A stretch of 61,686 nucleotides of DNA, counting the filler, from Sphacelaria rigidula (lineage: Eukaryota), in the NCBI GenBank assembly GCA_964200075.2. It is 10 parts of 10 records of this genome, joined end to end, with 100 filler letters (N's around TTAATTAATTAA, not from the genome) between each part and the next. Parts side by side here need not be neighbours in the genome. Positions count along the whole stretch, not along the records: positions 30,896 to 36,974 come from CAXNAA020022383.1; 9 more parts are not named here. The stretch is one strand, 5' to 3'. Shown one piece after another: positions 1-61,686 of this stretch (position 1 is its first letter; each line of letters starts with the position of its first letter). Below the pieces are notes generated by a model that saw only the letters and a list, made by a program, of their open reading frames with translations, had not been told where the DNA came from and searched no databases. A program made the position numbers and the translations under genes.

Positions 1-41
1 GGGGGGGGGCGGGGTGGGCGGGGGGGCGGTGGGGCGGTGGG

Positions 42-76
<35 letters not shown>

Positions 77-96
77 GGGGGGGGGGGGGGGGGTGG
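1..96. repeat. poly-G-rich low-complexity tract at contig end
   Basis: Almost pure G run. Similar G/C runs occur at ~6015-6060, 55640-55700 and 61639-61686, all at or near contig ends. Confidence 0.9.
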
Positions 97-1045
97 ACTG
101 CACGCAACGAAATATTTGCTGAAACGAAAAGATAGCGTACGACAACGGCCGCACTGGTTGGTTGGTCTAAGGCCTTGTTCTCACTACTGTGGCGACGTGA
201 GTTTGCACTCAAACACGTTGGTGCACCCTGTGAGCTATTGCTGCGGACATAGTAGCTCCCCCTATCATTTTTACATATTTGAGGTGATATCGAGTGCGTA
301 TACCATCGCCTGTTTACCTCTTTCGTTACCCCTGAATACACGAAAACATGTCTTTGAATTGCTCGGGTCGAAACGTCACAATTAATGCCCGAGGCGCTGG
401 AGCGCCACAGTGTGAAAGGCACAGAGCTAGTTTCAGCGATCATGGCGGCAGTGACTTTCAACACCGGAGTATATGAGTAGAACAGTTCGATAAAAAATTC
501 CAAGGTCGTGTTATGTAGGTTACGGTTTTTGTATATCCGGGGTATTTACCGGAGTATTACCCATACCCAACAGTTCTGTGAGTTCTGCAAGCCTCCCCTA
601 TACCGGTACACGTCGGTTCTGTAAGATCTGTACGACATTTTCACACGTGCCCGGTAGGGGTATGCCCTTGTAAAAATACTCGGTTGCGGGTCGAAATTTC
701 TATACTACCTCCATACCGCACCCGATAGGTTCCGAAAGTTCTGTAAGACTTCCAGCCCGGTACCCAGCAGTTTTTTTTTTTTTAGTAAAGGAAATCGCCG
801 AATCCTGGAACCGTTTTTTTTCACCCTCATCTACCAAATTATCAAGTCATTGAGAAGAAAAAAAACGATAATTTGAACCAATAAATAAAAAAAAAGGTGC
901 AAAAAGGAATTGCGACACAAATTACAAGATCTGCACGAAACCTCATACCGTTCCAGACATACATACCCCTACGCTTCGGATCACAGTCAGTCTTGGAGAA
1001 ATCATCGTCGCACTTACGTCGACGGTGGGGCACTTCCTGCTGCAG

Positions 1046-1160
1046 GTACGATTTCGATCTGGAGAAACCTTACGACTACATGGTGGCCCGCGTGCTTCTG
1101 GACATCGCCAACAAGAAGGAGGGCTGCGAGCTCTTCCAGGTCGAGCTCGCCAGCGGACCC
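1046..1160 (+). CDS. isolated internal exon of an unknown protein (YDFDLEKPYDYMVARVLLDIANKKEGCELFQVELASGP)
   Basis: Acceptor ctgcag|G, donor CCC|gtaagt, open frame and GC3-rich codons against non-coding flanks. Confidence 0.7.
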
Positions 1161-1440
1161 GTAAGTGTAAATAAATGCGACTTGTACTGGATAATATTTC
1201 GGGTGCTGCTACCTTACTATTTTTCGGCACAGAACATGGGAAGGTTGACGTCTAGGCCGCTCATCTTCCGCAGTCATTGCGGATCACCTTACCGTTTTTT
1301 CGTGACTGTACTGAACTGTGATTAGTGTATTGGTTGATTGGGTGATTATCGCACATCAACTCATTCGCGATAAATGAAGGTGTGGTCACAAGCTAGACGT
1401 GCCCCGAGGAAAGAAATCGGGAAAGCTTGCCGAAGAAAGC

Positions 1441-1473
<33 letters not shown>

Positions 1474-2795
1474 GTAACATAATATTGTGTGTATGTACTC
1501 CGTACTTTGATTTGTGCTCTTGCTGCTTCTTGCTTTGCAGTGACCTAGCTACGTACAGAAGAACCGGGTCAGCTCTCCTTTGTTTTGCACTTTTTCCGTT
1601 GTTAAATCTTGTCTCCGTCGCTCCTTCTTGGTTTTTGTATTACGAATGGATAATGACTTTATCTTCTCGTTGGCATGTTATCATCTTGTTTTTGGCCGCC
1701 ACCTCGATAATATTTTCCTTCAAGAAGCGAGGTTTGTCCCGCCTTCTCCTTCGCCAGTCGTAAACCCTCGTCGCTGGTTCTGTCCCTGCCGGCGCCGCAC
1801 CTTGTCTTCGGTACCAACCATGCAAGGGTGGACAGACTAAGTGATCATCTGGAAATTACTTGATTTTAGTGTAATTGATTCGTACCGTACGAATCAATCC
1901 TAAGGCTTTGTTTTCAGCGTTGCAACCCAGGTACTGTACGCACAGCCCAGGTACGTGGAATGGCGCAAAACGTTTTGACCGCAATCGACTTTGTTTCTTC
2001 TCTTTTTTCGAGCAATCAGGCCTGAGAAATCGTGGATTCGGTGATTCGAAACGGCGATGATTGATCCGAACCGTGCAACCTTGATACGCACTACTCTTTC
2101 TTTGGCTTGTACCCTTACGAAATAATCACAAAGTGTGTTGATTTTTTTTCGGATGTATTCTTCTCTCGGTTACTGTGTACCTTGCCTTGCAATTCATTAT
2201 ACCCAGCAGTGGGTTATTGAATGTCGACCTCTCCCGCTGCCCGTCGACTTTCATCGGGTTATTTCTTTTTCTTCTTCCTGTCATCTCGCATCCCCACGCA
2301 TTCCATGACAGAACCCCCCCCCCAAAACAAAACATGTACTGTCAAGATTCCGACCCTAATATCCGCTTGAAGCGACCATCGAGGCGGCTTGTCGGGCACC
2401 GTTGAAGATTTATTGTAGAGTGTTTGCTACACTGTGGCCCAGCTGCTAAACGGTGGCCACACGGTATTCTCACGGTCTGTCCAGTCGAGTCTGAATCGGG
2501 CAGGTAGCTTTCAAATTCTTCAGATTCGGAACGGGTGCACTTGATATCAGGTAGTTTTAGAGATTTACTAATAATGACAAAGGACTCAGAGGTGGAGGAT
2601 AGTCTATATCCAAGCTACTACGAGGCCCAAATAATGAGCACGGACTGAGTTGCGTGTGGACCGGTCCGCCTCGGATCGTGTCTTTACTGTATTCCTGCTG
2701 GATGTCACGGCAGGAAGCAAAGTGGAAAAGCAACAGGCTTGCTCCATAACTTTTTCTCCTCCAATCCAAAGACACAGCAAATGATACTGTCATGT

Positions 2796-2999
2796 TAGAG
2801 AGTTTCGGAAAGCGCTCTTTCGACATTTCAGAGTGCAAATATCTCAGGATCAGTGTCCAAAATCAGAGGGGAAAAAACAAAAAACAAAAAATTGACGGGA
2901 TACCACATTTGACGGAGGGGGAAATAATTTTGCGTTACATTCTGATCCTGAGATATTGGCACTCTGAAATGACGAACAAGCGTTTTTCGAAACTCTCTA
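2796..2999. mobile_element. ~200-bp MITE with ~58-bp terminal inverted repeats, TA at both ends
   Basis: 2796-2853 (tagagagtttcggaaagcgctc...ctcaggatcag) is the near-exact reverse complement of 2942-2999. Confidence 0.8.
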
Positions 3000-4080
3000 T
3001 TACCGTGAGCGAGGCATTGATCCGCCACACGACATAAAACCGCGGTTGCTAACATTGTTCATCTTCTGCTCTCTATACATTCCAGACAGCGAAGTGGAAA
3101 CCCGTTCAACTACGACGTTCATCCACCCCTCCAACCGGCGAAAAATACGGAGAGCGCGGTCTTCCTCCGTCTGGTGAGCGCTCGCCCCTTGGAAACGGAG
3201 AGTGGCGAGCTCCCGCACAGGTGAGTGGTATCACTCACGCAGATGTTTGTTCAAAAGCAGAGAAAGAGGTGTGGGTAAGGCAGGGTAAGGGCTGCACAAC
3301 TCAAATCATATACTGGACGAGGAAAAATGCGCGCGGGAGGATTTATATAGGAGGTGATGAGGGTTATGTTATGGACACGTTCGATCTTAACCTTTCGTGA
3401 CGACGTTGAATAGGCTGATGTACGCTTCGGCTTCGAATAGTCAAACAATATTTCGCTTGGCTAGAGTAATGCTACGGTAGGGGGGGGTGCACTCATGATC
3501 ATGCATGCCATAGTCATGCTACGGTAGGATGCTACGGTAGGGGGGTGCACAAATATTTCATGAGGTTAGAATTGTTAGCAGTCCTTCATCTCATCTAGAA
3601 CACGACTTATGAAATATGTGAGGCTACGTCAGCATTATTCTTCCAATGTGGTTAGGGATATCCTGGAGGAATTTGCAAACGGAGATGCACTGACCCATAT
3701 TCTTGTGCATCTAGAATAGTTAGGAGCCCCTGCGTCAGACAACATTGAAACACGGGTTCCGAGAAGGAGCACGCAGGGTAGAGCTCGCAGTCGGCAGCCA
3801 ACTCGAACCAGCACCGTAGAGCCTCCAAACGCCAGTATAACCCCGCGTGCGTGACTTCTGGGGTGAGGCTTATAAACTGCCGGGCGCCCCGATTCCACTG
3901 GTAAACACCCATATTCGGGTCTTTAGCGGGGCTGACAGTCCCAACTGCCCTTCGCGTGCGCAGAACGTGTTTTCGTCAAGATCAGCGCCTGCCTATCGCG
4001 CAGTTTTGAGGTCTGCCAACGCCACACTTTGCCTAGGGAACGCTTCACACACACCCTTACCCGAGGGTTCTCGGTATGCC

Positions 4081-4126
4081 TTGGGTTAGGGTTAGCGTTA
4101 GCGTTAGGGTTTTAGGGTTAGCGTTA
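4081..4126 (+). repeat. interstitial degenerate telomere-like (TTAGGG/TTAGCG) tract
   Basis: ttgggttagggttagcgttagcgttagggttttagggttagcgtta. Confidence 0.7.
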
Positions 4127-4632
4127 TTTGACGAAAAAACAAAACGTTTCCGAGAAATTTCTGCACCGACTAGATGGTGAACACACTTCCCCGATTCACC
4201 ATGCCCGGCGGCGAAGCGACGAACTCCAGGGTTTCTTCCGCCATTCACAATGGGCATGTCCCAGCCCCTCAACTTGCATTTCTCTTTGCGTCGCGGACGC
4301 GCGCTTGACGCGCTAGGCGCTACTGCAGCGGGTTCAAGGGGAGAGAAGCGAGGAGAGGACCTTGCGCGAAGAACTTCAGGACTTTTTCGATCATTTGGGG
4401 TTCAAACCTGAGTCAGGATTTTTGACAAAGTAAGAGCGAGTTATAACAATAGTTGTCTTCATCGCACTACTTTTGTTGTTGTGTGTTGACGAGCATCTGA
4501 CAAGAATTGTACAAGAACGAGTATATAGATATGAAGAGTTCAGCCGTCGGCGATATATATATGAGTCGTACATATTTGGGTAGTACCTACTAACTCAAAT
4601 TACAGGCTGTATTTCCCTTTGTTCTGCTCAAA

Positions 4633-4715
4633 GGGGAGGGGGGCGTACTCATTTGTCGTTTGCCTTAGTCGTGTGACCAGTGACCACGCATCCCTTTCGA
4701 GACGGAGCACCCTCC
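4633..4715 (+). repeat. copy of dispersed repeat family A (G-run followed by ...gtcgtttgaccagtgaccacgcatccctttcgagacggagcacc)
   Basis: Similar sequence at ~39804-39940 (+), ~55640-55828 (+) and ~60388-60484 (-), in other contigs. Confidence 0.75.
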
Positions 4716-5035
4716 TCCCCTGAGGGGGGGTATACCGCAGGTCGCCTCCAAATTATCCACGGTTGACGCATGTTGAAAATTGATGCTGAGCCTAACCCCA
4801 GCCCCAACCCCAACGCGGGGCATATCATCGAGAACCCTCGGGCAAGGGCGATGCCGAGAGTACTCTAGGGAAAGCGCCTGTTCGTTCGACAAGGAGGACG
4901 TGACCGGAATCTGTTCTTTTAAACTTTCCCCGATTACAGGGTGTTGTCGTTCCAACTCATGTTGGACTCCTCGTGTTTTTCTCCTTGTTCTGTTTTGCCT
5001 TCCATCACACTCTTGACCCTCCCCTCCTTCTTCGA

Positions 5036-5240
5036 GACGAATCCGTGGTCTCGAGGGATGAAGCCGTCTCTCCCGCGGCACTGTACTTGCCTGACATTTC
5101 GGCATCGCGGGTCGGATCAGTACCCCCGCACCGTATCGACTATGCTTGCATGAAGTTTCTAGATGCTACTCACGACACACGAAATCAGATGCGCCTCAGA
5201 GATTTGCCTCAAGTATATCTGCGTGGATTCGAACCCTCTT
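5036..5240 (-). mobile_element. degenerate copy of dispersed repeat family B, probably SINE-like
   Basis: The motif gagtc(c/t)gtggtctc(a/g)agggat...ctcccgcacc recurs at ~7086-7345, ~11865-11970 and ~58464-58700, usually followed by a degenerate reverse B-box ((g)attcgaac). Confidence 0.55.
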
Positions 5241-6079
5241 TTCTTCTCTGCCGCCCTGAATTTCTTGAGGCGTTCCTGTCCCTGGGCACGGAAACATGGC
5301 GATTTGCTCTTGACGTGCCTAGCGACGCCTAAGCTCTCTCCCACTTCCCGCTTGATTGCCATGGATAAGGACTATAACTCCGCGACCGACACGGTGGGAG
5401 AAACCGACCACATGATCTAGTCCTACTCCAACCCCCCCTTGACATCATCCCTCATACGTATAGACTGATCGTTCACAGCCCGACCGGGTGCGAACGCCTC
5501 CCTCAACGCGCGCACTCGACCTACTGCTTAAACAAAGACACAATCGCCCCTACAAAATAGGACAATATCACCAACAGCACACAAAACGATCGCTTTTGCG
5601 CGCATTTCTTGTTTTATGCTTTTCATTCCGTCAACCATTGCGGCCCAAATATTTGTTTGCCTTTCCCCACCCAACAAATTGAAAACCTTACAGGATCGTC
5701 CGAGCGTTCAATCACGCTCGTTGGAAGGCGTACCGGGAATCGTTCACGCCCAGGAAAGCTGCGCCTGAAAATAGCGCTTTTACTGCTACTCTGCAAGACA
5801 CAGCCCACGGTGGCAAGATCGGTAGCGGCGGTAACGGTGATGACCACCGTGCCGAACGTCGTAGCACTATGTCGACGTCTTCAGCCGAGACGGAGGTGGC
5901 TTCGGACGACTCAGCGTCAGGTACTCTACCATAGTACAGTACATGCACGCGATAATACTGACTGCAGACAAAGCTGCATATCCTACCGCGTTATGGACAG
6001 CATGAACTAGCCAACCCCCCCCCCCCCCCCCCCCCACCCCCCCCCCCCCACCCCCCCCCCAAAAGCCACCCACACAAAC

Positions 6080-6179
6080 NNNNNNNNNNNNNNNNNNNNN
6101 NNNNNNNNNNNNNNNNNNNNNNNTTAATTAATTAANNNNNNNNNNNNNNNNNNNNNNNNNNNNNNNNNNNNNNNNNNNN
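6080..6179. other. artificial contig spacer
   Basis: 44 N + TTAATTAATTAA (stops in all six frames) + 44 N. Confidence 0.99.
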
Positions 6180-7806
6180 CTGCTGCTATCTCTCCAAACC
6201 TACGCTGAATACCGTCCACCGTACTTTTCGATTCTGGGGGCATATAGATGTTCTCGAGGGGGAGGGGGGGGTGCTAATAACAAGACATACATACGCATGA
6301 AACGGGGTACTGATCCATGATGAATAACTTTTCGACAAGAGGTCGACTGAGCAAGCAGCCATGACAAATGAGCCGCTTCGTGACACACAAAGGCTTTATA
6401 CGTCATTGCTCGAGGAATCCGTAGCCGCGCAGTGTACATAACGCCGTCCAGGGTATGCGTGATAATTTTCTTCTCGTACGTTCTTCTCTTGGTGGGTTTG
6501 ATTCCACTACACTCTCCAAGTAAGTGTAGCGGTGTCCCCCCCCGACACAGGTAGGAACGCTTCGATCCTCTTCTTGCTTCCGACAGAATCGGCAAGAACC
6601 AAAAAATAAACATATGGGCCAAGATTCCTACCCCAGAAGAAGGAGCTTCGGGAGGTTCCGGAGTATACCATCCTGAGCAATAAGAACACCGGCCGGGACC
6701 TTCTCTCTAAACGTGGACTCTGTGTCGCCGTAAGATATATATGGTGTACCAAAAGATCTTCACGAGATAGTTGCAAAGACAGGACCATCGGTGGCGCGGT
6801 TTCCGCACCTCACCAGAAAATCGGTGTTGTATTGCTTCCTAACCTACGGTACCGCTTCGCAGACCCCGCTCCTGCGTTGAGAAGCAGGGTCATGAACGCA
6901 ACTGGACCCGAAATTCGCTTCCACCAACCCTTCAGGGATAAAGGCAGTGACCTCTCAACCCTGCGTGGGCCAGAGGTTGAAGCGATGGCATCGACACACT
7001 AATACGCGCGTGACTTGCCTGGTTTTCCGTACTTCTGTTCGGCATCCGTTTCATTGCCCTCCCGCCTCCCTCCTTTCTACGGAGGACGAGTCTGTGGTCT
7101 CAAGGGATGGACCCATCTCTCCCTCAGCGCATGCCTTGCAATTTTTTTATCGGGGATAGGATCGGCACTCCCGCACCAGGTGGACTCTGACCCAGCAGGC
7201 GGTTTTCGCTACTCACGCGTTCATGTTCTAATGGACGAAAACCAAATACTTTAAGAATAAAAACAAATACGAGTACATCTGCCGTGATTCGAACGCCCGT
7301 TTCTCTGACCAAATGCTGTCTGTCAGCCATCAGACCACCGAAGTGCGGTGGCTCTGTCAATGAGCGCTATCCGACCAGGGAACATTCACGCCTTCGTCGC
7401 GATTTTACCTACTCTCTCGTATGAGACAGTAGGGGGTGTTGAGAGCACGATGGGAAAAAACGATCATGCACGCGCTCCGCCCCGATTTTCGAAAGTGGGC
7501 GAAGTCCTCCAAGTAGATGCATTTCCGACATACTTTCTACAGTTCTGTGAGGATTATTCCCATGAACTTTGCCACGAAAAACACAAACGATTAAAAATCT
7601 TCGGACACGATCAATTTTGCTCGAGAAAAAGCTGCGGCTCCTACATGGCGTGAAACAATAAATTCGTCGTTAGGATGTAAGGGAATGTTGTGACCACCAT
7701 GGTGATATCCAACAGACTCTAATAACTGAGAACGTACTTGTGAACCGCAACCAAATTAAGCGTGGCTCGTCAGCTATCGAGCTCGCAGCACAATCGCGAA
7801 ACCTAC

Positions 7807-7905
7807 CACGAATGCCTCAGCGTATAGGGTAGGAGGAGGGGCAACGTTGCACAATGCCAGGACTCGAACCGGCCGATTCGCAAGCTGCGCTGCACCCATC
7901 AAAAT
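7807..7905 (-). CDS. exon 4 (of those visible) of putative GT-B glycosyltransferase-like gene (ILMGAAQLANRPVRVLALCNVAPPPTLYAEAFV)
   Basis: agtcag|ATT ... GTG|gtaggt, 99 nt, phase 0/0, matching the phase-0 end of exon 8569-8714. Confidence 0.65.
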
Positions 7906-8568
7906 CTGACTCGATGGCCGTGCGCCGGGAAGACAAATGTAGCACGAAAAATCGGGAGGGGGTAGGAATGCGTGAACGACGGTTCGGAACAAGGCCCAAG
8001 AGGCGGAAACAGGAAGCGCGAACAACGAACACCGGAGACGGGGTATAGTAGGGATCTTTCAGAGTCGATATTGCACTGTGCCAGGCTGTACGATCTGTCG
8101 GAAACGTCGCTACCGTGCGCTCGAGTCCGCCGTAAAAGTGAATTAAAGCAAGGCTCAATTTGAAAATGACCTGTGCACTACGAGCTCGAGGACCAAAATC
8201 CGGAAATTTTGTTGCGGGTGAGGTATATTATACCCCCAAAATCTGTCGACAGTGCACATCAAAACAACACTCAATTTCAGGGTGGAAGCATACGATCTCG
8301 TCTAGAGGTTTGAGCAGCGAGGGTGCTAAGCGCATAGTGTGTGTGCGGGAGCGGCGATCAACCAATCCAGGTATCCTGCGGCAAAGCTATTGTTTTGGAA
8401 CAGACCTTGTGCGTACTGCAGCGTCAACAGTACGACTATGACATCCTCGAAAAATTGCGCTGCACGAAGGTATAGCACACGAACAAAATCCCGTTATCCT
8501 CGCCCCGTCCTCCAGGCTCGTGGTGCACAGACCACTCGCTGTATCAAACCTTGCAGTATAGCCCTCAC

Positions 8569-8714
8569 CTTCGTGCTTAAATCGTCCAATGAATTCGCTG
8601 CAAGCACGACGTCGAATGCAGACAGTTGGCGAGCATACTCCTTTAGAGGCATGCCGAGGTCCCTGGCTCGGTCTGCCTCGCTCCGTGCTCCCGTACCATT
8701 TTCATCGTCGTATT
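8569..8714 (-). CDS. exon 3 of the same gene (EYDDENG...LSAFDVVLAANSLDDLSTK)
   Basis: aaacag|AA ... AAG|gtgagg, 146 nt. Its first 2 nt complete the codon left by exon 9268-9494. Confidence 0.75.
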
Positions 8715-9267
8715 CTGTTTGATACGTCAATATTTGAATATTTTCGACAGCAGCAGTTGAGACGAGGGCAGACGGGGGTTGGGTGCAGGGTTGTCGAGGT
8801 GGCCAGGGCGTCCCCTAACACACGTCTCAAGACACCGGGGGGTTCATACGAGAATATTTGTACCGCACCCTACCCTGTTCGAATATGTTTCTGTCCGAAT
8901 ATGTTTTAGTGTCAGGCAGTGTGCGGGTACGGCTTAGCATACTGTATCCCATTTGCCCTAGAACACGCAGTAATTCTTTTCGCTCGATACCTTTGATGCC
9001 CTGGAAAACTCAGAATTTTCGGCCGCTGAATTCCCCAGGCTCATTCTGAGTTACTCGGGAATGAAAGAAACTGAAAATCCAGGGTTCCGCGGTGAAGGGT
9101 ATCCTACACTTACCACGGTTGCTACCACGCAGTAGGCACGAAACTGCTTGACCCCAGGCGTTTGCGCCCTACCCTGCCCTTGCGAAAGGAAGGAACGACA
9201 TAAACCGCGGATATACTCTTCGGGGGTTATACATGATATCTTGCTCCTTTTGAATCACACTGGTTAC

Positions 9268-9494
9268 CCGCTGGAACGTCCGCTGTTCTCGATGTGTAGA
9301 AAGAAGTAGCGGCAGGAAGCATGTCGATGGACACGCCGGCCTCGATGGCGTTCAGCGCCTGCTCTACCCACGCAGGGTTGCCGGTGGGTATCTCTACGGC
9401 TCGAACCGGGACAAGCAAGGCGGCGAGACGCGCCCAGAGCGATTCTCGGGAGACGGCTGATGCTTGTTGAGCGGTGAACCACGCTATGTCGTAA
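9268..9494 (-). CDS. exon 2 of the same gene (YDIAWFTAQQ...RAVEIP...TADVPA)
   Basis: aatcag|T ... G|gtaacc, 227 nt, phases consistent with both neighbouring exons. Confidence 0.75.
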
Positions 9495-10342
9495 CTGATT
9501 CCCCAAGAGTGGCGCGTTCAAGGATCGGCGGCGGAGGGTACACCAAAGAACGGCATCGGTCGATCGATTGATTGATCCGTTGATTGACTGGCTGCCTCGC
9601 GTAAGCTGATCCGCTTCATACCAAATCTTGTTGTTGAAATATACACTCGCTAACCTATACTTCGAGCAGTACAGAGTCCATGCAAATGCAATAATTTATC
9701 GGTAATCGGTAAGAGGACGATGTGCGGGGACCCTGCCACTTCGTGCCGTCTACATCTCGTTTTCACACAGGGTGTGCCACATCTCGGAATATGACATCGT
9801 TCATTCGTGCATATAAGAGGTTCTCGTCGGCTGTTTCAGCACTTGAGGCAAACATAATCACCTCACGATACAGGCGGCACATATAAGTCAGCATAAGCAA
9901 TGAATCGGGGCTTTTCGGCCCGTCAAAAGTTGGTGTGGACTAAGGTTTCATCATTGGCGACATGAACCGCGATAAGATGTGCTGAGCGATGAAGCGAGTG
10001 ATTTCGGCTTGTCGCAATGTGGTCTTGATATTACGGATTCACTACTTCATTATGACGTTTCGGATCCCGGCGCGGGAGAACTGAATTGAAGATTCAAAGC
10101 AGAAGGGGCAACCGTGAACCTCGGTGCACGAGAATGCACCACTTGCTGCCCGCCCGCCAGCGGGCGGACAAAGTGTAACACCAGACAGAGCACCGTGGAC
10201 ATCAATTATTCACCCTAGATGTCAGCATTTATTCACAAGGTGCACAGCGACGACACGCGTAAAAAATAGATACTACGGTAACCATGGGAAAAAAATGTAC
10301 AAAACAAGGTTCTGCGTATTTCAAAGGATGTTTTTTGCTCAC

Positions 10343-11157
10343 TTTTTGGTGAACCCCGCGCACAATTTGACAAACGCCCGGTTTTGACTGTGATTCTCCA
10401 ACGTGTTGCTGACGATTGCAATCTTGACCATCTCCCCCGCTTCCTCCTTTGCCCCCCCCCCCTCCTGCGAGTCCCCATCTTCCGAGTTTTCAGGTTCATC
10501 GAAACGAAGACTGACACGAGCATCACCCGCCCTCTTTTCGCACAGGCCCCGACTTGCGCTAGCGCACCGTTCGTGTGAATCACCGTCCACACACTCCCTG
10601 CCGGCACCGGTGAGGCATCCTCCCGGCGATAAGCCACCTCTTTCGTCCCCGCCATCTCCATCAATATTGTCGAGAAAAAAAGTAAATTTTCCGTCCTCAA
10701 AAATGTCCCTCTTGCCGTTACCAGCACCATCACCGCCACCGCCACCGCCACCGGTATGCTGTACAAGATCTACGGTGCGGGCTCCAATTGGGTCAGCTAC
10801 CGGACCACCGCCGTCGGCGCCCCGACGTGACGCCGCTGAAAAGGCATTCCGACGGTTTCGTATTTGGTCGGCCCCTTGCCACCCCGGTCCAACGACGTCA
10901 ACCAATACGCTATCGGAGGCCAAGAGAGTCGCGGAGTGTCGGGTGGTCGTGCTCGTTGGTGGAGGGGAGGCGCTGGAGATGTGACTTTCTGCGGAACTGA
11001 GGCCTCGGTTTGCCGTAGACGCGGTGACGGCGGCAGGTTCGGCCGTGCCGTTGCGAGTACGAACGATATTGATCGTAACCTCATGGGTACCGGAGGTTAG
11101 ACCCTCAACGGAGACTCGAGGACCAAACACAAGGTGACACGGGTCGGCTCCGTTGAT
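10343..11157 (-). CDS. first visible exon of a putative glycosyltransferase-like gene; low-complexity region ending in VKIAIVSNTLENHSQNRAFVKLCAG
   Basis: aaatag|ATC acceptor, AA|gtgagc donor, open frame of about 270 codons. KIAIVS followed by a helix resembles the first strand of a GT-B N-terminal Rossmann domain; the product call is an inference. Confidence 0.7.
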
Positions 11158-12258
11158 CTATTTCCTTGATGCGGAAGATGAAATTCAAGTGGAAATACAG
11201 GAGGGAGGAGGGATCCACCTCATCATTCCTATTTCTCAATTTCGTGGATAAAGGTCATACAGGCACCAGGAAGAGGATAGACGCGCGACATGAACCCGGG
11301 ACCGCATGCATAGTTGACGCAAGATAGCTTTGTGGACTGACCTACCTTGCCAGAAATGGTAGCGTGCAATTTTCAGCGGCATGTATGACAACCACGTGCA
11401 GGGGCGTTTATTCAGAGTTCATGTGTTTGCAATCGGAGCGTTCCTTATCGCAGTGGTTTCCGGCCAGATTCTCCAAGTTTTGTCTACTTCAGCGTCTTCA
11501 CACCTACAAAAGGAGATGTGAAGCCGTTCGACCAGACGCAACAAGTTACAACGAACGAGCATCGCTCCCAGTGAGTGACAAACCTATCCGTACGATATCT
11601 TCTCAGACCTTCCAATATTTTCCATTCACAGGGTCATTTCAGGTGGGCCACGGAAACATGAACGTTTAAAGCGGGTACCTCTGCGGCATCGAACATGCTC
11701 CTCAAACTATGCGTATAACGGTTTGAACCCTAGTCTTGTTTACGCAGTGCTTCTATTGCACGATAAAAATCCATCCCAAAGCATCCTCACTTGCAGGCAA
11801 CGTGTATTGGGCTCGTGCGCTCGATTTTCTCTTTTTCTCTCGTCATACGTTTGACCCATACGCACCCAGCCCCAAGGGATCAACCAATCTCTTCCCAGGC
11901 ACATGCCTGACATTTTGGTATCGCGGATTGAATCATGACCATCACTACTCCCGCACCGCGTCGACTCTGGTGAAAACCCTTTGCCACTCACGGCCTCACG
12001 CTTTTAACGACAGAACACAAGATTGTCTTCGGAACAGTAGCTAGTACCCACCAGAATCCAAACCATCCACCTTCTGCCCTCCTCGTTCAATGTACCAGTT
12101 GGACCACCGCGGCGTTATTTCCGGGAAATGAGAAAAAACGGAAGTGCGAGCGGAAATCCAGTGGTATACTGAAATCACGTGTAACCCCCCCACACACACA
12201 CACCTCTAGACTCTTGGGTTGGCGTCGAGTGGCAACGGCCCTGTAAAACGAGCCACCA

Positions 12259-12358
12259 NNNNNNNNNNNNNNNNNNNNNNNNNNNNNNNNNNNNNNNNNN
12301 NNTTAATTAATTAANNNNNNNNNNNNNNNNNNNNNNNNNNNNNNNNNNNNNNNNNNNN
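12259..12358. other. artificial contig spacer
   Basis: 44 N + TTAATTAATTAA + 44 N. Confidence 0.99.
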
Positions 12359-13364
12359 TACCGCATTTATTTTTAAACTCCATTCTCGTCTTGTCGGTAC
12401 GAACTCCGAATACAGCACTATTAGTTCCTTACCCGACCAATCTTTACTTCGCCATCCGTCCTTCCTTACCGCGTCTCTCTCGATCTCTTTCGAGAGAATC
12501 TCCAGCTTGTGCATTTGGATTGTATTCGTGGAATATCTCCAATGTACTGGGGCATCCCAATTCTAGTACTCGCTGGGCGTCTGGTTCCTTTCGGTTTTTT
12601 GCTGGCTCACCGACACCAAACAATGCCTCCAACACGGGCTCGTAGCCTGAAGCCAGGCTCAACCGTTTTGACACAAGTACCCCACGATTGTGCCAGGTGA
12701 TCTTCATCGTAAACCATACAGGCGTCCCACGATCGTATCTTCTATCTTCTTGCCCCGCTGCTGTACTGGTTACTCTCCTCCAGGGAGGTCAATTTCACCG
12801 TACAAGGTTCAAGGGCCGCTTGCGCAACACAAGGTCTTCGTCACACCGGGATATCCCGTACATCACTCTTCCACTCCGTGTACGGTGCACCATGGGTCGC
12901 TACTCCACTGATGGCTCCGAGTAGACCTGCGCTGCCGGAAGCTTGGCCAACGATTCCCCCACACTGTGTACCAGTTTTTATCCTTCAAGATCTCACGAAG
13001 TCTACGTATCGCTTGGTACTCCTTCTCATAGGTCATGTGGTCGGTCATCGGTAACGTGTTTGTTTCATGAGTGCAGTAGATCTGGTCATTTATGCCATGC
13101 ATTGTCCACCCCTTCTCTTCATTAGGCGCCTTTTGCACGTAATGTCGGAGACGTTTGGAAACGGCTGACTAGACTTCCACCGCCGAATGGAAACCGGTAA
13201 GGTTTTATGGGAATGTCACCACGACATCCCAACCTCCATGTGAATTTGACATGGAGGGGGTGATGACCCTACCCTATCCGTACTGGTTATATCTTCTGTG
13301 CTTTCGATTTGCATGTAAGCACAGGCGGACATTCGGCTACAGCTGCAGGGTCAAAGGGACAGTA

Positions 13365-14165
13365 TCAAGGTTGATTTTTGCGACGACCCTGGCAGGTGCT
13401 ACCACCTTTCAGGGTATCCAAATGTGCGGACCCTGCACAGCATGAGACCTTGTACAAGGAGGCAGATTTTTTCAACCCTGTACAATGGTGGATCCTGCAC
13501 AGGGTAAAGTGAGCGATGCCCGTCAAGGTTGATTTTCGCGACGACCCTGGCAGGTGCTACCACCTACTAGGGGATCCAAATGTGCGGACCCTGCACAGCA
13601 TGAGACCTTGTACAAGGAGGCAGATGTTTTCAACCCTGCACAACAGTGGACCCTGCACAGGGTGTCGGGGGCGACGCCTGTCAAGGTTGATTTTCGCGAC
13701 GACCTTGACAGTTGCTACCACCTATCAGGGTATCCAAATGTGCGGACCCTGCACAGCATGAGACCTTGTACAAGGAGGCATATGTTTTCAACCCTGTACA
13801 ATGGTGGACTTTGCACAGGGTGTAGTGGACGACGCCTGTCAAGGTTGATTTTTGAGACGACCTTGACAGTTGCCACCACCTTCTAGGGTATCCAAATGTG
13901 TGGACCCTACACAGCATGAGACCTTGTGCAAGAAGACAGATTTTGTTGACCCTGTGCAAGGATGGACCCTTCTCGGGTGTAGGGAACAGGACCCTGCCAA
14001 GGTTGTGTTTTCACAAGACCCCGATAGGCCATGTCATCTATCAAGGTGTCCGAGACTGCGGACCGTTGACAACGTCGAAAGTTGTGTCGGGTGAAAGATT
14101 TACAGGAACCCTGATCAAGGATGAACCCTGTCGAGAATATCCCGAAGTCGGGCCACGTGCAAGGT
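13365..14165. repeat. tandem array of a 158-bp unit (four conserved copies plus a degenerate fifth)
   Basis: The unit start tcaaggttgatttt recurs at 13365, 13523, 13681 and 13839, and in degenerate form at 13997. Confidence 0.95.
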
Positions 14166-16673
14166 CGAGTCTTTCCTCGGTAACAACCACGGATACCATT
14201 TACAACGCTAGAACGTGAACAGCCCGCGTTTTGCGAATCATGAGCAAGGTGGGACCCGGATATTGCAACCGCTGCTGAGACGTGCCACCCCATGCAATAT
14301 GGTTGCGCCGTAGCTGTGTACGTCCATATATCTATATCTTAGCATCTCCGGGATCACATATACATATATATATAATATATATCAACTACGTGAGACAAGA
14401 TGTATCACTCGCCGTGATTTGTCTGTGCCACCACTCACCCCCACTCACCCCCCCCCTCCCCCCCCGCAAAGGAAAACGAGTCTGGTCCGGCAAAAATCCG
14501 GCGTGTTCCGTCTCGGCTTTGTAGGGATGCGAGGTCAATGATCTTATGACTGGCATGTATGATCATAAGTATACCCAAAGAAAAAATACCGCGGGCTTCT
14601 CGTGTAATAACTCTCGTAACGTTTGTCTACCAACACGATCAAAACCGTCCAGGTCAAACGCAAGATAGTGATCGCCATACAGGCCTACGAGAACGCTCCA
14701 CCCATCACATTGTACGATCACTTGAGAATCTTTGTATGAACCATAGTACCGCCAACAATTCCATGAAGCTCCGCGGCGCAAGAGGCACGTGATCACTCGG
14801 ACTCATATCATTTCACAAAGGCAGCATACTCGGGGCGCAAAACGTGCTGCCCCTCCCCCAATCGCAGGTCCTTAGATTTCGCCCATGACACACAATCGAC
14901 ACTCGTAGAAGTCTGCCCTCGCCATTTTGAAAACATAGTGCGGCGTCGTAACGTTGCTACACTACTTGGTCCGGGCTGATGATGTCGTAGAATGAAGGCG
15001 TTTTTCCCTCTCTCTAGATGGCTGTGGCACCGCGGCTACCGAAATTGGGAGGGTGTGCCCGCGTATCCTCGCACCCTATTCAGCACGATCGATGGATACT
15101 CTGTGGCGAGAATAACCATCGGCGGGGTTCACAAGTCGTCTTCTTCGTTATTTTCAGAGTTACCTTCGTCGCCAGCGTCGGGTTCGAATACGCATCAACT
15201 GTCGGCGTCGGCGGGAGATGACCCTGCGTCGTCAAGGCCGCAGGCGAATCTACCGCCTTCATCCGACTCGTTTGATTATGGTGCGGCCTCGTCGGTCGCA
15301 TCCTGCGTAGCCACCTTGCTCGCTGTCGCGGCCGGGCCCGTCCCCGAAGCCTATCGTACAGACAACTTATCGAAGGTCTTTCCTCCGCGCAGCCTACAGC
15401 TCGCCGACACACCTACCGTGAGAAAGAAAAAACGGCATGATACGTTTTTACTCTTGTACAGCGTTATCGAGTGTATGATGTGTGCGTCGCTGCAAATATG
15501 ATTTGCAACGAAGATTATCTACATCATTGTTGTGTTTCCCTGTCCCGAAAAATAATAATCCACACCATCCCACCCCAAACCGATTCCAACCCTCATTCCG
15601 AAATATTGCGTTGTGTATTATTTATAATTGCGCGTCGGAAAAACTAATATTCAGGAATGTTTGAGTTTTGGGTTTGGGGTTGGGATTGAATGGGGTTGGA
15701 TTGCTATTTTTTTCAAAAAAGGAACACGAGAGCATCGTTCTCGCGCCATGCATACACCACCGCGAAAACATGATGAAAAGGTGATGGCGCCGGGTAATAA
15801 ATGTACAGAAATACCTGGTGTTCAGCAGTCTTTGCAACAGGGTAAACACTACAGTACTTTTGTGATATTTTCGAAGGTGGCTTTTTACATAAGCTTCCAC
15901 GCATGCCACCACTTATCCCAGAGAGTATTTGATCCTCAAATTTGGGATTTGGAAGATACTGTGCATCCACTCCACATTCTTAAACATCATCTCTACACTC
16001 AACATTGAAAAACTGACGGCCTAAAGTGATATTGGGGGACACTGCGACTACGACCTCGTAGCTTTTGACCCTTTGGTATTTTTGCTCGATGGAAGCAATC
16101 TATGGAAGCAACCCCGACCGTTGTTGTGAACAAATGAAGTAGAGTTTTGTTCTATTTATATCTGTTCTTCATGCTTGAGTCGGAAAACTTGGGGTTTACG
16201 TGGAGTGACGGTCGACATCCCACGATAAACAAGGTGATTACTCCACCCCACCCCGACAACAACGTGAGGATTATGCCATGAGGGGGATCTGCTTCTGTTT
16301 GCACCTCTCGATAGACGCTAGAAATTTCCAGAGGTAAAATGATATACCACAAATTTCAGAAACTTACCCAAGTACGAAAATTGCCGGACCGTGCAGAGCA
16401 TTGCATAATCGTGACAGATCTCGCGAACAAACTTGCAGACCCGTACTTTTCATTTCAACGTATCCGTTGCGCCACAGCCGAGAAGACATCTCTTGAGGAC
16501 CTAGAACGGTCAACAAGACCCCTGTCGATTCAGCCCGTAGGTCGTTAATATTGAGTACAGAGATGATTTGATTTCAAAACGTGAAGCGGACGCTTGGTGT
16601 CGCCTCATCTCCAATTCTGAGGATCAAACGTGCTCCAGGATGAGCAGTGATATGCCAAAAACTGTGAAAATTA

Positions 16674-16878
16674 CAAGGGTAGGTCGGGTAGAGTATACTC
16701 AATTGCGGGGTATTTAGAAAGTCGTACTCAAAGTACACAAATTTGTGGTAGGGTTCCAGGAATCGCTTTCCAGATATTTTTTTGGTACGACTCCTAACAC
16801 TTTATCCTAACTTGAGTACCCCAAGTACGTCTTTCAAAATACCCCGCAACTGAGTATACTCTGTTCGACCTGCCCTTG
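16674..16878. mobile_element. 205-bp hAT-type MITE with long TIRs and 8-bp TSD GAAAATTA
   Basis: Left end caagggtaggtcgggtagagtatactcaattgcggggtattt is the near reverse complement of the right end. GAAAATTA lies at 16666-16673 and 16879-16886; 8-bp TSDs are typical of hAT elements. Confidence 0.9.
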
Positions 16879-18437
16879 GAAAATTACCTCATAGATCTTT
16901 TGTTCCATGAATTCCCTGGGTTTAGCTGGGAACCAATCATCACGGTACACATATTTGAACTCGTACCGGGTTGGTTCACCAGGTAGGGGCAGATGAACTG
17001 CGTCCGGTCCGTGCTACAGGACGAGGTCTGCTGCCGTAAGTTCTCTCAGTCCCGACGCTAGGCGATTTCCTCCCATGAAGAATCCCAGCATCTGGCTCCA
17101 CGTCCCAAATATCACCTAGACAGTAAAACGGCGTCATGGAGGTGCGGGGTTAGGGCATACAGACGTCCGGCAGGTCCAGAGACAACGCCTGTACTGGTGG
17201 CGTGATAGAGTCAACATGTGCGTCCCTTGCCCAGGAGCAGTCTTCATCATTGTGACATCTCCACAGGCTATGCCCTTGTACTTGTAACACTCACTCTGTC
17301 TGAAACGCCCGCTAGAGTGTGGGTGCGTGTCCCCCGTTGTTCATGGGTGCTCAGGTCTCGCCAATCTTAACTGCACGCACTCTCGGATGTTTAGTCTTCA
17401 AGTGTAGCTTCGACACTTCCATCTCTGCCAGCGCGAAGATCAAGAGTGGGGCATTCACCTGTGAATGGACAAGAGCACGTCGACAAACGCAATTTATTCT
17501 CAAGGCAGATACGCATGTACAAAAAAATGAGCATTTCCCAATTCAGGACTTGAGTCGTTTGGTTCACGTCCGATAGTACAAAAACAGCGGGCGTGTGGAA
17601 CCTGAATGTAGTAGCGGCAAGGATTGATCCAGGTGCCTTGATTATGAGTTTGTGTCTGCGTGGGGGGCACCAGGGCGTCTGCGCTCAAGGGATGAGAACG
17701 AGAATACTCGAGAAAGCATCCTGCCTTCATTTCTTATCATGTACTTCGCGTGACATGCAGTCATGTGTGCGATACCCGCGATGAACACTTGGCATACATT
17801 GCGCAGATTCTTCAGTTTTTGGACGCTTGATCCGGCTCGTCGCACCCAAACAGGGAACATTGTCATGACATTTCTTCGACGTTTGAATCACCCCACCGAG
17901 ATGCCTCACCTACCCGATCCGCCTGGCTCGAGACTTCGACAACAGACTCTGGGAAAAAATCTACCCGGGCATGAACGAATGCGGCGTCTGCAGTTACTGC
18001 AGGTACTTGGGGATTTTTTCTCCCGTGTATTCTCATGTTTAATTGCATTTTCGGGGGCCACTCTCAAAACCTCGCAGCGAGGCTCACCGGGAAGGTGGTC
18101 TAGGCTCCTCTCGGTGGCGTGATGCGAAGTGCCCAAAGCAAGTGATGACGATAATCCTCGTTTGGCGGTCGAAAACTAGAACGTCCCAAAACTGAAAAAA
18201 CAAACGCAAACAAACAATAATATGAAATGTTCTACAGCCACTTCTCATTCATAAAAAAAGAAAGCTACACTCTGTAAAGTTACTTTCTGGCCCTTTTCCG
18301 TCGTTTTACGTCAGAGAGTAGGACTAGGCGAATGTTGGCCCCTTGGAATGACTTGCTCTACTCGCTGAGAAACAGTGTTTTCGTGAGATTGAGAGTAGAT
18401 GATACGATGGAGAGTGAAAAGCGGTCAATCAATGAAT

Positions 18438-18537
18438 NNNNNNNNNNNNNNNNNNNNNNNNNNNNNNNNNNNNNNNNNNNNTTAATTAATTAANNNNNNN
18501 NNNNNNNNNNNNNNNNNNNNNNNNNNNNNNNNNNNNN
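18438..18537. other. artificial contig spacer
   Basis: 44 N + TTAATTAATTAA + 44 N. Confidence 0.99.
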
Positions 18538-18756
18538 GCACGAAACTAGAAATAGCGAAGTGTATGGATAAGAGATTCCTTCCTGTCCCCTGGGGGCGAA
18601 AAGAAAAAAAATGACGTACAACAATAAAAAAGCCACGAGAGAGCGCACAGATTCCTCCGCTTGGTGACCATCCAACCGGAGACTCGAAGTAAAAATATCA
18701 CGTTTGTTTGAAAAGCTCAATTTGCTACTACTGCTGCAGCGGCAAGTCTGACTTAC

Positions 18757-18971
18757 CAATATTGTCAGTCAATTGACACAAGATTATTTTGTCTTGGCGC
18801 GCGGTCGATCGTTTTGATTGCATTTCGATGTTATCTTTACCCACCAATACTACACCGGGCAATACCCACAACCAGCACATTTTCCAACCCTGACTGCCAG
18901 CAGATGGACAACCGAGTCTGATCAGATATTTTTCGACTGAAGATGATGCCAAATCGAGGGATGAACCACAC
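18757..18971 (-). CDS. possible isolated exon, unknown protein
   Basis: cccag|G ... G|gtaagt around an open frame (CGSSLDLASSSVEKYLIRLG...CQLTDNI). No recognisable motif. Confidence 0.3.
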
Positions 18972-21908
18972 CTGGGAGCGGGCGGTCAGGGTATATCATA
19001 AATGACCGTACACAATATTGAGAGGGTCGCTTACCTTGGAATAGGGTCCATGCATTCATCTATATATCTAGACGTTACAGACGTACGTCCGACGTCCACT
19101 GATTCGATCATCGCGGGTACACATCGCAAACCGATGGTAACAGTCGGTGGCTCGATGCAACCCTCTCAACTTGAATAAAGTACGACGACGTTCGAATGGT
19201 AAATTTTACTACAGTATAGTATCAGCAGACGGCGCGCTCATACTACATTTCTCGACCATCGCCCACTTACCCCGTCATTACCTCGCATTTCAAACTTGAA
19301 CCCGACAGGATCTCCCTCTCTCCTGAACAAACACGTGTACCAAGCATGCTACGCTGCCCGAGTAAAACATCTTTCCTTTTTCAGCACATACATGCCACAC
19401 TCAGATCTTCCTCGCCCCTTGAGTCAACAAACTATCGCCGCACCAAACAACAACCTATCGACGACGATTGCAATCCAACACCGCCAGCCATGTGACGGGG
19501 ATAACAAGCACAAAAACAAACGCTCGGTATGACTTTTACATTAAGTGGCTGTTGCCTGCACTAGCATGATATTTATTTTGGTTGTCAACGAATACCCCTC
19601 CCCAACGCATGCTTTTGTTTTCACGACTCTTTCGCCTCCCCCCCCCCCACCCCCCCTTCCCCCTCCAGAATCCCAAATAAACATACAAGAACCAAACGAC
19701 ACCTCTAGAAGGAATGCATCTATAAAACCCTACACGCTCGGGATCCAACGCTAGGAAGCAAGCAAAAGGATCAACCGGCGAACATAGTCCCGAAGTTGTT
19801 GACACTTCGGGCGAGTGAACGTAAAGCACAGGGCCGCCAAATCAACGCGGATTACAACCACTTCCAGGACCTGGCCGGGTGCAGCTTGCTCCACGTCGGG
19901 CGGAGTCATGTACCGTGGTATACGCGAAAACCAAGCCATGCCCTCTGGACTCTCATCAAAGTAAACGTTCCGTACTGATCTTGCGTTCAGTGTCTTGTGC
20001 CACGACCTTCCGGTTCGACACTGCGCGTCGCACTGTAGAACTGCGTCACGTATACAAACGAGTGCAGATATTGTGCCCTTCGCGCACAGAAATACCAGAC
20101 AGGGCAATTTTCTCGCTTCTTCTGTTCCAGAGGGAGCGGGAAGGCCCGCAAGCAAGCCCGCGACAAAGCGGACAAAACCATGACAACCAAAGAAGAACAA
20201 CTGGTCGACGTGGTGAGCCCCCGCTATAGTGATAGCAAAAAATAGAGCGCCAGTCACCATATTCCAACTCGCCAGGACATTCATACTACACCCTGTCGTG
20301 TGCTGTGCCCGAAGTTGAGCACGAGTCTGATATAAACGCACCGGCAGCCGCCCAAACGAAGAAAGGAAAATAGAAACCTTCGGAGTTCAGATTTCTAGTG
20401 TTGGATATTAGGGAAAACACACACACATACAAGACCGACCGGGGGTCTGAGAGTGCCTCTTTTGGCCAAAGGCACGTCTAGGGCTACATTGCGCCGCAGC
20501 ACATAAAAAGCAGCAAACAATATTTTTCGATCAAGAGAATAATAATACCGAAACAAAAGTGGGCACCGGCGCCTGTCCGTGAACTGATGTTACGTACGAT
20601 CACTTGCTCCCGCCTTACACCGCCTGTTGTTTTGACAACATCTCCCCACTGCCGTCCAAATTCAAAACAGCCTTTTTTTTTTTTCCCTGTGGAGCATGGT
20701 GACCAAAGGAGCCAAAAATTGACCGTTCGACCGCCAGGGTGCTTTGTCAGGATCGGACATCCATTTTCGAGTCAAAGTGATGCCGATTCAACAGATTGAC
20801 CCTCTTGAGCGGTCGAAACGTTGAGTTCAAGAAGGAAAAAAAAAGAGAAGACGGAGTCCTGTCTCCAGAGCACCAGACTGATTTCTCCCGACACTGTTTT
20901 AAACCCTTCATGCTGCGAAAGAAAACCGCAGTCCGTCACCAGCTAAAAGAGTCACCAGAAAAATTCCACTGCTGTTACCGGTGTACATAGTCTTAAAAGT
21001 TCTCCAATAGGGTTTCCAGATGAGAAATAAGAATTCCTCCCCCGCCCCCAACGACTGCGATCCCTCGAGTTTCATGAGAAGCGGGTCTCTCACCACCTCA
21101 GAAAACAGAAAATTCAAGACACAAACACACCACTACAGAGAAATGGAAACAACACTTGGGACAAAAAAACAATCCCTCTCGACGACCGGCGACGGAGAGG
21201 ACAGAGAGTACATGCCGCCGAGAGGCGCCAATCCTGTCCCCTTTCCAACCACTGGACGCCGCAAAAGTAGACAGAAACGCTACCCGCCACTCCTTCCCGC
21301 GTAGCACAACCTCCAACTACAAAGTCTTCGCCGATATTTCCAGGAGGACTTCATCTCCACCTCAGGACTCGTCCCCAGAGGGGGCGAGGGTGACGACGCA
21401 AAACGGTTTGTTTTGTTCCTTGCCAGGCTTCCACGTTACAAAACTGACAGGTAAAAGAGAGATCAAGACATGCATGCGGCCTAAACATCATGAAAAAGCC
21501 CTTGGACAACGGAGCTACCCCGGCCTCCTCACAAGTCGAGGAGGGCCGACCAGTGCCACACCTCCGCGAGGCAAGCAGGGACGGACGTGGGACTAGGCGT
21601 GTTACCTTGGAGTCACAGTTAGGGTGTCACCGACAGTACTTTAAAAACCCTTGGTTTCAAATTGATTGACGATACTACTGTAGTGTACCAGTGCCGTGAG
21701 TGAAGGGTCTCAGCATCGTGCTATAACGCCGCGCGGGCGACTGACCCCACCACGGCGGAACTCCGCATTGTGTTTGCCTTCCTCCAACGGCTCTTGGTAA
21801 GTCCCGACAAAAAATAATACTACACGATTTCCATCAACCATCGTTTCCGTCCAAGCCATCTAGCGTCCGTGGCCCACCGGCCGTGAGAGACGAAGATGGA
21901 CCTCCCAC

Positions 21909-22062
21909 CGAGTTGGTCACCGTACTGGCTAGGACGTCGCTCTTCTTCGGGGATGACGACGTAGCCTGCAGCTTCCTCTGGTCAGTGGAGGCGTATTTGT
22001 GGATGGTCCCCGGGTGTACCCATTCCATCAGGTCGTACACGAACGACATCTCGTATTTTACC
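21909..22062 (-). CDS. probable isolated exon, unknown protein (VKYEMSFVYDLMEWVHPGTIHKYASTDQRKLQ...)
   Basis: ggcag|G acceptor, open frame with GC3 bias. The donor position is uncertain. Confidence 0.45.
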
Positions 22063-23689
22063 CTGCCGGGGTTTTTTCGGTGAAGACATTTTTACACAAG
22101 CACGAGGGAAACAGTCATGTTGAACGGGACGGGAACTACGGATGAGCACAGTTGCGCGATTGCGTCAAGAGTGACGGTAAAATAAATATGTACTACGTGG
22201 CATATCTCGACAGTTATCCAAGAAATCAGGGTTGTTTTCGGTGACGAGCTGCTTCACGCCGATCACGCGAAAAACACTCACCCAAAATTTCACGCTGTTT
22301 CAACCCTTTTGGGACTGAAGCTCAGTAACAAGGGGTTGGTTCACCATGTGTTATGACTGTATGATTACTATTATGATTCATTATTATATTATTATTTCCG
22401 CACATTGGTCCGATCTCTTGAACCCCTGGTCACAGACGTATGAGTAAAATGATAATGAACAAGTCTGGGAGCGACCTCCCCGATCACGGCGGGGCGAAGT
22501 TGATGAACGACATCCGAACGACCAGTGGAGGGGGGGGGGGGGGGGAACGGTTGGGGGGGGGGGGTAACCTGCGAAGTTAACCCTAAACTTTTGCCAAGAT
22601 GGTCCGGGGGGGCAGTAGCCAANNNNNNNNNNAAATAAAAACGAAAGAAAGCGCGGCGGGGGGCGCCCCCCCGGACCGGGGGGGGGGGAGGGAGGGAGGC
22701 CCCCCCGGCCGGGCGGGGGGGGGGGGGGGGGGGGGGGAACTGTTGTCGGGAGTGATGTCACTGCCAAGTTAGACCTTAACATTTTGCACATATGTGCTAT
22801 GGGTCAGTACGCAACTTTCGCGAGGTCGCCGTCTTTTGACTTGAAATGTTATACAGTTTTGCGGGGGTCCAAGTTTTTCGAGTAAACATCGATCCAGGCA
22901 GATCCCCGTTGAACGAAAAAAAAAGAAGAGAAAACTCGTTCATCCAAAGTTGCCCAATGACCTATAATAATAGCACATTTGTGAAAAAATTCGGGCATCT
23001 CTCCTAAAAACGGCGTCTGAAATTTTTCGCATTTGTGCGATGAACTTTGCCTTGCCGCAGTGAAACCGCAACCTACTGCGATTTCATGATCAAAATGGCG
23101 TTTGTGTGCCTTCTTCGACGTGAACATGACAATTCGAGCGTCAGTTGATCGACTTTTGCCACTAAAGTGTGCGGGGCCCTTCCTTCGGTTACACGGCGAC
23201 AGCTCGTTTGCGAATAAAATAAAATAAAAATCGGTGTGTCGGTTTTTTCGAAAAAGCGAAGGAAAAAACCCTCGTATGTCAAAACTTGTGTGATAATCCT
23301 TACCACATTTGTGCAAAATTTCCGGCTCCAACTCCTGATGACTGCGTGAAGGTTGGCGCGTTTTTGCGAGGATGTGAGCTTGAATCGAGCAACTCCGGAC
23401 TACATGGTGCTAGTATAACAACGTATTTTTAGGGGTGGAGTTCACGTGGAGGCAAGAAAAACCGCATGAGGTTTTGGAGTTCCTCGAGTAAACTTCGTAC
23501 ATGTGTTCGTTGACTATTCCGGAACGCATCATGTTATTATTTTTCTTCTGAGGCATCATGTACCGGCTTCCGGGAGTCTTTTACGGGGACCCCCGGAAGC
23601 CGGTAGAAAAAGGAGAAATTTTGAAATCTTGTCAAAAATACAAATATTCTATTTGGAGCATTAATACCCACGGAACTGCAAAGTTTGAG

Positions 23690-24170
23690 GGTGATACTGA
23701 GATTCTTCACGACAGGTATAAAACCGTCACGAGGCTCCCTGGGTCTTCCGTGTGTTTCATTACTGGAAATTAGAAGACACCTAAACTTCACCCCACCGAA
23801 ACGTCACGGTTTCGGGTATATCTGTATAATTTGACCCCGTAGTAACCGTTTTCAAGGCTGTTTTCTCCGTTAGATTCCCGAGCTGATGGCGATTCCTTCG
23901 ATTCGAAGCATGTGGAGATTCGGTGAAAATCAGGCTTGGAATTCGTGTTTTCAGTTTCAGAAAAGTTGTGAGGGCGCTGATTGGTCGAAGTACCTTTCCG
24001 CCCTTGGCGCTACAAGTATGGCCTCGAACACAAATCCGGCCATGTCACGCTCTTCAGCTGTCCATGGTGATCAGTATGATATCATGTGTGCGAATATTGG
24101 GTAGGTATTGCGAAAGGCATTGGCTGATGACATAATCTTGGGCGATGAGCGTGAACCAGCCTGTACAGTT
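23690..24170 (+). mobile_element. degenerate copy of dispersed repeat family C
   Basis: Aligns by eye, in reverse complement, to ~56345-56950 (e.g. gggtaggtattgcgaaaggcat, gaccccgtag(t/c)aac). Confidence 0.7.
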
Positions 24171-24616
24171 TTTTTTCAAGTGCATGCACATACATGGGCA
24201 CAGCAGTTGGGGGCGAGTACTCGAGAAAATCCTGGGGTAGGAGAACCTAGGGCGCCTCGACCGACATGTACGAAGAGAGGAGTTGGAGGGCTCCGAGTTC
24301 ACACACTGGGGTCCTATCCTCGACGCCGAGTGAAGTTATTCTTAACAATGGTTGGTGTAGCCTCTCTTGGTCAAAAGACTGTGGACGAACAGACGGTAGC
24401 TCCTCTTTACACCATCGGCGTGGGCTGTACAAGGCGTGAGAAACGGCACGTGAATTCGGGAATTGAGAGCTCTTGCTGAAAAGCAAGGGTTGGGATGACT
24501 CAGGACACGACAAAAAAGTGGGGGATGGCTTGAAACACGGCTTCATACCCTGGACAATAGAAAACACGATGAAAAAATGTACTACGCACAGTATGGAATC
24601 TATTGTCTATTGCAAT

Positions 24617-24716
24617 NNNNNNNNNNNNNNNNNNNNNNNNNNNNNNNNNNNNNNNNNNNNTTAATTAATTAANNNNNNNNNNNNNNNNNNNNNNNNNNNN
24701 NNNNNNNNNNNNNNNN
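24617..24716. other. artificial contig spacer
   Basis: 44 N + TTAATTAATTAA + 44 N. Confidence 0.99.
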
Positions 24717-24789
24717 CCGGGAATCGAACCACCCTACTCAACCATCAGAAGGTTACGAGGTTACCAACTGAGCCACCGGGGCGACCGGC
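24717..24789 (-). mobile_element. tRNA-derived SINE head (Pol III A and B boxes), truncated by the contig end
   Basis: Minus strand reads GCCGGTCGCCCCGGTGGCTCAGTTGGTAACC...GGTTCGATTCCCGG, with A box TGGCTCAGTTGG and B box GGTTCGATTCC. The anticodon arm is imperfect. Confidence 0.7.
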
Positions 24790-26390
24790 ATGGCGCCAAG
24801 AATAGATGGACGACAACACACACACACACACCGCAGCATTGTGCATAATCCTCCTCTCAAGCCACGTAGCGTACAAAACCCCTTGAGTCGGCGAAGCTGC
24901 TGCGTCAACACCTTACAGCGGCTTCAAGCCGCACATGAGTAATGAGTCAGCATCATCAGACGCCAGATGTGCTGAAGTTGGGCGCCTCATCTCCACAAAT
25001 ACGAAAATACCGCCTCGATATTATTGAAAAATAACGACACTGCAAGACTGCGGACCGTCAAAATGGGCATTTTTCCAGACCCTGGGCAATATATATATAT
25101 ATATAAACATTGTCAACAGTTGCAATGGCAACACAATGTACTGCGTAAAGTATAGGCCTACTGCAACCATCAACCATGTAGTGTCCAGGGAGCGTATTTT
25201 CGGATCGTTTTCATTTCCATGCCCACGAGAAGGAGCTTAGACAACTCTCATGTCAGGTATAGGCCATATGGGTCATGCATCCACCAAAGGTTTGAAAAAA
25301 GTCGTGTGCAGGGTGCTTCTTCCGATTATACAACAGTATAACGAAGTGGTCGTAAACGTGTTACAGCTAGAAATGAAACCACGTGAGACATTTTTTGGCC
25401 GCGCCAGATGTACTGTGCTCTTTGTTTGTACTGACTGTGATCTAGGTCTGGCACATCCGAGGGTGAAAATCGATCATTCATGCACGAGTGCTATAATTGA
25501 GGTCGTCTGTTGGGGGGAGATGACTTTTTCATGAGGATTCACCCCGAAAGGGAGCGCAAGGGTACCCAACCGGGATCTACCTCATGACTTGCAACTATGA
25601 CGTGCAGTCCTGCAATGCAAGTTACTACGTAGTGTGGCGTAACGTTATGGCTCATGTGGCCTGCTTGGTGTGGGCCATGTCTTCCGTCGGGGGCATCGCG
25701 GGCTAGTCTCGACTTCCACGTATGGGAGCAAAGCCTGGTACAAGTTCGTGACACTGCTCTGGATGGATACGATATCGTTCTCGGGGCACGGAAGCCACGA
25801 GCCCGGTCACAATATCGACGAAAACCGTGCCAGGGGCGAAACAGATGAACGCTTCTTTTCGACGGGACGCAGGTGATTTCATGTCTAGCGTAATCACCGC
25901 ACGTATATCTACGTTACGCGGACTATTTCTGCTGCTGGAGCTTCATGCATACCACCCGCAGACACGGCTCAAAAATGCCGGTGACCGGTGGGCCGGAATG
26001 ACCCTGTAGTGGCGAAGGGAAGGGGGTGGGCACTCCGTCGGTCGTGAGAGAGATAGAACTGATTGTACTATAATACAAGCTATGGATAACCCTGCCGGGG
26101 TAAGATATTTCGCCAAGAAATCCCGCGAGCTGGAAGGGCAAATAATATAACGAAAGGGCGGACAAAGAGCTGCAGGTCAGACAACCGGGGAGCTAGACTG
26201 ACCGGGAAATCCGGCTCACTGCTGAGCCTACGGAACTATTTCACCGCTCCATTGAGTTTACTGAATATCCGTCTTGTCGTGTACATCTGGTTGTTTCAGA
26301 AGGGTACTGTACTGTATACACTATGTACTGCACTGCAACGGTAGTACTGGACGTGTCTCGTCACGGATCTCACCGCTCCCAAAATTGTAG

Positions 26391-28892
26391 AGCCAACAAG
26401 AGCCAGCGTGTACACAGCGATCGCATGCGCCAAGAAATTGGGCAGGCCCTCCAGTTGATCTATTGCGTCAACTTCCACCAACGCTCGTCCGCTGCTTTCT
26501 CTTCTCCGACTACGTTTTTTCCGGGGCGCTGGCGGCGGCAGGAGCGGGCGGGTCTCGCCCGGATCGACATCGAGCGACCTCCAGAACGGCCGAAAGGTCT
26601 TTCCGAAAACCATCTTGGTTGAGCACGGACAGCACCCACCAAGTTTTTCAGGGATCCATTTGTGATGCAAGATATCGAGCGAGGAAGCGGTTCTGCACAC
26701 AAAAAAAACGACCCCAAGATGAAGAGGGCCACTGGTTACTGTCTATGTACTCCCCTTATCATAGAATCCACGATGCTTCTCGCCGTGCCACCAATGCAAA
26801 CCGGATCTGTATCTCTGGATTCCTGTGGGTGCAAAGTATCCCATGGCTATATGCCATGTGTCATTTGCCAAGTGCGTCAATGCCCGTTGTATCATCACTA
26901 CTTACGGCCGCGGGTCTGAACGTAATGAATGTCAATCTGGACATACAGTGCTGGCAGGGGCAGAGGGTAACTGCTGAAGGGCTCAATCTCTGGCGAGTGG
27001 AGTGTGCGATGGCGTCGTGGCTCGCCCGGGTATGCTCACCCCTAGGTATCGAGACCACCGGCTCTGTTATAGCAGCACCATCATCTCAGCATTCCCAGAC
27101 AACTGGGGAACTTGACAACAGCAGGGCTACACAGCAATATGGGGGTGATGAGGGTGATGGATTGCCCAGACCTCGGGACGTGGAAGGCAACACCAATATT
27201 AAGAGCATCAGCAGCCCGCCTGATCGTGTTGTTAATGCCGATGTTGTCGAGACAAGCCCGCACCCCCCCGCAGGGGAGGACACAGCAACCGGTATCGATT
27301 GCGGTGGCGGTGCCATTAGTGATAGTGACAACAGCATGACGACGGTGGCTGTTGACGTGGGGAATAGAGACGCAGTACCAGTAGCGCCGCAAGGAAGTGG
27401 CGCAGGTATTATTGCAGCAGGCCATTTGCCCGAGCGGGACCACGACGCAGCTCTTACAGAGGATGCTGTACCAGGGAATAGTACAGGTAGTTTCGACAAA
27501 AAGGACGGCAGCGTTGCGAGTTGGCATGCAGGTGTCCTTGGCAATGGCGCCAGCGTGTCAGGCGAGAACACCCCCGCCGCCAAGCCTTCGCTTGACCTTG
27601 CAATTGGCGAGTCTTCGACAATGGCGCCGACGACAGTAGGTCGGGACACGACAACTGCAGCCACAGATCATGATTCAAGGAGTGCTGCCGTTATCTCATC
27701 GGTGCTACAAGCTGAATATAAAACCTATTGTAGCGGGACGGTAGCCGCTGAAGAAGCTCAGGCGCCCGCAGATGCCACGGATGATCGTGTCGGCGCGACC
27801 ACCCCGTGGTTGGAGACACTGCTATTTAAGGCGAGCCGGCAGCAACAGCAACATCTGCAAAAGCGACAGCAGCAGCAGCAGCAGCAGCAGATGCCCGACC
27901 AGGGTGTCGAGAAGGCTAGACCTGCAGCGGCATCTTTGGTGAATACTGCTGCGGCAACCCAAGCTGTTGTGGTCACCCCACAAGTGGCGCCGGCATACTC
28001 ACTACCCGTGGCCAAGAGCAAGAGCAACATCAACGGCGGCAAACCAGCAGGCTTGAAGAAAACTACATCGTCAGACAGTAGCAATACGTCGCTAGGAGCA
28101 GTCCCAGCATCATCAGCATCACGTGTGTTGTCGTCGTCAAATGTAGCAACCGCCGCCGGTACTCCACTACACGTGTCGGTCGCCGACCCTTCGGCGGCCC
28201 CGTTGCTCCAAGCGATACTCTCTCCGTCGGTGCCGTCATCCGGAACCCCTGTCCTTGCTACATCCTCTCTGACCCCACCACCGCCCCCGATATCCCCGCC
28301 GCAGCTGCAGCGTCGTTCGGTACGTCAAAAGCCATCGTCCTCGAAAAAGAGCCGTACCGCCGCCGATAAGAAGAGAGACGGAGCTAAGCGACCCGCATCA
28401 GCTGTCGCTACCGGCAGTGGTGGTGGCGGTGGAGGCAGCGGTGCAATTACCGTGAAATCTGTTTCGCCCCGACCAGCGAAACCTAAAAAGGGGCGAGGAC
28501 GGGCGCAGTCTCTGGGGCCGAAACCAGAGGATGGGGGTGCTCGGGGGCGTGGCGAGGGTAAGGGTAAGGGTAGGAAGAAACGTCGTGCTGGCGGTGGCGG
28601 CGGCGGCGGCGCTGTTGCCGGAAAGGGTGGGGGAAAGGGTGGAATGAAGATTGAGATTCTGAGAGAAGGTATCGAGAAGAGTGAAGAGGGGAGGAAAGGT
28701 GATGTAGCTGGGGCGGATTTTGATTTCGATCCGTTTGCTTCCCCCGGCCGGGCTCGCCGACGTGTATACAAAGGTTCGGAGCACGGTAAGGTGAAGTTTC
28801 TGTTCCCCAACATGTCGCCGTGGCGGAGGAATAAATTACGTTTCGACGAGGAGTCGCTATGGAGCGTCACGGACCAAAAAACCGCCGACGAG
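26391..28892 (+). CDS. large exon of a Tgs1-like RNA cap guanine-N2 methyltransferase gene; long Ala/Ser/Gly/Lys-rich and poly-Q region, then the domain start (KLRFDEESLWSVTDQKTADE)
   Basis: 2.5-kb open frame bounded by ttgtag| and GAG|gtatga. The C-terminal motif resembles Tgs1 'LDxEGWFSVTPExIA'. Confidence 0.8.
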
Positions 28893-29586
28893 GTATGATG
28901 TGTGTCCCACAGCCTCTGTTTTTCGTAGTCGCTCCCTACGTGCATGTCACTTGTCCGTCGAAGTCCATATTTTCCCGAAGTAGGGGGTTGTGTTGGCGCT
29001 TACCGCAAAATAGAAAAGAGTTGAACGGCCTACTGTGGAGGGTAAAATACACCGCAGCTTGCAAGCGAAACTGTTTCGAAAGAGAGATAATGGTTGGGAA
29101 ACGTGCTTTTTTATGTATGTAGTCGTACATGTTCAGGTCATCGACCTCGAAAACTAAGTCACAGCACATTCAAAACACCAGAACCCATATCAATGGAGTC
29201 AAAAGCGCACCTACTCTCTGCGCTGATGCTCTCGCGGTTTCTGAGCACTCTATGCCTCCGCTGCAGTGTGCCAAGTTGGGGCGGGCGACGGTTGCTCTGA
29301 TCTATTCTATTCGAGGATGATGTTGGATAAATGCAGCGTCGACCCCACCCCGTTTCCCGCTCCCCGGTCCTTCCCTACCCCCCCTCTCCCGTTGAATGTA
29401 GGCCCAGGTCTCTTCTGTGCTTTCAATAGTCGCTACCGTATGTTTCTTGACAAAAAAAACACTAGATCGACTACTGATCTGAATTTTCTTGACCGTTGTT
29501 TGTACTTGGCCATGTTCACAACCTTCTCCGTATGAAAATCATGCTTTGTCCTCTCCCGGCGGATGCGTTTGTTGGTTGGAGAGCAG

Positions 29587-29702
29587 ATCAGCAACGCGGT
29601 CCTGCTTCTGCCGGGCGTGAGCGCGGAAACGATAGTTGTGGACGGCACGGCGTGTGTTGGTGGCAATGCTATCTCGTTCGCTTCTAATTTCGACGAAGTT
29701 TG
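29587..29702 (+). CDS. next exon of the Tgs1-like methyltransferase, carrying SAM-binding motif I (IVVDGTACVGGNAISFASNF)
   Basis: gagcag|ATC ... TG|gtgagt, in phase with the previous exon. Resembles Tgs1 'VVDAFCGVGGNTIQFA'. Confidence 0.85.
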
Positions 29703-30795
29703 GTGAGTGGAGTTTGTACCTGCCCCACTCCAAGGCCGCCTACAGTAGTAGTAGTAGAGGTAGAAGCAGTAGTAGTAGTGCAGGTTGGATCCGCTCAACC
29801 TTATTACTACTGTCCGGCAGAACTTGGAAGTGGAATTGCCAGGACTGTGTGTACCGGCCGATACCGACAATGTCTATGGGTCGAAACCAATACAATCTGC
29901 CGTATCGTTTCAGCATTCGGCATGCACCAAATCCGCCAGTTTCGCTTGCTTGACTTCACCCAGCGAGTGATTATCTGCCGCATGTTAATTGATTCGCTAC
30001 GTCGCACATTAGTTGATTCGCTGCGTACCGAACAGCCATGGTAACAGGAGCTACGATGAAGTACGCTGTGTAATATCACTGATTACGATCGAACTTTGCT
30101 GCCCTGGCCTGGCGTCTAACAGATGGAACCACTGATATTTTCGTGATCTATCGGCTGCGCCTACATGTCGTGATCATATTGTCAGATGCTCACGGTGAAG
30201 CGGACCAACCCTACAGAGTACCAACCTACCATGTGTAACCATGTACTCTCCAGGTGTATGGAGTTTCTAGAGGATGCCCACACACGGTTCCGGTAGTGTG
30301 TCGCGACCAATTGTGTGTGTTTCTTCCTTTGAAATAAAAATCATGTTTCAAAGCGGTGAACCTTGAAAGTGGGATCTCGACCGTAGTATGTATACTTCGG
30401 AGAGGGATCAACCACTGAAGCGCAAGTATATATGCATGCATGGCGGCGGATTCCCACACGGTTAGGGTGAATTATCATATCCTATATCCATCCTGGAGGG
30501 TGCGACACGATCTCCAGGCATCTCCGAAGCCCAGCCGCCTCACTTGTGTTTGTTCATCATCACATCAGATCGATCTTTCTGATTCGCGGTCAACTCGTAC
30601 CAATATCTGGAAAACAGAGTGCAGTGCACGTGTTTTCTTCGCATTCAGTAACATACTCCAGTGTCAGAGGCATGGCTGTGGGCGGCTGCCCAACTTCTAA
30701 GATTTAGAGAGCACCTGCATCCTTCCGCCGCCAAAACTCGGCTGGTATACGAGCTGGGCCGGCCAAGACGCCAAACGCTCGCCAATATGGCTGTG

Positions 30796-30895
30796 NNNNN
30801 NNNNNNNNNNNNNNNNNNNNNNNNNNNNNNNNNNNNNNNTTAATTAATTAANNNNNNNNNNNNNNNNNNNNNNNNNNNNNNNNNNNNNNNNNNNN
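30796..30895. other. artificial contig spacer
   Basis: 44 N + TTAATTAATTAA + 44 N. Confidence 0.99.
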
Positions 30896-30984
30896 ATGCC
30901 ACTTCAGCCCCATATTTTTGTATGAACCCCAAAATATAAAATCGGCTGTTCTTTGTAATCATTAATATGTTATGTGAAATGTCG

Positions 30985-31183
30985 TCCCCTTGTCCCAAAA
31001 CAAAATCCATCTTTAGTCAATCTATTAACTATTTAATAGACCAGTTTGTTGAATTAGAATCAAAATTGAAACTGAAATTAAAAACAAAAATTAATGTAAA
31101 ATATATAGTATCGAAGTTGAGCAATTGTCTTTTCCTTGCCCCCCCCAAAAAAAAAGTCGAACCATCCATCCTCCAAAAATCCA
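30985..31183 (+). repeat. two copies of the ~45-bp motif TCCCCTTGTCCAAAAAATAAAATCCAACCATCCATCCTC, downstream of the Rep gene
   Basis: Copies at ~30985-31011 (partial) and ~31124-31183, in the same orientation as the 33849-34363 array. Confidence 0.7.
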
Positions 31184-31185
31184 TT

Positions 31186-31276
31186 GTTGTGCATCTGGAA
31201 GCGTTAAGAGTCCCTGGACTAGATAAGATATCGCACAAAAAGTGCACACCTACCGTAGCGTTGCTCATCTGGTGTG
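31186..31276 (+). mobile_element. terminal fragment of dispersed repeat family D (...gtgcacccctaccgtagcattgctcatctggtgtg)
   Basis: Related segments at ~47040-47147, ~3468-3730 and ~51290-51490. Confidence 0.65.
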
Positions 31277-31694
31277 AAATCGAACCTGTGATCTCTCCCC
31301 CCTAATGGCATCAGTTGGACTACTTGACCCTTTTTGAACACGCGGGGAAAAGGCGGGAAGGAAAGATCATTCAAAAGACAGTGAAAAGGATACTGACACA
31401 CAAATGGTAGCCATAACGGCGCCGCTCGTATTGCACTGTACGGGGAAACAAGGAAAGTACGACGCGAAAGGGGCTACTGCAATGTCGTAGGAAGGACAGA
31501 GACCCAGGGAAGAAACGAAATACACAAAAGAAAGGGAGAAGCAATCACAATCGATCGAAGAATGCAGAGGCAGCTAAGTACGGCTACGACGCTTGCCAAG
31601 AGTGACACCAGCACACAGAACACGTCCGCCGGGAGTCGTCGGCAGAAGCGGACAGGCCGCAACTTGGGTGGAGTAAGCCGTCGCAGGAGCCGGC

Positions 31695-33599
31695 TCACGG
31701 TACCATGCCGATACAACCACCTGTAACACAGCCAGGCTCGGAGCAAGAAGAATGAACCAAAAGCAGGAGGTCTTCGATGCCGTCGTCCGGTGCTCCAGGA
31801 CCGTTGCGGAAAGTAGGAGTCAGAGCGGAAGGGCGGCAGGCCGGCTGAACACCGTCGTCCGAATCGCTGTCCGGGCCAACGGGGAAGTTAGGCACGCCTG
31901 GCATCCGGAGGTCGGCGACGATTCCTTAACTCGCGTACGGCGTTGACGGCATCGGCGATCTCCGCGCGGCGTTCGGCGTCGACCTTAGCCTGGTCGCACG
32001 TGAGCTCGATCCATTCCGCGTCTTGATGGTCCCAAAGAGCGAAACTCTCGCTGACTCGCCCACCGGAGCCGCCGGAGAAAAAGAGGGTGTACGCATGTTC
32101 TCGTCGGAAAAGGGACGGGCACACGAGAGCGACGAACTAAGCTTCGGCCCTCAACGCTTCCATAGGATGGGCGCTCGTGGGACAAACCCAGGAGGAGCTG
32201 GGGAGATACTCCCCATCTTGGATCATCCACGTGAGGATGGCCACAGAAGAAGGCGTGAGTGGACGCAAGAATTCCTCCCGAAAGCGTCGGACGCAAGACC
32301 AGAAATTCTTCTTGCCGAGTTCGAGGCGCACGTCCTTCACGATCTGACGCTGCAGCTTCCGGTACTCGGCGAGAGCGACCTTAATCTCCGTGCGAGACAC
32401 GTTCTTAGTCGCCGTCCGGAAGTGGCCTCTCCCGACATCCTTGGAGCAGTAGCCGACCATAGCTGGAGGGATATAAAAGGCACATGGAGAGAGGAGCGAC
32501 GGAAAGGGAAGAGCGATGCGAGGTAATGGACGGGAAAGAAGATAGGAGGAAGGAAAGGTTCGGGAGTGAAGGCGTACAGTAAGATGCGCAATGCAGGAGG
32601 GAGAGGTGAGGGTCGGGAGAAAGGGAGGAAGAATTCCAAGAAATATTTTCAAGTAAGAAACGAGAGTAGGAAATAATGCGTGAGCGATATTTAGAGAAGG
32701 AAATAAAATTGGAAGGGTACGAAGAGAAAAAAAAGTTGCCTTCAAAAGACTGCTTGGCACCGAGAGGTTTGACGTCAATCTTGAGTCGTAGATCAGGTCC
32801 CCAACTCTCGAACGTTTTAAGTTGTTACGTACGTCCGTGTTTATCTTCTTATCATCGTCGTAGGCCTTCACGATTCCCAATGTAAAAATCCCCTGGACGT
32901 GTAGGTTCCCCTTTTGCCCTCGAGACTAACTAACCCGCGCGTCGCCTTCTTCCCCAATAAGTGCGCCGGGTCATCGAAAATGGTGGCGGGTATGTTCCCC
33001 GCGTCGCGGGATGCTATCGTCAGAGAGAAGTCCACAGGATTCCCTGTTTCGGAATTGATGATATTGTCGATGACGTCACCGGTGCGGGGGCAGAGGTGGA
33101 CCGGAGATGGCTGACGCCGCGGACGACCGCGAGGCCGCGGCCAGGGGATAGAAGGGTCGGCAGCGGAGCGAGGGCAGGTACCGCTGACGTCGCCGGCGGC
33201 GCGGGGTTCGGCCGAGGAAGCATCGGCACCCCTGGCGTCGGAGGCGGCGGGGCGAGGGGAGGCACCGGCAGGGCGGCCGGAATTGGCGGCGCTGGCAGCG
33301 GTGGATGAAGCGGACATAGCGCCGTCGGAACCGGAGGGGATAGCTGACGCGGTACGAATGGAGGGGGCGGAGCGGCTGGAGGTGACGCCGTCGGAGACGG
33401 CGGCGATGCGGGGGCGTCCGCGGCGTCGCGGTTGACCGGCGAGTGGAGAGGATGGTGCGGTGGCGGCAGATGTCCGGACGAGATCCTCGGTGGTAGAGAC
33501 GCGGGGACGACGACCACGCGACCGCCCCGTGCGCGTAGGCCCATCGGGCGCAAGTGAAGGCGCAGGCCGGTCGTCAGTCGTACCCGTAGAACCCACCAT
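31695..33599 (-). pseudogene. degenerate Replitron-like HUH (Y1) endonuclease/transposase gene
   Basis: Reconstructed frame has motif I DFSLTI (33015-33032), motif II GNLHVQG (LHVQ at 32893-32904) and motif III KPLGAKQSFE|AMVGYCSKD (YCSK at 32440-32451), then GHFRTATKNVS and a C-terminal block ILTWMIQDGEYLPSSSWV...RAEA. Needs two frameshifts near 32910 and 32810, an intron 32739-32463 and readthrough of a TAG at 32137-32139. Confidence 0.8.
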
Positions 33600-33848
33600 G
33601 GCCGCAGGGTGCGGCGACGGGGTGACACCTCCGGCATGTGAGGGGTTACGAGGTGGAGACGCCGTCGTGAATGTCGTGGGCGATGCCCGACGCGTTAAAG
33701 AGGAAGGAGAGAGTGGCGCTGACGGGGGGAAAAGGAACAAGTTTCAGAAAAGAATAAGAATAAACGATGAGAAGATGAGATAATATCTGTGGTTATGTTG
33801 GAGGAATGAGTGCGAAATAAAAAAAGTGAAGTCGCGAAAATAGTGTAT

Positions 33849-34363
33849 TCCCCTTGCCCAAAAAATAAATCTTCCCCTTGTCCAAAAAATAAAATCCAAC
33901 CGTCCATCCTAAAATATATCATTTATTCATTTGATCTAATATCGTACTGATGCCTGGAAAGAGATTATTGCCCTCAAGTCATGAAAAAGAAAATTGTCTT
34001 CCCCTTGTCCAAAAAATAAATCCAACCATGCATCCTAAAATATATAATAATTTGTTAATTTTATTTACCTATAATATATTTGTATCTATTGTCTTTCCCT
34101 TGACCAAAAAATGAAATCCAACCATCTATCCTCAAACAATGTGTAATTAATTAATTAATTAATTAGTTAATTAATTAAACAAATATATAATATTTTATAC
34201 TTGTTATTCACTCAGGACCTCACAATTTCGGTCATCGGAATCGATGTTTGTATGGCGTGTAGTGGTTATCAATATAAGTCCAAAAAATAAAATTGAACCA
34301 CCCATCCTATTGTATTTCCCTTGTCCAAAAAATGAAATCCAATCATCCATCCTCAAACAATCC
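33849..34363 (+). repeat. array of about six dispersed direct copies of the ~45-bp motif in AT-rich DNA upstream of the Rep gene
   Basis: Copies start near 33849, 33873, 33993, 34088, 34278 (partial) and 34309. Confidence 0.85.
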
Positions 34364-34996
34364 TTCATGAATTAGTTATGTATTTTAATTACAATTAAAT
34401 TACAAGCTCAAAACAACCGAGAAATGAACGTAAAGTTAGGCGTCATAAAGCTATGCGCACGTTGTTCTTTCTTGTAGTAATTGGTGTTTTCCCTAGTGGT
34501 ATAACGTGTTCGAGCGCAAATAAATACAGAGTAATGATGAAACTTGGGAAAGATCACAGAAGTTATGAATTGATGCACCAGAGAGGGGAAGATGGGGAAA
34601 AGGTAAAAAGGAAGAAGAAAATTAACGTATCGTACAAAGTGAGAACTGTATACAGGGTGATGATGGAGTGGGGAAACATGGAGAAATATATTCGCTGATG
34701 GAGACGTGGTGCAGACGCGAAATTTCGAAATACTACAAATAAGAAATTGGATGTGGAATACTAAATACGGTTAGTTATTATGAAAATAAAAATGACGAAA
34801 TGAAGAGAATGTGAAGTGGGAGAGCAAAGCGCCATAGAGATCCGAACGAAATCGTACAAAACAGGAAGAAAAATACAGACCCGAAAAAAATGAGAATATT
34901 AGTAATGAAAGAAACGTAAAACGGAACGAACGGCTCCCCATAATTTGTAGGGCTATATCACAGATGCTTGGAATTTCACTTATTTATGAAAGGAGA

Positions 34997-35245
34997 CGGA
35001 TAAAATACATGTTGCCATACACTCTTGATCAGAGTTGAGAAACATAGCCAAATATTGGGTGATGGAGATGCGGTGCAGACGCGAATTTTGGATTTAGAAC
35101 ATACCTAAATATTTTATGTGAAAGGAAACGGATAAAACCCATGTTGCCATACTCTTCATCAGAGTTGAGAAACATAGCCAAATATTGGGTGATTGGGATG
35201 CGGTGGAGACGCGAATTTTCGATTTAGTACATAAATATTTTATGT
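34997..35245 (+). repeat. ~130-bp tandem duplication
   Basis: acggataaaa...catgttgccata...atcagagttgagaaacatagccaaatattgggtgat...gcggt...agacgcgaatttt occurs twice. A partial third copy lies near 34698. Confidence 0.8.
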
Positions 35246-35419
35246 GGGAAAGGATGTACTACTAGGGAGTATAAAACATGCAAGAATAAACTGAAGGAAA
35301 CATTAACTGGAAGAGACAAAGAAGATATCAGAAGAAATGACAAACGGAGAAAAAATAAATAAAGAGAATGTCAGTAATGGAAACAAAACATAAACGTTGA
35401 TAAAAACGATAGGTATAAC

Positions 35420-35704
35420 TCACAATACAGGCGAGAGCGTTGCACTGTCGGAGACAGAGTCGACGGAGGCAGTCGGCGTTGCGGTCTTCCAAGCGGGGGC
35501 AGTAGTGTTGCTTTGTACACGCTGCTTCTTGGGCGGAGATTCGTAGTCGTTGGTGTGGTCGTCGTCGTCGGACTCGTTGCTGTGATCGTCTGATTCGTCG
35601 TCGGACGTTAGACACTCGAGGACGTCGTGTCGTTTCTTCCCCGAGAAGACGTCGCACTCCTCGAGAGCTCGGCGCTGCTGCTTCGTACACTTGGTGACGA
35701 ACGC
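35420..35704 (-). CDS. putative terminal exon encoding an acidic tract and an NLS-like PPKKQRV
   Basis: Polypyrimidine tract plus cttag|GCG, then 94 open codons (AFVTKCTKQQRRALEECD...SDDESDDHSNESDDDD...ESPPKKQRV...) to TGA. GC-rich island in AT-rich DNA. Confidence 0.5.
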   Translation of the reverse strand, partial: AFVTKCTKQQRRALEECDVFSGKKRHDVLECLTSDDESDDHSNESDDDDHTNDYESPPKKQRVQSNTTAPAWKTATPTASVDSVSDSATLSPVL

Positions 35705-36974
35705 CTAAGAGGAAGAGGGAAGTACGAGAGAACAGTGTAGCGGGTGAGAAATCAGGAATAGGATTGGCTTGTGTGCGGTGGACAGCGGGTCGCAGAAGGA
35801 CATGCGAAGTAAGAAATCGCGTGGGCGAAACTGAGGAGGAGGTGATTAAAATGAAAAGATAATAACTTTCAATATTCAAAGCACATGAATTATAAACAGC
35901 CATACATCTATGTTGAGGATGGTGCTATACAGAATTAGTCGACGAAAAAATTTCCAATTCATATTCATGAAATTGTTATTCTTGAATTAAAGTTCGAGGA
36001 ATTTTTTTCAACAAAATAAGGAACCCTATTCATTTTTAATTTTGACTAGTTACTGAAAACATAAACTATTTCATGTCAACTTTTTAATTTTTGGCAGGCG
36101 CATATATTGCTGAAGCAGTTGAGGGACATTAACATATAATTACAATTTTAGAAGTAAATTTGCCTACTTGAAAAAAAAGAAATGATGAATTTAAAAAGGA
36201 GGAATAAGCAACCCATTAAACAAATAATCTTAAAAGGTTTTGAGGTTACGTAAAGTCATTGAGTCCATTTGCGGCCGCAGAAGTAGAACTAAGGATTTTT
36301 GTGCAGAACTATGGGCGCGAAAAAAACAGGAGTCAAAACTATGTTGCAGAGATTCCCGAGATACAGCAGATTTTGAAGAGAATGGCCATAATCGGCGCAG
36401 ATTTTGAAGAGGGCAGCGCAGAGTTGCCATTTGCCCGGGCGAAAAACCTGCAGGTAGACAGACTGACGTCCTCCTTCAAGGGCCGCACACGTTACACGTT
36501 CATGTTGCACATATGAGATCAAAAGTAAAGCCATGCCAGTACTACGGTGGGGGACGCGGACAAGGTGGGGAGCTCTGATAAAAAGTAAAGTCAGATCAGG
36601 GGTCCCTACGCGGTCGTCGTCGGTATTACTGCCCTTGCTTAACATTGGAGGTACCAAAAAAAAAGGCAGAGAAGAAACAAATGCGCAGGAAAGGCGCAGA
36701 AAAGCGAAAAAAAGCAGGAAAACTACATGAAATGCGCGATAAACGAGCGAAATAATGAGGAGATTGACTCAATGGGTAGTGACGTCGCGGTTGTGCGGTC
36801 GAGAATCACGAAATACACAGTGCAGTACAGTGAGAGACAAAAACAGCCGAAGCGGAATCGAAAAATAAAAATACGGTGGCGAAGGCAGCAAAGGAGGGAG
36901 ATGGTGAACATAACACAGATAGTAACAGCGAATCATCTATATTGAGGATGGTGCTTTTTGTTGAGGATGAAACA

Positions 36975-37074
36975 NNNNNNNNNNNNNNNNNNNNNNNNNN
37001 NNNNNNNNNNNNNNNNNNTTAATTAATTAANNNNNNNNNNNNNNNNNNNNNNNNNNNNNNNNNNNNNNNNNNNN
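36975..37074. other. artificial contig spacer
   Basis: 44 N + TTAATTAATTAA + 44 N. Confidence 0.99.
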
Positions 37075-37210
37075 CACTCAAATGACAAGTACTTGGGGGG
37101 ATTTTACGGCGTGCATAGTCAGGGGATGAACGAGATCTCCGGTCTGTTCGTGCTTTTGGTCGGTGACACTTTTTTGGCTCATTTTGGGGGGTCAGGCGCA
37201 CCCATAACTG

Positions 37211-38052
37211 TAAGGGCAGGTCGACTAGAGTATTTGAGGTCGTACTCAATCTACTCAAATGTTTGAGTAGAGTATTGAGATCATACTCAATCTACTCAAA
37301 CTTTGAGGAGAGTATCAGGGCATCCTCAAGTGATACTCTACACTCAAGTATTACTAAGGATCCTACTCAATATTTGAGTAGTGTATTTGAGGCCATACTC
37401 GACACCGTGTACACATTCCCGTTGGTTCTATACACGGGGGCCGCCTCTACAACCGGGACCGCCGGAGCCTCTCTTGGGGCCAGGTCCGTCACTCCTGACC
37501 CCGTCGCGCTTTCTCCTTTTCCTTCCTCTGGCGACTGTTCTGATGCTTCCGAGTCTTGCACTGTTTCCACCGCTGACCCTCCCATGGAGGAGTCACGTGT
37601 GTGGCCAGTAGAGTCGCTCATTTTGATGATACCTACTCGACTACCCGTCTACTCGATTACTCAGTGATTATGGGTAGCGCTCTGTACTGAAAGTGATATC
37701 GAAGGCGTTGCGAGATATCGAGTATGTACTGCTGTGGTTGGGGGCTGGTATGATGGGCGCTGGGGCGGGTATGTTCACTGGTCATTCACCTGTACGTTTT
37801 TTTTTTTTATGGCCATCATTCGCCCATGTATCCAACATAGTCTGTGAAGTGACGTCACGAAGTCGCCGACGGTCACGGATACTAGCCATACCCAAGTGGT
37901 ACTCCTTACTCAAATAGTAGGGTATTGAAGGTCGTACTCGATCTACTCGAACTTTGAGTAGAGTGCTTGAGGCCATACTCGACCTGCTCAAACTTTGAGT
38001 AGAGTAAATACTCGAGTACTCAAAAGTACATACTTTACTCGACCTGCCTTTG
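37211..38052. mobile_element. non-autonomous TIR element related to the 16674 hAT MITE, with subterminal tactc/gagta repeats
   Basis: Ends taagggcaggtcga ... tcgacctgcctttg resemble the MITE TIRs. Many tactcaa/ttgagta motifs at both ends. No TSD seen. Confidence 0.6.
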
Positions 38053-38589
38053 GTACATTTCAACATTTCAGTTACAGAGTAGATGCACATCTTCTTTGAA
38101 ACGGAGCGCCAAATTTCACCTTCTACAGATGCTGAACTTTAGATAAACTATTATTATAATTCTAGTATACACACACATTATGGGAACCTCGGGTGCGGGC
38201 GGGTGCGGGCATTATCATACACTAATTCCAGTATGAATCGCCTGGACGGGTATGAACGATAGGTAAAAGTGAATGTGAAAAATACCGGAGCGTTGGGTGC
38301 CCGGGCAGCAGTTGTCCTCGTGCAGGATATAAAGATGAGTAAAAGTTATCGCAGACGAGCTTGGTACGCGATCGCGACTACGTGCTGGCCAAGTGGCGCG
38401 TCGTCAGACTTTGGTAACATGAATATTTTCAGCTTGTTTCGTCCACGATTTGGGGCAGAATCAGAGTCTGCGTCCCGTTTTCTACTTTTGGTACACGGGA
38501 CATATGTATGCCTTGCACCGGCAATTATCTGCGTCGGAAGCTTCCAACTCCAGAATAAGACAACACAACGTCAGCATTCAGTGCCGTTT

Positions 38590-38930
38590 TGCACCTGACT
38601 TGTTTTCACGTTCCTCCTTGTGTGCGAGAAGCTGTCGGTGTACCCACCAACCGGCAATCAGCGTCGTGAACTATCTGTTCTTGATGTAGTTATGCATTGT
38701 CTGTACTACAGAATAGATTACATGCGCGAAGCAATCATTTGCTTCGGATACGTTCGCGCCGGGAATCGATGACACCACGTCGGCATTCAGCGCCGAGCTG
38801 CACTAGACTTCGTTTCACATTCCTTCTCCTGTGCGAGAGGTTGTCGGTGCGCCCACCAGTAATGGGCGCCGTATACAGTTGCACTAGACTTCGACTTCAC
38901 GTTCCTTGTTGTGTGCGAGAACGTGTTTGT
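38590..38930 (+). repeat. three diverged direct copies of a ~60-bp motif (tgcactagacttcg...cac.ttcct...tgtgcgaga)
   Basis: Copies near 38590, 38799 and 38879. Confidence 0.6.
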
Positions 38931-39658
38931 TCGTGCGCCGTATCTTACGCCCTGGAAATAAGGCCGGTCCAGTTGTTGTTAGGGGTATATATTTCGAACT
39001 CGAGTTGCCTGATATATTGAACTGTAAATTACTGTGCACTTTACCGGGGATATCGAGCGTGAGATACCTCTACAAACCTCGAGAAAATCTACATTATGCC
39101 CACCGGGAACATTGCAGGACCACCGCAATCACGCGCCCGTTCGAACGGCCGCGAATGCATGTGTACCCCCGCACGAAATGTAGCACGAATCCGCGTACCG
39201 GACCCCCAGCATTGGCATTGGCCAGAACAGGAACTTGCAAACTAATTTCAGCATATATCTCGTGGATCCCTCGTTACAAAGTATGCTTCACGCTCGTGAG
39301 TCCGAAATATAATGTATATACTATAAATTCATAGATATGTTATTCCCTTTACTTGTAGAATCTTCGGCGGCGCAAACTTACGGGGAGTACACACGCCCCA
39401 AGTTCTTCATCTTGTCATTTTGTAGTCCTCGTGCGATGCTACAGTATCACGAGGGAAAACCGCCCCAAGTCCCAAAAACACATACACCGCATTTGCATTT
39501 CAATAACTTCGACATCTAGCAAAAAAATAATAGTTGTTTTTGACATGGAAAAAAGAAAATGGCGAGCATAGAGTAAATAGCATACCCTACACGTGAACCA
39601 GACGAACGGTGTCATTTTCCACCTGCCAAGAACAGATTCCGCATGGTTTTAACCCCAC

Positions 39659-39760
39659 CTTCCTCGCACAGCCCTCCCCATCGTCCGGCCCGAAAGCACA
39701 AAGTTCTCGAAGCTTGTCCTCGACGCTAGGAAACAGCTCTTCCGAGCGGATGATAGCGGC
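39659..39760 (-). CDS. internal exon, unknown protein (AAIIRSEELFPSVEDKLRELCAFGPDDGEGCARK)
   Basis: taccag|GCC ... AAG|gtgggg, 102 nt, phase 0/0. Confidence 0.6.
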
Positions 39761-40685
39761 CTGGTAATTATGGCCATTATTCACCAGGTGGCGGGGCGGT
39801 GACGGGGGGGGGACGTGCTCATTCGTTGCTTGCCTTCGTCATTTGACCAGTGACCACGCATCCCTTTCGAGACGGAGCACCGTTCCTACTCCAAATAGAG
39901 ACACCTCCAACATTAAGGTGCTCATTACGTTTCTTCCATACAGCACAAAAAAAGCTTTTACAATTCGTATCCCCGTCCCGTTTCATCGTCTGTGGTCGGT
40001 ATCTATCTCCTCGTTATCGTGGCGGAAGGGGGGGAAGCGGGCATAATGCATGGCACATTCGGAACAAAAAAAACGGTTTTTATGATGGGTGATGATGAAA
40101 AACGAAAAGAAAAAAAGTCACCAACAAAAATGACTTGACGAACTAAATCTACGTTAAGAACTGGAACAGAATGCATTTTCTAGTTAGTTGATTATATTTC
40201 CATACATCATGCAAGTGCATACTTGAGGTACTAGATTCGAGGGAGGCAACGCTCACCTCAAGATGATGGTGTACTAGTAGGGAGGGGGGCGATGATTTAC
40301 ACACACACACAAAGCACTTTCAAGGCAGCAACGAAATCCGCTGCTATAGTGGGAGAGGGTGATGAGACACTGTGACACCTCCATGATGAGACACCCGTAA
40401 GGCAATATATATAAGCCGTGGCTGTCTCTGGAAGTGGCCATACCAGAAAATAAAGCAACTCATTGTACGCTGTCATCCAAATGCAAGATGATCAGTGCGC
40501 TTCAGGCCGAATAATTTCACCAGGGTGCAGCTCACCCCCCATGCGACTCGCCTAACACATCACGGCGCTTCGCGCTTGGTGATCGATTGCGAGCCTGGCC
40601 CGGCGAAAATCCTGCGTGCTCCGTCCCGGTTTTGTACGGATGCGAGATCAATGGTCTTGAGACTACAGCATGCAAGACCATGCGT

Positions 40686-40727
<42 letters not shown>

Positions 40728-41609
40728 CCCCCCCCCCCGCCCCCCGCCTGCCGCCGCCCACCGGTGGCAGTCTACGTTACAGGTCTTGCTGCGTTNNNNN
40801 NNNNNCCTCCTTTTTTTGGTATGTTAACACCTGTTTTTTCGCAACAATACTCTGTCTATCACGCCTCCCCCCCCCCCCCCCCCCCCCCATGCCCCATGTT
40901 TTCATGTGTTGCCAGTGTGAGTAAGTGGACTCGGAGTAACGATGTATGTACACTGTATTCGAGGTACTGTATGTCGGTACTACTTGACCACGAGTCAGAA
41001 ATATAGTACTTTCGTGACGATTGAAAAAAAAGTGAGGCAGCTAAGACACGCTTGACAAAATGGACCACCACGCAAGTGAACTCGCGACCAACGCGCGCCA
41101 TGAAAATGAACTATTTGCTGTGTTGCAACTCGAATTCCCTCTATGTCCCTCGAAGGTCCCCGATATTCAACAAACGAGCCCGCCACGGAGTATGCTCGAT
41201 AGTGCGTCCGGCATCTTCCTCAAAACGTTTCCTGTTTTTCTCGGTGGGCGCCTGGGGATGTTTGTTTGATTCTCACTTGGTATCCATATATTTTCTACGG
41301 TGTACTCCTTGTTGTTCGTTCTAATTACCATCGTACGCCTCTCCAGTTTCTTCATACCTTGTTGACAGATCTGGTTTGCCCCTTTCACTGAACCCCGACC
41401 GACTCGGAGCGGAGGTTCTCCCCTGTTCTCATGCTCTATCTCTTATCAAATAACAACAAATGCTTCAAAGCAATACCGGGGAGAGATGGGTTCATCCCCT
41501 GAGACAACGGACTCGTCCCGAGGAAGGGGGAGTGTTCAAAGTTCCACAAAATCAAAATCAACAATAAATAAACGAAAATAATGTATTTTGTATTCATCTA
41601 CATACATAC

Positions 41610-41750
41610 CTTCCGCGGGTCCTGTTCCTCCGTGACGAGTAACCTTCTGTGGTTTCGAGTCGCCTCGTCGTCGTCGTCATTCTCCAGTCCCGACATAGCC
41701 TTCATCAGTTCAGCGAGGTACGTAATGTTCGCCTTCTCATCAGCGCAGCA
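41610..41750 (-). CDS. internal exon, probably the same gene as 39659-39760 (CCADEKANITYLAELMKAMSGLENDDDDEATRNHRRLLVTEEQDPRK)
   Basis: cctcag|TGC ... AAG|gtatgt, 141 nt, phase 0/0, same strand. Confidence 0.65.
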
Positions 41751-43152
41751 CTGAGGATCGTCGGGATCGAGGATGGCGCCCACGCCAAACAATCGGTGGA
41801 AGTCGTCGAACGCACTTGTTTTTTGTTTTTGTTTTTTTGGAGGGGCGTATGTGGACGGAGCAGGACAAGAAAACAGAGAGCGCCGAGTCGAGTTTCGATA
41901 ACTGGTGGATGCATAAATATATAGATATATATTTTCATCATTTCGTCAACCACTATTAGTATCATCTTCAACATTATATAACAATAGCGTTCAGCTATCT
42001 GACAGATGGCTTCCACCACTCACCCAACATGAATCAGTTCTCTTTTCACATTAACATGTAACAGCGCCCAGTCAAAATCAGATCCAACCCGATACCTTCT
42101 TTCTTACCTGCTCTATTTACGTTCATTTATCGGCAAAAAAAAAAAGCGTACCTCTCTGTAACCTTTTGCCACTTCATCACCAATGAAGACTTAGCAAAAA
42201 GAACAAAACAATATCCGTGATCCTCGCCCCCCAAAATACGCCTGCACTACTGATGGAATGTTTCCGGTGACATTCGGAACATTTTTCTACAGGCTTGCCG
42301 CGGGTCAGAGACGTCGCAGTGGGGGGTTTCAAGCTCTAGACACCATGATCCTGCAGCGGTGTAGACACGTTAGCCGGAACCAGAGTTCGGCAATTCGTTT
42401 GCTTATCGTGCAATATGCTCATCACGTGCGCTCTGCCACCAATTCATCGCCCGAAATACGCGTAAAGCGCGCTGTACAGGCAGGTCCTACGGCAGGAATC
42501 ACGTTTGGAAAAAAAACACACACACACGTGATAAAAATAGATGATGGTGATGATCACGCCCAAGCCATCAATGATTCTACCATAGAGGTGCGCTTTTTCT
42601 CTTAGTCCAATTTTTTTCTGAAGTTGCACAGACGAAGGCCTAGATGATTGTTATCGACAGGCTCCTACAGTGTTTGTTAGGCCTCAGAAAAAAAGTGTCT
42701 ACCCCTGCAGTAGAACCACTTCCACGTTCGTCCCTTGCTTTTATAGACCGTGCGGGACATCGATCCACAGCGCGAGCCAGGTACGATTCAACAGTTGTGT
42801 TCACAGTTTCGAAAAATGAAAAAAATAATAGAAGAGAAGGTAAACACAGACCCCGACACAGACACAGACACGCACATTTGTTTTGTTCCCATACGAAGTA
42901 CACAACTATTTTTGACATCTGTTTTTGACTTCACGAATGCAATTGCGATAATCAACAGAAACGTTTCAGCGTGCTTCTTTGAAAAGCCCTCGACTCGCGC
43001 GGTAACAAAAACTCACGAGACTTTGGTCGAGCGGACAAAAAATTCTCCCAACATGAAAAAAAAAAAAAAACATGCATGCATGGTGCGGACGAATAAAAGC
43101 AAGAAAAAAAAAAAAAAACGACGAGTTTAAAAAGTCTGACGAGAGAGGGAAG

Positions 43153-43252
43153 NNNNNNNNNNNNNNNNNNNNNNNNNNNNNNNNNNNNNNNNNNNNTTAA
43201 TTAATTAANNNNNNNNNNNNNNNNNNNNNNNNNNNNNNNNNNNNNNNNNNNN
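43153..43252. other. artificial contig spacer
   Basis: 44 N + TTAATTAATTAA + 44 N. Confidence 0.99.
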
Positions 43253-43450
43253 CCCTACCCGCCTAATCCGGTATTTTGAAATCTCATACCTACGATACCC
43301 ACGATACCACGGTATCTCGACATTTCCATACCTATCCTACCCGCCAAATCCGGTATTTTGAAGTCTCATACCTACGCATACCACGGTATGGGATACCCCG
43401 GTAAATACCGGGGGTACGCTCGGTACCGTACCTTACCTACGGTGCCTGTG
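43253..43450. mobile_element. repeat-rich end of a probable TIR element
   Basis: Duplicated cctacccgc..aatccggtattttgaa.tctcatacctacg and many ataccc/ggtat motifs at a contig start. Similar composition at ~530-770. Confidence 0.5.
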
Positions 43451-44410
43451 GAAGATTTGAAATTTCAGCCAAAACAAGATAATGTCAGAAGTCCAGGACA
43501 AAAACGGGAATCTGCAGCTGCTCGTGGAATGCATCATTTCCTTGGGTGCAAAAGGTCTTCGTGAAATTTCAGTTCAAGAGTCGTCGAATTAGGCCGTGCG
43601 TGCAACGGTTGGCGTGACGCTGCTGCACCCCACTAATACCCAGTGCGGAGTGACTGCCGACGTGAACCCGTCGCATGAACAAATTGCACTCCGACACGCT
43701 TTCGCCCAACGATATGAAGCGCACCCTGTACTCTATACAGTACATGGACGTCATCAGTGCATGAGTGTCATCGGCAATACGACGCCAATCAGAGCAACGC
43801 GATCTTTCATCAGGTGAGTCTGCAGGTTACGGTGATGTGCTTACATCGGGTCCATTCGGGAAACTGGGAAAGCTGTGGTGTGAGCAACTTCTAGCCGCCT
43901 TCAAGCTGGCCCAGCTGGTACCTAAATGGAACGTAAATGCGTACAAAAGCACGCCACCCCTCCGTCTTGAGGTTTTGGGCGATATCGAAGACCAAAGCCC
44001 TGTTACGTGTTCTCGCGAATCTCCGCAAAAATACGAGTTCAGGATCTACCGATGTGCCAATAGATGGAAGTGCGAGAGTGGGCACGGCCATGTGAACAGG
44101 AGTCAGCGACAAAACCAGCACAATCTGTGTGTTGTGGTCCCAACCATTCTGAACGCCAGTCTTCTTAGTACCCCACCTTTTGCGGTGCTCCCCCTTGCTT
44201 TTGATCGCGAGAGGGGTTCGGCATTCCCTTTCCCTCATCGATCGGCAAGTCGAATTTTGTGTTTTGAAAAACATCCACGAGGACTCACCTGTCCCGTCCT
44301 CGTGAAAGCTCTCATTATTAAGGTGAGCATGGCTTCTAAGGGCAACATTCGACGTACCTCAGGTAGTCCGGCCTTGTTACACACATTTGTGGCGTTCTTC
44401 TTTTTCCATC

Positions 44411-44443
44411 TGGGTGGTGTTGAATAAACACCAGGGTTTGTTG
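44411..44443 (-). promoter_or_regulatory. histone mRNA 3' stem-loop-like element of H1
   Basis: Minus strand CAACAAACCCT-GGTGTT-TATTC-AACACC-ACCCA. The stem starts 54 nt after the stop; 32/33 identical to the H4 element. Confidence 0.85.
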
Positions 44444-44486
44444 GGGTGGGTGCCCGGTAGGACAGATTTTGAATGTAAGCTGAACT

Positions 44487-44813
44487 TTAAGCGGCAGGTT
44501 TGGAGGCAGACTTCTTGGGGGCCGATTTCTTCGGAGCAGCCTTCTTGGCGGCGGGCTTTTTTTTTACGGTCTTCTTCTTGGGAGTGCCACTCGTCTTCTT
44601 GGTCACCGTCTTCTTCTTGACGACCTTCTTCTTGGGAGTGCCGTCCGCCTTCTTCGTCGCAGACTTCTTGACGACCTTTTTCACCACCTTCTTCGGCGTC
44701 TTCTTCACGACCTTTTTCTTGGCGGGCTTCTTCACCACCTTCTTCACGACTTTCTTCTTCGGCTTCGGCGCCGGTTTCTTCGCTTCAGCTGACAGCTTGT
44801 ACGAGCTCTTCAC
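44487..44813 (-). CDS. H1: histone H1, exon 3 (VKSSYKL plus Lys/Ala/Pro/Val-rich tail)
   Basis: cgcag|GTG AAG AGC TCG TAC AAG CTG completes the globular domain; typical basic tail ending in TAA. Confidence 0.95.
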   Translation of the reverse strand: MKSSYKLSAEAKKPAPKPKKKVVKKVVKKPAKKKVVKKTPKKVVKKVVKKSATKKADGTPKKKVVKKKTVTKKTSGTPKKKTVKKKPAAKKAAPKKSAPKKSASKPAA

Positions 44814-45673
44814 CTGCGTTCACGAAAATCTTTGTTACTCAATCTTCTAACGTCATGCCGACATGGTGACAGGTGTCGCCTCGTGAACATATACAATGTT
44901 ATGGATGGGCGTTGTCGATACTCGTGATGGCATTGCGCAAGATTGTTCCTCTGAATCCTGACTGCCATGATACTGCCCCGCCAGCACTAAAGTTTAGGAA
45001 TCATTTCATGCTCTGAACAGTGATGACTCAGGGAGGAAACCACAAATCTATACAGACCCTACCGTCCGCAAAATCGTTGCGACTCAGATTTCAAAAAGTC
45101 GGATCCGTGGGGACCCCATCATGAGTCCACGTATACCGGGATAGTTTCTCAGGGATGCCGGGGCAAACGACTTTGGCTCGCACCATGCTGTGTGAACTCA
45201 TCTGACCATACTGTTGTTTCCTGTGCAGGGGCTGTCCGCAACGGGTTTCGACTGCTTGCGTTGCACTGAATTGATGATGGTTTCACTTTTTTCCGAAGCT
45301 TGTGTGATAGTTCATCCGACAGGTCGGCTGTGGAGTACCTTGGGCGGCAGCACCCGCCGCAACGAATAAAAAAACATCAGGTCAAATGTGATCGTTCCTC
45401 GCATAGTTTTCAAAATATTGCCCTTCGGAACATCGATTTTTTGGGAACGCGGTGATAGCTTCAAACAACTCGTCCAGAACGGACTTGGACGTCTCTTTCG
45501 CAACGCAGGAGCAGCGCAATGTGTCGAAGAACCCCAGGCAGCACATTCGGACGCTGTTTTCCTTATGCAACGGCTCTGTTCGGTCAACGCACACGATAAT
45601 GACTCCTCTGCTCTTCAGTCCCTCATATTCATCTTGACATCCAAGCCAAGTCTCCTGGATGCCACGTGCTCAC

Positions 45674-45838
45674 CTTGATGAACTTTCCGGACTCGGTGCC
45701 CTTCTTGAGGGCGGCACGGAGCTGGTGGGGAGCGAATTTGGTGGCAAGTTCGGGGTGGGTCGTCACCATGTACTTCTTGATCGCGGCCAGGCTCGAGCCG
45801 TTGCGCTCCTTGAGGGCCTTTATGGCCTCGAAGACCAT
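45674..45838 (-). CDS. H1: histone H1, exon 2 (winged-helix globular domain)
   Basis: MVFEAIKALKERNGSSLAAIKKY...ALKKGTESGKFIK; ctcag| acceptor and |gtgag donor, 165 nt, phase 0. Confidence 0.95.
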
Positions 45839-46144
45839 CTGAGATTCACAGAGACATCACGCACAAGACAAGTGCATTGGGGGCGGAGAGCAGGTATTGA
45901 TGGTGAGATGTACCGCCTGCACAGGAGGAACGTGAGAGGTGCGATGCCTCCATGGACGGCTGACCCAGGACCAAATCCTGCGCACAAAGTAGTACCCTCC
46001 AGTCCACTGCGTGGAAGTCGACGCTGACACACGTAGTACCGTAGAGTAGATATCCCAACGGTCAACCTACAGCAGAGAGATCAATCGCCGTCAACACACC
46101 CGCGCTCATGACACAGCAAACACCTGGCCCACGGTCAACCTCAC

Positions 46145-46162
46145 CTCGTTGTACGTGGGCAT
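46145..46162 (-). CDS. H1: histone H1, exon 1 (MPTYNE)
   Basis: ATG CCC ACG TAC AAC GAG|gtgag supplies the conserved P-x-Y-x-x-M start of the H1 globular domain. Full protein is 169 aa. Confidence 0.85.
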
Positions 46163-46791
<629 letters not shown>

Positions 46792-46876
46792 ACCTCACTG
46801 TTCAGGTTCCAACCTCATCATAGTCTCGGGGCCAACTGTCCTCCGCCGCAAGCATGGGATGACCCCCACAAACCGA

Positions 46877-46909
46877 CAACAAACCCTGGTGTTTACTCAA
46901 CACCACCCA
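46877..46909 (+). promoter_or_regulatory. histone mRNA 3' stem-loop-like element of H4
   Basis: CAACAAACCCT-GGTGTT-TACTC-AACACC-ACCCA. The stem starts 96 nt after the stop. Confidence 0.85.
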
Positions 46910-49330
46910 CCTTGAAACCGGAAAGACGTCTCGTGTGTGGTACTTGAATCTCTGCTATTGAAGTGGTGGGGACTTGTCCGTGGACTCTCGTATCGGTGAG
47001 AATCGAGGACACTCATGTACCGGGGAGCTTGCAAACGGGGATACCCTGACGCATATTTTTGTGCATCTAGAATCGTTAGGAGCCCCTGTACTAGACATGA
47101 TTTCGCGGAATAAGTGCACCCCTACCGTAGCATTGCTCACATGGTGTTGCTGGTGCCCCGCTCAAAATGGGACCAAAAGCACTCGTTCAAAGGACCCTGT
47201 ACTGTGGCGAAGTCAGGCCATTTCCACATTTGCGTGCTTTTAACTGCAGGTGTAAGATGCTGCGTGTCAGTTGCATCTCGGGGCATTCCCTTCAGTTGAC
47301 GTTCAAAAGCGCAGCCCCATCACGGATTCACTCGTGTTTCTGATGATGTCTTGGCAAATCATCTGTCAATCGAACAAGTGTATCGGAAAACAGAAATTGT
47401 GATCTGATCGAGCTGGGCCAGCCTAGATACGGATTTAAGCTCTCGAAGCAATATCTGATGGACACAGACGAGCTGGTCCGTGATCGGCATATCCTATTGA
47501 TCGTCTAGTCAAGGGGGAGGTGCCCATCCGCTCAAAAAAACTGAGTCAGTATTTTCTCCTTGATTAATCCCATGTCTATAATAGTAATTCCTAGACCTGA
47601 CGGAGATGATCGCGTCAACACTGAAATCCATGTGAAACCCCGAACGATACATTCAGCGGATGACAATTTCTGTTGTGGACCTTCCCTGGAGCACGGGGAG
47701 ACAAAAGATACCCTCAACTTCACCTAATTCGTGATCTATCTCGAGATATCGCGCACATGAGTTTCCATTATTATTATTACTAAGATTTATATATTACAAG
47801 CGGAGGCACTAGATGCCCAAAACTGGGTATCCCGCCTCAGTTTTTGAGAGTTGTGCTATGAAATTGCGTACGAGTATTGAGAACTGCTACTGTATGTAGT
47901 GTAAAATACAATATACATGAGGGCTTCTCATTTTTTCTTCATTTTTTCTCGTGTTTCAGTGAAGTTCCGGGGACAAATGAACATTGCCCTGAGGCCTTAT
48001 CTCAATTGTTTAGTTCTATTTTTAAAATTGTGATTTTAGCTTGGAGAACCACGAAGGCGTACCGAATGAAAAAATGGGCATTCCCTTTTTTTCATAGACG
48101 TCAGGGCGTCCTCGTGAAAACATGGTGTTCACCATACTAAAACACCCTAAACCATTGAAAAAAATCAAAAAATCAACCTGACCCACTGAAATTATGCCAT
48201 AGCGAGGGCCGACGCAAAATTTCAATACACAAAAACCAAACCTGGGCCGGTGAGTGGCGTGCGAAGTACTGTCCCGAATTTCTACCGACCCGATGTGCGA
48301 AAGGCGAACGCGCCGGCCGATATTTAGAGTTGGAGCGTATAATTTGGTATGGACACTGCATACGGCATGAAAAAAAAATAACAGGTAGTCTCTGCCAGAC
48401 GATATGGACAAAACGACTTTCAACGACGGACTCCTCCAGTATCACTGGCCTTAAATGATCAGTTTTCAGGTATCAGTAAAATACCCTTAAAACTCATGAA
48501 AAAAAACTTGTGTGTAGTCGTTTGTTTGTTTTTTAATGCCCCATGCATTGTCCATACCAAATCTCCTAGTTTATATATTGGGCGGCGCATGGGCCTGCAA
48601 ACTTCAAATCCGCCTCTAGGCTGGCCCAGCTCGTATGTAGATCGTGATTTCAAGTAATATCGTCGTTTATTTTGAAATCATCACGTACCAGATCGGAGTT
48701 TTCCTTTTACGCCGCATATTTTCGATCAAAAAATAATTTGCTGAGACACCCCTCGAGACACGTCCTAGTACAACAGCAGAATGATGCTAAACCGCAAGAT
48801 AGTCAATAACCTGGTCCTTGTTCCCTCCCGGAACTGCATATTAATTATTTTTTAGTCACGCTTTCAACTTCTGCCCTTCCTCGGGACCAGGGTTTCAAAA
48901 GGTCTGCAGGCTCGATATGCGGCCCCCCGGAGGGCGCCGGCTGCGTGGGCCCCCTCCCGGAGGGGCCCTGCGGAGCGGGGAAAAAGGGCTTCTCCACTTC
49001 AAAATACCCTCAAAATTAGTCAAGATGTGAAATGGGTTAGATCGTGGGCTGTAATGTATGATTTGGCTGTTTTTTTAATTAGCGACCCGGTTGGGTGGAT
49101 CCATCCTGGCCGGCACGAAAATACACGTGATCAGCTCTGCTGAAAAAGTCACCCATGACCATCCTTGAACCCGTTCAGGAACATGAACACGTGCGAATAC
49201 GAACACGCGGAAAAGACGTCTAACGCTGGTCATGTGAAAGTCTTGGAGTGACTACTGTAAACAATGTTTTCGTGAGATTGAGAATCTTCGATACGATTGA
49301 GAATAGGGGTAAGGCAAGCCGTCAGCGGTC

Positions 49331-49430
49331 NNNNNNNNNNNNNNNNNNNNNNNNNNNNNNNNNNNNNNNNNNNNTTAATTAATTAANNNNNNNNNNNNNN
49401 NNNNNNNNNNNNNNNNNNNNNNNNNNNNNN
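49331..49430. other. artificial contig spacer
   Basis: 44 N + TTAATTAATTAA + 44 N. Confidence 0.99.
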
Positions 49431-49899
49431 CACACGTGGAATAAAAAAATGACTCACTTTAAGCGAATGACCAAAGCCACTCTCAATCGTATAATCTACT
49501 CTCAATCTCACGAAAACACTGTTGTAAGTCAAGCTTGGGTTTGGGGTACGAGTATGATCAGGCTTCATAGGGGATGACTAGGGGTTACTAAAATGAGCAC
49601 TGTAAGCCCATTGCTGCCCCATCTACGTAGGTACCAAATGTCATCGTCCTAAAGCGTCTATCCATCGGTAAGAACGAGTGAAAGAGCGCTGTCTGAGCAT
49701 GAACGAGGACCAATAATAAAGAGGTGAGGATTCCTGGGACGCCGAGAGACATTACCGACGAGTGTTAGTCGCGCGATATACAATATTGCTGCGCGCGGAA
49801 CAAAACGAGGTATCTGTTCGACATCCAGTGCCTTGCTAAGCGTGTTGACCACGCAGACCAGGACAATCCCTTGACAGTCAGCGTCGACATATATGATTT

Positions 49900-50110
49900 T
49901 TGGTGATCATCGACGAGTCCACACGTCCTTGGGTCATGAAAAATCGGTACATTGATCTGTACTGCCTCATTCGTATTACGCGCACCCTAGCGCTACTTGA
50001 ACGCTTCTACTGGTGGATTGGCACATGGAAACCTCCACCCGCTTTTGGATGCAATATTTCATATGTCAAGCTCAGAAACCTTCGCGACAGATAGCACGCT
50101 GGCCCGATAT
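49900..50110 (+). mobile_element. decayed Ty3/Gypsy LTR-retrotransposon integrase zinc-binding region
   Basis: RPWVM...TRTLALLERFYWWIG followed, after a frameshift, by CQAQKPSRQIARWP. Matches the G..RT...L...YWW..M...C..CQ..K pattern of Ty3/Gypsy integrases. Confidence 0.65.
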
Positions 50111-53100
50111 ATTCATGGAGTTCCACAATGCCCCTGGCACCCTATTGATCGCAACTATCTGAGTTTGCTGTGCACTGAAAAACCGAGCTCTCTGTTTGAC
50201 ATTCAGAGCCTTGCTCAGCGTATGTTGACGTTACACGCCAGTGTAACCCGCTTTGGCGTGGAACTCGACGTGTCTTCTTTGATTATTTCGGGCTGTCTTC
50301 CTGTCAGCCTGTGCTATAACGTTGCCCAGAAGTTCTGTAATGTACTGCGCTTCTCGCTTATTGCCGAATACAAACAGCAACTTCAGAGCGCAGGGTCCTT
50401 TGATTTGTTCTCGATTGTCTGTCGCCTGTTGATTCTGTACAGTTGATTTACGATCAGATACTTAATTGAGGTGCCTCGTATTCCCCCTGCCCCCGGCAGC
50501 ATCTGGCTACCGATGTGCATTCCGTAGCTTGAGCCGCTCTGATCAAAGCCATGAGCTTCCATCTGAGTCGCACACTGTGCTGCTACTGCATACTGCCGTG
50601 TTTACTACCTGCCCTGCTTTGCTTGAAGCACATACGATCCCACGGGACTGTTCCGCATACCCATCTGTACCTACCCCGGTGACCTCGCGACAACGCCAAA
50701 TCTCGTGATTGTTCTTTCCGTTTTCCAGCACGGCAATGGTGTCTTTCCGCAGTTATAGTACTATTCATCGACATCGGTCTAGCGTATGTTTGTGACACAC
50801 TCTAAGCTGCTTTGTCCCTACTTCCATAGCCCTTCCACAGTCTGTGCCAGCATCACCACTTACTGCACCCATGCGCCGACTGAATACAATATTGTACCGT
50901 CGTATATACGGTTGCCCCTGTTGCGACGGAGGAATCCTCTTGGGACCCTCTGTACTACACAGGCCTTTTCTTTCTAACTAACGTTCCTATCCCAAGTGCT
51001 TACTCTATTGCCGACTGGGCCCTGCAATATTGAAAACGAACGTTTATAGCATTCTTGTGTGAAAACTGGCACTGGAGTCTGCTTCCTCGCAAGCCTTTTG
51101 CTCGCTGACTGCTACTTTTGACATCCGCCGCTTGCTCATGCTGAATATGAATTTCAGAAGCGGTTCAACCCATAACTGCGGAAAATGATGTAAATTGTAA
51201 AGGTGTTGGGAGAGCGGAATCTCCATCGCTGTTCGCGAGATATCAATACGTGGGGCTGGAAAAACAGGAGAACTCAACAATATGCTGATACATCAGACGG
51301 TAGAGTGATGCCATGCCAGGGGTGCACAAGAAAATTATCTAGTTTGAATTGTTAGGAGCCCTTCATCTCATCCAACACGATGATCCATGTAATGTATGAG
51401 AGCACACCACGGTTGGCATTCCAATGGTTTAAGGACGTCTCGAATGATTTCTCAAAACGAGACGGTTCTGACCCCATATTGTTGTGTAGCATGCGACTTC
51501 AGGAGACCCTCAATGAGCATGTCTGGACCGGAATGTGCAACCCCTACCTTGGCATGACTCGGCACTACTCAACTCCAGACAAACGAACTTTTTATTTTGC
51601 GATTTGTATCTTTGGCATTGTCATCCCCGTGCTCTAGACATGCGCCCTCGAATGCTGAAAAAAACGTTGAGTTTACCACAGTTACATGTGGCATATGTCC
51701 GTCAACAGGAGAACAGTTTGAGACGTTCTGAAATCCTCTAAACCCGTTACGCAACAACACTGTAAATTGGTTGAGACGTGTCTGCCAGGCATGGCCTGGA
51801 GGAAGGAGAGTTACTCTTGTTTGCCGCGCGTCATTTTCAACCGTGATATATTTTCGTCGTCGTTTTCTGTCTGGGATTAACTTTGTGGAGATAATTGTTT
51901 TTTGGTTGTAATTGTCATGTTCAGCTGCAATCCGTGCCAACCAGTCATGATGGGAAGGTGCCGTCACAAAAAAACTCAAGAAAACTAGCTTGCGTGCCTC
52001 AGGCCGTCTTGTAAGGGAAGAGATTACTATTTTCCATTCACTATGACGTTTTGTACACTTGGCATCGTTTCCATATATTTAAAGAGGATACATTGTCACC
52101 GCATGTTCTGGGGGGCACTACGCGTCACCTACGGAAAACATTGCTTCACTGAGATGGCTGCATCGCCCCCTTTTCCGAACCTAGAATGAGGTTTTGCGGA
52201 ACCACGTCGCTTGAAGGGCAGAACTAGTTGGGATTACGTGATCCATCGGAAAACAAGCCGTATTTTCTTCAGAAACAAGACGCGCACAGGAGACACAGGC
52301 AGCGTCACCAACTCCTTTGCCCGAAAACACACACAGGATAACTTAGGGAAGCTGTGCTCAGATTGGGGTAGGTTGTCGAGCGTTGTTCGGTGCCACTCAT
52401 CGGGGTGGGTGCGGGGAGATTCCGAGTAATGTTTCGCAACGACCCGATTCTTTTGTAGGAAAGAATGAGCTAAGTTTATTCGTGGTGCTTGTGAGCGGCA
52501 AGTCAGCGGGGAGCGTCGAGATTATACGGGTGCGCACGGTTGAGGTTTGATGTCTGTAGGTCATTAACCTTCAGGGCTACAGGCGGCACAGATGTAGTCC
52601 AGCATGACCATCTCAAGGTGCGAGGGTAGTCTAGAAACGCTGCTATTATACACGAAGACATTGATGACTTTCGGCGTACCGTGGCTGTTTTTCGGTCAAA
52701 TGCCGATACACCAAGAGATGGAGCGATGTGATGTGATCGGACAAGCAGTATGAAATTGCTGTGATGTTTTCCAAGATACAGGGATGATATGCCTGGCGGG
52801 TAGGAGTAGAAAATTTTAGGTGAATATGTGCACGTGCATCTGACCAGCTGTACACAAAATGGTTTTGTTTGGAAAACAAGTCCGTTATGGTCGCTACCGG
52901 GTGTTGGATGACGTGGATTTGTATGCATACGGTCATCACTTTTCGGTTGAGTAACAACCAATAATAGCAGCTGCTGAAGGATGAAGGTGTGCATGTACTT
53001 TGAAGCTTGAAGTACTTGTGATTCGATGGATTATGTGTGATGACGTGTTCAAGAGCATGTGCTGTTTCGTAGCATGATTCGGTAGGAGTTCATCGCCGTC

Positions 53101-53890
53101 TGGCTTCACTTGGTTCTTTATCGCCGACTTGGAAGCTAGCTTTATAGTGGAGGCTAATCGAGCACATCTTCAACGGTCCAACACATCTGCTATACACCCA
53201 GCGGCCACCTGCTTTGGTAAACAAGTCCTCAACAACGAAGCTGTCCAGTGAGTCAGGTGTTTCGTGTCGAGTAACACCATATACTGTTGTGCTGATTCTG
53301 CACTCAGGTTGTGATTAATTACCAGGAGCTTGTTCACTGTGAGCATCCAGGAGTTCACAACTCTGCTAGCTCTCACGCGAGACTGATCCTAGAGTAGGTA
53401 TCACTCTGCTGCCTCTTAACCGGTTGGGTGCCAGCTAATCACATTGCAGCGAACTATGAGTATAATATGTTGGACGGCCGTACACGATTGCAACGCGGTT
53501 TCTTTCTTGCAATTTCGGAGAAAGGATGCAACATTCGTCTCCAATTGGAACGCGTGACGAATTCCGAGCGAAAAACGCTTTGTGGGGCATGTTCCCAATC
53601 CCACATCGTCGATCAAAAATAGAATCCGTTCTTGGGAAAACCACAAACGTGAAGGTCCACCTTTTCTACGCTGAGGTCCATACGGCAATAAAGGTCAAGG
53701 CAGTTCATGAGGAAACGTCGACTCCATCCCCTGAGAGGGTGGACTCGCCCCGATGAGGGCGGGGATACAAATACGATTGAAAGTCCTGAGATGATGGCTG
53801 GAAATATAACAAAAATAGATGACAACAATTTACGGATCCCGTGACATCTGAGAGACACCCTCATCGATATGGCATACAGTGGGCACGCAC

Positions 53891-54032
53891 CCCACATCCC
53901 GCCGATGTTGCCCAGCAGCTCCAGCGGCTCCAGGGGATCTATGGCCTTGCGAATTGTATGAGAAAGCCGAGGTTGATATATGTCCAAGAACAACACTGCG
54001 ATCGTCTTGTTGCTCTCGACTCCTTTAAGGTC
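53891..54032 (-). CDS. exon of a putative membrane protein (…IAVLFLDIYQPRLSHTIRKAIDPLEPLELLGNIGGMW)
   Basis: atgcag|GAC ... TGG G|gtgcgt. LLGNIGGxW resembles the pre-TM2 'L.nIGG' segment of DEG/ENaC-like proteins (inference). Confidence 0.6.
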
Positions 54033-54981
54033 CTGCATTGCACAAGGGGTGAAGCACACGTGCACATTCGGTCGAAATGGCGTAAGTGTAAGGCGCACGC
54101 CACAGAACACGACCAGAAATATCGCACGCCTTCCTGTATGTACATTTTTATGACAAGCACTAATCAAAGCACAGTTTTTTTATGCCTTTGCACTAAAAAA
54201 CCGTAGGGTTGGTCGAGTAGGTATGCACAGTAGCGAACACAACAGACTGCATCAAAAAGAAAAGGTAGGGCATGTTCCTTGGGCATCTTGCGCGTGGGTT
54301 GCTGGAATGTGTTTGAGAGGTGCCCGGCCGGCGTGCATTGCTGCTCCCCGCACCAAAATATGCACCACCCCATTTTGTCCCTAAATCCGCACGGCATACC
54401 CCAACACTCTCCTTACATTATGTATCAACGTATGAAAATATCATGATGTCACCAGATGTGCCGACGGGCCTATTCCGTCATCATACAGTAGAAACAAGAT
54501 AATAATCACATTGTATCGCCTAGGGTGTGGGTGTATCCTTCGAGCCGACTTCCATTGCTGGCCTCCATGATCCAAAGAACTGATGTCCATTCGATAAACC
54601 GGGTCAGTGCCAAGAGTTTAGTGTGGTTCGGAGTGTTATTTCCCAGGGAGTACAAATTTTGCACGGGTTACCAGCGGCTTTGACGTACCTTATCAGCACT
54701 GTGAGAAATGTGATCTACACAAACTGATATTTTTCAGCGTTGCCCTGAATTTTCCTTCAGTGTTGTAGACGCTGAATAACAATATCAAAGTCATTTCTTC
54801 GCGCCGTGATAGTCCTCATTTGCCCGCATCTCGTGTAGACATGTCTTGGCCACACTTTGTATAGTGTTTCAGTGGATACTCTTGAAACACCTCCTGGCGG
54901 TTGCGTCATGAGTTAGATCCTCGATGAAGTCACACCACCTGTTCTCACCAACTGTTCGTTTTTGGTCACAAAGCACTTAAC

Positions 54982-55142
54982 CGTGGAAAGCGATTATTTT
55001 GTTAGTGAATAGAATTCGAATTCGCTATCGAGAAGGGAAAGGGACGACCGAACCGTTCTCGCGATATAAATCAAGGCAAACATCGCAATCGAAGGGCGGG
55101 AAAGAGAACCTGCTGCGTACCCTTCCTCCGGTGAGACCCCGG
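54982..55142 (-). pseudogene. possible upstream exon of the same gene, with an in-frame TAA
   Basis: caccag|CC ... ACG|gttaag is phase-compatible with exon 53891-54032, but there is a TAA at 54994-54996. Confidence 0.35.
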
Positions 55143-55508
55143 CTGGTGCGCTCACATTCGCCGGAAGGGGTAGGCATCCAAAATAATTGGGACGCACACA
55201 CACTCATAAGCACACACACATAACCACACACGTTCATGCCTGATTCCAGTTCATAAAAACGGATAATAATCAAGCCACTGCATACAGACACGTATCTTAT
55301 GACCCGAGATACCCCTCCTCCCCTTGGTTATTACGCCTGGATTCTTGCCGTATACAACAGGCTTTCGTAGCAAAACAACCTTCGAGCGAATACCCCTCCC
55401 CCCCTCTTCGTTATTACACTAAGTAAGATTATTCAGAGTAGGAAAGACACCGGACAACGTACTGTTTCTTTCTAGACGTGCAAAAGGCTTATGACACAGT
55501 ATGGAGAA

Positions 55509-55608
55509 NNNNNNNNNNNNNNNNNNNNNNNNNNNNNNNNNNNNNNNNNNNNTTAATTAATTAANNNNNNNNNNNNNNNNNNNNNNNNNNNNNNNNNNNN
55601 NNNNNNNN
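55509..55608. other. artificial contig spacer
   Basis: 44 N + TTAATTAATTAA + 44 N. Confidence 0.99.
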
Positions 55609-55656
55609 GTGCATGGTGCGTCGGTCCGCAGCGGCGCGGGGGGGGGGGGGGTCGGG

Positions 55657-55703
<47 letters not shown>

Positions 55704-56344
55704 CTTACTTGTTGCTTGCCTCAGTCGTTTGACCGTTGACCACGCATCCCTTGCGAGACGCAGCACCGCTCCCACTCTCGAATAGAGACACCTCCAACAT
55801 GACGGTGCTCCTTACGTTTCTTCCATAGGGGGATGGGGGGTATTTGGGGGCATTCCCCATGGAGTTTTACTCTGATCTTCGTTGAAAGCAGCAACGGTTG
55901 TTCGAACGCGCTCGTTACCGATAAATAAAGCACATGCGTACTGCTTTACACCGTTTTTACCCAAACACAAGCGCACCGCTAGTGTCTCAAGTCGGCCGAC
56001 ACACCTTTTGAGCCTTTTTTTTCGCGGAATCAACCTCCCCTCTATCGTGGCATGACCGTCGGTCGGAAAAAGAAAAATTGGTTTCGATTCCATGCAGATG
56101 CACATGGGGTTTTCCCGGAAGAGTATGCGCTTTCCGTTCTTGAAGATATGAGAACGAACAAAAGCATGATTATGTTTGTTTGACGAGAGTCTATGCTGTG
56201 CGGGAGTTTTGGCCATGATCCAATACACAATTTGGAGATGCGAGGTTTGTCACGGAAGAGAGATGAGTTGATGTCCCCCCTTGAAAAAATGGATTCGTTT
56301 CGGGGAAGGGAGGAGGGGGGTTTTGGGATATGACAACATGTATA

Positions 56345-56950
56345 TGAGTTGGTGCACGCTCATCGCCCTAAATTGTGTCATCGGCAGATGCCTTTCGCAA
56401 TACCTACCCAATAGTCGCATGCATGACATCATACTGACCGCTGTGGACAGCTGAACAGCGTGACATTGCCGGGTTTGTGTTCGACGTTTGAGGTCACGTT
56501 GATGGCGCGAAGGGCGCAGTGGCACCTCGACTAATCAGCGTCCTTCGAATCGTTTTGAAATCAAGAAAACGAATTCCGAGCTCGGCTTCTACCTTTTATG
56601 CTAGCACGGTTTTTGAAAAAAGTCGTTCATCTTGGAAATGGTAATGGGTCGCTTATATGTGAAGCCGTGCTAGCATACTAAGTGGGAGCTTGCCTATTCC
56701 TAGCCCAATTTTCACCTAATCTCCTCGTGCTTTGAATCGGGGTAGCCGCTGACAGCTCGAGAAGCTAACGGGAATAAAAGCGGATTTGAGAAACCGTTGC
56801 TACGGGGTCGAATTCATGGTGTTCCGGTGGAGTAAGGTTTTGGGGCCGTCTACCTCCTTTCCACTGATGAAATTCATGAAAGACCCAAGAAGCCTCGTGA
56901 CAGTTTCCCCATACCTGTCGTTAAAAGCTCAGCTTGCCCTCAAACTCGGT
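56345..56950 (-). mobile_element. second copy of dispersed repeat family C
   Basis: Reverse-complement similarity to 23690-24170, with an extra segment around 56590-56690. Confidence 0.65.
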
Positions 56951-58834
56951 AGTTCCGTAGGTATTGATGCCTGAAATAGAGAAATGGTGTGCTTGACAAT
57001 ATTTTGAAGTTTCTCCGTTTTGTACCAGCTTCCGCGGCCCCAGTGTGAAGACCCCCGGATGGCGGTGCAGCATGCCTCAACATTAGAAAAACGAAATGAG
57101 ACGTCCCACGGTAGTCAAGGAATATACGTACAATCTTTGATCGAGAAACTCGCAAACCTCGTGTAGATTTTCTCGCTACATACACCCGATTTTGACGTTT
57201 TCATCCTCAAACAAAGCAGCTGGGAATTGGCACGTCTTGAGCTGATGTCATCGCACAAACGCGCAATACTTCGTCTTTTTTTTAACGAGTCAGACCGTGA
57301 AACGTTACTCAAGTGTGCTATGGGTCATCACGCAGATTTCCATGAACGCATTTTTTTTTTCCATATTTTACTTTTTGACCGTTTTCTGAGGGTCCGTCGG
57401 AATTCAAGTTCCCCTGCAAACCCCAGGACCCCCGAAAAACGGAGAAAAAAACAAGAATAAAATAAAGTTCAACCTTCGTAAGTTGCGCAATGACCCATAG
57501 AGCAAAATGGTGGAGAACTCCAGAGTCCGGCTCCAAAAAACAGCGTGATGTTTCTCGCATGAGTGTTTTTTACGTTGATGAGCGCAAGCCAGCCTATATA
57601 TTAAAACCCCTGAACTTATGCTTCTCTTGGAATAGATGCAACACCCGAAATCATTCCTTGTCTTTTATGTATAAATCCCCCGTTTTTTTTATTTTGTCGC
57701 GGCCGGCTCTTGTTCTCATCCCTTTCCTGCATGCATGTGTTTTTTCCACAGTACTACGGAGAAGTTCTTTCCAAGAAGCCGGTCGAGCTACACCGTTTCT
57801 ACAAGGATGAGAGCACCTTCTGCCACGCCTCGGGTACCAAGGAAGAGGTGAATCTACAACGACTGACCTACGGGTATTGTTGAAGAGTCTATTTTCGTAG
57901 CCAAAATCTCCGATTTTTCGAGACAAAAAGTGCGTCTGAAAAATATGGCAGCATAGTTCACAACTAGATCAAGCAATGGATAAGAGTAGGAGTGACTATT
58001 TATTAATTCCGATTTCTCGAAAACTAGCGTTGGAAGTTTTTTTCAGCAATGGGTTTCCCGAAGGAGTCGAAAAAAAAGTTATTCGGAATTTTTTTCAAGA
58101 ATACCCGGAATATGGCGCGTTAATAACCCTTTTGGAACCCACACAGTTCTTGTTTTTGTGAATCGGCATCATTTTGACTTGAAAATGACGGAGAATGATG
58201 CCGATTCACAGAAACCAAAATCGTCAGTGTATTCCACAAGGGTTAATTGGACTGACTCCTCCAACCTTTGAAAGGTCTATCAAATAATAACTCTTCTGCT
58301 TTGTGCCGTACGTCTCGCAATCCTTGGGCTTTATTATCACCGTCGCATCTCAGGTACGCGTGCACCCCAGGCGAGTTTAATTTTTAACTTTTAACTAATT
58401 ATTATTTATTCTTTCATCTTGATTTTTATTTGTCACACTTAGAACCCCTCTCCGTTCTCGGGATGAGTCCTTGGTCTCAAGGGATCAAGCCATCTCTGCC
58501 CGGCACACTCCTTGCATTGTGGTCTCGCGGAAGAGATCAGCGCTCCCGCACCAGGTCAACTCACGTCAAACAATCTCAGTCGACTACTTTTTGAGTAGAT
58601 GCGAAATTTCGTGGAAAAATTATTTGACCCGCAGTCGATGTTTTTTTTTTTTTCTCTTTCTGGAGGTTTCATAACTCGAAGATTTGGGTATTCGAACCAG
58701 CAATGATTCGTACGATCCCTGGAAGTTTGAAATTTCGTGTATCTTGAGTGCAGGAGCGGGCTTTGACGAGACGGTAACATTCCGGAGTTGTTGGGGTGGT
58801 GCGGTGCCACACGGTCATCCAACCCTGTGAGCAC

Positions 58835-59667
58835 CGCATCGCCGCTGCTGGACCGTCGCGAACTATGGATGCACCCGCCATTGCCCCACCGGCCTCTCAC
58901 TACGCCTGTTCATGGCCGGAACACGAACCGACCGAGAACATTTCATCCGACAGCACCGACAGCATGCATCTGAGATTGCGTCTACGGTGCGCCAGATGCA
59001 GTAGGATGCGCATATTAACGCCTCCCGTGCGTCCTCCAGGAGGAACACGAAAATCATGTCCGGCTACACCACATCCCTACGTCGCCCGAACATAGAACAC
59101 AACAGCGCAACGAACCCTCGAGGAAGGCCGAACCGCCGCAGCCGAGCATGGACGCCGCGCTGTCAACTACGGATTACAGGTCCGCCGCGGAAGTTTGAGC
59201 GAAGCAGCTGCTTCCCTCAGCCGCTGTCGGGCCCCACAGGCATCATCCAACGTCAACGTGCAACTGGAGGTTGGTGCCTGCAGGGCTCGATAGCGGCTAA
59301 GGGAAGCTGTTTCGTTCGTTGTGCGGCGAAGCTGTCACTCGTAGTTGGGCACTTCGGCGTCGATGTTCGGCTGCGGGGGTCGGCCTTCCCCGACGGTTCT
59401 GTGTGCTGTGCTGCGTTACGGTGATAGGCTTAATGTGCCCGAGCTCGGCGATGGTGTTCCTCCTAGAGGAGGCACGGGAGGCGTTTGCGTCCGCATCCCG
59501 CGGCATCTGGAGCACCATGGATGCGATCACTGGTGCATGCGGTCCGTACTATTGGAGGTGTGCTCGGTCGGTCCGTGTCCCAGCCATGGACAGGCGTGGT
59601 AAGAGATGCCGATAGAGCAGTGGCGGATGTCCGTCCGTTCGCGATTGTCCATCGTCGGTGATGCGGA
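58835..59667. repeat. diverged ~320-bp inverted duplication with ~200-bp spacer
   Basis: 58835-59158 aligns colinearly with the reverse complement of ~59355-59667 (e.g. aacgcctcccgtgc, aggaggaacac, ggaaggccga, ccgcagccga). Confidence 0.8.
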
Positions 59668-61062
59668 CTAGAATGGACCACTCCGGGTGAAGCCGCTAGC
59701 CGATCCTACCGGCGCCCGCAGACCTGTTACAGAATCCGACCTCTGACAGTCTCGCCAGCTTCTGGAGGAAGACAATGGAAGCGCTACAACAGTGTTGGCG
59801 CAGATAGCCGCTCGGAGGCCGAGATTTGACCTTGAGCTTTTCATTAAGAAATCATTTTCGACCAAAAATGATGGAATTGCGACAGCCTCGGTCCATCATT
59901 ATTGTCAGGCGGGCGCAACAGTAAGACCTGATGTTGCCCACATGTTCGAGACGCAAGATCCGACCGAGGTTGCCTTGCTGTTCTCAACTCCCGATGTCTC
60001 GAGATTCCGCGTGGGCAGCAAGGGTGTGTGAGGGAGACATGCCCGTCGCGATCCCTCGGACGTTGCTTTTGGGTCGACTTGGGCTAATCTGGCTTACTCT
60101 GCGGTGGGCGGGAGAGGGGGGCAAATTTTGAGCATTCTTAAGATGCGGAATCGAAACATTACCCAACCATACCCGAACGCGCGGCCTACGGCACGTCCTC
60201 ACCCCCATAAAGTATGCGGGAATTGAACGTAGGTGGCATGAAGTAATTTGGTACAATTGATGGTGCCGAGAATACGATCGCTATACTAGGAGATGAGTGG
60301 CGGTCACAGACCGCGAAACAGGGGCGGGTTTGAGATATGTAAAGGTTTTGATGTGAGGTATGGAATAAACGGGATGGGCGCGCAAGGAGTTGGAACGGTG
60401 CTCCGTCTGGGAGAGGATGCGTAGTCAGTGGTCGAGTGACAAAGGAGAACGACAAATGCGTAGGTTCCCCCCTCGTCCCCCCTCCATGAAAACGCCACGC
60501 CACTCGGCAATGTAGCAAAAACTGTGTGTGTTGACCACATGTATGCTGTGCTGTACTGTACGGCATTCTGGCCATGGCAAGTACACGAATATCTTCGACG
60601 CAAAGCATATGCGCGGAAGTGCCATTTTTCATTCAGGCGTTGTTTCTCCACCACAGCTGAGTACAGTTATATCGAAAAACCCCTGCCGACAAAATGATGG
60701 AAAAAGAGGAATTACTTTCATGAAGAAATGGTGTGTCCCAGATTCATTGTTGACACATTGAATTTTTTTTTGGTAACTCTCAGTCTTGAACCTCAACCCA
60801 AGGCGTACCCCAAACCCTCGGGCAAGGAGGGTGCGAGGAGTAGTACTTTAGGCAGAGTGTGCGTTGGCAATCCTCAAGTAGGCGCCAGGCGCCTGTGGCG
60901 CCGGTTTGAACCATCCGCGCTCCGCGCACGCGTAGAAAGCTCGTGGGACTGTCAACGCCACTTGAAGATTCGAATCTCGGGTCAGCACTCACAGTAAGTA
61001 ATATCAGCCACTGAGAAAAGGGCCCTGAACTGGGGCGAATTCTACTGGTGCAAATGCATCAC

Positions 61063-61147
61063 CTTTCTGCAGTTGTGTAACGAACACGAAGCACTTCTTG
61101 ATTCCATCCAATAATCGCTGGGCCTTGTACGCTGCTTCCCTATCCAC
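61063..61147 (-). CDS. possible isolated exon (VDREAAYKAQRLLDGIKKCFVFVTQLQK)
   Basis: gaacag|GTG ... G|gtgatg with an open frame. No recognisable motif. Confidence 0.35.
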
Positions 61148-61637
61148 CTGTTCTAGTGATATGGTTCTCCCGATGTGGAGTATGACCAAATATTTCTTAT
61201 TTTTTGCTCCGCTGTGGCTTTGATTTAGGAACCCGTGTCTGGCCTAGCTGACATCAAGGCGAAGATCGAGCACCTTGGCTTGGGCGGGGCTACTGTGGAT
61301 CTTGGCTGTGGCTCCGTCGACGCTCAGCCGTCCGAAGGAGGCAAGCTTGTTTTACCCGTATTATATGTAGTTGTACAACAGTTGTGACTGTTGTTGATGG
61401 ACTTGCCATTTTTTTTTTGTGATTTCATATTTTGATCACTTCATGGTATTTGGAACGTGTACATCAAGTCGCCTCGGGTCGTTGTTATAATCCATCAATG
61501 CCGCGTTGAAAAAACGGATGTGCTTATATCTGTTGATGACATATGCGGTCGTGCTCCAGCTTTGACACTTGATCCATTTGACTGGCAAGATTATTGTGTG
61601 TCTGTCATTTCAAAGTTGAAACCTTTGCATCCCATTA

Positions 61638-61686
<49 letters not shown>

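Follow-up and report, generated by a model that had tools for sequence, protein, structure and literature searches.

The gene on the minus strand of the 61,686-nt window (the whole stretch of DNA that was analyzed) is very probably a defunct Replitron. Replitrons are DNA transposons of eukaryotes that spread by copy-and-paste, and the host here is a brown alga, Sphacelaria rigidula or a close relative. The original prediction had read this locus as a Replitron-like HUH endonuclease transposase without a helicase, and this assignment held. A Replitron-specific Pfam profile matched the gene, 57 of 59 scanned relatives carried a Replitron domain, the predicted fold was like that of CRESS-DNA virus Reps, and neither a helicase nor a capsid family appeared among those 59 relatives. 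The motifs that had been quoted were all found on the minus strand. The guess of a brown alga as the source was also borne out, as the two named best matches came from Sphacelaria rigidula (Phaeophyceae, order Sphacelariales). The intact protein of this family is approximately 615 aa long and comprises an N-terminus that is predicted to be disordered and holds RGRP motifs, a Y1 HUH (HUQ-type) Rep nuclease domain, an adjacent helical domain, and a Cys-rich C4HC3 module at the C-terminus.

Location and layout of the gene

The window is made up of ten pieces of ~6.08 kb. Spacers, each consisting of paired 44-N runs that flank the 12-mer TTAATTAATTAA, recurred with a period of 6,179 bases, and the window was therefore taken as ten joined pieces. 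The genomic context of the gene is one contiguous 6.1-kb piece only (30896-36974). A tblastn search with P0001, an intact 615-aa relative, found a single copy of the Replitron gene in the whole window. Residues 1-615 of P0001 were placed on six window segments in three frames, and the gene as reconstructed is split by an intron of 277 nt and disabled by four frameshifts and two premature stops. The coordinates of all features are given in Table 1.

Table 1. Features of the Replitron transposase pseudogene and its flanks (positions in the window)
Feature	Position	Strand	Detail or basis
Replitron transposase pseudogene	31574..33599	-	ATG 33597-33599, stop 31574-31576, two exons
P0001 residues 1-249	33599-32919		frame -2
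P0001 residues 253-287	32919-32815		frame -1
P0001 residues 286-312	32821-32740		frame -3
P0001 residues 313-496	32463-31912		frame -1
P0001 residues 501-603	31919-31611		frame -2
P0001 residues 602-615	31618-31577		frame -3
N-terminal low-complexity region, three RGRP/GRRPR motifs	33120..33515	-	motifs 33501-33515, 33411-33422, 33120-33131
Rep HUH endonuclease domain, split by the intron	32359..33032	-	Pfam PF21859, motif positions, fold
Motif I, FSLTI	33015-33029	-	motif search
Candidate metal-ligand Glu in SLE	32919-32927	-	motif search
Motif II, LHVQG (HUQ)	32890-32904	-	motif search
Intron, 277 nt, phase 1, GC..AG in the window copy	32463..32739	-	spliced contig joins 32462 to 32740
Motif III, VGYCSKD, single Tyr	32437-32457	-	motif search
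Second conserved domain (Replitron_C, putative oligomerisation)	32077..32286	-	PF21860 sub-threshold; holds the premature TAG
String ILTWMIQDGEYLPSSSWV	32185-32238	-	motif search
String TLFFSGG	32068-32088	-	motif search
Cys-rich module (C4HC3) at the C-terminus, with the basic tail GKRRSRT	31577..31745	-	alignment with relatives
Frameshift 1, non-triplet deletion just after the conserved Glu of SLE(RG)	32905..32919	-	frame -2 to -1 between P0001 aa 249 and 253
Frameshift 2, one base missing	32815..32821	-	frame -1 to -3; other copies with an extra C behind 32815
Premature TAG, Tyr in relatives	32137-32139	-	P0001 alignment
Frameshift 3, ~20-nt deletion, approximately six residues gone	31912..31925	-	frame -1 to -2 between P0001 aa 496 and 501
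Premature TGA, conserved Cys in relatives	31695-31697	-	P0001 alignment
Frameshift 4, two bases missing	about 31611	-	other copies with CA behind 31611
~48-nt direct repeat, five to six copies, upstream of the gene	33839..34372	-	core GGATGGNTGGTTGGATTT...TTTTTTGGACAAGGGGAA in gene orientation
~48-nt repeat downstream of the gene, in the gene's orientation	one full 31142-31191, one partial 30975-31007	-	

Rep nuclease domain and second conserved domain

According to Craig 2023 (PMC10288648), three traits define Replitrons: a Rep of the Y1 HUQ type, a conserved domain next to it, and the lack of a helicase. Their motifs are SUTU (motif I), a conserved Glu, HUQ (motif II), and GYxxK with one Tyr (motif III), and the second conserved domain, of ~90 aa, lies directly after the Rep domain. 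The window gene contained the complete motif set (SLTI, SLE, HVQ, and GYCSK), spread over different frames. The Pfam check that had been proposed for the HUH domain was positive. Replitron_HUH (PF21859) matched the fragment window:32137-32925(-) with 44.4 bits (E 2.5e-11, cut-off 28.5), which is far beyond chance.

The corresponding check for the second domain gave sub-threshold matches. Pfam sets the cut-off for Replitron_C (PF21860) at 27 bits, and the scores were 16.3 bits for the window (E 0.013), 22.1 bits for P0001 (residues 372-441), and 25.7 bits for P0002, the second-best relative. The profile was nevertheless found in the expected place at E ≤ 0.009 in 6/6 close relatives. Exon 2, which is mostly the Replitron_C region, retrieved Replitron proteins along its full length with phmmer. 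The lack of helicase Walker motifs that had been noted was confirmed, and the Walker A pattern G....GK[ST] had no occurrence in the six frames of 30896-36974 or in the 98 relatives retrieved.

What is established for HUH enzymes, together with Craig 2023, suggests how an intact copy would work. A divalent metal would be bound by motif II, through its His and Gln, and by the Glu upstream of it, and the single Tyr of GYCSK would nick single-stranded DNA at an end of the element and form a covalent 5' phosphate link. Cleavage and strand transfer require two Tyr, which would come from two or more subunits acting as a multimer through the second domain. The single-stranded DNA would come from host replication or from a host helicase, and the element would spread by copy-and-paste.

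Relatives of the window gene

Relatives were searched for with exon 2 (108 aa) as the query; a search for longer proteins gave six matches. The best relative, P0001, is deposited as an intact 'unnamed protein product [Sphacelaria rigidula]' and was 92% identical over exon 2. The second, P0002, is a partial protein of the same species with 89% identity over exon 2. P0001 matched Replitron_HUH over profile positions 1-128 of 128 (83.4 bits, E 2.2e-23). An exhaustive phmmer search with exon 2 yielded 93 representatives at E ≤ 1e-3, and 59 of them, mostly the longer ones, were scanned against Pfam. Replitron_HUH and/or Replitron_C was present in 57 of the 59, and the remaining two (P0033 and P0053) showed low-complexity noise only. 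The number of scanned relatives with a helicase or capsid Pfam family was 0/59. The alignment showed that the catalytic motifs were kept in every close relative that spans them. A metagenome scan with P0001 returned no related locus.

Accessory modules at the N- and C-terminus

The three RGRP/GRRPR motifs of the window gene were read as AT-hook-like, which we assume from the RGRP core motif. Residues 1-200 of P0001 had a pLDDT below 50 in the AlphaFold model and are predicted to be disordered. In the C-terminal module, seven Cys and one His in C4HC3 order were invariant in all five aligned relatives (5/5), and the first Cys pair was spaced C-x4-C. The similarity of this module to PHD fingers was sub-threshold (KDM5B PHD, E 0.056; PHD_2, E 0.011), and Znf_SCAND3 (E 4.9e-4, 20.4 bits) was under its cut-off of 27. 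The pLDDT of the module in the P0001 model was 45-62.

In the main text of Craig 2023 (PMC10288648), 'PHD' and 'AT-hook' have no occurrence, and the lone 'zinc' stands in the key for domain boxes in the legend of Fig. 1. The same source describes the regions flanking the conserved core of Replitrons as unalignable. The C4HC3 finger and the RGRP motifs of brown-algal Replitrons are undiscussed in that main text, though they are visible in the published proteins.

Both the RGRP motifs and the PHD-like Cys module are of kinds typical for chromatin proteins. Together with the intact gene model P0001 in the deposited annotation, and with no termini or target-site duplications seen at the window element, they would suit a Replitron-derived gene family that was domesticated by the host and retains chromatin-type modules, the window gene being a pseudogenised paralogue. 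We consider such a domestication very unlikely, however, because several diverged copies probably exist, some with the same frameshifts, and because the close relatives that cover the catalytic motifs all keep them. In addition, the closest published relatives, from Macrocystis and Ectocarpus, were curated as consensuses of multicopy families (PMC10288648).

Predicted fold

The structure of P0001 was predicted with AlphaFold from a 46-sequence alignment. The block-mean pLDDT was mostly at least 84 over about residues 203-510, with two dips to 66-67, and the Replitron_C region was helical with high pLDDT. Foldseek with the whole 615-aa model gave no PDB match at E ≤ 0.001. A comparison with HUH Reps had been suggested, and VIA-align, run against 48,161 representative chains, agreed with the Rep assignment: the top seven matches were all nuclease domains of CRESS-DNA virus Reps. 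These were duck circovirus (7kii; Z 8.8, rmsd 2.5, 95 residues aligned), PCV2 (8h56, Z 8.0; 2hw0, Z 7.7), nanovirus (6h8o, Z 7.3), vientovirus (two rows, Z 7.0 and 6.9), and smacovirus (Z 6.8). AAV Rep, pMV158 RepB, and IS200-type transposases came below the CRESS Reps. Although Z values of 7-9 are in the range that the tool calls common, the match carries weight because the top seven rows all belong to one family. In the model, the Rep domain has a CRESS-Rep-like fold. The two-copy complex predicted for residues 200-510 of P0001 scored 0.00, which is uninformative for or against oligomerisation.

With its best fold matches in the Rep nuclease domains of circovirus, nanovirus, smacovirus, and vientovirus, and with an HUQ motif II and only one Tyr, traits that circoviruses share (Craig 2023, PMC10288648), the gene could also be thought of as a fragment of an endogenous CRESS-DNA virus, that is, a captured viral Rep gene. 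The chance of this is very small. Searches of the gene, its 6.1-kb piece, and the 98 relatives gave neither an SF3 helicase nor a Walker A pattern, the 59 scanned relatives lacked helicase and capsid families, and the 15 other reading frames of the piece contained no Pfam family at the cut-off. Furthermore, the profile matched is specific to Replitrons and not to viral Reps, and the gene has a spliceosomal intron and probably several diverged copies.

Decay of the window copy

The original prediction had called a decayed copy with two frameshifts, one intron, and one premature stop, and had ended the gene at 31695. Decay was confirmed by the four frameshifts and two premature stops. Alignment with P0001 showed one intron and the TAG stop inside the proposed span, but three frameshifts there, not two. 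The end of the gene also had to be moved. The TGA at 31695 replaces a conserved Cys, and the frame runs on for ~120 nt, via the fourth shift, to a stop at 31574-31576.

The deletion at frameshift 1 comprises about 7 nt compared with P0002 and about 10 nt compared with P0001; these sizes, like that of the deletion at frameshift 3, were derived from the residue count. The in-frame 66-nt tandem unit of P0001 was missing from the window copy near 33380. Because of the four frameshifts and two stops, with one shift directly after the metal-ligand Glu, the window copy is unable to make the protein. At most, it could be mobilised in trans by an intact copy.

Intron and other copies of the gene

The contigs of four public runs were mapped onto 30900-35400. 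The context of the intron in the window is GAAG/GCAACT at the donor and CCAG/CT at the acceptor. A 2142-nt contig of run X6 mapped to 31578-32462, 32740-33396, and 33331-33899, and omitted exactly 32463-32739. This contig carried the 66-nt duplication of P0001. It had an extra C behind 32815 and an extra CA behind 31611 and is free of both shifts, and over its length of about 2.1 kb it showed 89 differences from the window (~4%). Therefore, another, less damaged copy exists in spliced form. This copy is likely transcribed, X6 being taken as RNA by guess only; the contig may instead be an intron-less DNA copy.

In each of the runs X1, X2, and X4, 1-6 contigs per listed variant site had a letter unlike that of the window. 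Multiple diverged copies may stand behind these contigs, and strain or haplotype variation is also possible. The extra base at 32815 was present in 9.8 of 182.6 depth in X1 and in 73.2 of 232.8 in X2, where contig depth does not equal copy number. At both 32815 and 31611, most of the contig depth in three runs matched the frameshifted version of the window. This argues that these two lesions are real, and they may be common to several copies. The depth check covers two of the six lesions, frameshifts 2 and 4. Variant contigs also spanned 33999-35086 and 30951-31589, and what is repeated may be a unit longer than the gene.

That the frameshifts are errors of the assembly and the window copy is truly intact is hardly credible: artefact-like poly-G and poly-C tracts occur at piece ends and gaps, and other contigs are in frame at 31611 and 32815, but the majority depth in three runs supports the window at both sites, and six independent lesions, including deletions of ~20 nt and ~7-10 nt, are too many for noise.

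Flanking repeats and ends of the element

A direct repeat of ~48 nt was present on both sides of the gene. In gene orientation, the unit reads roughly GGATGGNTGGTTGGATTT, a T-rich stretch, and then GGACAAGGGGAA. For each of two core patterns of the repeat, all matches in the whole window (6/6) were in the two flanking zones, and 0/100 shuffles reached this count. The contigs of other copies (records 6, 22, and 28) bridged the 5' UTR and the proximal repeat units, and therefore at least the proximal units travel with the gene. The summed contig depth in X1 was 2,000-7,000 in the repeat zone versus about 100 in the gene body (20-70 times), and contig joints showed the repeat units arranged differently at other places. 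The repeat therefore occurs far more widely than the Rep gene, and could be either a non-autonomous derivative or some abundant repeat of unrelated origin in or beside which the element sits.

In the consensus DNA file of Craig 2023 (PMC10288648), the repeat core had no occurrence, but both brown-algal consensuses in that file are marked incomplete. Four exact metagenome matches to the 20-nt repeat core were rejected as chance, their flanks being unlike the repeat unit. A hairpin search near both gene ends gave AT-rich palindromes only; hairpins combining a GC stem and a nonamer-like loop were absent. No empty insertion site was seen.

We also considered, as a speculation that is probably wrong, that brown-algal Replitrons form a distinct subtype. 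Such a subtype would combine a Y1 Rep with AT-hooks and a PHD-like finger, and its iteron-like subterminal arrays of the ~48-nt AT-cored unit would bind the Rep or the AT-hooks and seed an abundant non-autonomous family. If true, stramenopile Replitrons, all of whose published consensuses are incomplete (PMC10288648), would thereby obtain their first defined ends and a first model of how they recognise DNA. The flanking repeat arrays could help to define the ends of stramenopile Replitrons.

Comparison with known systems

The original prediction had placed the element in a lineage in which Replitrons were not known to be characterised. This cannot be upheld. Brown algae are named among the Replitron hosts in Craig 2023, which curated elements with visibly homologous proteins from Macrocystis and Ectocarpus (PMC10288648). 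Dataset S1 of that paper lists Replitron-1_mPyr of Macrocystis pyrifera (3386 bp, incomplete) and Replitron-1_eEC32 of Ectocarpus sp. (4000 bp, incomplete). Besides Craig 2023, no Replitron paper on brown algae was found among titles and abstract openings. The window element adds a new family member to a lineage in which Replitrons were already known.

Compared by eye with the published eEC32 and mPyr passages, the window gene has its blocks in a common order with them (an RPGRP-type motif, CPxTGD, DFSVT as motif I, ERG, NLHxQG as the HUQ motif, MVGYCSKD, and LFFSGG), and many residues agree. In the published elements, too, MVGYCSKD directly follows an intron or an uncertain stretch. The eEC32 passage continues into LPLIVCPKCVEP, where the Cys-rich tail begins, as in the window family. 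The window element differs in belonging to another order (Sphacelariales), in being a distinct family, and in being decayed. Two of the relatives, P0006 and P0020, closely resemble the published eEC32 protein by eye. P0006 and the window had 61% identity over exon 2, and P0020 matched the first 47 residues of exon 2 (E 6e-9).

With the founding, active Replitron-1 of Chlamydomonas reinhardtii, the window family shares a Y1 HUQ Rep, a like order of strands and helices, a helical second domain, disordered termini, introns, and the lack of a helicase. The direct repeats at the termini of Replitron-1 are 6 bp long (TAAAGG) and its target sites are RG, whereas the direct repeats beside the window gene are ~48 nt long and present in several copies. 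The window Rep has the nuclease-domain fold and the HUQ/single-Tyr site of CRESS-DNA virus Reps (PDB 7kii, 8h56, and 2hw0), but it comes without SF3 helicase and capsid and has a nuclear intron and a putative Replitron-specific second domain. Helitrons are likewise eukaryotic transposons with a Rep HUH transposase. Helitron RepHel proteins, however, combine two catalytic Tyr with a fused helicase of the Pif1 type, whereas the window gene has one Tyr and no helicase.

The Replitron hosts thereby gain a third brown-algal order, for a group of transposons that was described in 2023. The general knowledge of Replitrons is unchanged by the window copy. The Sphacelaria family is probably still alive, since the dead copy is accompanied by an intact gene model and by a spliced form. 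For annotation, models such as P0001 are better labelled as a transposase than as a host protein.

Other observations in the piece

ARAGORN and Rfam detected no RNA genes in the region or the window. The tRNA-like look of 31260-31345 is therefore unsupported. An exon-like ORF upstream of the gene (35423-35704, minus strand) was without a homologue in the longer length class and without a Pfam family. The purine skew over 31-37 kb coincided simply with the bounds of the 6.1-kb piece.

Composition of the window

The window is a concatenate: ten separate pieces, each about 6.08 kb long, are joined by spacers of the form N44-TTAATTAATTAA-N44, which recur with a period of 6,179 bases (table). Features from different pieces are not genome neighbours. 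Long poly-G or poly-C tracts were observed at piece ends and beside a 10-N gap. These tracts look like artefacts that two-colour chemistry leaves in sequencing or assembly, and not biology.

Positions of spacers, repeats and other features along the window
Feature	Position	Strand
Spacers, first five	6080-6179, 12259-12358, 18438-18537, 24617-24716, 30796-30895	
Spacers, last four	36975-37074, 43153-43252, 49331-49430, 55509-55608	
Poly-G/poly-C tracts	1-97, 6015-6060, 40687-40763, 55633-55702, 61639-61686	
Putative short repeat (~35 nt), within	30900-30950	
Dispersed repeat	31183-31352	
Dispersed repeat, second stretch	47055-47147	
Tandem repeat, third copy	34657-34739	
Tandem repeat	34987-35233	
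Exon-like open frame	35421-35704	minus

Sequences flanking the Replitron gene

In three of the public sequencing runs, contig depth summed to about 300,000 over a stretch of approximately 35 nt at the start of the piece that carries the Replitron transposase pseudogene, compared with about 100 for the Replitron body. Such depth cannot be read as copy number. Many contigs depart from the window on either side of this stretch, apparently a short repeat of extreme abundance. Immediately downstream of the Replitron gene lies a dispersed repeat, and a second stretch with 83% identity to it was found in another piece. The summed contig depth of the downstream repeat was about 1,600 in run X1. By eye, this repeat contains the tRNA T-arm-like sequence GGTTCGATTTC; ARAGORN and Rfam reported nothing for it.

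Upstream, a tandem repeat comprises 1.9 copies of a 130-nt unit with 90% identity, and a third copy, partial and diverged, is also present. Variant contigs covered the tandem repeat in every run aligned to the region. Further upstream, and in the same orientation as the Replitron gene, there is an exon-like open frame that is Ser-rich and acidic, contains a KKQR motif, and is flanked by an acceptor-like TTAG and a donor-like GTGAGT. No Pfam family was assigned to this frame, and a search of the longer length class returned no homologue. The frame could be a host exon or a portion of a larger repeated unit.

Duplicated Cys module in a relative

P0004, a relative of 375 aa, carries two tandem copies of the C-terminal C4HC3 Cys module. 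This arrangement suggests that the module is a self-contained domain able to duplicate.
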